Assembly: GCA_041674405.1 (NCBI GenBank)
Contig: JBAYVT010000003.1
Span: forward strand, 90,001-122,000
Length of the DNA: 32,000 bases
Direction of reading: 5' to 3'
DNA from: Patescibacteria group bacterium
GTDB taxonomy: Bacteria; Patescibacteriota; UBA1384; XYA2-FULL-43-10
Part shown: piece by piece, positions 1 to 32,000 of the stretch
Layout: the number at the start of each line of letters is the position of its first letter
Position numbering within the stretch: position 1 is the stretch's first letter
The notes under the pieces: generated by a model
Told to the model about the DNA's origin: nothing
Databases searched by the model: none
What the model saw: the letters and a program-made list of their open reading frames with translations, nothing else
Position numbers and translations under genes: made by a program

Positions 1-883
1 GATAGCTGGTACCACCCCCGCCGACATCGCCTCCTGTACCTCCGGCGCCAGCGGTTGCGCTAATAACCATGTTGTATTCCGAAGCCGCAGTTTCACAGCC
101 TGAATTAATATCACAGTTGATGCCAACATAGACTACTTGATCAGACGAAAGATCAACGCTGACTGTCTTAATTTCGCCAGCGTTTCCTGCCATTTCATAT
201 CCAAGTTCCGTGCGATTGCTGTCAAAAACTTTTACTGTCGGCACAGCCTTGGTATCCGGAGTAAGCTTGACAGAAAAAGGTCCCGCCTTGGCAGAAACAG
301 CATAATAATCGTCGGTATCGACAGACGAATAGTATCCTGTGTAAGTCCCCGGATTAAGAGACATGGCTGATGTGATTGCTTGACCGGCGTCAGTGGTCGA
401 TCCGGCGTCGAAGCGGTCGGTTAGGGAAACTTCAAACGTGCCTGATTCCGTTCCCCAGGTGTCATCGGAAAGGCGGATGTAGAAAGTATGTGTGCTCTTG
501 GTAGAATTGGCGAGTGCAGCGACTGTGATCGGAGCAGGGGCGTCTTCAAATTCCGAGACCATTGACTCTTTATCATCGGAAAATAACTCGATTGTATTCA
601 GTGTTCCATACTGCGCATTTTCAGTCAGAACTTTGAATGTTCCAGTGACCTTCAGCTCCTGTCCGGCTTTAACGCTAATTGAGTAAAAATGTTTTTCGTT
701 CTCCACCAGTCTACCGACGGTGTAGCTGCCGGCAGCAATTCCAACCGCGGTATCAATCGTACTGCCGCCGCTTGGCAAACTTGCGGCTTGAACCTTGGAA
801 AAAGGAATGAAGATAGTCATTAAGGATAAAACCAAAAGAGATGCACAAATTTTGCCAAAGAATTGCGCAGTGTTTTTTATCAT
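1..883 (-). CDS. Secreted protein with two PPC-like beta-sandwich repeats (partial; C-terminus lies beyond the left window edge)
   Basis: Absent from the ORF track. ATG at 883-881 lies 5 nt after AAGGAGG. I hand-translated the frame and it stays open to position 2. The N-terminus MIKNTAQFFGKICASLLVLSLMTIFIPFSKVQAA is a signal peptide. Repeated motifs EKHFYSISVKAGQELKV and DTDDYYAVSAKAGPFSVKL resemble the pre-peptidase C-terminal domain. Confidence 0.7.
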   Translation of the reverse strand, partial: MIKNTAQFFGKICASLLVLSLMTIFIPFSKVQAASLPSGGSTIDTAVGIAAGSYTVGRLVENEKHFYSISVKAGQELKVTGTFKVLTENAQYGTLNTIELFSDDKESMVSEFEDAPAPITVAALANSTKSTHTFYIRLSDDTWGTESGTFEVSLTDRFDAGSTTDAGQAITSAMSLNPGTYTGYYSSVDTDDYYAVSAKAGPFSVKLTPDTKAVPTVKVFDSNRTELGYEMAGNAGEIKTVSVDLSSDQVVYVGINCDINSGCETAASEYNMVISATAGAGGTGGDVGGGGTSY

Positions 884-908
884 TTTCCCTCCTTAAAAAT
901 TATTTAAC

Positions 909-1514
909 TTAGAAATACCAAAAAATCCGCTGTACGCCAGAGCGCAAAAGCTCTTTGAAAATTTCCGGATTCATCATATTGACCATAACGAGAGCGACTA
1001 TAATAATTATCACCGAAAGCCACTTGGTGTAGGGCCCGGCTGTACGAAACAAAAGAATTAGTGATAAAACAGCCATCAATGTCGGTCCTAAGATCTTGAT
1101 GTCGCCGAGGGGGACGTACTGGCCTCCGGCATAGATGGAATCCAAATTGAGATATTGTCCGAGATCATAGCTTACGCCGAAAGCAATAAAAATTATTTCC
1201 AGGACGATTACGACTGCCAGCGCCCACGAAGCGAATGTTGTTGACTCTCCCTTGGTTCGGTAAATTTCATATCCGACGACTGGCAACATGAAAAGCGACA
1301 GAATGAGCACGCTGTGAGTGGCAATCCCGACCAGCAATCCGATTATTGCCCAGACCGTGAGAATGCTACAAATCATCGCGGGAGAAATTTTATCTTTGGT
1401 TTTCTTTTTCTCTGTATCGGGTGGGCTTGCCTGGAAGTCTGCACTCTTTTGATATTCAATCTCCGTACCCTCCTTGGCAACGGGTGCCGGCCCGTCTGAT
1501 CCGCCTCCTATCAT
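909..1514 (-). CDS. Polytopic membrane protein, unknown function
   Basis: 201-aa ORF with 4-5 hydrophobic segments. It is tightly packed between neighbouring minus-strand genes (10 nt and 25 nt gaps), which suggests an operon. Confidence 0.6.
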   Translation of the reverse strand: MIGGGSDGPAPVAKEGTEIEYQKSADFQASPPDTEKKKTKDKISPAMICSILTVWAIIGLLVGIATHSVLILSLFMLPVVGYEIYRTKGESTTFASWALAVVIVLEIIFIAFGVSYDLGQYLNLDSIYAGGQYVPLGDIKILGPTLMAVLSLILLFRTAGPYTKWLSVIIIIVALVMVNMMNPEIFKELLRSGVQRIFWYF

Positions 1515-1523
1515 TGGTCCTCC

Positions 1524-2474
1524 TTAATTTAACTTAGAAAAAAGCTTCTCGAATATTTTCTCAACTTCATCTTTGTTCAAAAATCCCTCGGCTCCTATCG
1601 TACTTGTTTTCGGGCTGACCTCCGTCCGGTGATATGTAGCACCTTCAACTCGTTCGCTGATTTTTTTCGAATCAAACTGGCTTACCGATTCGCAAGGAGT
1701 GGCGCCATCCGGTAATGATTCGTAGCTATAGAGCAAAGAGCCGGTAATCAAATAATTCTTCACTCGAACTGCAATACAAAAACGTTTTTTCTCGTCTTGG
1801 ATCAAGAATACTGCTGGTCGGCCGAGCACCGTTCCTTGCTCATTCTGAAGCCCCGATTTTTCTCTTTCCGCCTTTATTTTCGGGGCCGAGCTCTTCATCA
1901 GGGATTGCATCTTGTCCATTTGAGCTTTTTGCGTCGGAGTCATTTGAGCTTGAACTACTTTGCTATTCAAAACTTTTTCGAGATCCATACCGGCCGGTGC
2001 ACCGGGGATTTGCGAGTTATATAAATTACCTTCCGCCGTGTCACTTTGATTCTTCATAGCTTCTCCGGCGGTTTTTTCGTCTGGATACTCGACGACAATT
2101 ATATCTGCTACCATGTCGTACTCTTCAGGATGAGATTTGTTCATCTCTTGCCTTAGTTTCTCAATGGTCTCGACGGTGACTCCCGGCATGTACCCAGAGG
2201 CTGCGCAAGCTTTCATCCCTTTGTAAAAATCCGCCAGATTTCCACGGGTCATTTCTTTCGAATATTTTACTCCGGTGGCCGCAACCGGTTCTGGCCCGCC
2301 AGAAATCAAGCCGCCATCCACCAGAGTGCGATCCATCTTAATCTCGGGGCTAAAATGACCGACAGAAACGACGGTCTGATTTACTGAAGATGATTTTTTG
2401 AACGATTTCCATTGGCTACCGGACAGGGCATCATCGATGGCTGAAATGGTTTTGTTAGATTTTTTGGCTTTCAT
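1524..2474 (-). CDS. Hypothetical protein (316 aa)
   Basis: Long ORF and first gene of the minus-strand three-gene cluster. I recognised no motif. Confidence 0.55.
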   Translation of the reverse strand: MKAKKSNKTISAIDDALSGSQWKSFKKSSSVNQTVVSVGHFSPEIKMDRTLVDGGLISGGPEPVAATGVKYSKEMTRGNLADFYKGMKACAASGYMPGVTVETIEKLRQEMNKSHPEEYDMVADIIVVEYPDEKTAGEAMKNQSDTAEGNLYNSQIPGAPAGMDLEKVLNSKVVQAQMTPTQKAQMDKMQSLMKSSAPKIKAEREKSGLQNEQGTVLGRPAVFLIQDEKKRFCIAVRVKNYLITGSLLYSYESLPDGATPCESVSQFDSKKISERVEGATYHRTEVSPKTSTIGAEGFLNKDEVEKIFEKLFSKLN

Positions 2475-2668
2475 CGCGAGCTCATCATAAATTTCTTGCT
2501 ACAATTAGCATTGTACCACTCCGCTACAATAATAAAAGTAGAGTAAAGCACCTTCTTGTGGTCGTGCAAATTTATTTTAGCGAGAGATGAAAGAGAAAAT
2601 GGTAATGTAATTTTGCGTTTATGATAATCAGCATTGTAGCACCACCAATGCAAGCGTATATTTAAAGC

Positions 2669-3031
2669 ATGAAAAAATATGCAACGGTTGAGGATTATAT
2701 TTCTTCATACGATCCTGAAACTCGGGAGAAATTGGAATTGATGCGGAAAATTATTAAAGAAGCCGCACCGGAAGCCGTCGAATCGATCAGCTACGGCATG
2801 CCTGGTTATAAACTGAACGGAAAGCAGTTTCTCTACTTCGGCGGATTTCCTACCCACATCGGTTTTTACCCCCTGCCGTGTGCGATCAGAGAATTTTCCC
2901 ACGACATTAAGAAATTCAAACACTCCAAGGGGGCAATTCAATTTTCCCTTGCTGAACCTTTGCCGATAGGGTTAATAAAAAGAATGGTTAAGTATCGAAT
3001 AAGTGAACTGGAAGATAATAACTCGTGTTAA
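2669..3031 (+). CDS. DUF1801 / YdhG-like small protein
   Basis: 120 aa. The motif ISYGMPGYKLNGKQFLYFGGFPTHIGFYP is typical of the YdhG/DUF1801 family. A TATATT -10 box lies 6 nt before the ATG. Confidence 0.65.
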   Translation: MKKYATVEDYISSYDPETREKLELMRKIIKEAAPEAVESISYGMPGYKLNGKQFLYFGGFPTHIGFYPLPCAIREFSHDIKKFKHSKGAIQFSLAEPLPIGLIKRMVKYRISELEDNNSC

Positions 3032-3693
3032 TAAATATAGAGGAACCGATTATAAATTATCTTTCGAATCTATACAATCTACCCGGGACGGTCAGCTACT
3101 GCGAGCAAGCAATCGGCCACATAATCAAACGGCCATTTGATACCGGTGGCAATATTGTCTTTCTAATTGTCGGGATAATAATTTTATTGGTGGGCAGAAA
3201 CAAAGCACTCGCTAGAGCCTTCGGTTGGACGACAATTTTGATCTGGCTTCTTTCATCGATCTGGGATGCAACTGCTAGTTTTCTCTTTCAGATTTTCGAT
3301 TTCACCGGAATGTTTATTTTCGTAACATTGCTTTTATTTTTGAATTTCGAGCGAATGGGGTTAAAAGTGGCTAAAATTTATCGCTGGCTGGTTGTGATTC
3401 TCGGCGCGGCGATATTTTTGGTATTTGGTGGACTTTCGCCTCATGTTTTCTTCGGCGCATTGGTTTTTGCCGTCATAATTACTGAATTTTTGGCGAGGCA
3501 AAAATATTCAAGAAAACTTTGGTACTTGGGCTTGGCTTCTTTCGCCACCGGATTCATATTTTGGATAATTGATATGAATAAACTCATTTGTGACCCGACA
3601 AAAATTTTCTCTGGCCGCAACTTAGAGCACCTATTTTTCTCGATAGCAATATATCTTCTGTGTGTACATTATAGTAAGATTCAAGAAGAATAA
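3025..3693 (+). CDS. Polytopic membrane protein (possibly ceramidase-like, weak)
   Basis: 222 aa with about 6-7 TM segments. The N-terminal CE...RPFDTGGNIVFL is loosely reminiscent of alkaline ceramidase family membrane proteins. Start codon is uncertain. Confidence 0.5.
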   Translation: MLINIEEPIINYLSNLYNLPGTVSYCEQAIGHIIKRPFDTGGNIVFLIVGIIILLVGRNKALARAFGWTTILIWLLSSIWDATASFLFQIFDFTGMFIFVTLLLFLNFERMGLKVAKIYRWLVVILGAAIFLVFGGLSPHVFFGALVFAVIITEFLARQKYSRKLWYLGLASFATGFIFWIIDMNKLICDPTKIFSGRNLEHLFFSIAIYLLCVHYSKIQEE

Positions 3694-3704
3694 TTGAGGG
3701 TAAT

Positions 3705-4295
3705 ATGAATATTTTTCTTACTTCACAAGCGTCGAGGGTTTTGGATAAGATTGTGGAAATGCTACCAAAACCACCCAGAGAACTCAGGGTGGCATTTATT
3801 CCGACAGCATCCGATCCCTACGAAGAGCATCCGTGGTTAGATGAGGATCGAGCGAAGTTTATCGAACTTGGATTTAATGTTATTGACTTCGATTTGAAGT
3901 ATAAAACAGAGGATGAAACGCGCCAAGCTCTTAAAAATTTTGATATTTTGTTTGTTGCTGGTGGTAACACATTCTATCTTCTGAGCGAAGCAAGGAAGAG
4001 CGGGTTCTGCAAAGTTGCAAAGGAAATGGTTGAAGCTGGCAAAATTTACATTGGATCTAGTGCGGGAAGTTACATCGCTTGCCCAACAATCGAAGCAGCC
4101 ACATGGAAAAATCCGGAGAAAGAACGATTTGGGCTGGTTGATCTAAGGGCTTTGTGCTTCGTAGATTTTATACTCACAGCACACTACAAAGACAAATATA
4201 AGGATGCAGTGGCTGAAGGCAAAAAAACTTCTAGATACCGTGTAGTTGTATTAACTGACGAACAATTTGTTGATAAAGATGGAAAAATTTACTAA
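3705..4295 (+). CDS. Peptidase S51 (dipeptidase E / PepE-like) family protein
   Basis: 196 aa. Motifs FVAGGNTFYLL and IGSSAGSYIACP match the PepE-type class I amidotransferase-like fold. A GAGGG RBS precedes the start. Confidence 0.75.
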   Translation: MNIFLTSQASRVLDKIVEMLPKPPRELRVAFIPTASDPYEEHPWLDEDRAKFIELGFNVIDFDLKYKTEDETRQALKNFDILFVAGGNTFYLLSEARKSGFCKVAKEMVEAGKIYIGSSAGSYIACPTIEAATWKNPEKERFGLVDLRALCFVDFILTAHYKDKYKDAVAEGKKTSRYRVVVLTDEQFVDKDGKIY

Positions 4296-4647
4296 AAATC
4301 TAATAGCCCCTTGTGGGATGAACTGCGGAGTTTGTCTTCACTATTTACGGGCAGAAAATAAATGCCCTGGTTGCTTTACCGGTCGTAAAGTAAATAGTCG
4401 ACCGATCAAGTGCGGGCGCCGCCTATGCAAAAGCCGAACTGGCGTTTTCTGCTTCGAGTGCAATAAGTTCCCTTGCGACAGCATTGAGCGATTAGATGCG
4501 CGCTATCGTGAAAAATACGGCATGTCGGAAATTGAGAATTTACTATATATAAGAGACAATGGAATTGACGAATTCTTAAAATCGCAAGGGAAGAAATATA
4601 TCAAAGGCGACAAAATATATTGCGTGCATGATAAAAAATATTATTAG
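4279..4647 (+). CDS. Cys-rich DUF3795-like protein
   Basis: APCGMNCGVCLHYL...KCPGC...FCFECNKFPC is the cysteine pattern typical of DUF3795. I chose the internal ATG at 4279, whereas the track starts at 4267. Confidence 0.6.
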   Translation: MEKFTKNLIAPCGMNCGVCLHYLRAENKCPGCFTGRKVNSRPIKCGRRLCKSRTGVFCFECNKFPCDSIERLDARYREKYGMSEIENLLYIRDNGIDEFLKSQGKKYIKGDKIYCVHDKKYY

Positions 4648-4658
4648 AAATCTAAGCC

Positions 4659-4985
4659 ATGAAAAATAGTACAGCAAAATTTTTCCTTTGGATTCCCAGA
4701 ATTCTCTCGATCCTTTTCATTATCTTCATCAGCATATTTGCTTTGGATGTTTTTTCTGAATCACAATGGCTATTTGCTCTTTTAATGCACCTGATCCCCA
4801 CTGCTATTTTGATTATATTAACAGCGATTGCCTGGAAAAACGAGTGGATCGGCGGAATGATATTTTTTGCATCTGGAGTGATTTTTTTGATTGCGACTCG
4901 CCTTGAGGCCTACATAATCGCTCTCCCATTAATTGCCATCGGGGTATTGTTTTTACTGAGTAAAAAATATGGTCTAAAGAAATGA
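4659..4985 (+). CDS. Small membrane protein (3 TM)
   Basis: 108-aa hydrophobic ORF in a co-directional gene string. Confidence 0.5.
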   Translation: MKNSTAKFFLWIPRILSILFIIFISIFALDVFSESQWLFALLMHLIPTAILIILTAIAWKNEWIGGMIFFASGVIFLIATRLEAYIIALPLIAIGVLFLLSKKYGLKK

Positions 4986-4992
4986 GGTGTAA

Positions 4993-5502
4993 ATGGCAAA
5001 ACAATTAAATGAGAATGGAAAAGAGCTGGGACCGAATGATGAAACCGGCTGCTGCCCGCGATTTGATCCCAAACCGTGGGATGGAAAAGTTATTGAATGG
5101 GAAGCTAAAAAGTTTATAAAAGACCGCGTCAGAACGTTTATGTTCATGCCGATTAACTTTGGCAAAGTAATGACTAGAGCGATGAAAAAGATCGATGATT
5201 CAGATGCCAAGTCAGACGTCGGACTCTGCTTATCTGACCATACTTCAAAATGGAATATGGACATTTACATTGCCGTATCCAAAGAAGTTAAAGACGCGGA
5301 TAATGTGACGATTTCCGGCAAGTTTTTATCCAAAGTTTACGATGGCCCGTTCAAAGATACGGGCATTTGGTGTAAGGATTTCGAGAATTATGCAAAAAAA
5401 GAGGGTCACGAGATTAAAAAGTGGTACATGTCCTACACTACCTGCCCTGCCTGTGCCAAAAAATACGGCCATAATTATGTGATTGTCTTGGGACAAATTT
5501 AA
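4993..5502 (+). CDS. Conserved-looking hypothetical protein with CC...CPAC cysteines
   Basis: 169 aa. GAGGTG RBS. Motifs GCCPRFDPKPWDGK and YTTCPACAKKYG. Family not recognised. Confidence 0.6.
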   Translation: MAKQLNENGKELGPNDETGCCPRFDPKPWDGKVIEWEAKKFIKDRVRTFMFMPINFGKVMTRAMKKIDDSDAKSDVGLCLSDHTSKWNMDIYIAVSKEVKDADNVTISGKFLSKVYDGPFKDTGIWCKDFENYAKKEGHEIKKWYMSYTTCPACAKKYGHNYVIVLGQI

Positions 5503-5570
5503 TTCAAATCTTATGGGAAAAATAAGACTGAAGAGATCACAATAAATTCTTTGGAGATATCATTAAAAAA

Positions 5571-6185
5571 ATGAAAAAAATATCAATTTTCGGTTTTCTT
5601 GGGACCGCTACATATCTTTTAACAATTATCATCGGTGGACTTTTTAGAGACAACTATCGGCTTTTTATTGACCCGATCAGCCGTATTTTTGCACGAGGCC
5701 TTCCTGGAAGCTGGGCCATTGCCCTGTTTCTTACACTAGGCAATTTTTTGATAATTGCGATCGCGATTGGGATATTTATTCGCTCAAAAAATACTTTTAT
5801 CAAAACCGGAATGATTTTTTTGATTTTTTCAGGGATCATCGCGAGCATACTGTATAATTTTTTTCCAATGGATCCATGGCTCGGCGGCCGGACCCCGGCA
5901 GATGTCATACACAATGATATTTTTGGGGTTGTTGTTGCGAGTATTATTTTTGCCTTGTTTTTCTTTGCCCTGGGAGCCAAATTTGAACTGAGATACAAGA
6001 GTTTGTCCAAATATCTTTGGGCGACATTTATTGCGTTCCTCGCAGTTAGTGTTGCCGGCGGAATATCCTGGGATAATTTTCCCTATCTCACCGGCTCACT
6101 TGAGAGTATTTTTTTGTTAATCTTCATGCAATGGCTCATTGTGATTTCAAGAACGCTTCAACTAGAGCATAATAAAAACAATTAG
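5571..6185 (+). CDS. Polytopic membrane protein (DUF998-like guess)
   Basis: 204 aa with about 6 TM segments. GGAGAT RBS. Confidence 0.55.
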   Translation: MKKISIFGFLGTATYLLTIIIGGLFRDNYRLFIDPISRIFARGLPGSWAIALFLTLGNFLIIAIAIGIFIRSKNTFIKTGMIFLIFSGIIASILYNFFPMDPWLGGRTPADVIHNDIFGVVVASIIFALFFFALGAKFELRYKSLSKYLWATFIAFLAVSVAGGISWDNFPYLTGSLESIFLLIFMQWLIVISRTLQLEHNKNN

Positions 6186-6274
6186 ATGTTTGGAAGGAAA
6201 ATGAACGAGGACCAAGAGCCCAAAAAAGAAGTTTTTGAGGAAGACGACGAATCGGAATGGGAATAAATTTTATA

Positions 6275-7186
6275 TCAGTAGGAATGGGTTGAAAAGAAAG
6301 CCCGAGCTTCATCTCGAGTTGAACTTATAGGCACTCCGCTTTGATAGAGCATCCTGATCGATCTTTGATCATTGGCCTTAAGCCCACCCCAATACATCAT
6401 AATCGGATTACCCATCTCTGACTCTCCCAACCTATTCGAATGGCCCATAAAACCAACCGCATGCATCATTTCGTGCTTTAGAGACCAGCATTTTTCTTCG
6501 TTGCCCCAATCGCTATTATTTGGAAGATAGATTACCGCCGAGGTCATATTCCCTAAAGTATCATTTGTCGTATCCGCAAACGGTAAATAATTACCATTCA
6601 TTTCCCGAAGTTCCTCCATTGTGACCATCTCGATCCTTATCTGCATCGCCGGTTGGTTGGCATCATGAACAATCCTAACTCCTCCAGAATTATTGTTGAA
6701 ATCAGCAATGAACATATCAAGACATTGGTTATACTCTGATAAAATTACGCCAGGCCGCCCTGCGGCATAAATTGTACTTCTCGACCAACGTTTTGTATTC
6801 CTGGGTTCAAATTCACCGATACTGGAATTTGCTAGATCAAGATAGAAATCCAAGAAACTGACAGATGCGGCTGGAGGTGTCGTTCCTGGATTTGATCCTC
6901 CGGAGTTATCTTGTCCATCTGATTTATCACTTTTGGGCGCATCTTTTGTATCAGGAGTTTTTGTTTCCGGATTATCTGCCAGATTTTCAGCCGAGGGTTC
7001 TTCGTTGGGAAAATTTATTTCGATATCGTCTTTTGAATTTGGACCGAGAAAATATGAGCGATAACTAGCATATCCGGTGACAGCAAAAAATAAAAAAATT
7101 ATTACTCCAAGAATGATCCAGCGGGTTTTTTTGGGGGTTTTGGCCTTTTGTTCTTCGCCAGGTTTTTGATCTTCCCTTTTTTCCAT
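6275..7186 (-). CDS. Membrane-anchored zinc metalloprotease (HExxHxxGxxH, metzincin-like)
   Basis: HEMMHAVGFMGH zincin motif and an N-terminal TM anchor (WIILGVIIFLFFAVTGYA). I chose the ATG at 7186. A TATAAT box lies 8 nt upstream. Confidence 0.75.
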   Translation of the reverse strand: MEKREDQKPGEEQKAKTPKKTRWIILGVIIFLFFAVTGYASYRSYFLGPNSKDDIEINFPNEEPSAENLADNPETKTPDTKDAPKSDKSDGQDNSGGSNPGTTPPAASVSFLDFYLDLANSSIGEFEPRNTKRWSRSTIYAAGRPGVILSEYNQCLDMFIADFNNNSGGVRIVHDANQPAMQIRIEMVTMEELREMNGNYLPFADTTNDTLGNMTSAVIYLPNNSDWGNEEKCWSLKHEMMHAVGFMGHSNRLGESEMGNPIMMYWGGLKANDQRSIRMLYQSGVPISSTRDEARAFFSTHSY

Positions 7187-7442
7187 CAAAATTTATTATA
7201 TTCCTCCGTCATCAAGTTGAAAATAAGTTTATGCTTGAGTAAAATAAAAGCAATATTGATATTGCTTAGTTGATTTCGAAATGGAGTCAAATGGAACAGT
7301 GGATTTTGATCCTTGGCTGGGGGTCGCCGATAGGCATCGGGATTTTCCTAGTCGCCATAGCGACTATGGTTTATATTCTGTCCAAGGCCAACAAGAAAAA
7401 AGAATAGGAATATTCTAAAATATTTCATTGGACGAAGGAATC

Positions 7443-7706
7443 ATGAGACGATGGTTCCACTGGATTTTTTTGGGAATTGGAATCGTGCTCTTAATTCTTG
7501 GTGCAACCCTGGCATTTTATTACTACTACCGCTTGCCGATGGAGATCAAGTCCGGCGAATTCACCCACACAGCGATTGATGTCGTCCAAAGTAGCGGCAA
7601 ATCGCCAGGAATTGTAACTTGGAAAATCGGCTCAAATACCTATACAATCGATAATTCGGGTGATGGCGGTGGGGCCTCCACTAAAGATACTGATACAAAA
7701 AAATAA
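7443..7706 (+). CDS. Small single-TM protein
   Basis: ATG at 7443 preceded by GAAGGAA. One TM segment (WIFLGIGIVLLILGATLAFYYYY). Confidence 0.45.
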   Translation: MRRWFHWIFLGIGIVLLILGATLAFYYYYRLPMEIKSGEFTHTAIDVVQSSGKSPGIVTWKIGSNTYTIDNSGDGGGASTKDTDTKK

Positions 7707-7735
7707 TTGACCTCGAGGAACTCTTTCGCTATATT
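7707..7735 (+). promoter_or_regulatory. Sigma-70-type promoter TTGACC-17-TATATT
   Basis: TTGACC at 7707-7712, a 17 nt spacer, then TATATT at 7730-7735. Confidence 0.5.
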
Positions 7736-7920
7736 TTAGCTGTTGGAAAAATGTTCTCGTGTTCTGCCCTTGGAACAATCAAACGAGCCCAACCGGAAAA
7801 CTCAAGGGCCCCAAAAACTATTCAAATGCGGACTTGCCTCGAGTCGAAAAGGTTTACCTCGAGCTTAGTCGAGAGGTCGAAATTGGATAGTCTTATCAAC
7901 CTAACTTCGCTGGAGAATTC

Positions 7921-8121
7921 ATGGATAATAAAGAATTCAACAAGGCCTTCGATGAGGCAACAAAGAAGAAAATGCTCGAAGAGCCGGAAATTTGGTACAA
8001 ACCGCGAAGGCACAGATGGGATGAGTGGGGCTCGCCGGTCGGACTGGGAATCTGGTGGTTGCTATTCTGGGTTACACCAGCAATCGTCATCTACATCCTC
8101 CATCTCGCCGAACTGATCTAG
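7921..8121 (+). CDS. Small membrane protein (66 aa)
   Basis: GGAGAA RBS before the ATG, a C-terminal TM segment (GLGIWWLLFWVTPAIVIYILHL), and a strong terminator downstream. Confidence 0.45.
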   Translation: MDNKEFNKAFDEATKKKMLEEPEIWYKPRRHRWDEWGSPVGLGIWWLLFWVTPAIVIYILHLAELI

Positions 8122-8131
8122 CAAGCAAAAT

Positions 8132-8167
8132 AAAAATCGCCCGACATTTCTCGGGCGATTTTTATTT
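8132..8167 (+). terminator. Rho-independent terminator
   Basis: ATCGCCCGA / TCGGGCGAT 9-bp stem with a 6-nt loop, followed by TTTTTATTT. Confidence 0.7.
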
Positions 8168-8198
8168 GGCAAACAATTTGAAAGTTTGCTCAAGAATA

Positions 8199-8227
8199 TT
8201 GCAAAAAAGGCAAATTTATTGTATAAA
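8199..8227 (+). promoter_or_regulatory. Sigma-70-type promoter TTGCAA-17-TATAAA
   Basis: TTGCAA at 8199-8204, a 17 nt spacer, then TATAAA at 8222-8227, directly upstream of the GC-rich minigene. Confidence 0.5.
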
Positions 8228-8255
8228 ATATACGCTCAATAAAACGGAGAAATCT

Positions 8256-8549
8256 GTGACTCGGAAAGGAGTTGCTGCGGTACCTATGACCGAAACCACC
8301 AACCACAAGAGACAGAGACAAGCCCGACTCCGCACTCGCCAACCGTTAATGCTTGACTTGAGCGACGGCGAGCTTCTGAAAGAGCTCGGCAACAGCGTCC
8401 GCGTCCACTTCCGGTGCGGCCACATTGAATGGGTCGACACTCGCACCCTCCTAGCTCAAGACGGAGGTCGAGCCGTCGCCACTGCAGCAGTCAAGTACAA
8501 TGCGGTGATCCGTCGGAGCCAGACGTACTGCCCGGCCTGCAACAAGTGA
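8256..8549 (+). CDS. GC-rich orphan small protein (97 aa), basic N-terminus, CGH...CPAC motif
   Basis: GTG at 8256 lies 7 nt after GGAG. Third codon positions are GC-rich, unlike neighbouring genes. The AT-rich upstream 231 nt of the track ORF (8025..8549) is rejected. A terminator follows. Confidence 0.55.
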   Translation: MTRKGVAAVPMTETTNHKRQRQARLRTRQPLMLDLSDGELLKELGNSVRVHFRCGHIEWVDTRTLLAQDGGRAVATAAVKYNAVIRRSQTYCPACNK

Positions 8550-8602
8550 CGACTTCGCTACTCCGTACACCGCGCCCATTCCTGCAACTCGGGAATGGGC
8601 AA

Positions 8603-8642
8603 GGCCAGAGAGATCAAATAATTGATCATTCTGGCCTTTTTT
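8603..8642 (+). terminator. Rho-independent terminator
   Basis: GGCCAGA...TCTGGCC outer stem with an inner GATCAA/TTGATC stem, followed by TTTTTT. Confidence 0.65.
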
Positions 8643-8859
8643 GGATCAATTTCCATATTTATCTCCATACTCTCGAGCTAAAATAGAAATAATTTAGAAT
8701 GTAAAACCTAAAGCTGGGACGATAAGCGAATATTCGGATCTAAATAAACATTAAAAGGTGGTAACCAACAGATTGTAGCTAGTGATTTTGGAGGAATTAC
8801 TCTTTATTTGGCCTCTACAATTATCTATAATTAAATTATCTATTAACAAAAAGGAGCTT

Positions 8860-10008
8860 ATGAAAAAAGTTCTCGCAGCAATAGCGTTATTGATTACAAT
8901 ATCAATGATGCCCTCGATGGCGTTGGCGGCAGATTTTCGAAGCGCAAAACAAGGACCTCTCGATATTGGAAAAGATGAAGCGGCCAAGAATCTATATGCC
9001 GCAGCCAGCACGATAAATACTTCCGCAAACATTAAAGGAGATTTGGTTGCTGCCGGAAGTTCGATCAACGTGCAAGGTGATGTCGAAGATAGCTTGGTTG
9101 CCGCTGGGTCCAACATAAATGTCCAAGGCAAAATTGGCCAAAATGCAAAACTGGCAGGGTCGAATATTAATCTGACTGGCAATATTGGTGGCGATTTGTT
9201 AGCAGGCGGAGCAATGATTTCCGTTTCTGATTCCTCAACCATTGGCGGCGACTTGATAGCTGGCGTAACGACTCTTTCGTTGAGCGGAACAGTTAGCGGC
9301 AAAGCGCGAATTGCCGGAACGGACGTTACATTAAACGGAAAAATTGATGGTGATACCGATATTTGGGCAACCAATGTAACCCTCGGCGACAAAGCAATAA
9401 TTAACGGAAAATTAACCTATCATTCCCCGAACACAGCTGCAATTTCTGAATCTGCGAATGTAAAAGGTGGAATTGACTATCAAAAGACAGAAAACCAAAA
9501 GCAATATTACAGCAAAGCAAAGATGTTCGGGCTTTTCGGAACACTTGGAATTTTAGGCATTCTTGCAACACTTGCCTTATTGTTTGTTGTCGTTTATTTG
9601 CTGCCCAAAACAAGCAAGAATTATGTTACGGAAATGCTTTCTTCTTTTTGGAATAATCTCGGTTGGGGTTTCCTCACACTCGTTGCCGTACCGGTAGGCC
9701 TAATAATCGTTTCAATTACCATAATCGGGGTTAAACTCGCCGCAATTCTATTCCTTCTTTATGGTGCGCTTTTAGCAGTCGCAGGGATCTATGGCACTAT
9801 TGCAATCGGCGCCCAACTGCTTAGATGGTTCGATTCCCGCCTGAAGGAATTTCGTGTTGATTGGCTAACAATTCTGATAGCGACGCTTGCAACAATCATC
9901 CTTGCTTTGATTCCGATTGCTGGCGGCCTAATTGTCTTCGCTTTCATGCTTGTCGGCCTCGGGCAACTAGTTCAAAATATTACTCGGTTTCTAAAAAGCC
10001 AACGCTAA
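8860..10008 (+). CDS. Bactofilin-like beta-helix repeat protein with signal peptide and C-terminal polytopic membrane domain
   Basis: ATG at 8860 follows AAGGAG. Signal peptide MKKVLAAIALLITISMMPSMALAADF. Repeats read GDLVAAGSSINVQGDV / DSLVAAGSNINVQGKI / AKLAGSNINLTGNI. About 4 C-terminal TM segments. Confidence 0.7.
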   Translation: MKKVLAAIALLITISMMPSMALAADFRSAKQGPLDIGKDEAAKNLYAAASTINTSANIKGDLVAAGSSINVQGDVEDSLVAAGSNINVQGKIGQNAKLAGSNINLTGNIGGDLLAGGAMISVSDSSTIGGDLIAGVTTLSLSGTVSGKARIAGTDVTLNGKIDGDTDIWATNVTLGDKAIINGKLTYHSPNTAAISESANVKGGIDYQKTENQKQYYSKAKMFGLFGTLGILGILATLALLFVVVYLLPKTSKNYVTEMLSSFWNNLGWGFLTLVAVPVGLIIVSITIIGVKLAAILFLLYGALLAVAGIYGTIAIGAQLLRWFDSRLKEFRVDWLTILIATLATIILALIPIAGGLIVFAFMLVGLGQLVQNITRFLKSQR

Positions 10009-10085
10009 TTTTCTACTTGACCACGGTTTGCTCAATATCTATAATTGTAGTGTATTATTTTTGATTTAATTATCGAGGGGAGTTT

Positions 10086-10283
10086 ATGAAAAAAGTACTC
10101 GTGTATGTAGGACTGGTCTTGTCGATAGTGGCTGGTTTAGTGTTGTTTGCGTCAAACGATTCCAAGGCAGCGGCCGAGGGGCCAACATGTAATTTTATCC
10201 CCGATAATACAAATTCTCTCTATGGAAAGACAGCACAAACAATACTCTGGCTGAAACATTCACAACAACCTTTGACAAAATAA
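10086..10283 (+). CDS. Signal-peptide-only ORF, probably the 5' fragment of the downstream FN3 protein gene
   Basis: GAGGGGAG RBS and signal peptide MKKVLVYVGLVLSIVAGLVLFASNDSKAAA. The downstream frame is open from 10208 and overlaps this ORF. Confidence 0.4.
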   Translation: MKKVLVYVGLVLSIVAGLVLFASNDSKAAAEGPTCNFIPDNTNSLYGKTAQTILWLKHSQQPLTK

Positions 10284-10360
10284 CAAAGGTTGATGTCAAG
10301 GCAAACAGCTTAGGAGGCTTTACCGGCACTATCACGGCTGCGATTTATTACGAGCCTGAG

Positions 10361-11431
10361 ATGGGCATAGCAGGCATGACGACACGGAAATTTACAAATA
10401 TGTCAGCCATGGATGATTATGAATTTACTTTTAATTCCCCTTTCACCGTACACCCTGGAGTAAATTACCAATTAGTGCTGTGGCTCACAGACAAGAATGA
10501 AGCTGATTTGTCGGGCACTTTTTATTGGAGGGTTTCGACAGATGCATCTTGCTATCCCGATGGTTATATCAAGATCAATACAATAAATGATTACCCGGCT
10601 TTGGATTTTGGTTTCCAAGTTTACGGAACAAAGGCATCGGTCCCAGCAGATGGTGATAATCCTTCTGACCAAACTGAAGAAACGACCGGGTCTACGCCAT
10701 CCGAAAATGTTTCATCATCTATTGCCAAACCGACTTCCCTTGCTGCGGCATATGTCTCTGATTCAACACCCAAAGGCGTGAAATTGACTTGGAAAGCATC
10801 AACAACTACAGATATCGATGGCTATCGCATTTACCGCTCAACCGTGAAGGGAAAGAGCTATTCCAGGATTGGGCAAGTTGAAAAGACCAAATTGGAGTTT
10901 GTCGACCAGGCCGCCGAAGCATCACAAACATACTATTATGTAGTCCGTGCTTATAAAGCTTCTGATGAATCAGCGAGTTCCAACGAAGCTTCGCTTCAGG
11001 TTCCAGCCGATGCCGCACCTATTTCACCACAAAATTTGCACGTTGTTTCATTTACTGACTCTAAAATCAAAGTTGCTTGGGATAAAAATCCGGAATCAAA
11101 TATCACAGCTTATACCTTGGTGATTTACAAAGGAGACAATGTTGTCGAGACAGTAACCCTGCCAGTTGCAAGCACAGAAAATATTTTTTCAAATTTAAGT
11201 GCCAATACCGATTACCGCATTACGGTACTTGCTTCAAACGATAAAGGTATCTCCTCTTCCGTATCCGAAATTACGCAGAAAACCGCAGCGGGCGCAACTC
11301 AAGTTTCTGCCGGGAAATTCGAAATGACGACCTTGACCTGGATATTGTCCGGAATAGCGGTCCTCTTGATCGGCACCTTGATACTCCTAATTTTGCGACG
11401 AAAAAGATTGGCAAAAAAGATCATACGATAA
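10361..11431 (+). CDS. Surface protein with two fibronectin type III-like domains and a C-terminal TM anchor
   Basis: FN3-like blocks (GVKLTWKAS...GYRIYRS...YYYVVRAY and KIKVAWDKN...YTLVIYKG...YRITVLASN). C-terminal TM plus RRKRLAKK. The frame has no signal peptide of its own and stays open upstream to 10208. Confidence 0.7.
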   Translation: MGIAGMTTRKFTNMSAMDDYEFTFNSPFTVHPGVNYQLVLWLTDKNEADLSGTFYWRVSTDASCYPDGYIKINTINDYPALDFGFQVYGTKASVPADGDNPSDQTEETTGSTPSENVSSSIAKPTSLAAAYVSDSTPKGVKLTWKASTTTDIDGYRIYRSTVKGKSYSRIGQVEKTKLEFVDQAAEASQTYYYVVRAYKASDESASSNEASLQVPADAAPISPQNLHVVSFTDSKIKVAWDKNPESNITAYTLVIYKGDNVVETVTLPVASTENIFSNLSANTDYRITVLASNDKGISSSVSEITQKTAAGATQVSAGKFEMTTLTWILSGIAVLLIGTLILLILRRKRLAKKIIR

Positions 11432-11440
11432 CAAACTGGA

Positions 11441-11471
11441 AAAAAGCAGATTTTATAAAGTCTGCTTTTTT
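11441..11471 (+). terminator. Rho-independent terminator
   Basis: AAAAAGCAGATTT / AAGTCTGCTTTTTT hairpin followed by a T-run. Confidence 0.55.
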
Positions 11472-11485
11472 CGTATAATCAGTGC

Positions 11486-12121
11486 ATGAATAATAAAAAA
11501 CTTCTAATTTGGATGACTTGCTATGGCGGCTGGGCACCGGATTTAAGATCGAGGATTGAAATTCGAGGTCATGATGAGTATTTAAATGGCGTCGTCGATT
11601 TTGTGGTAAAAAATAACAAAAATATAGTCAGCTTTTTTATTTCTGGCGGTATGTTTGATAGTAAGGGCAGGACCGAATGTGAGACAGTTAGACCGGAACT
11701 TATTCGTCGCCTTGCAGTAAAAGGCATCCAAATCAATATTGAAACTGATAAAAAGAGTATTACAGGCCAAGAGATAATGGAAAAATTTCTATCAACTTGG
11801 CAATCAGAATATTCCGATGCTGATCCCGTTTTATTTGTTGACCAAGTTCGGGCTGAAGTTAATAGATACTCTTTTCATTATTATTGTAAGAAACTAGGTA
11901 TCGATAATCTTAATGAAGACGTAATCCATCCACTACACCGCCTCGACGATCACCCAGACAGCACATTAGAAAAACAAGCTAAAAAACTTAAGATGATGAA
12001 GGAAAAAGGCGTTGACTTCGTCGAAAAAGAAGAACGGAAAATTCGTCTTGAGCTAGCTAAAAATAGCGAAATTAATACGATTTGTAGAAGAAAAGATAGT
12101 AAACAAGGCCATAAACAATAG
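11486..12121 (+). CDS. DUF218 / YdcF-like protein (tentative)
   Basis: 211 aa. The pattern LLIWMTCYGGW...FFISGGMF...TECETVRPEL...SITGQEIM loosely fits the YdcF/ElyC fold. TATAAT lies 6 nt before the ATG. Confidence 0.5.
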   Translation: MNNKKLLIWMTCYGGWAPDLRSRIEIRGHDEYLNGVVDFVVKNNKNIVSFFISGGMFDSKGRTECETVRPELIRRLAVKGIQINIETDKKSITGQEIMEKFLSTWQSEYSDADPVLFVDQVRAEVNRYSFHYYCKKLGIDNLNEDVIHPLHRLDDHPDSTLEKQAKKLKMMKEKGVDFVEKEERKIRLELAKNSEINTICRRKDSKQGHKQ

Positions 12122-12197
12122 CAGCTGCGACCAAATAAATCACTATCCATAACCAAACCGGCGTCTTCCCGTAGCCGCCCTTATCCTCTTCGGGCAT
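12072..12197 (-). CDS. Possible 41-aa single-TM miniprotein
   Basis: Not in the ORF track. AAAGGAGAAGT precedes the ATG. Sequence is MPEEDKGGYGKTPVWLWIVIYLVAAAIVYGLVYYLFFYKSY. It overlaps the 3' end of the 11486..12121 gene in antisense. Confidence 0.3.
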   Translation of the reverse strand: MPEEDKGGYGKTPVWLWIVIYLVAAAIVYGLVYYLFFYKSY

Positions 12198-12343
12198 ACT
12201 TCTCCTTTTTTAATTAACTGCTTCGATTTTATTTGATAACTCTGCTGTAATCATTGTAGTTTTCTTCAATTTTGTAGAAAAAATGATCGACTTTTATTTC
12301 TATCCTCGCTAAAATGTATAAAGAATTAAAAAAGTGAGGTTTT

Positions 12344-12901
12344 ATGAGCAAAACACAGGAGAATTTACTTAAAGCGTTTGCCGGCGAATCGATGGCGAGA
12401 AACAAGTACACATTCTTTGCCAAGAAAGCGACAGCTGAGGGATTAATTTGGATTGCTAAAGTGTTTGAGGAAACGGCCGACAATGAGCGGGCGCATGCCG
12501 AGGAAGAATACGAAAAAATGGAGCCAGCTGTCGAGATGACAAATACTTACGACATTAATTCTTTGGGCACGACACTCGAGAATTTACGCCATGCCGCCGC
12601 CGGCGAGAATTTTGAATGGACGAAAATGTATCCAGAATTTGAGAAAACCGCGGAAGAAGAAGGAAACGCTGAAGCTGCCAAACTTTTCAAGGAGATCAAA
12701 GAGGTCGAAGAGAAACACGACGAGCGCTATACAATTCTTGCGGACAAACTTGAAAAGGGTGAACTATACAAATCCGAGAATGAGATTGAATGGAAATGCC
12801 TAAATTGCGGATACATTCATAAAGGAACTTCCGCACCCGACAAGTGTCCTCTCTGCACCAAGCCACAAGGCTGGTATATGGGATTGGGAATCGTCAGATA
12901 A
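12344..12901 (+). CDS. rbr: Rubrerythrin
   Basis: A ferritin-like N-terminal domain (ENLLKAFAGESMARNKY, ERAHAEEE, AAAGENFEW) plus a C-terminal rubredoxin-like CLNCG...CPLC. Confidence 0.9.
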   Translation: MSKTQENLLKAFAGESMARNKYTFFAKKATAEGLIWIAKVFEETADNERAHAEEEYEKMEPAVEMTNTYDINSLGTTLENLRHAAAGENFEWTKMYPEFEKTAEEEGNAEAAKLFKEIKEVEEKHDERYTILADKLEKGELYKSENEIEWKCLNCGYIHKGTSAPDKCPLCTKPQGWYMGLGIVR

Positions 12902-12937
12902 CTAGTCCTTAGTTTGTAGTCCTTAGTTTGTAGTAAT

Positions 12938-12968
12938 GAAAAAATGACCATGTGATGGTCATTTTTTC
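12938..12968. terminator. Bidirectional terminator between convergent rbr and rpoD
   Basis: AAAAAATGACCAT gtg ATGGTCATTTTTT: a perfect hairpin flanked by an A-run and a T-run. Confidence 0.7.
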
Positions 12969-13017
12969 ATATTTGTATTTGCTGAGGACTACGGACTACT
13001 CACTAGAGACTAGCGAA

Positions 13018-14136
13018 CTATTTCAGGTAGTCTCTTAACTCTTCTGATTTTTCGTGTTTCTTGAGTTTTTGCAGGGCTTTAGCTTCGATCTGGCGAATTC
13101 GTTCGCGGGTGACGCCGAATTCCTGGCCGACTTCCTCAAGTGTATGCGTGCGTCCGTTCTCAAGCCCAAATCTCATACGCAAAATTTTCTGCTCGCGCGG
13201 TGAAAGCTCGCCAAGAAACTCGTTAACGTGGCCCTTAAGAAGTTGATAAATCGCCGATTCCTCCGGCGACAAGTTCTTGTCGTCTTCGATAAAATCGGAA
13301 AGTTTAGAATCCTCCTCTTCGCCCACGGGTGCTTCAAGAGAAACTGTTTCTTGTGAAATTTTGATAATATGTTCGACTTTATCAAGATCAAGCCCCATTT
13401 CTTGGGCAATTTCCTCCGGAGTCGGTTCGCGGCCAAGATCCTGAACCAGTTGGCGTTGGACACGGATCAACTTGTTAATCGTCTCAATCATGTGAACCGG
13501 AATCCGAATTGTTCTCGCCTGGTCGGCAATAGCTCGAGTTATCGCTTGGCGAATCCACCAAGTGGCATATGTCGAGAATTTATAGCCTTTTTTATAATCG
13601 AATTTCTCAACTGCGCGCATCAATCCCGTATTTCCCTCTTGGATCAAGTCGAGAAGCGATAGCCCGCGGCCAAGATATTTTTTGGCAATGGAAACAACCA
13701 ACCGCAGATTAGCTTCGGCCAACTTTTTCTTCGCAACCTTGTCCCCTGATTCAACTCTCTTTGCTAGGCGGACTTCGTCTTCAGTGGACAGAAGAGGAAT
13801 GCGGCCGATTTCACGTAAATACATGCGGACAGAATCGTCATCGGCAATTCCTGATATATCAAGGTCTTTGTCATATTTACTTTTGGCTTTGTCATCGCCG
13901 ATTGCAGTTGCAATTATTCCGCCAGGTGCACTTTCTTTGAATTCGATGCCCTTTAGGAACATATAATCAAATATCTCATCGAGTTCAGCAACATTTTTTT
14001 CCGGCTCCGGCATCGCCTGGATCATTTCTCTTGCCGTAACAAAACCATGGGATTTACCTTTTCCAAGAAGCTTATTTACCTCTTCTGAAAATGGCAGTGG
14101 TTCTTCTTTTTTGAGTTGAAATACTTTTTTTGCCAT
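13018..14136 (-). CDS. rpoD: RNA polymerase primary sigma factor (sigma-70 family)
   Basis: Region 2 ([13 protein letters not shown]), region 3, and region 4 ([24 protein letters not shown]). Confidence 0.95.
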
Positions 14137-14171
14137 AATATATAACCCCCAAAAACTAAATTCTAAGCCCT

Positions 14172-14260
14172 AAATCCTAAACGATCCTCAAACAATCTCA
14201 AATCCGCATATTTACACTTTTGAAATTTTGGATTTTGGATTTATTTTGAGTTTAGGATTT
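14172..14260 (-). promoter_or_regulatory. rpoD 5'-leader inverted repeat (AAATCCTAAAC ... GTTTAGGATTT)
   Basis: 11/11 complementary arms at 14172-14182 and 14250-14260. They lie downstream of the TTGATT-17-TGaTATAAT promoter (14307..14279) and upstream of the start at 14136. Confidence 0.5.
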
Positions 14261-14295
14261 TTTCGTATAACAATCGTGATTATATCATTTCACGC

Positions 14296-16035
14296 CTACT
14301 TAATCAACTCTTGGAACTCAGAGAGAAGTTTTTTAATCTTCTCGTGATCGCCGGACTCTTCGGCCGCTTTTATTCGAGCAGCAAAATCGAGCTTGATATG
14401 TTCATTCGAATCACGCTTAATTCGCTCAACCAAAAATTCGATTTCTGACTTTAATACATTCTCATCACCTATTTCAATATCTGCTACTGATAATGCCGCG
14501 ATCCCGTCCAAGGCGAGCTTTTCTTTGGGCAAATATTTGTCTGCCTCCATTTTTTGATCAGCAATTTCATTCAGGAATTTAATCACCGGCTGATTTTCCG
14601 ACTCCAGACTTGAAAGGCGCAGTTTTTTTGTGTCGACGAATTTGGTCACTTCCGGTTTGGCCCACAAAATCCCAGCCAAACGCTCAACCGCGGTTAGATT
14701 TGGGGCTTGGGCCTGCTCCACAGAGCCTTTTTTGGCCTCATCGGATTTGGTTTTTGAGAGCGCATCCAAGAGCGAGGATTCAGAAATGGCTAGCTTGCCC
14801 GAAAGATACTTCAAGTAGTGCTCCTTTTCAATATCGGAATATATAATTTTGATCACGGGCAATATTTCTTTGGCAATTTTTTTCTTGGCAGAAACTGAAA
14901 GATCGGGATCTTTGCGAACAAGAAGATCAATCCAATACTCAAGTGCCGGCTTAGACTCTTTTACTGCCCGCTCCCAATTTTTTGGGTCAGCCTTGATCGC
15001 TTCATCGGGGTCCTTGTAAACTTTAGGCAAAGAAATTATCCGTGCAGTAATGTCATTTCGCAGTGCAATTGTAATCGCTTTCTTCATCGCCGCTTCACCC
15101 GCCACATCGGAATCGAAAGAAAAAGCGACTTCTGATGCGTAGCGAGACAATATTTTGAGCTGATCTTCGGTCAAGGCCGTTCCGGACGAAGCAACGACAT
15201 TTTTAAAACCGGCCTGATGACAAGCGATCACATCCATATTGCCTTCAACAAGAATGGCAAGATCAGCCTCTTTAATCGCCATTTTTGCCTTATCAAGCCC
15301 GTAAAGCACCTTGCCCTTAGTATAAATCTCCGTCTCAGCGGAATTGACATACTTTGCCTGCTTCTCATCGTCTTCCAGAACGCGTGATGTAAAAGCAATC
15401 ACCGAGCCCATGACATTGTCAATCGGAAACATGATTCGGCCGCGAAACCGATCATAATAATCGCCTTTCCCACTCTGCGCCATTAACCCGGCTTTGGCGA
15501 TCTCCGGCGGTTTGAACTTGAATTTAATGCCAAGAAATTTGCGTAAAAAATCCCAAGAGTTCGGCGCATAGCCAATGCGAAATTCACTTATCGTCTCATC
15601 GGTCATCCCACGTTTTTTCAAATATTTACGCGCTTTTTCAGCCTTCGGATGATCGGTAAGAATTTTATGATAAAGTTTTGCAGCAATCTCGTTAATTTCA
15701 TAAAGGCGAGTTTTTTGATCGGCCCTGTGTTCAACATTGCCATATTTAACCGATTGCGATTTTAATTTTATACCGGCGCGATCAGCAAGGATTTTTAGAG
15801 CATTGTAAAAATCTATGCCCTCAATTTTCTCAATGAAGGTAAAAATGTCGCCGCCTTCCCCACAGCCAAAGCACTTGAAAGTTTGCCTCTCCGGTGAAAC
15901 CATAAAGGAAGGAGTTTTTTCATTGTGAAAAGGGCAGGCTGCCTTATAATTGACGCCCGCCTTCTTAAGCGTAAGATAGCTTGATATCACCTCGGTAATA
16001 TCAAGCCTCTCCTTTATTTGTTCGACTTCATCCAT
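14296..16035 (-). CDS. dnaG: DNA primase
   Basis: Zinc finger CPFHNEKTPSF...CFGCGEGG and TOPRIM (LVEGNMDVI, SFDSDVAG). I chose the ATG at 16035; the track uses the TTG at 16044. Confidence 0.93.
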   Translation of the reverse strand: MDEVEQIKERLDITEVISSYLTLKKAGVNYKAACPFHNEKTPSFMVSPERQTFKCFGCGEGGDIFTFIEKIEGIDFYNALKILADRAGIKLKSQSVKYGNVEHRADQKTRLYEINEIAAKLYHKILTDHPKAEKARKYLKKRGMTDETISEFRIGYAPNSWDFLRKFLGIKFKFKPPEIAKAGLMAQSGKGDYYDRFRGRIMFPIDNVMGSVIAFTSRVLEDDEKQAKYVNSAETEIYTKGKVLYGLDKAKMAIKEADLAILVEGNMDVIACHQAGFKNVVASSGTALTEDQLKILSRYASEVAFSFDSDVAGEAAMKKAITIALRNDITARIISLPKVYKDPDEAIKADPKNWERAVKESKPALEYWIDLLVRKDPDLSVSAKKKIAKEILPVIKIIYSDIEKEHYLKYLSGKLAISESSLLDALSKTKSDEAKKGSVEQAQAPNLTAVERLAGILWAKPEVTKFVDTKKLRLSSLESENQPVIKFLNEIADQKMEADKYLPKEKLALDGIAALSVADIEIGDENVLKSEIEFLVERIKRDSNEHIKLDFAARIKAAEESGDHEKIKKLLSEFQELIK

Positions 16036-16069
16036 GTAGACCAATTGTATAGAAAAAAATCACTTTGGT

Positions 16070-16585
16070 CTAATTAGCATCAAATTGCATACAATATTTG
16101 GCATTTTGGTTTTGCAGCTTTTTGGGCTTCTCTTGCTTGATGTGATATGCCAACACAAGCTCGTCATATAAGCCTTCAATCAGTTCATATCTGCGCGCTT
16201 CTGCAAGATCCACCCATGCAAAATCAATTATTTCATCACCTAATTTTATTCCGCCCCCAGCATAATCAGCGGCAAAACTTATCACAATGGTCGGAATGTT
16301 ATCTGGCCGTATAAAAACTAAATTTTTTATATACGAAATATTCCTAATTTGGATCCCAACTTCCTCGGCACATTCTCGCATTACCAAATGGTCAAGAATG
16401 TGATGCCAATGCTGTGAGGTATTTTTGGGTCGATGAATATAATCGTTCAAATTTAATTTTCCACCGGGGAAACCCCATAGTCCCGCCATGGCAGTTTCTT
16501 TTTTCGATCTCCTAACAATCAAAAACTTGTCGCCTCGCATTATCGCCGCCGTTGCCACCACATAATGGTTGTTCTCTTCTTTCAT
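16070..16585 (-). CDS. Nudix hydrolase with atypical, insertion-containing Nudix box
   Basis: GLWGFPGGKL...(insert)...RECAEEVGI. The RBS lies inside the perfect hairpin CCTTGGGAT aata ATCCCAAGG. Confidence 0.8.
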   Translation of the reverse strand: MKEENNHYVVATAAIMRGDKFLIVRRSKKETAMAGLWGFPGGKLNLNDYIHRPKNTSQHWHHILDHLVMRECAEEVGIQIRNISYIKNLVFIRPDNIPTIVISFAADYAGGGIKLGDEIIDFAWVDLAEARRYELIEGLYDELVLAYHIKQEKPKKLQNQNAKYCMQFDAN

Positions 16586-16692
16586 AAACCTCCTTGGGAT
16601 TATTATCCCAAGGATAAACCTGCCGGTTTTGCATGTAAAAAAATAAAAAATGCCAATTACTTATTGACACTAAATGTCGTAGGAAAGAACAA

Positions 16693-17355
16693 CTATTCAA
16701 AATAATTGCATTCGCAAGGAGTTTTCTTGCAGACATGGCAGCCATCTTTAAACATGGCCAGAAATTCATCTTTAAAGTCAATTTTGAAATAATTAAATAT
16801 TCTAAGCAGCATAACAAAATAATCCGCTGTTAATATTTCGATCTCTCGAAATCGGCTTTTTCTTTTTTCTCTCACAAAGGCGCGAAAAGCTGACATGAGT
16901 TCCTCGAATTTAGAGCGCAATTTTAAATGGTAATTTTTTACTTTTGAAACTGGATATATTTTTAGAAGTATTTCCTGCCACTCGGAAATATCTTGGGGTT
17001 TTCGTGATGGCGGCCGACCGGTTTTCTGCGATTTTTGTGGTTCTAATTCATTGCAAATACAAGGAATTTCAAGGCAGAAAGGGCATTTATAAGAATATCT
17101 TTTCCAGAGATTTTCCGGCAAATCAATGTGAAACCGATTTACAAAAGCAAAAAGCCATGCGAAAGAGACCATCATATTATTAAACGCTTCGGGAAGCCTA
17201 TTTTTATTTTGTTCTTCCATATATGCGGTAAGAAAACGCTGATGGTTATAAAGCAGATCTTCGACAGAATAAAGGCGATCATCGGGTACCTGATAGATTG
17301 CTTCAATACGAAGAAGGATATCGTTCAAGGATAGATTTTCTTCATTTGTTCTCAT
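16693..17355 (-). CDS. Tandem all-alpha repeat protein, each half ending in a CxxC-x3-PCxC knuckle (possibly MazG-like)
   Basis: 220 aa. The halves end in YKCPFCLEIPCIC and DGCHVCKKTPCEC. The helical repeats resemble MazG-type NTP pyrophosphohydrolase folds, by my recollection only. Confidence 0.55.
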   Translation of the reverse strand: MRTNEENLSLNDILLRIEAIYQVPDDRLYSVEDLLYNHQRFLTAYMEEQNKNRLPEAFNNMMVSFAWLFAFVNRFHIDLPENLWKRYSYKCPFCLEIPCICNELEPQKSQKTGRPPSRKPQDISEWQEILLKIYPVSKVKNYHLKLRSKFEELMSAFRAFVREKRKSRFREIEILTADYFVMLLRIFNYFKIDFKDEFLAMFKDGCHVCKKTPCECNYFE

Positions 17356-17390
17356 GCATTCATAGTATCATATTTGTCAAATTGGCCTTT

Positions 17391-17430
17391 AAAAAGAAAC
17401 CGCCCGTGCCAGCATAGCTGACACGGACCG
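17391..17430 (-). terminator. Rho-independent terminator of the 369-aa GC-rich gene
   Basis: Minus-sense CCGTGTCAG c tatg CTGGCACGG, 9 bp including one G-U pair that is valid only on the minus strand. TTTCTTTTT follows 4 nt (GCGG) downstream. Confidence 0.6.
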
Positions 17431-17464
17431 GTCTCCCCTTTCTTTGGTTTGTTGCCACGCGACG

Positions 17465-18574
17465 CTACCCACCTTCCGGGCTGGTCAGGACCTCCTCAAT
17501 GACCAGGATTGACCTCTCCAGATCAAGGCCATCCAAGATAGCCTCACATTCGTTCAGAATCAGCCTGGCGCCCTCCATCGCCGTTGTCTCTCCTGTCCTC
17601 TGAGTCTTAAGAGACTCGATCCGGGCACGAAGGGTTTCGATCTCTCCCTCGATTCCCTCGATCTCGTGATCAAGGCGGTCAACTTCGAGACGATGCCCCT
17701 CGATTTCTTCTCGCACCTTGTCGGACGCTTCCTTCAAGTCCTGGTACGGACCAGAGGCAAGAAATCTGTGCATCCACTCGAGACACGCCCGGGATTCGCC
17801 ATCATTCGGCCTGCGCCCAAGCATCTGCGAGATGGTGCCAAAGGCACAAGATGTGAGAGAGTAGTGCCCGTCCACGCGACACAGATCCCGCTCCTTCACG
17901 CGAGCAACGGCATCACGCACACCCTCATTGGTCACTCGGCTCGGTGACCCAAGTATCTCGCCAAGGGCCCTCCGTGCGGCGCCCTTGACTTGGCCCTCGG
18001 TCAGCACAAGCCTACTCTTTGTAGTCATCCCGCGAATGATCTCGTAGAGCACGAGCCCATCCTGATCGCTGAAGCGCAAGAGTGCTTCCATTGCTGCGTC
18101 GTGTTCGGCTTCCTCGGAGTTGGGTGGTAGGACCTGTTCCTGTTCGGTGTGCTCAATCTCCTCAGTCTCATCAACCTCGAGGGCCTTGCCAGTCACGACT
18201 GCGTCGAGGCGGTTGAGCAGTTCGATGATCTGTGCCGGGCTCGGGCCATTGCTATCGGTGCTATAGACCCGGTAGGTGAAAGTGCCATGCATGGCCCGCC
18301 GGGGCATCTTGCACCTGATGAGGGCGTAATCCCGATCACCGGGATTGTCTACGCGCACTCCCCAGACACGATCCTCTTTCGGGCCACTTGTGGTGTCCAC
18401 ATCTGGTATCGAGATGGCCTTAAAGGGTCCGTGAAGGCCGGCTTCATCGAACTTCCCAGCTAGCCATCTCGGAAAACCAGGTGGCGACCACGACCCTGAC
18501 GGGTGTCTGGCACTCCCGACGACCTCTACGCTCGTTGTTCCTACCATTGCTTCGAACTGTCTACGTTTTGCCAA
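17465..18574 (-). CDS. GC-rich orphan protein (369 aa) with C-terminal coiled coil
   Basis: TTG start 6 nt after GGAGAGGTGA. Heptad-like C-terminus (EEIEGHRLEVDRLDHEIEGIEGEIETLRARIESLK). No family recognised. Composition differs clearly from the flanks. Confidence 0.7.
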   Translation of the reverse strand: MAKRRQFEAMVGTTSVEVVGSARHPSGSWSPPGFPRWLAGKFDEAGLHGPFKAISIPDVDTTSGPKEDRVWGVRVDNPGDRDYALIRCKMPRRAMHGTFTYRVYSTDSNGPSPAQIIELLNRLDAVVTGKALEVDETEEIEHTEQEQVLPPNSEEAEHDAAMEALLRFSDQDGLVLYEIIRGMTTKSRLVLTEGQVKGAARRALGEILGSPSRVTNEGVRDAVARVKERDLCRVDGHYSLTSCAFGTISQMLGRRPNDGESRACLEWMHRFLASGPYQDLKEASDKVREEIEGHRLEVDRLDHEIEGIEGEIETLRARIESLKTQRTGETTAMEGARLILNECEAILDGLDLERSILVIEEVLTSPEGG

Positions 18575-18735
18575 AGCGGTTCACCTCTCCCTGAAAGCGT
18601 TGGTACGGCAACACACTTATACCACAAAAAGCCAAAATTGACCAGCATAATAGCTGATCTTATTGCTAGCGATTAATATGAAAATGCTAAAACCGAAAAA
18701 AGGTCAACAAAAATATTTTAATATTGAGGTTGTTC

Positions 18736-19014
18736 TTAAATCCGATTGATCTTTAAAACTGAATCTTGCAAAGAGGCTTCCACTTCTTGCCCGATTTCCA
18801 GATTTAAATTTTGGCGCAGGGTTTTCGTCATACCAATGAATTGATCAATTGAACCATCAATAATAATGGCAGATAATCCATTAATAATTGATTTACCCTT
18901 ACAAACGCCGAGATTCTTTTGATTCTTTGGGCTTAGAGCACACAGAGGAGTGCTTTTGACATCTTTAAATTTTTTTAACGTCTCTTTCTTAAAACCACGA
19001 ACGATTAGTTTCAT
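18736..19014 (-). CDS. Small AT-rich hypothetical protein (92 aa)
   Basis: ORF with host-like composition lying between the two GC-rich genes. The tail ...IGMTKTLRQNLNLEIGQEVEASL is vaguely like a small beta-barrel (AbrB/CDC48-N type). Weak. Confidence 0.45.
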   Translation of the reverse strand: MKLIVRGFKKETLKKFKDVKSTPLCALSPKNQKNLGVCKGKSIINGLSAIIIDGSIDQFIGMTKTLRQNLNLEIGQEVEASLQDSVLKINRI

Positions 19015-19214
19015 AATTCTCCTTTGAATTTAAATATTTGTACAAAGAATAATAATATTTCACTACTTTACATAATAACAGAAATATTGTTTTACTTAGC
19101 CAATGGTTCAATAATAGTCATTTGATCAATAATATTTCATTTACTATATTTCTCTGGTATAAGCATATTATGGTTGTCTCGACGTTATCCTAAAGGAAGG
19201 ACTGGTGGATACGA

Positions 19215-20591
19215 TTGAAAAAGGTACCGACTAACCGTAATCCGAGGAGAGGCAAGCTGGAAGGAGAGGGAAAGACCAAGCGGCTGTACCATGCAGTCGG
19301 CAGAGGATTTGGGGAGGTGGTGATCGTAGAGCAGAAGAACACGATCACCAAGCACAACGACCCCTCCCAGACCGAGGAGTTCGAGTCTAAGGGCCGCTGT
19401 TCCACGACATTCGCCTCGCGGGTTTTCGAGCTGCTCACCGCGGCCGGAATCCCCAATGCCTTCATTCGCCAGACGGGCGACAACGAGTTTCTCATGCACA
19501 GATGCAAGATGCTGGGACTCGAGGTCGTCATCCGCCGTCTCGCGATGGGCAGCTACTTTGACCGCAACCCCCACATGAGGCCCAAGGCTGGTGATCCGGC
19601 TCCGCGCCTCCACCGGCTGGTCATCGAGATGATGCTGAAGACCACGGAAGGGATCGTTCCGCTCTTGAACGGAAGCACGCACGACACCGGCATCCGCGAT
19701 CCCAAGCGGCAAGATCCGCTCATTGTGGATCCATCGGCCGAGATCTGGAAGCTCGCACACCCGCATCTCCCGCTCTGGGACACCGAGTCCTACATCGGCG
19801 AGATCGAGGCCAATCGCGTGATGGATCCTGTCCATCTCGAACAGATCGAACGGCTGGCGCGCCTCATCTTCCTTCTCCTGGAGTCAGCACTCACCAATGT
19901 GGGTAGCCGACTGGCGGACCTCAAACTCGAGTTCGGCTTCCTGCCAGACGGAACACTGGTGGTCGCCGACGTGATCGACCCGGATTCGCTCCGGCAAGCC
20001 GTGTGGAACAACGATCTGGACGCGTGGATAGACTTGAGCAAGCAGAGCTTCCGGGACGGCATAGGCCTTGAGGAAGTCGAGCGCAAGTACCTGAACGCGG
20101 CCATGCTCGCGGAGAGGATCCGTGTTCCTCGCCAAGCGCTCATCACGTGGATAGGATCGCCCAAGGACACCCACCCGCCGGTGGACAGTAAGCTACTGCT
20201 TCACACCGGCATCACCCATGAGAAGGTCATGATCTCGGGACACAAGCAGCCCGAGCACGTTCTTCCCGAACTCGAGCACCTCCTCGCCCAGTACCCCGAT
20301 GGCGGCGTGATTATCGCCAAGGTGGGGATGTCCAACGGCTTGGGCCCGATCCTCGCCGCTCGCACCTCTCTGCCCGTGATCTCGGTCGTCGCCAACGCGG
20401 CCCCGGACGATCACGGGGTAGTACACCTGGAAGATGCGTGGAGTTCGCTTCGCATGCCCTCAGACGTGCCGAACCTCACGGTGCTAAGCGAGAAGAACGC
20501 CATCACCGCGGCGCTGAACATCCTTGCCCGGAAGGATCCGGTGCTGTACATGTTCCGGCAGTACGAGATCGAGAAGCTTGCGGCGGTGTAA
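19215..20591 (+). CDS. PurC-PurE fusion: SAICAR synthetase-like N-domain plus AIR carboxylase (PurE class II-like) C-domain, PAICS-like
   Basis: N-domain motifs: GEGKTKRLY, LEVVIRRLAMGSY, LADLKLEFG, VADVIDPDSLR. C-domain motifs: IGSPKD, ISGHKQPE, GMSNGLGPILA, LPVISV, AWSSLRMPS. These are collinear with human PAICS as I recall it. TTG start after AAGGAAGGA. Confidence 0.8.
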   Translation: MKKVPTNRNPRRGKLEGEGKTKRLYHAVGRGFGEVVIVEQKNTITKHNDPSQTEEFESKGRCSTTFASRVFELLTAAGIPNAFIRQTGDNEFLMHRCKMLGLEVVIRRLAMGSYFDRNPHMRPKAGDPAPRLHRLVIEMMLKTTEGIVPLLNGSTHDTGIRDPKRQDPLIVDPSAEIWKLAHPHLPLWDTESYIGEIEANRVMDPVHLEQIERLARLIFLLLESALTNVGSRLADLKLEFGFLPDGTLVVADVIDPDSLRQAVWNNDLDAWIDLSKQSFRDGIGLEEVERKYLNAAMLAERIRVPRQALITWIGSPKDTHPPVDSKLLLHTGITHEKVMISGHKQPEHVLPELEHLLAQYPDGGVIIAKVGMSNGLGPILAARTSLPVISVVANAAPDDHGVVHLEDAWSSLRMPSDVPNLTVLSEKNAITAALNILARKDPVLYMFRQYEIEKLAAV

Positions 20592-20647
20592 CCGCCAGCG
20601 AGCCCGTACAAAGTTCTTCCATCCCGGAAGACAATAGCAGCAAACGC

Positions 20648-20676
20648 TTCAGGCGGCCCGACTCGGGCCGCCTGAA
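20648..20676 (+). terminator. Strong GC hairpin downstream of the PurC-PurE gene (terminator-like, no T-run)
   Basis: TTCAGGCGGCCCG act CGGGCCGCCTGAA, a 13-bp perfect stem. Confidence 0.45.
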
Positions 20677-20970
20677 ATGCTACAGAATCAAAATTCTCAT
20701 TAATTATCCGATGATATACCGACATAAAATACATTAAGAGAAGGAGGCCCGCGCAGTACAGTCGGGCCTCGTTGCTCGGCGGATTACCGCCATCGGTCAC
20801 CTTCTTCTCTCCTTGTGATTCTTTAGCGCCCAACGAATGAGAAACTATTAAAAATTAGACGAAATATTTCCAGCAGAATCAACAATACTAAGTTTATTGT
20901 TTGGCATATGCAAAAGTATTTCAGCATGACTGCAAAAATTGAAATAGAGAATATATTTGAAAACGATAAT

Positions 20971-21783
20971 TTACTTGCGATATTTTTTCAGCAATCTATC
21001 GCTTACCGGAACAATTATCATCAGCCCGGCTAATAGTCCCAGGACCAGCCACTTATTTTCGGAGACAGGATTTTGCGGCCCGGTTTCCGGCAAAGCTGTT
21101 ATCGTAGTAGTTGTAGCGGGTGTAGCAGGATTGTTAACAACAATTCTAACTGTTGACGAAAGATAAGTGTCCTCGCCTTCAGCCTTTGCCTTGTCGAGAT
21201 CAAATACCCCCGCAATCCTTTCTGCATCTGGACCAACAACATAAAATGTGCCAGTTATTACTGTCTGATCGGGAACGTCAGATTTTATTCTAGCCGAGAT
21301 TGACCCAATCTCGGCGTCCATCGTGGTGTCCAGACCATTACTCAAAATAATTGCTTCGGGCGAAGAATATTCGAAAGCATTAGTGTCAAGGTCCAAATCT
21401 CCCATTCCAGAGCCGAAAATATCAAGATTCTCAAGATATTCCGCGTTTGTGAAAGAAACGCCAAAAATCGGGTTTATGCTAGTGTTACCCTCGACCCGAG
21501 TGAGTCCGAGAAAGGTCAAATTATCACCAGGACTTGCTGTCAACGTTTCGCCAAGGCCACCGGCCATTTCCGGATTGGCCGAATAGTCGGAGTAGTTATA
21601 CAAATCATCATTTGTCGCCTCAAGAAAACAATTCTCTATCTTGCACACCAATGCGGCCATATAGAGAGAATTCCCCTCTCCTAAGTCGTAGTATGTTTCC
21701 GGAGTAGCGCCAGCAATCGTGGGAAATAATGAACTTATAGCCATAGCGATCATCGTAGTCCAGACTAGACAAAATTTTTTCAT
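20971..21783 (-). CDS. LPXTG-anchored surface protein (sortase substrate)
   Basis: Signal peptide MKKFCLVWTTMIAMAISSLFPTIAGA. C-terminal LPETG, a hydrophobic stretch, then a KKYRK tail. Confidence 0.8.
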   Translation of the reverse strand: MKKFCLVWTTMIAMAISSLFPTIAGATPETYYDLGEGNSLYMAALVCKIENCFLEATNDDLYNYSDYSANPEMAGGLGETLTASPGDNLTFLGLTRVEGNTSINPIFGVSFTNAEYLENLDIFGSGMGDLDLDTNAFEYSSPEAIILSNGLDTTMDAEIGSISARIKSDVPDQTVITGTFYVVGPDAERIAGVFDLDKAKAEGEDTYLSSTVRIVVNNPATPATTTTITALPETGPQNPVSENKWLVLGLLAGLMIIVPVSDRLLKKYRK

Positions 21784-21842
21784 ATCCCTCCCTTATTTAT
21801 AAATACATTATATCAAATCAGGCTATTGACAGATATAAAGTC

Positions 21843-22430
21843 TCAAAGATATTTCACGGTTTTTTTTGTTATCACCGACGCCGTTGTCTGAGCTTTAGAC
21901 ATCTTGATGTCTCTGATATAGAATTCGGCCGACGTTAGTTTTTTGTAGTCGGTTATTTTTTCAATGAACTCAATTCCGTTTAAATGATCATATTCATGCT
22001 GGATAACCCGTGCAAGAATGCCGTCGCAGCTAAGCTGAAACTTTTTTCCGTTTTGACCGGTCGCTTCAATTGTGATTTCTTTCGGCCTTTTCACCGGTCC
22101 GAAGATCTGGGCATTTGCGAAACTGCCACATCCTTCGTAGGCGATTGATTCTTCGAGAGAACTTTTGATAATTTTCGGGTTAATGTAGATTCTTAATTCA
22201 TCAGATTGATCAGCTGTTCTGAACTTTGTCTCTCGCGGTTCTGTAACAAAAATTTTGAAATTTTCACCAATTTGAGGAGCAGACAGCCCGACGAGAAGCT
22301 CTTTACTCCTCAAGCTATCGATCAGATCATCAATCACTTGCTTGGTTTTTGGGTCCCCAAAATCAGTCACAGCTTTATTCTCAGCCTTCAGCCTTGGATC
22401 GCCAACTTGTATTGTTTCGCGAACGGCCAT
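21843..22430 (-). CDS. def: Peptide deformylase
   Basis: Three motifs are present: GLSAPQIG, EGCGS (a variant of EGCLS) and HEYDHLNG. Confidence 0.9.
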   Translation of the reverse strand: MAVRETIQVGDPRLKAENKAVTDFGDPKTKQVIDDLIDSLRSKELLVGLSAPQIGENFKIFVTEPRETKFRTADQSDELRIYINPKIIKSSLEESIAYEGCGSFANAQIFGPVKRPKEITIEATGQNGKKFQLSCDGILARVIQHEYDHLNGIEFIEKITDYKKLTSAEFYIRDIKMSKAQTTASVITKKTVKYL

Positions 22431-22432
22431 AA

Positions 22433-22897
22433 TTATTCCTCAATATTTTCAAACCTTCCATCCTCATATGGCGGCAGACAAATTTCATATGCTGTCAGCG
22501 CCGAATCAGGCGCCGCTTCCCATTGCATCGTATCATCAATTCCAATTGAAAAATATTCCGGTTCCTCATCTTCCTTCTCTACATCATAGATTTTTTGGCT
22601 CCCATCAGGTTTTGTAACGGTCAATTTGCCTTTGCCGGCAAGATAACCTTCAATTGTTGATTCTCCTTTGAGGACTCGCTGCAATGGTGTTTTCATACCT
22701 GGCTGAACGCGGATAACACCGAGGTCCTTATCAGGATCGTCATCGAAAGTGTAGACATCACACTCGACCCCATCGATGACTTGCATAGTCTCGATGAACG
22801 AGACCGGTTGCCAGTCATGTTCGTGCCTAAATGCACCAATCTTGTCATGATTTACTTCGGCATATTCGCTTGGGGTTGTGCTGCCTTGTTCGTTCAT
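22433..22897 (-). CDS. Acidic beta-rich hypothetical protein (cupin-like guess)
   Basis: 154 aa, abutting def with a 2-nt gap. No diagnostic motif. Confidence 0.5.
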   Translation of the reverse strand: MNEQGSTTPSEYAEVNHDKIGAFRHEHDWQPVSFIETMQVIDGVECDVYTFDDDPDKDLGVIRVQPGMKTPLQRVLKGESTIEGYLAGKGKLTVTKPDGSQKIYDVEKEDEEPEYFSIGIDDTMQWEAAPDSALTAYEICLPPYEDGRFENIEE

Positions 22898-23002
22898 CGC
22901 ATGCTCCAGTGAAATTGATATTTACTAATATTACCAGAAAGGCTGAAATTCTCAGCCTTTAGCTCCGTTGGTATCTTCTCAAATTCTATGGATTATGCAA
23001 AA

Positions 23003-23878
23003 TTATAACCCAATTTTAACCAGAACAACACCAAAAATTAGGATTAAGCTGCCAATAATTGTTTCAAGTTTTGGCTTATCTTTGAAAAAAATAAAGCTGA
23101 AGAGCAGAGCAAAGAAAACCTGCGATCGAAAAAGCGCTGTGACAATTCCTACGTTTCCACCGCCTATCGATACAAATCCCAAAATATTGCCCATTGCGAA
23201 TAACACTCCCAGGGCAAGTAATACCCATATATTCATTGAGATCTGAGATATTACTGCGCTTCTTCTGGCAAATAAATAAGGCAACAACCCAATGATTATT
23301 ACCATATTTTCTATGAATAATGTAAAAATGACGTTTTTCGGAAATGTTCCTAGAATTGCAATTTTGTCGAAGACTGAAACAAATCCAAGCGCGATAACTG
23401 AAATAAGCATTAAGAAGGCATATTTGTTTTTTACTAGAATTTTGAATGGTTCAAGTAATCCCTCTTTTGCAGTACTGACATTTATTGTATAAATTCCGAC
23501 AAGCGAAACCATGCTTCCCGCCAGAGAAATCAGGGAAGGTCTTTCTGAAAGCGGCGGCAAGAATGCCAGTGTCATGGTGACAATCGGACTCAAAATAATT
23601 ATTGGATATATTTGAGATATGGGAGCATCTTTGATCGCTCTAAATTGAGTAATTCTCGATAGTGTATAGAAAATGGTTGAACATAGTACGCCAACAATAA
23701 ATAGGACGCTGAGATTTGGAATCCCATCTTTGAGAGCAAAATAAGACATTAGGGTAGTCGAGATCACAATCATCGTCCAGAACAGAATGACTGGGTCGAC
23801 TTTATTTAAAATTCTTTTGTTTAGAACAACAAGAATTCCAGATACGAAAGCGGCAGATAGAGCAATATAAAACCACAT
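23003..23878 (-). CDS. EamA/DMT-family transporter
   Basis: 291 aa with about 10 TM segments in two similar halves, typical of the drug/metabolite transporter superfamily. Confidence 0.75.
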   Translation of the reverse strand: MWFYIALSAAFVSGILVVLNKRILNKVDPVILFWTMIVISTTLMSYFALKDGIPNLSVLFIVGVLCSTIFYTLSRITQFRAIKDAPISQIYPIIILSPIVTMTLAFLPPLSERPSLISLAGSMVSLVGIYTINVSTAKEGLLEPFKILVKNKYAFLMLISVIALGFVSVFDKIAILGTFPKNVIFTLFIENMVIIIGLLPYLFARRSAVISQISMNIWVLLALGVLFAMGNILGFVSIGGGNVGIVTALFRSQVFFALLFSFIFFKDKPKLETIIGSLILIFGVVLVKIGL

Positions 23879-23925
23879 ACTTTATTCCAATCAGTTTTGC
23901 AGTTCAGTTTTATTTAATGTGTAAT

Positions 23926-24016
23926 TGGCGGTGGGAGAGGGATTCGAACCCTCGAGACCCTTGCGAGCCTACACGCTTTCCAAGCGTGCGCACTAGACCA
24001 ACTATGCGATCCCACC
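23926..24016 (-). tRNA. tRNA-Ser (anticodon GGA), class II with long variable arm, CCA encoded
   Basis: Hand-folded from GGTGGGA-TC-GCA...TGC-G-CACGC-TTGGAAA-GCGTG-(18-nt variable arm)-GAGGG-TTCGAAT-CCCTC-TCCCACC-G-CCA. An extended -10 box (TGGTAGAAT) lies just upstream. Confidence 0.9.
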
Positions 24017-24045
24017 AACGGACAAATTCTACCATATTTGAAGCT

Positions 24046-24585
24046 AAAAAAGAAGTCCCGACAGCCTAGAAGGCTCCCGGGAGATTCCTCGAAACCTGGA
24101 TCTTCAGTCAGCGTCCGCGGCGAGCCGCACCTTGGTCCCTCCAACCGCTCCCACTATGGGCCTTCGGAGTAACGCCCCTTGCAGGTTTGTTCCTCCCGTT
24201 GGGCTTCGTGCTCTTGGTCTTAACCTTACCCAAGCTAGACACCTCCCTGTAATCTACAGCCGAGATGGAAATAATATAGCTGATCAGATTCAATTGGTCA
24301 AATGAAAGGAACAGCTCCGGCGAATGCCGGAGCTTACGACTTGCGTCCCAACTCAAATGAAGATGAAAGGAAGAGGGCTGCCGCAGAGAGTTTATAGCCG
24401 TGCCAAGGCATCTCTCTGCAGCTTGGTGCAATTCGGTGCTGCAGCCGTTGTTGCGATCATTGCTTCAATATAGGAGTATACTCACGCAGACCACCGACGG
24501 CCAGGCGCTATGGCCCGGCTTGTCACACCATGGGCTACCACCTCCTTACGGGAGGAGAAAAACGGCGACGCAGTGCCGCTTCTCC
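24046..24585 (-). ncRNA. Large GC-rich structured RNA (about 540 nt). Best guess is a divergent or expanded RNase P RNA, otherwise unknown
   Basis: TTGACA-16-TATATT promoter (24619..24592). The 5' GGAGAAG can pair with the 3' CTTCTTT, followed by a T6 run. Many perfect hairpins (24313-24334, 24541-24555, 24380-24422). Blocks resemble RNase P CR-I, CR-II and CR-III: GACAAGCCGGGCCATAG, GCAACAACGG, GGGTAAGGTTAAGACCAAGAGC. No plausible ORF. Confidence 0.55.
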
Positions 24586-24589
24586 AATA

Positions 24590-24771
24590 TTAATATAACA
24601 CTGCAATATGCAGTGTCAAATAGCCTAAAATGGTGTATCCTGGGCGCGCGGCTGGGCGCGCCCAGGACCGGATGGTAATGTGCGGCAAAGCCGCGAATCC
24701 CCCGGGATGGATTGGATAGGGGGTGGTTGCTTGACTTTGGCCGACTCTGGCCTTAAGTCCAGCGGGTATGT
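24590..24771 (-). ncRNA. Second structured RNA module (about 180 nt), unknown class
   Basis: TTGACA-16-TAACAT promoter (24806..24779). A 12-bp perfect GC hairpin at 24638-24667, GCGGC ttt GCCGC, and a terminal CACTGCA tat TGCAGTG followed by a U/A-rich tail. Confidence 0.4.
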
Positions 24772-24807
24772 AAGATAAATGTTAGCACGAGAAAAAATAT
24801 TGTCAAT

Positions 24808-24840
24808 AAAATATACCATCACGAAGATGGTATATTTTTT
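24808..24840. terminator. Bidirectional terminator downstream of ppsA
   Basis: ATATACCATC acgaa GATGGTATAT flanked by an A-run and a T6 run. Confidence 0.65.
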
Positions 24841-24859
24841 AACCACAAAAAATTTATTT

Positions 24860-27211
24860 TTAGCGATCGATAATTTCCGAAAGCATAAGCCGCTTCTCAA
24901 CCGAAGCAATGATTCGCCGTGTAGGCACGATCATATCCGGTGAGACCGAGACAGAAGTTGTGCCAGCCTTCACCATCATTTCGGTGATTTCCGGATATAC
25001 ACTAGGAGCTTGGCCACAGATCGAGCAAGTGACATTTCGCGCACGGCAAGTTTTTATGACGTATTGGATCGAAGACACAACCGCTTCATTTCTTTCGTCA
25101 AATAACGCAGCCAGATCCTGATTGTCGCGGTCTGCTCCCAAGGTTAGCTGGGTCAGATCATTCGAACCAATGGATATGCCGTCAATCCCAAGATCGAGAA
25201 ATTTATCAAGCAAAATTACATTGGAAGGAATTTCACACATCATCCAAAGCTTAAAATCCGGTGATTGGATTAGGCCATTATCTTCCACGAGCTTTTTAAC
25301 TTTTTTCATTTCGTCAACGGTACGAACAAACGGAATCATGAGCCACAAATTTTTGAGATCATATTCATCCCGAACCCTCTTGATCGCATCTAGTTCCAAT
25401 TTGAAAAGATCAGGCTCTTTGATATAGCGGGAAGCGCCACGATAGCCAATCATCGGATTGTTCTCTGCCGGCTCATATTTTTCACCGCCCTTTAAACCTT
25501 TATATTCATTTGTTTTAAAATCTGTCGCGCGGTAAACTACCGGACGAGGAGCAAATGCCTGGGCAATGGTTCGCATACCTTCTACGAGCTTGTCTGTGTA
25601 TTCTTTCCCTCTTCCCGCCTCAAACATTGCTCTCGGGTGTTCACCAATTTCGGCTATCATGAATTCCGCGCGCAAAAGACCAACTCCATCAACCGGTTCT
25701 GCCGCTATTTTTTCTGCAAGATGCGGCTCGGCTAAATTGACATAAACTTTTGTGCCGGTAACCGGAACTTCCTCAGAAACAAGTTTGCCAGCAGGAGTCC
25801 CTGGAGCCGTTGCGACATCTTCAGGGGCCGACTGGCTTTTGATTTTGCCTTTATAGACCAAGCCCTTGCCGCCATCGACAGTGATCATTTGCCCAGTTTT
25901 AAGAACATGAGTAGCGGTGCCGGTGCCAACAACGCAAGGAATGCCCAATTCACGCGAGACAATAGCTGCATGGCAAGTTCGTCCTCCGGTATCGGTAACG
26001 ATAGCTTTGGCACGGCGCATCGCCGGCACAAAATCAGGAGTTGTTTGCTCAGTGACAAGCACATCGCCAGAAACGACCTTGTCTATTTCGTCAGGTTTAT
26101 GAATAAGTTTGACCGGTCCAAATGCTGTGCCTAGAGACGCTGCAGCACCCTTTAAGAGTACTTCCGCTTTCCCGGCATCAATATCCCCTTGTTCTTGTGT
26201 CCCCGGCTGCTCTAATTTCTCATCTCGATTTTCGATTTTCCGCTTACCCAAAGTCGTGATCGGCCTTGACTGCACCATATAAATCTTTCCCCTTTCAATA
26301 GCAAATTCCGTATCCTGCGGTTTACCATAATGTTTTTCGATAAGCAAGCCGATTTTCGCCAGCGCAATAATTTGATCATCGGTAAGTTTTTGTTTTTTGC
26401 GCAACTCTGCTGGAACATTTACATGCTTTTCGCCCTCTCTTCCGGATTTGACAATTTTCCAGGGTTGTTCATTAATTTCTTTTTCAAGAATTTCAAAAGG
26501 ATCTTTCGATATCACGTATCTGTCTGGAGTGACAGAACCGGAGACTAAGGCCTCGCCGTAGCCGTAACCGGCTTCGATAGAAAGTTTGTTCAGATCTTCA
26601 GAAACAGGGTCGACGGTAAACATTATTCCCGAAAACTCAGAATCAACCATAACTTGCACAGGAACCGCTAAGCCAACCTTCATATGATCAAATTTATTGA
26701 TAATGCGATAATAAATCGCCCTTGCCTCGAAGAGCGAGGCAAAGCACTTTTGAACCGCTTCTACCACTTCGTTACCTCCGGTGATATTCAAAAAAGTGGC
26801 TTGCTGACCGGCAAATGAAGCATCAGGCAAATCTTCCGCAGTTGCGGACGACCTTACTGCAACAGAAAATCCACCCAGCTCCCTGTAGTGTTCTTTGATT
26901 TCCTTGATAAGATCGGCCGGCATTTTTGCGGCGATAATTGCCGATTTAATTTTTTTTGCAACATTATTAAGCTCGCGGCTTTTTTCTGGATCGAGACCTT
27001 TCAGAGAACTGATGATTTTTGAGCGAAGGTTTGTTTTCTCGAGAAAATAAAAATAGGCGTTAGCGGTGACGATAAATCCATTTGGTACTGGAATTTTAGC
27101 GTTATATAGCTCACCAAGGTTTGCGCCCTTGCCACCAACCCGTGGAATATCTTCCTTGTGCGCTTCAGAGAACCACAATATAAGCTTTGGGTTTTTCTTT
27201 TTCTTAAGCAT
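24860..27211 (-). CDS. ppsA: Phosphoenolpyruvate synthase (pyruvate, water dikinase)
   Basis: N-terminal ATP-grasp (GGKGANLGE), phospho-His domain GGRTCHAAIVSRELGIPCVVG, and C-terminal PEP-utilizer barrel (GISIGSNDLTQL). I chose the ATG at 27211 after AGGAGGGG; the track start at 27247 is rejected. Confidence 0.88.
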   Translation of the reverse strand: MLKKKKNPKLILWFSEAHKEDIPRVGGKGANLGELYNAKIPVPNGFIVTANAYFYFLEKTNLRSKIISSLKGLDPEKSRELNNVAKKIKSAIIAAKMPADLIKEIKEHYRELGGFSVAVRSSATAEDLPDASFAGQQATFLNITGGNEVVEAVQKCFASLFEARAIYYRIINKFDHMKVGLAVPVQVMVDSEFSGIMFTVDPVSEDLNKLSIEAGYGYGEALVSGSVTPDRYVISKDPFEILEKEINEQPWKIVKSGREGEKHVNVPAELRKKQKLTDDQIIALAKIGLLIEKHYGKPQDTEFAIERGKIYMVQSRPITTLGKRKIENRDEKLEQPGTQEQGDIDAGKAEVLLKGAAASLGTAFGPVKLIHKPDEIDKVVSGDVLVTEQTTPDFVPAMRRAKAIVTDTGGRTCHAAIVSRELGIPCVVGTGTATHVLKTGQMITVDGGKGLVYKGKIKSQSAPEDVATAPGTPAGKLVSEEVPVTGTKVYVNLAEPHLAEKIAAEPVDGVGLLRAEFMIAEIGEHPRAMFEAGRGKEYTDKLVEGMRTIAQAFAPRPVVYRATDFKTNEYKGLKGGEKYEPAENNPMIGYRGASRYIKEPDLFKLELDAIKRVRDEYDLKNLWLMIPFVRTVDEMKKVKKLVEDNGLIQSPDFKLWMMCEIPSNVILLDKFLDLGIDGISIGSNDLTQLTLGADRDNQDLAALFDERNEAVVSSIQYVIKTCRARNVTCSICGQAPSVYPEITEMMVKAGTTSVSVSPDMIVPTRRIIASVEKRLMLSEIIDR

Positions 27212-27246
27212 GCCCCTCCTACCCGCTCCGCGGGGAAATCTAATCA

Positions 27247-27320
27247 CTAAATCCTAAACTCTAAATATGTTTTGAAATTGATTTTTGTATTTCGAATTTG
27301 TTAAAAATTTAGGATTTAGG
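27247..27320 (-). promoter_or_regulatory. ppsA 5'-leader inverted repeat (CCTAAATCCTAAA ... TTTAGGATTTAG)
   Basis: 12-bp complementary arms at 27247-27258 and 27308-27320, downstream of the extended -10 box TGGTACAAT (27349..27341). The arm sequence is the same as in the rpoD leader. Confidence 0.5.
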
Positions 27321-27362
27321 TTTTTGAATTTAACAATGTAATTGTACCACAAATATCAAGGG

Positions 27363-27824
27363 TCAATCACTACTTACAAGCTCATTAAAAACCTTCTTTG
27401 CAAGATCGAAGTCATAACCTTTTCTGTATAGGCTTCCCAAAATTTTTTGATAGAGCCTTCCACGATCAGTATCTTTGTTCCTGTCAAGAATCTTCTGACC
27501 GATTTCGAGCGCATTTTTATATTCGAGATCTGAATCAATATTTGATAATACATCTTCTATTAACCCGCTTGATATATGTGCCTTTATCAGGCGAACTTTA
27601 ATTTTTTGCTTCCCCTCGCCAGATAATGATTTGGAACGAACCATATTTTTTGCAAATTTCTCATCATCAAGAAATTTTTTCTGGATCAAAAATTGGATTG
27701 TTTCTTCTATTTCATTCTCGGGAAATTCTTTCAATTTGAGTTTGTTTCGAACTTCAAAAATGCTTCTGTCTCGAAGCTCGAGTAAATATAGCGCATAATT
27801 AAGCGGGCTATCTATTTTTTTCAT
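27363..27824 (-). CDS. recX: RecX family regulatory protein
   Basis: YALYLLELRDRSIFEVRNKL and three-helix repeat organisation, located immediately downstream of recA. Confidence 0.75.
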   Translation of the reverse strand: MKKIDSPLNYALYLLELRDRSIFEVRNKLKLKEFPENEIEETIQFLIQKKFLDDEKFAKNMVRSKSLSGEGKQKIKVRLIKAHISSGLIEDVLSNIDSDLEYKNALEIGQKILDRNKDTDRGRLYQKILGSLYRKGYDFDLAKKVFNELVSSD

Positions 27825-27914
27825 TACTTAATCAGGTAGATTTTTCACTCGACCCAAAGGGTCCCCTTTCCTGAAGGAAAGCCCTAGGCTTGGGGTTCAG
27901 AATGACAATCTTTG

Positions 27915-28961
27915 CTACAGCGCCTCATTTCGCGCCTTGTCTTCGGCAACGGACTTATCTTTTATTTCTTCAGCAATCTTCGGGTTTTGCTTCAAAAATT
28001 CTCTGGCACCTTCCTTGCCTTGGCCAAGTTTCTCGTCGCCATATGAAAGCCAGGCACCGGCCTTATCTACAATTCCAAATTTGATTCCAAGATCAACAAG
28101 TTCTCCTTCATAATCGATGCCCTGATTGAACATAATGTCGAATTCCGCAGTTTTGAATGGGGGAGCAACTTTGTTTTTGACAACTTTAACAGCCACATGA
28201 TTCCCAACCTGATCCTCGCCTCGTTTCAAAACTGCTTTGCGGCGAATATCTAAACGGACAGATGAATAAAACTTTAACGCATTTCCGCCAGTCGTCGTTT
28301 CAGGATTCCCAAACATCACACCGATTTTCATACGAATCTGGTTGATAAAGATTAATACTGTTTTTGATTTGGCAACAGCGCCAGTCAATTTGCGAAGTGC
28401 TTGTGACATCAGCCTAGCCTGAACGCCCATCATCGAATCACCCATCTCGCCTTCTATTTCCGCTCGCGGAACCAGGGCAGCAACAGAATCAACAACGATG
28501 ACATCTAGAGCATTGGAACGGATAAGCGTCTCTGTTATCTCTAGCGCTTGTTCGCCGTTATCCGGCTGGGAAATAAGCAGATTTTCAAGGTCAACGCCAA
28601 TTTTCTTGGCATATTCCGGGTCAAGCGCATGCTCGGCATCGATGAATGCCGCATTTCCACCGCGTTTTTGGGCCTGTGCCACAATTGACAAAGAAAGAGT
28701 CGTTTTACCGGACGATTCCGGACCATAGATTTCGATCACTCGGCCGCGTGGCACACCGCCAACACCGAGCGCAAGATCAAGTGCAAGTGAACCAGTCGGA
28801 ATTGTTTCCACGTTTAGGCGAGCGCCATCGCGCATTGTCATTATTGCGCCCTTGCCAAATTGTTTTTCTATCGAAGACAACGCTGCCTCCAGCGCCATCG
28901 ATTTGCCACTGCTTACGGATTTTTTATTTTCAATTTCCTCTTCGCCTTTTTTTCTCGCCAT
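27915..28961 (-). CDS. recA: Recombinase RecA
   Basis: Walker [10 protein letters not shown] plus canonical RecA blocks ([51 protein letters not shown]). Confidence 0.97.
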
Positions 28962-29092
28962 AATATCTCCCTGCTTAATTCAAATATTTTGTCTCAAATC
29001 TTAAATAATAATTGCTAATTTCTAATAAAAAACAAACTTCCCAGATTTTGCGCTTAGCATTTTGAAGTTTGAATTTTAGCTTTATTTTTGTT

Positions 29093-29803
29093 TCAGTTTG
29101 ATACCCGTATTGGGATGGCTTCTGCTGTCACCGGTTTGTATTCGACGGTATAAGTCAGCGCTTTCTCTTTGTTGGTTTTTCCCTGGGATTTTACCTCGAT
29201 AACGTTTACGCCTTTTTGTAATTTGTATTCAGTTGCAAACTGGCCATCTGAAGAAACCTGAATCTGGTCTTTGTTAACATAAACTTTTGCGCTTGTATCG
29301 GTAACACCGGTAATTTCTATCACATCTTTATCAAACACGGCATTATCGTTCGGCGATATTACCTGAAGTTCCGGTGCGCCTGCAAATCCATAAACCTGAT
29401 AAACAATGTATCCAAATACTGCAATTATGAATGTACTGATCAAAACAGGAACAAAAAGGCGTGGCGTTAAGAGAAATTTCATTTCCTTTATATTTCTTTG
29501 CGGCAGGATATTTCCCTCTTCTTTCGAAAATCTGATATTTTTTTCTTTTTGGTACTTTTCAAGTATTTTTTTCTCGTCTAATCCTAAATATTTTGCATAA
29601 CGCAAAACAAAACCTTTGGTGTAAGCATCGGCCGGCAAATTCTTCCAATCATCTTCCTCGAGAGCTTCCAAAAACTTGCCGCGAATTTTGGTTTCCATTT
29701 CAGCATCAAGCAGAGAAATCTTTTTGCGCGCTCTTGCGCGCTTGAGTTTCTGCCCAAGTGTTGGGTCTGTTTTAATTTTTCGAAGTGAAAATCCGGCAGT
29801 CAT
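29093..29803 (-). CDS. RodZ-like HTH membrane protein
   Basis: N-terminal XRE-type HTH (LGQKLKRARARKKISLLDAEMETKIRGKFLEALE), one TM segment, and a C-terminal beta domain. Confidence 0.65.
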   Translation of the reverse strand: MTAGFSLRKIKTDPTLGQKLKRARARKKISLLDAEMETKIRGKFLEALEEDDWKNLPADAYTKGFVLRYAKYLGLDEKKILEKYQKEKNIRFSKEEGNILPQRNIKEMKFLLTPRLFVPVLISTFIIAVFGYIVYQVYGFAGAPELQVISPNDNAVFDKDVIEITGVTDTSAKVYVNKDQIQVSSDGQFATEYKLQKGVNVIEVKSQGKTNKEKALTYTVEYKPVTAEAIPIRVSN

Positions 29804-29980
29804 TTCTTAAGTCCGTAGTTAGTAGCCCTTAGTGAAAATTCAAAAAGCAAAATTATTGATTTTGTTTGTTTCTGACACTTTGTTTTGGTGTTTTATATTT
29901 CGGGAAAAGTTGTAATTCTAATCGTGGATTTATCGGTGCCAAATCAGTGGAATAAATTATTGGTCGTTCTCATCAAATTA

Positions 29981-32000
29981 TTAATGGTAAAAGTTGTTAT
30001 ATTCATCCTTGTCATCCGGAACATCGTCGCCTGACGGAATGAAACCTTCCGAGCCCGTATCAGAAACCAGAACGTCTCTGGGTTTGGCACCATCGGCCGG
30101 CCCGATTGCCCCGTTTTCTTCCAGAATATCTAGAAGCCGTGCAGCCCTAGCATACCCTATTCGAAGCCGTCTTTGCAAAAGTGAAGCCGAAGCCTTGCCT
30201 GCTTGCATCACAACTTTAAGCGCATCATCATACAAATCGTCCTCGGCTGAACCATCACCAAATGCGCCGCTTGACCCTTTGGACGATTTAAATTGCAATA
30301 TTGTGTCATCATAATCAGGCGGGCTCAATTCTTTCAAAAAATCAACCAAGTCATTGATTTCTTTATCAGACACGAAACAACCTTGAATACGGCGTGGCTT
30401 TGTGAGTCCATTGCCGACAAACAGCATGTCGCCGTTGCCAAGTAGTTTTTCCGCGCCGGACATATCAAGAATCGTGCGCGAATCAACTTGTGAAGCAGTA
30501 GCAAAGGCAATTCGGCAAGTAATATTTGCCTTGATCAAACCTGTTAGAACATCAACGGATGGGCGCTGCGTTGCAACAATCAAGTGCATCCCGGTTGCTC
30601 GCGCCATTTGTGCCAGGCGGACGATCGAACCCTCAACCTCGTTGGCTGAAGTCGCCATAAGATCCGCTAACTCGTCGATAACAATGACAATATAAGGTAA
30701 CTTTCCTTCTGGGCCGGGGCTCTCATTATAAGCAGTGATATTCCTCTTCCCTAATTCTGAAAACATTTTGTAACGGCGTTCCATTTCCCAAATTGCCCAC
30801 TTTAAGGCAGACACCGTTTTGCCGACCTCGGTCACAACTGGCGTCAAAAGATGTGGAATATCATTGTAGTTTGTAAGTTCAACTCTCTTTGGGTCAACCA
30901 TTAGCAGTTTCAGGTCGTTTGGCGAATTATGGAAAAGAAACGTCGTAATGATTGTATTGATACAGACCGATTTGCCCGAACCGGTAGCACCAGCGATTAA
31001 GACATGGGGCATTTTTTCAAGGTCAACAGCATATGAGGTACCGGCCACATCTCGCCCAAGGGCAATGGTTAGCTTTGACTTAACTGCCTTGAATTCTTGC
31101 GAGACCATCACCTCTTTCAATGTAACTTTTGCCGGCACTTTGTTCGGATTCTCGATGCCGACAGAGGATTTGCCGGGAATCGGTGCTTCCATACGAAGGC
31201 TCTTGGATGCTAGGGCGAGCGCCAAGTCGTTGGCGCGAGCAGTAATCTGATTTAACTTCACGCCCTCAACCGGCTTAAAAGTGTACTGCGTGACCGTTGG
31301 GCCAATATTGACTTCCCCCATTACTATGTCAATTCCAAAGTTTTTGAGTGTTTTTTGAATAACTTCAACATTTTTCTGAATATTGCCCGGATTGGCAACG
31401 TCGTCAGAGTCCTTTAAAATTTCAACCGGCGGATACTGCCAGCTCATATCTCTGGCAACAATTCTTGGTTCTGCCTCAATCACCGGTGCCTTCGCCACCC
31501 CCTCTCGCGGTTTCTTCATCGATGCTAGCTTGTTTCTTAGTGTCTTAAAAACCGAAACCCGGTTTCCACGATTTACCTTAACATCATCGTCGTCTTCCTT
31601 GTTTCCTTTCGCACTCTCCCAGCCAAATAACTGAGTGAATGAAATATTAAAAATCATCATCAGCGCAATAACGTCTAGTGCAAATGTGATAAGAAAAGAT
31701 GCAAACAAACCGACGCCCTTTCGAAGCGGATCAGAGATCATATAACCCAAAATCCCTCCGCCAGAACCCGCAAATGCGGCCTCTCGAGTGTCTAAAAGCG
31801 GGATAAAAAGATGAAGTGTTGCAGATAAAAATATGATCAACAGGATAAACCCGATGAACCTAGAAACCCTTTGCTTGTCGCGATTCGGAAATAAAAGGAG
31901 CACGCCGAACCAAAAAATAATTATTGGGAAAACATAGCCAGGAAAACTTCCAAAGATTTTGCGTATTATATGCGCTACCGAACTGCCAAAATTTCCCGCC
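29981..32000 (-). CDS. ftsK: DNA translocase FtsK (N-terminus extends beyond the right window edge)
   Basis: Motor domain with Walker A GATGSGKS, Walker B IVIDELADL, and a C-terminal gamma winged helix (LLQRRLRIGYARAARLLD). I hand-checked that the frame stays open from 31903 to 32000 (AGNFGSSVAHIIRKIFGSFPGYVFPIIIFWFG). Confidence 0.93.
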   Translation of the reverse strand, partial: AGNFGSSVAHIIRKIFGSFPGYVFPIIIFWFGVLLLFPNRDKQRVSRFIGFILLIIFLSATLHLFIPLLDTREAAFAGSGGGILGYMISDPLRKGVGLFASFLITFALDVIALMMIFNISFTQLFGWESAKGNKEDDDDVKVNRGNRVSVFKTLRNKLASMKKPREGVAKAPVIEAEPRIVARDMSWQYPPVEILKDSDDVANPGNIQKNVEVIQKTLKNFGIDIVMGEVNIGPTVTQYTFKPVEGVKLNQITARANDLALALASKSLRMEAPIPGKSSVGIENPNKVPAKVTLKEVMVSQEFKAVKSKLTIALGRDVAGTSYAVDLEKMPHVLIAGATGSGKSVCINTIITTFLFHNSPNDLKLLMVDPKRVELTNYNDIPHLLTPVVTEVGKTVSALKWAIWEMERRYKMFSELGKRNITAYNESPGPEGKLPYIVIVIDELADLMATSANEVEGSIVRLAQMARATGMHLIVATQRPSVDVLTGLIKANITCRIAFATASQVDSRTILDMSGAEKLLGNGDMLFVGNGLTKPRRIQGCFVSDKEINDLVDFLKELSPPDYDDTILQFKSSKGSSGAFGDGSAEDDLYDDALKVVMQAGKASASLLQRRLRIGYARAARLLDILEENGAIGPADGAKPRDVLVSDTGSEGFIPSGDDVPDDKDEYNNFYH

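Follow-up and report, generated by a model that had tools for sequence, protein, structure and literature searches.

A PAICS-type PurC–PurE fusion gene of GC-rich composition in an AT-rich Patescibacteria genome

The animal enzyme PAICS (human structures 2H31 and 6YB8; silkworm 4JA0) combines SAICAR synthetase (PurC) and class II AIR carboxylase (PurE, EC 4.1.1.21) in one polypeptide and assembles around an octameric PurE core with PurC dimers at the periphery. A stand-alone bacterial AIR carboxylase of class II is represented by the T. denticola enzyme (3RG8), and the E. coli-type system consists of a class I PurE (N5-CAIR mutase), PurK and a stand-alone PurC. Fusions of PurC with class II PurE are also found in at least 574 Patescibacteria species genomes, where JGI annotates them as phosphoribosylaminoimidazole carboxylase / SAICAR synthase; a literature search on bacterial or CPR PurC–PurE fusions found no specific description. 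According to a published survey, the complete de novo purine module is present in 32% of CPR MAGs (PMC11608272).

The 32-kb stretch of DNA analysed here (the window) comes from a Patescibacteria contig of 152 kb and encodes such a fusion, purCE (Table 1). An earlier sequence-only reading of the window described the gene as an animal-like, GC-rich insertion, to be explained by capture of a foreign gene behind a native promoter, by repurposing of the enzyme, or by a chimeric assembly. The comparisons below make it very probable that purCE is the Patescibacteria form of PAICS and an old, maintained resident of the genome, not a recent insertion or an assembly artefact. The gene looks functional, has an ordinary predicted function and is of a type common in ultra-small Patescibacteria; its sole oddity is its GC-rich composition.

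Domains, active sites and relatives of the purCE product

The purCE product is a single polypeptide with PurC at the N-terminus and class II PurE at the C-terminus, collinear with PAICS as the sequence-only reading had proposed: both Pfam models match (SAICAR_synt, PF01259, with 116 bits, E 3e-33, against a gathering cut-off of 20; AIRC, PF00731, at residues 326-444, with 59.4 bits, E 3.7e-16, against a gathering cut-off of 30), and all motifs quoted in that reading occur in the protein and line up with those of human or insect PAICS. The NCBIfam equivalog cut-offs are far from being reached, either for purC (75.6 bits versus 189.9), a model trained on stand-alone bacterial PurC, or for purE (55.2 bits versus 149.6). 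PAICS is the top match by sequence and by structure: among solved structures, the sequence is closest to the insect (E 2.9e-36) and human (E 4.3e-35) forms of PAICS, and for an AlphaFold monomer model (pLDDT 86, pTM 0.88) the top full-length structural match is human PAICS 6yb8 (E 9e-31, TM 0.59/0.64, 466 aligned columns). The fold of the PurC domain is also close to stand-alone PurC (Foldseek target-normalised TM-score 0.86-0.91 to 4fe2, 2ywv and 3nua), and the best PurE-only structural match is the T. denticola class II enzyme.

A list of 42 active-site residues of human PAICS (PMC9376930) was checked in the alignment with the purCE product. The ATP-binding GKTK and counterparts of all ten human ligands of CAIR, aspartate and magnesium (E97, K131, K191, E193, D207, D212, S213, R215, K228 and R232; PMC9376930) are conserved, the residues kept on the PurC side being GKTK, E103, K142, K237, E239, D252, D257, S258, R260, K276 and R280. 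On the PurE side, G314, S315, D318, S341, H343, K344, G371, S373, N374, G375 and L376 are kept, of which H343 aligns with human H303, the universally conserved catalytic histidine. Animal PAICS has the same domain order, the same catalytic residues and the SxHK and SNGLGP motifs, and aligns over the full length, but its human form is only ~31% identical to the purCE product, which differs by an insertion of ~40 residues in the PurC domain (approximately residues 125-185) and by four substitutions: R331→M and S276→K, which are typical of the whole fusion family, A302→G, and W214→L, which is found in the subclade of the window protein. The phosphate loop G-S-x-S-D reads GSPKD, an alteration that the sequence-only reading had correctly pointed out together with the SNGLGP block; the glycine, first serine and aspartate are kept, and the second serine is replaced by lysine at a position that varies over the family (K, S, D or R) and is alanine in insect PAICS (GSPAD).

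By its motifs, the PurE half is assigned to the PAICS-type class II and not to class I. E. coli PurE shares the fold and the universal catalytic histidine, as stand-alone PurC shares the fold of the other half, but it has GSKSD, SAHR and AHLPG at the places where the purCE product has GSPKD, SGHK and (VGM)SNGLGP. The PurE domain alone scores 44 bits with PAICS and at most 29 bits with class I mutases; its score with the unfused T. denticola enzyme, for which the same PurK-independent chemistry is predicted, is 22.9 bits. PurK and class I PurE were present in 0/65 fusion loci (±10 kb), and in 1.35 Mb of related loci they were seen only beside stand-alone PurC genes. This family-level comparison fits a PurK-independent AIR carboxylase. 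The class II PurE domain would be expected to convert AIR and CO2 directly to CAIR, with neither PurK nor ATP, and the PurC domain would then combine CAIR with aspartate, using ATP and magnesium, to form SAICAR, the two reactions following one another in the de novo route to IMP.

The 'animal-like' character noted in the sequence-only reading is borne out as collinearity with PAICS and is otherwise not supported: the architecture is standard in Patescibacteria, and the bacterial purCE protein nests within their clade. In an 18-sequence alignment, 84 columns are invariant between the window protein and other Patescibacteria fusions (P0006-P0120; loci L003-L080), which have the same architecture. 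Fusions from Pseudolabrys and Polyangiaceae (L059, L076) are also among the related loci. The window protein is 43-49% identical to the bulk of these fusions and groups with P0002, P0004 and P0005 in a small subclade. A neighbour-joining tree without support values, in which a single eukaryotic sequence served as outgroup, places it among Patescibacteria on a long branch. An animal origin was rejected on the basis of this nesting and of identities of 43-49% as opposed to 31% with human PAICS.

Gene neighbourhood and expression signals

Table 1. Features of the purCE locus (positions in the window)
Feature	Position	Strand	Details
Terminator-like hairpin and T-run past the ORFan stop	17402..17428	-	12 pairs, 8 G-C
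GC-rich ORFan, 369 aa, C-terminal coiled coil, divergent from purCE	17465..18574	-	GC 0.58, GC3 0.65
Second copy of the promoter element, TTTTTGTGGTATAAG, predicted to drive the ORFan	18616..18630	-	inverted repeat I10
AT-rich 92-aa ORF between the two promoters	18736..19014	-	conserved host gene; weak CDC48_N match
Extended -10-like promoter element of purCE, TGGTATAAG	19155..19163	+	2 exact copies in window versus 0.13 expected
Putative ribosome-binding region (AAAGGAAGGA ... GGTGGA) before the TTG start	19192..19209	+	read from sequence
purCE CDS, bifunctional SAICAR synthetase / class II AIR carboxylase (PAICS-type)	19215..20591	+	458 aa, TTG start
SAICAR synthetase (PurC) domain, residues 18-285	19266..20069	+	Pfam PF01259, catalytic residues, Foldseek
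Class II PurE (AIR carboxylase) domain, ~residues 305-458	20127..20588	+	Pfam PF00731, GSPKD, S341-G-H343-K344, V-G-M-S-N-G-L-G-P
GC-rich hairpin with perfect 14-bp arms, 57 nt past the purCE stop	20648..20676	+	inverted repeat I7, 100% complementary
Second GC-rich hairpin region, between convergent purCE (+) and a 270-aa gene (-)	20740..20800	.	structure prediction

The AT-rich extended -10 promoter of the sequence-only reading is present, 3 nt from where it had been placed. The promoter element, the ribosome-binding site with its TTG and the 3' hairpin may drive transcription, translation start and termination of purCE, respectively, as far as can be read from the DNA. The element is kept in the related locus L001 as TTCTGGTATAAG, its counterpart in L002 is TTCTGATATAAG, and host genes have promoter elements of the TGATATAAT type. 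In the window, in L001, in L002 and at the neighbouring ORFan, a conserved TTG is preceded at 4-6 nt by a motif of the GGTG(A/G) type. The 14-bp hairpin past the purCE stop is a probable terminator, missed by a consensus terminator scan because it has no T-run; the 3' tail at 20589-20835 folds at z = -5.5. This tail is without a counterpart in L001, where homology stops at window position 20612. An Rfam scan of the whole window matched tRNA-Ser only, and no riboswitch was found 5' of purCE.

The second copy of the promoter element is identical in 15/15 positions to L001 268-282, which likewise faces a leftward GC-rich ORF, although the leftward ORFs of the window and of L001 are not homologous (E = 18). 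The 369-aa ORFan of the window matched itself alone in the database search and had no Pfam or NCBIfam match above threshold. The 92-aa ORF has 66% amino acid identity to a copy that is located downstream of purCE in L001, so that its position relative to purCE has changed. This rearrangement, together with a transposase that adjoins the gene in L002, might be taken as a trace of recent mobility, but searches for mobile elements around purCE gave no support: only short chance-level repeats and the promoter inverted repeat were found at 17.2-21.0 kb, there is no integrase among the neighbours and there are no att-like sites, and no plasmid in PLSDB was matched by BLASTN with settings for distant similarity. 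The tRNA-Ser is 3.3 kb from purCE, with host genes in between.

Composition, divergence and age of purCE

The strongly atypical composition reported in the sequence-only reading was borne out, and its hand counts (43/60 G+C at 19561-19620, 17/60 at 23281-23340) are exact. The purCE gene has a GC content of 0.606 and a GC3 of 0.79 (z = 5.1); 28 other ORFs have GC3 values of 0.31-0.58, none higher, and the neighbours of purCE are at ~0.43. Cumulative-sum analysis delimits a GC-rich run at ~19241-20672. The signature extends to every codon family, to G-ending as well as C-ending codons, and to amino acid composition; translational selection was rejected as the sole cause of the high GC3 because the excess spans all of these codon families and the amino acid composition. 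The genes for RecA, sigma-70 and PPDK have ordinary GC3. Other GC-rich biosynthetic genes, encoding PurN and a DapL-like aminotransferase, are dispersed on the same contig; the sequence-only reading would have called purCE ordinary in a genome with many similar GC-rich genes and a complete pur pathway, and these two genes go part of the way.

The abrupt changes in composition lie no more than tens of bases from either end of purCE, as they would if a gene of a GC-rich organism had been joined to an AT-rich contig in assembly or binning. Such a chimera is nevertheless exceedingly improbable, and this suggestion of the sequence-only reading is not supported, since the same GC-rich gene with its AT-rich upstream region, flanks and composition step occurs in two other samples assembled independently (JGI 3300050015 and Logan SRR26844649). 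An identical protein is encoded on contigs of 152,002 and 151,989 bp from different sources, a host-type promoter precedes each of four distinct GC-rich genes of a single contig, and PurN is syntenic with UDG in a relative.

Recent horizontal insertion, in which a foreign GC-rich gene behind a native AT-rich promoter would be too young to have ameliorated, is an improbable explanation as well, despite the contrast in GC3 between purCE and its neighbours, the reach of the GC-rich signature across codon families and amino acids, and the presence on the contig of a PurN whose closest named relatives are in Actinomycetota (60-66% identity). The relatives of purCE are other Patescibacteria, and outside its subclade no donor closer than 49% identity was found among 5.8 billion clusters. 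In comparison with the organism of L001/L086, PurCE has 78% amino acid identity with a dS of 1.0 (GC3 0.79/0.77), and PurN, syntenic beside UDG, has 77% with a dS of 1.5 (GC3 0.67/0.68); the corresponding figures are 86% and 1.0 for UDG, and RNase J is 84% identical. The 92-aa ORF has a dS of 1.8, above that of purCE. A Pdf fragment of L001 was dropped as a marker of host divergence (42% identity over 66 codons, possibly non-orthologous). Divergence like that of housekeeping genes, and conservation of the promoter, ribosome-binding site and TTG with the gene over three lineages, argue that purCE is not a recent insertion, contrary to the sequence-only reading.

Purifying selection on purCE is strong (dN/dS 0.12-0.16 versus L001 and L002), and the gene appears to be a long-standing, selectively maintained resident, as judged from one related organism with short contigs and near-saturated dS. 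The PurE half is missing in L002, next to the transposase, suggesting that purCE can be dispensable.

The GC-rich signature most likely derives from old acquisition from GC-richer donors. Its persistence in an AT-rich genome is the remaining puzzle of purCE: a simple model of neutral amelioration from an ancestral GC3 of 1.0 sets ceilings of ~0.64 for purCE and ~0.53 for PurN, and the values observed in two lineages at dS >= 1 (0.77-0.79 and 0.67, respectively) are both higher. Other Patescibacteria fusions also tend to have GC3 above that of neighbouring genes, and purCE, purB, purM-like and purH genes have a weaker family-wide excess over Patescibacteria; the excess of the window gene (+0.36) is the largest seen. 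It is conceivable, although unlikely, that the GC-richness of PurCE, PurN and the DapL-like aminotransferase is actively maintained in this reduced genome and is not the fading trace of a transfer. If so, either selection would act on the GC or codon content of these particular genes, or they would repeatedly undergo gene conversion or exchange with a GC-rich partner, for instance an actinobacterial host. They would then represent a class of imported biosynthetic genes resistant to amelioration, and the weaker excess in pur genes of Patescibacteria would reflect the same process.

Purine pathway context and implications

Among ~62 loci related to purCE, the fusion has as adjacent genes PurB (31 loci), a purM-like gene (16), PurL (11) or PurH (7), whereas the window gene is outside any pur operon. 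The sequence-only reading was right that the 32-kb window has no other pur gene, but a bona fide PurN (232.9 bits versus an equivalog cut-off of 150.1) is encoded on the same contig, ~5 kb beyond the right end of the window and ~17 kb from purCE; it is the only further pur gene within the 52 kb of contig inspected. The isolation of purCE, in contrast to the pur neighbours at roughly half of the related loci, could indicate an orphan enzyme that makes or binds a SAICAR-like signal or modified nucleotide, the rest of the pathway being missing, and this would agree with the divergent subclade and its long branch, with the scores below the NCBIfam equivalog cut-offs and with the divergent pairing of purCE with a GC-rich ORFan through a common promoter motif. 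Repurposing of this kind is unlikely, however, and the proposal was not upheld: both active sites keep all catalytic residues, dN/dS is ~0.15, PurN is on the contig, and pur operons are the general setting of the fusion family.

With purCE understood as the Patescibacteria form of PAICS, the appropriate annotation is bifunctional AIR carboxylase (class II PurE) / SAICAR synthetase, with no contamination or chimera flag. Patescibacteria that keep de novo purine synthesis mostly use a fusion of the PAICS type, predicted to be ATP-saving and PurK-independent and usually deemed the 'animal' solution, and in their genomes this fusion and the set of PurK, class I PurE and stand-alone PurC are apparently mutually exclusive alternatives. 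The long-lasting GC-richness of imported biosynthetic genes in this lineage bears on the dating of transfers by composition in reduced genomes. No paper was found that explicitly states any of these points on fusion use, exclusivity and lasting GC-richness.

The PurC–PurE fusion and its likeness to PAICS

The product of purCE is a fusion of PurC and class II PurE in which SAICAR_synt (residues 18-285, E 3e-33) and AIRC (residues 326-444, E 3.7e-16) both exceed their Pfam gathering scores, and which also matches the NCBIfam purC and purE models with scores far under the equivalog cut-offs. An identical protein is on record from a "Patescibacteria group bacterium" MAG. The contig is 152,002 bp long (ENA ERZ27247358 k141_137659, the window being 90001-122000), and purCE is surrounded by common housekeeping genes: sigma-70, DnaG, a NUDIX hydrolase, Pdf, an EamA transporter, tRNA-Ser, a PEP-utilising enzyme, RecX, RecA and FtsK.

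In sequence searches the best solved relatives of purCE are insect PAICS (E 2.9e-36) and human PAICS (E 4.3e-35), compared with ~1e-14 for stand-alone PurC and ~1e-5 for class I PurE, and the sequence-only reading was right in its functional call of a PAICS-like PurC–PurE fusion. Taken by itself, the PurE half reaches 44 bits against PAICS, at most 29 bits against class I mutases and 22.9 bits against the class II PurE of T. denticola; it contains SGHK and VGMSNGLGP, whereas class I PurE (e.g. of E. coli) has SAHR and GGAAHLPG at these places. The human PAICS sequence used agreed with 42 of the 42 numbered residues in the published active-site list. In the alignment to human PAICS, with active-site residues from that list (PMC9376930), no catalytic or ligand-binding residue is lost from either active site of purCE; the bacterial fusion family typically shows R331→M, S276→K and A302→G, whereas W214→L is confined to the purCE subclade. 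The AlphaFold model, built from an input alignment of 18 sequences, is confident (pLDDT 86, pTM 0.88). Over its full length it aligns best in structure with human and insect PAICS (E 9e-31, TM 0.59-0.64); the fold of bacterial PurC matches that of its PurC half (target-normalised TM ~0.9), and its best PurE-only match is the T. denticola class II enzyme.

A fusion family in Patescibacteria

PurCE, divergent and GC-rich, belongs to a fusion family that many Patescibacteria carry and databases already annotate. In protein searches, full-length fusions number in the hundreds, at 43-49% identity and labelled mostly Patescibacteria, Parcubacteria, Moranbacteria or Minisyncoccia. When one genome per species was scanned, at least 574 stretches encoding a purCE relative were confirmed, the best 80 of which make up the locus set (about 62 with flanks, 65 fusion loci). 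In a neighbour-joining tree without support values, the purCE product and its copy in the related locus L001 (JGI 3300050015) form a long branch nested inside Patescibacteria sequences. Several fusion matches are labelled Heimdallarchaeaceae (P0017), Bacteroidetes (P0059) or "uncultured Gammaproteobacteria"; the tree places P0017, P0059 and several loci with the Gammaproteobacteria label among Patescibacteria sequences, which suggests mislabelled bins or transfers. Full-length fusions at 36% identity are also found in GC-rich non-CPR genomes (L059, Pseudolabrys sp.; L076, Polyangiaceae), with the same composition as their hosts.

Among the approximately 62 flanked loci of the best 80, PurB directly adjoins the fusion in 31, and a divergent purM-like gene (16 loci), PurL (11), PurH (7), SHMT (6) and FolD (5) occur nearby. 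The purM-like companion (e.g. L043 11282-12460) is very divergent, scoring 67 bits against a TIGR00878 cut-off of 236, and has no Pfam match at 1e-5. The fusion family, including purCE, is predicted to belong to de novo purine synthesis, a complete module of which was present in 32% of 399 CPR MAGs in one survey (PMC11608272). When all 1.35 Mb of related loci were searched by tblastn with E. coli PurK and PurE, PurK was found in 2 loci and class I PurE in 7 (L065, L069-L073 and L077, with PurK present or not), the purCE-matching gene there always being a stand-alone PurC, and neither was found in any of the 65 fusion loci. The fusion and the combination of stand-alone PurC with class I PurE look like mutually exclusive ways to CAIR, as would be expected if the class II carboxylase is independent of PurK.

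Promoters and local anatomy

Features of the purCE region, the flanking contig and related loci
Feature	Locus	Position	Strand	Remarks
DapL-like aminotransferase	L083 (same contig)	14951-16126	+	~4 kb past left end of window; GC 0.61, GC3 0.81
GC-rich block	window	17.40-18.61 kb		holds ORFan
ORFan	window	17465-18574	-	369 aa, GC-rich, C-terminal coiled coil
Second TGGTATAAG copy	window	18616-18624	-	before ORFan (promoter 18616-18630); sole other copy in window
92-aa ORF	window	18736-19014	-	between the two promoters, upstream of purCE; weak CDC48_N-like match
TGGTATAAG promoter element	window	19155-19163		purCE
purCE	window	19215..20591	+	TTG start, 458 aa
Perfect hairpin	window	20648-20676		14-bp arms, after purCE stop codon
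270-aa protein	window	20971-21783	-	signal-peptide-like N-terminus; C-terminal LPETG, hydrophobic segment, basic tail
PurN	L084 (same contig)	2608-3222	-	~5 kb past right end of window; TIGR00639 232.9 vs equivalog cut-off 150.1
92-aa ORF copy	L001	1985-2257		downstream of purCE; 66% aa identity to the window's ORF
PurN of related organism	L086	1729-2346		closest relative of the contig's PurN, 77%

The element TGGTATAAG occurs twice in the window (0.13 copies expected by chance) and is predicted to drive both purCE and the ORFan, which has no homologue other than itself among 5.8 billion protein clusters. The back-to-back promoter pair is also present in L001, where the left element is identical at 15/15 positions and faces a leftward GC-rich ORF; comparison of this ORF with the ORFan found no homology. 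The shift of the 92-aa ORF between the window and L001 is a local rearrangement around purCE. The GC-rich 3' tail (20589-20835), comprising the perfect hairpin and a second one, is strongly structured (MFE -88 kcal/mol, folding z -5.5), with no Rfam match and no counterpart in L001; the hairpins are presumably terminators between convergent genes. The 270-aa protein matches no family, and looks like a sortase-anchored surface protein.

Age and composition of the GC-rich genes

The composition contrast claimed for purCE is real (GC 0.606, GC3 0.79, against GC3 0.31-0.58 in the 28 other ORFs of the window; z = 5.1, none higher), the GC-rich run extending over ~19241-20672, and two earlier hand counts of G+C were exact on recount. 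The excess appears in 17 of the 17 codon families examined (e.g. Lys AAG 0.92 vs 0.29) and extends to the use of Leu CTN and Arg CGN; amino-acid composition is shifted as well (GARP 0.275 vs 0.22; FYMINK 0.22 vs 0.32). Such a pattern is what a GC-rich genome imprints on its genes, and not what selection on particular codons would leave.

Three close relatives of the purCE product share 74-78% identity. Both L001 and L002 (Logan SRR26844649) carry the same gene (GC 0.62-0.65) between flanks of ~0.40 GC, so that the assembly chimera once proposed is excluded, the composition step being repeated in independent assemblies. At the nucleotide level L001 is homologous to the window over 19153-20612 (promoter and purCE) and over the 92-aa ORF. 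The window, L001 and L002 all keep, together with purCE, the TTCTGGTATAAG promoter, a ribosome-binding site of GGTG type and the TTG start, which does not support capture of a foreign gene behind a native promoter, and protein searches found no donor outside the subclade closer than 49% identity. The copies in the window, L001 and L002 have GC3 values of 0.77-0.84 (dS 1.0-1.8), and a dN/dS of 0.12-0.16, with both active sites fully retained, speaks against a repurposed enzyme. The L002 gene (1348-2331) encodes 327 aa and breaks off behind the PurC domain; a Transposase_mut-family transposase (2581-3387) comes next, and the PurE half of the gene was probably lost to an IS insertion.

PurN of the same contig provides a control for dating. 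Its GC3 is 0.67, against ~0.45 in its neighbours, and its counterpart in L086, a locus of the sample that also yielded L001, adjoins UDG in a syntenic arrangement and again has a GC3 of 0.675. The next named relatives (60-64%) come from MAGs of Coriobacteriia and Actinobacteria, on contigs of Mb scale, and this handful of labelled matches, rather than a tree, suggests import of PurN from Actinomycetota. The LL-diaminopimelate-aminotransferase-like gene (NF006756, 423 bits, under its cut-off) is another one-gene GC-rich island. Between the window and the L001/L086 organism, identity is 86% for UDG (dS 1.0), 84% for RNase J (dS saturated), 77% for PurN (dS 1.5) and 78% for PurCE (dS 1.0). Because the divergence of PurN and PurCE is comparable to that of UDG and RNase J, it seems that the common ancestor already carried the GC-rich genes and that they diverged in step with the genome; a recent insertion is not supported.

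A back-of-envelope model of neutral amelioration (equilibrium GC3 ~0.4, each lineage taking half the pairwise dS), starting from an ancestral GC3 of 1.0, gives ceilings, sensitive to saturation and to NG86, of ~0.64 for PurCE and ~0.53 for PurN, against 0.79 and 0.67 observed. In 88% of the fusion family loci the purCE gene has a higher GC3 than neighbouring ORFs, and in 35% it ranks highest, the window's copy being the extreme of this family-wide excess. In loci L003-L080 a tendency to exceed the neighbours in GC3 is common to purCE, purB, the purM-like gene and purH (median z 1.0-3.4) and absent in purL, folD and glyA. Several biosynthetic genes of this lineage apparently hold a stable GC-rich state, which is one remaining point of interest; the other is how cleanly the fusion and the PurK/class I arrangement separate across related loci.

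Follow-up and report, generated by a model that had tools for sequence, protein, structure and literature searches.

A predicted unclassified, lineage-restricted small RNA and an adjacent cassette in the GC-rich spacer between ppsA and tRNA-Ser of a Berkelbacteria-like genome

What is encoded by a GC-rich, hairpin-rich block that adjoins a tRNA gene in a member of the CPR/Patescibacteria? To our knowledge, few noncoding RNAs beyond rRNAs, tRNAs, and housekeeping RNAs have been described from these bacteria, and our full-text search of the CPR/Patescibacteria literature found nothing on RNase P RNA or 6S RNA. The question is raised by positions 24046 to 24585 of the 32,000-nucleotide stretch of DNA analyzed here (the window), which is part of a Berkelbacteria-like (CPR/Patescibacteria) metagenome contig. 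A preliminary description of this block, made from its letters alone, had proposed a single structured RNA of about 540 nt, either a divergent RNase P RNA or an unclassified large noncoding RNA. The window sequence was matched to a 152-kb metagenome contig (ENA ERZ27247358, k141_137659), and the identical sequence is present in Logan SRR6484325. The closest ppsA relatives among genomes come from Candidatus Berkelbacteria and other Patescibacteria metagenome-assembled genomes and do not exceed 74% identity. The minus-strand gene order is ftsK, a rodZ-like gene, recA, recX, ppsA (27247-24860), a spacer of 844 nt, tRNA-Ser(GGA), an EamA transporter gene, and def. The tRNA gene (24016-23926, minus strand; Rfam and ARAGORN) is preceded by an extended −10 element of its own, TGGTAGAAT (24034-24026), such that the whole feature occupies 23926-24034. 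The GC content of 0.50 to 0.57 over positions 24000-24800, against 0.31 to 0.43 in the flanks, bears out the earlier impression of a block far richer in GC than its surroundings. The spacer contains no gene recognizable by Pfam, and the block has no repeat copies within the window or the other loci.

Known RNA families were sought with Rfam 15, using the gathering threshold for the entire 32-kb window and E ≤ 10 for positions 23800-24900 and for two homologous loci (L027 and L030, see below), on both strands in each case. The window yielded tRNA only at the gathering threshold, and the 23800-24900 region yielded noise only at E ≤ 10, as did both homologous loci. There was thus no match at this level, on either strand of the block or its homologues, to the models for RNase P, tmRNA, SRP, 6S, GOLLD, ROOL, OLE, HEARO, or raiA. 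ARAGORN recognized the tRNA-Ser alone and no tmRNA. The two strands of the RNase P P4 helix were also scanned on both DNA strands, CR-I as GGAAAGUCCGG with at most two mismatches and CR-V as ACAGAANCCGGCUUA with at most three, and neither was matched on either strand inside 24017-24860. Several segments had been likened to RNase P CR regions; that resemblance is not borne out by these searches.

Homology defines a shorter unit than the block as a whole. Searches with nhmmer connect the sequence downstream of ppsA in the window with those in L030 and L027, and these two with each other. In both loci, ppsA is 84 to 86% identical to that of the window, gene order is kept, and the homologous sequence likewise lies between ppsA and tRNA-Ser. 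The three-sequence profile spans positions 24585-24297 of the window, 2627-2904 of L030, and 6295-6526 of L027. This segment, supported by nhmmer homology and by its fold z-score, is a predicted conserved structured small RNA that we call sRNA1 (unit 1; 24297-24585, minus strand, ~289 nt). A further locus, L028, equals L027 except for one SNP. sRNA1 is known from three distinct sequences only, together with a partial match to its 5′ part that was recognized by eye in L018, a locus whose ppsA is 65% identical to that of the window and whose spacer has GGAAGGUGGUGAUAGCC..UGGUG as the related 5′ element and GUCACCUCC farther on.

All other searches for relatives of sRNA1 were negative. No homologue was detected in 18 GTDB ppsA loci at 44 to 74% identity, which were searched with nhmmer, in four further ppsA relatives at 73 to 74% identity, or beside EamA relatives at 78 to 84% identity, where synteny is lost. 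The RNA is absent from all 19 metagenome loci recovered by using the initial 28 nt of tRNA-Ser as the query, and two scans of viral contigs with sRNA1 blocks gave one chance match inside a phage gene. A BLAST search of plasmids with the region returned nothing, and profiles built from the spacer units of L003, L053, and L054 did not detect the window. We regard sRNA1 as an unclassified, lineage-restricted bacterial sRNA. The earlier suggestion of an unclassified noncoding RNA stands as regards its structure, its minus-strand orientation, and the absence of a known family, but its length is ~289 nt instead of 540.

The unit is bounded by candidate transcription signals. A sigma-70-like promoter, TTGACA-16-TGtTATATT (24592-24619, minus strand), matches 11 of 12 consensus positions and carries a TG extension, in agreement with the promoter recognized in the preliminary description. 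At the 3′ end of sRNA1, a perfect terminator-like hairpin, AGCUCCGGC-AUUC-GCCGGAGCU (24334-24313), is followed by GUUCCUUUCAUUU (whole element 24300-24334, minus strand); this hairpin had also been pointed out before. Judged by consensus matches only, L027 has a promoter-like site at 6266-6293 and a terminator at 6489-6520 with the tail CAUUUG, and L030 has a promoter-like site at 2598-2625 and a terminator-like site at 2871-2896. In all three sequences, the unit is thus immediately preceded by a promoter-like site and ends in a terminator-like hairpin, in the same relative places. From these consensus matches, we predict that sRNA1 is transcribed independently. The U-tract of the window terminator is interrupted, and consequently read-through into the downstream sequence is possible. 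The tRNA-Ser promoter and gene come immediately after the terminator in L027, which implies that the downstream cassette of the window is an extra and that the conserved RNA measures ~230 to 290 nt. Between 23500 and 25200, every promoter-like or terminator-like site belongs to the minus strand, and no plus-strand promoter-like site was found in that interval, which agrees with the orientation proposed previously.

Conservation of sRNA1 was judged against the neighboring gene. Fourfold-degenerate sites of ppsA are just 37 to 41% identical among the window, L027, and L030, which is near saturation. sRNA1 nevertheless retains a 20-nt block with one change between the window and L030, the sequence GGAGGUGAU, and, between L030 and L027, GCGAACAGCA(A/G)UCAU. 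Because neutral sites in ppsA are near saturation, blocks retained in sRNA1 imply purifying selection. Together, the kept sequence blocks, the constant geometry of the hairpin, and the unchanged placement of the promoter-like and terminator-like sites argue for function over drift.

The same unit is unusually structured. The minimum free energy (MFE) of the 5′ 290 nt of the window RNA has a z-score of −3.85 relative to dinucleotide shuffles, with none of 200 shuffles as good, and the homologues from L027 and L030 score −4.35 and −2.67. In contrast, the 3′ 221 nt fold like shuffled sequences (z = −0.45). This value, together with homologues that cover only 24585-24297, speaks against the single RNA of ~540 nt that had been envisaged. 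The whole 551 nt give a z-score of about −2.3 on either strand, an uninformative result.

The MFE fold begins with a 5′-terminal 11-bp hairpin, GGAGAAGCGGC...GCCGUUUUUCUCC (24554-24585, minus strand). Next comes the most conserved element of sRNA1, a hairpin in which CCUCC, an anti-SD-like sequence, is paired with an extended SD-like GGAGGUG(A/G)U (24537-24555, minus strand; fold and comparison). Its stem–loop, CCUCC-CGUAA-GGAGG (24555-24541), is the second perfect hairpin of the preliminary description. The same 5-bp stem and 5-nt loop are found in the window, L030, and L027, with CUUCC in place of CCUCC in L027. The hairpin is kept in three of four sequences, with 85% of alignment cells paired and 0 compensatory pairs. 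The SD-like run reads UAAGGAGGUG in the window (24548-24539), GGAGGUGAU in L027, and AGGAGGUGAU in L030, and these runs are complementary to the last 9 to 10 nt of Escherichia coli 16S rRNA (the last 10 nt for the window). This strong SD-like sequence, located ~40 nt downstream of the predicted 5′ end, serves no conserved ORF. Only AUG-GUN-UGA follows it in the window and in L027, and in L030 a run of 13 codons starts 2 nt after GGAGG. Read from the sequence listing, GGAGG next to the starts of native genes in the window has the form AAGGAGG(N3-5)AUG without continuation into UGAU, whereas the SD-like element of sRNA1 does continue into UGAU.

Farther downstream, the window carries an insertion of its own, a cluster of GC-rich hairpins (24478-24519, minus strand) that alignments show to be missing from L030 and L027. 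It is followed by the conserved block AGCAAUGAUCGCAACAACGG (24445-24464, minus strand; 19 of 20 nt identical to L030). All three sequences share ACUCCU, which is located between the SD-like hairpin and a helix termed S5. In the window, S5 consists of GCUGCAGAGAG (24422-24412) paired with CUCUCUGCGGC (24390-24380) over 11 bp, followed by CAGC (24380-24422, minus strand). A structure-guided alignment of the three sequences places helices of other sequence at the same position, GUUCGCAGG/CCUGCGAAC in L027 and GUaCGCGGG/CCCGCGaAC in L030. The strand-telling pair that had been singled out in this helix is indeed U-G on the minus strand, and the plus strand would have A-C in its place. Between S5 and the terminator lies a CU-rich anti-SD-like tract, CCCUCUUCCUUUCAUCUUCAUUU (24355-24377, minus strand), which is unpaired in the window MFE structure. 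Within the tract, CUUCCUU (24373-24367) forms the core and is able to base-pair with AAGGAGG (24547-24541); the equivalent segments are CCUCCUU in L030 and CCUCCG in L027. A long-range SD:anti-SD pairing of 6 to 7 bp is possible in all three. Note that hairpins built from the same CCUCC and GGAGG words automatically permit such a pairing, which makes it weak evidence. RNAalifold applied to MAFFT alignments yielded weak consensus structures only.

The remaining 3′ half of the block forms a cassette of its own, specific to the window (unit 2; 24301-24046, minus strand, ~250 nt), that comprises a promoter-like site, an SD-like sequence, a short ORF, and a terminator. It is absent from L027, and a copy search of the window and the other loci found both this cassette and a unit upstream of sRNA1 in the window only. 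The promoter-like site, TTGACC-17-TATATT (24273-24301, minus strand), matches 10 of 12 consensus positions, and the cassette closes with an intrinsic terminator in the MFE fold, UCCCGGGAGCC-UUCU-AGGCUGUCGGGA followed by CUUCUUUUUU (24046-24082, minus strand). Two long-range contacts of the preliminary description have to be revised in view of these local structures. Both GGAGAAG (24585-24579) and CUUCUUUUUU (24055-24046) exist, but in the MFE fold the former pairs locally in the 5′-terminal hairpin, and the latter is the U-tail of the terminator, which does not bear out a single RNA closed by their pairing. Likewise, GACAAGCC (24524-24517) and GGCUGUC (24066-24060), the proposed GACA[A]GCC/GGCTGTC pairing, are both present, but GGCUGUC is inside the 3′ terminator stem.

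The block had also been called ORF-free. However, a mechanical ORF of 107 aa occupies 24431-24108, and within it the segment 24233-24108 is the sole ORF of 10 codons or more that has an SD in front of it. The SD-like GGGAGGUG (24247-24240) is followed, after 6 nt, by this ORF of 41 codons, which runs from TTG at 24233 to TGA at 24108 (24108-24247 with the SD-like sequence, minus strand; coding doubtful). The 41-aa product, MGKVKTKSTKPNGRNKPARGVTPKAHSGSGWRDQGAARRGR, would be very basic and hydrophilic. It has no match in Pfam, NCBIfam, or PADLOC, and phmmer gave 0 matches among 1.84 billion representative proteins. The codon log-likelihood of the ORF is −0.06 per codon, compared with 0.17 to 0.39 in native genes, and is still the best of the three frames. 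As read from the listing, 8 nt separate GGAGG from the TTG start codon, versus 3 to 5 nt at native gene starts. Coding by this ORF is possible, though unproven.

In the mRNAs of type I toxins, for example AapA1/IsoA1 of Helicobacter pylori, the SD is sequestered, and the locus shares with such systems a structured transcript, an SD held by an upstream CU-rich anti-SD, and a small ORF nearby. The likeness ends there, given that the 41-aa peptide is basic and hydrophilic and not a membrane toxin, that no antisense promoter was found, and that the ORF is missing in L027. A type I toxin–antitoxin system was rejected because the peptide is not hydrophobic and 23500-25200 has no plus-strand promoter-like site.

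The absence of an Rfam family, the restriction of homology to 24585-24297, the bounding signals in three genomes, and the contrast in z-scores together lead us to read the block as two adjacent minus-strand units, with unit 1 an independently transcribed structured sRNA, most likely regulatory via SD/anti-SD mimicry, and unit 2 the window-specific cassette. We hold this reading, taken as a whole, to have somewhat better than even chances of being correct. Against it weigh the small number of homologues, which amount to three distinct sequences and the by-eye 5′ match in L018, and the failure to find the RNA in the 19 metagenome loci with the same tRNA-Ser or in ppsA relatives at 44 to 74% identity. 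Moreover, the SD-like hairpin shows no compensatory change, and the comparison of S5 relies on the structure-guided alignment.

In this two-unit reading, sRNA1 would probably act as a regulatory RNA by mimicry of SD and anti-SD sequences, and the following mechanism can be proposed. The CCUCC segment, which is the sequence of the 16S anti-SD core, would sequester the extended SD-like GGAGGUG(A/G)U in the 5′-proximal hairpin. The CU-rich tract that is unpaired in the window MFE structure would base-pair with the ribosome-binding sites of mRNAs and occlude them. The 5′-proximal SD-like element might engage 30S subunits and thereby stabilize sRNA1, and internal SD:anti-SD pairing would gate access to either activity.

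Precedents exist for the separate parts of this scheme. The C-rich seeds of sRNAs in Firmicutes, such as the Rsa RNAs and RsaE/RoxS, occlude mRNA ribosome-binding sites. sRNA1 resembles these C- or CU-rich-seed sRNAs of the Staphylococcus aureus Rsa and RsaE/RoxS type in having its own promoter and intrinsic terminator, which are predicted here, and in its pyrimidine tracts, which complement the GGAGG found in ribosome-binding sites. Unlike them, it is longer (~290 nt) and adds an extended SD-like element that can pair with its own anti-SD-like tracts, and there is no sequence relation. The S. aureus Rsa RNAs carry a UCCC motif (PMC2790875). The STAB-SD elements and the hbs and icaR mRNAs offer a second comparison. 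Ribosomes at the strong SD of Bacillus subtilis hbs mRNA are reported to block RNase J1 (PMC5737220), and the 5′ and 3′ UTRs of S. aureus icaR mRNA to interact (PMC3868564). As with these cases, sRNA1 has a strong SD-like sequence near its 5′ end, which in sRNA1 serves no conserved ORF, and a possible long-range SD-like/anti-SD-like pairing. The difference is that those elements are parts of mRNAs, whereas sRNA1 has no conserved downstream ORF. By analogy with STAB-SD and hbs, the SD-like element could stabilize sRNA1 through 30S binding. Likewise, SD:anti-SD gating could operate in a manner comparable to the 5′-3′ UTR pairing of icaR.

An unlikely alternative is that the entire block yields one mRNA of ~540 nt, in which unit 1 would be a structured leader, with the hairpin at 24334-24313 resembling an attenuator and the SD/anti-SD sequences forming a switch, that controls translation of, or read-through into, the 41-codon ORF. 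The ORF does have the SD-like GGGAGGUG before it and a strong terminator behind it, and the interrupted U-tract of the internal terminator would suit such an arrangement. In addition, the L018 spacer opens with the by-eye similar GGAAGGUGGUGAUAGCC..UGGUG and runs into an SD-preceded ORF of 62 codons with no evident internal terminator, and the peptides of the window ORF and this syntenic L018 ORF show marginal similarity (shuffle p = 0.036). However, BLASTP produced no alignment between the two peptides, and the L018 peptide, used as a query, matched only itself. The window peptide lacks a homologue among the 1.84 billion representative proteins, codon usage of its ORF is non-native, and the 8-nt spacing from GGAGG to TTG departs from the 3 to 5 nt of native starts. 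Two further observations favor separate units, namely the 10/12 promoter-like site between the two parts and the arrangement in L027, where the RNA has a good terminator and no ORF ahead of the tRNA.

We consider it rather improbable, and a little more so than a leader mRNA, that the block is nonfunctional, in other words a decayed gene or a remnant of mobile DNA or rRNA at a variable site upstream of tRNA-Ser, with GC-rich hairpins and with promoter-like sequences that occur by chance. The spacer between ppsA and tRNA-Ser is certainly variable, with lengths from 136 to 844 nt and differing contents among relatives, including a repeated element in the L003 spacer and, elsewhere, GIY-YIG ORFs that adjoin the same tRNA-Ser. 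Two elements, the 3′ cassette and the unit ahead of sRNA1, are also confined to the window. A relic of rRNA could further be suspected because the window RNA is exactly complementary, in colinear order, to four conserved segments of E. coli 16S rRNA, namely GUCACACCAUGGG, AACUCAAAUGAA, GGUGCUGCA, and the 3′ terminus, so that its plus strand holds matches colinear with conserved 16S segments. In this post hoc observation, shuffled sequences equaled the chain score in 2 of 300 trials for the window and in 7 of 300 for L027; the scores of L030, of L018, and of the opposite orientation were not significant. The SD-like sequence itself supplies part of the score, and at the aligned position the homologues do not keep the 16S-complementary 12-mer. 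The idea of a 16S relic or an antisense-16S RNA is suggestive in the window and L027 only, and, given the contribution of the SD-like sequence to the score, it was set aside. Decay is also difficult to reconcile with blocks, promoter-like and terminator-like positions, and hairpin geometry that have been held despite near-saturated neutral sites, or with the strong fold z-scores of three homologues. CPR genomes are compact, which counts against a relic as well.

Complementarity to 16S rRNA could alternatively be put to use. sRNA1 might be a CPR-specific ribosome-targeting RNA, serving as a sponge or as a hibernation or assembly factor that docks on the 30S subunit, or else its AUCA..CCUCC tract might mimic the 16S 3′ end and titrate the factor bound there. 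The extended SD-like run, complementary to the last 9 to 11 nt of 16S rRNA, would provide one docking site, and the adjacent CCCAUGGUGUGAC, which is the complement of the conserved decoding-center strand GUCACACCAUGGG, would provide another. We regard a ribosome-directed role of this kind as a long shot, and, if true, it would be considerably more interesting.

A new kind of large ornate RNA, ~540 nt long, is a very improbable identity for the block. GOLLD and ROOL RNAs often occur near tRNA genes, and a GC-rich block with many hairpins, an adjacent tRNA gene, and no known family would fit such a class. However, the conserved part measures only 232 to 289 nt, the 3′ part is missing in L027 and not unusually structured, the distribution is very narrow, and promoter-like and terminator-like signals within the block divide it. 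No Rfam match at E ≤ 10 or any other finding links it to RNAs of the GOLLD/ROOL type. Like GOLLD, ROOL, OLE, HEARO, and raiA RNAs, sRNA1 is noncoding and strongly structured. It differs from them in having no match to their models, a conserved core that is much smaller (≤289 nt), and an occurrence in only three to four closely related genomes, with no multidomain covarying architecture demonstrable from the three distinct sequences.

Divergent RNase P RNA, an identity that roughly comparable size, GC richness, and the neighboring tRNA gene might suggest, was rejected with near certainty as far as these computational searches reach, because no RNase P model matched the window, L027, or L030 at E ≤ 10, CR-I and CR-V are absent from the region, and the conserved unit is only 232 to 289 nt, with homologues down to 232 nt that lack any P4 element. 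What sRNA1 has in common with the bacterial RNase P RNAs (RNaseP_bact_a and RNaseP_bact_b) is that it is a GC-rich structured RNA from an independent gene in an AT-richer genome, with a length of the same order if all 540 nt are counted. It departs from them in that the rest of those 540 nt is a separate cassette, and its homologues of 232 and 280 nt share with the window only the SD-like hairpin, one helix, the CU tract, and the terminator, with no RNase P core architecture.

In the two-unit reading, what looked like one GC-rich, hairpin-rich block beside a tRNA gene is a row of small units, and two relatives sufficed to resolve them. A structured RNA under constraint and bounded by a predicted promoter and terminator would offer a useful first handle on post-transcriptional control in such small CPR genomes, and a connection with translation, suggested by the SD/anti-SD design, is open to testing. 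A minor feature of the sRNA1 promoter is that its spacer contains a perfect dyad, ACACTGCA-TAT-TGCAGTGT (24616-24598).

Within the predicted RNA of sRNA1, the conserved structured small RNA between ppsA and tRNA-Ser(GGA), the segment at window positions 24350-24548 (minus strand) carries exact complements of conserved 16S rRNA segments (E. coli reference), and these are arranged colinearly with 16S. They comprise a 13-mer complementary to 16S GUCACACCAUGGG, a 12-mer complementary to AACUCAAAUGAA, a 9-mer complementary to GGUGCUGCA, and a stretch complementary to the 3′ terminal 10 nucleotides of 16S. When the colinear chain was scored against shuffled sequences, 2 of 300 shuffles scored higher than the window RNA, and 7 of 300 scored higher than the homologue at the related locus L027. 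The scores for the homologue in L030 and for the partial match in L018 were not significant by the same shuffle test.

The spacer of the sRNA1 promoter is occupied by a perfect dyad, ACACTGCA-TAT-TGCAGTGT (24598-24616, minus strand), which may represent either an operator or a terminator from upstream that overlaps the promoter. Dyads of differing sequence can also be seen by eye in the homologues' promoters, namely GCACCAC..GTGGTGC in L027, where it also serves as the ppsA terminator, GACAAA..TTTGTC in L018, and AAAATATTTT in L030.

The interval separating sRNA1 from the ppsA terminator (24840-24808) holds a third small unit (24626-24806, minus strand), which carries a promoter-like TTGACA-16-TAACAT (24806-24779, minus strand). 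Its predicted RNA, ~147 nucleotides long, has a fold z-score of -5.62 and is closed at the 3′ end by a 13-bp GC hairpin (24666-24639), after which comes AUACACCAUUUU. Neither a homologue nor a second copy of this unit was found among the loci examined.

Three other Berkelbacteria loci whose ppsA is 74% identical (L003 6504-6956, L053 3968-4267, and L054 4029-4333) also have two distinct small units in the interval between ppsA and tRNA-Ser, both of them delimited by a promoter-like site and a terminator. Members of the first-unit family share GCCAUCAUC immediately 5′ of the terminator, and several of the units contain hairpins that pair SD-like with anti-SD-like sequences, such as GGAAGGUGG..CCACCUUCC in L054. 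No sequence homology to the window units was detectable for these spacer units. The second unit of L003 is interrupted by a ~170-nucleotide element with flanking inverted repeats (6732-6900), which looks like a MITE; an inverted second copy lies ~2.5 kb away at 9314-9482 (nhmmer E = 2e-43).

In six metagenome loci that share the tRNA-Ser(GGA) (L039, L040, L042, L043, L046, and L048), a short GIY-YIG-like putative ORF, called by eye from the DNA at very roughly 100 amino acids, lies directly 5′ of the matching tRNA. Ahead of this ORF, L039, L043, and L046 carry an incomplete duplicate of the tRNA 5′ end into which a hairpin is inserted (GGTGGGATCGCATAG-CCCCAAAGGGGACCCTTAGGGT-TTGGCCTAGTC in L043). 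A similar duplicated fragment is present in L037, where the ORF is not evident. The arrangement resembles an insertion of the homing-endonuclease type, in which the 5′ half of the tRNA is duplicated or interrupted. Separately, a 93-amino acid GIY-YIG gene lies between recA and recX in L027.

The mechanically called ppsA ORF of the window, which starts at GTG, encodes 795 amino acids versus 783 for the deposited protein, the 12 additional codons falling at 27211-27247 (minus strand). An AGGAGG located a few nucleotides 5′ of the ATG near 27211 (minus strand) fits the shorter start.
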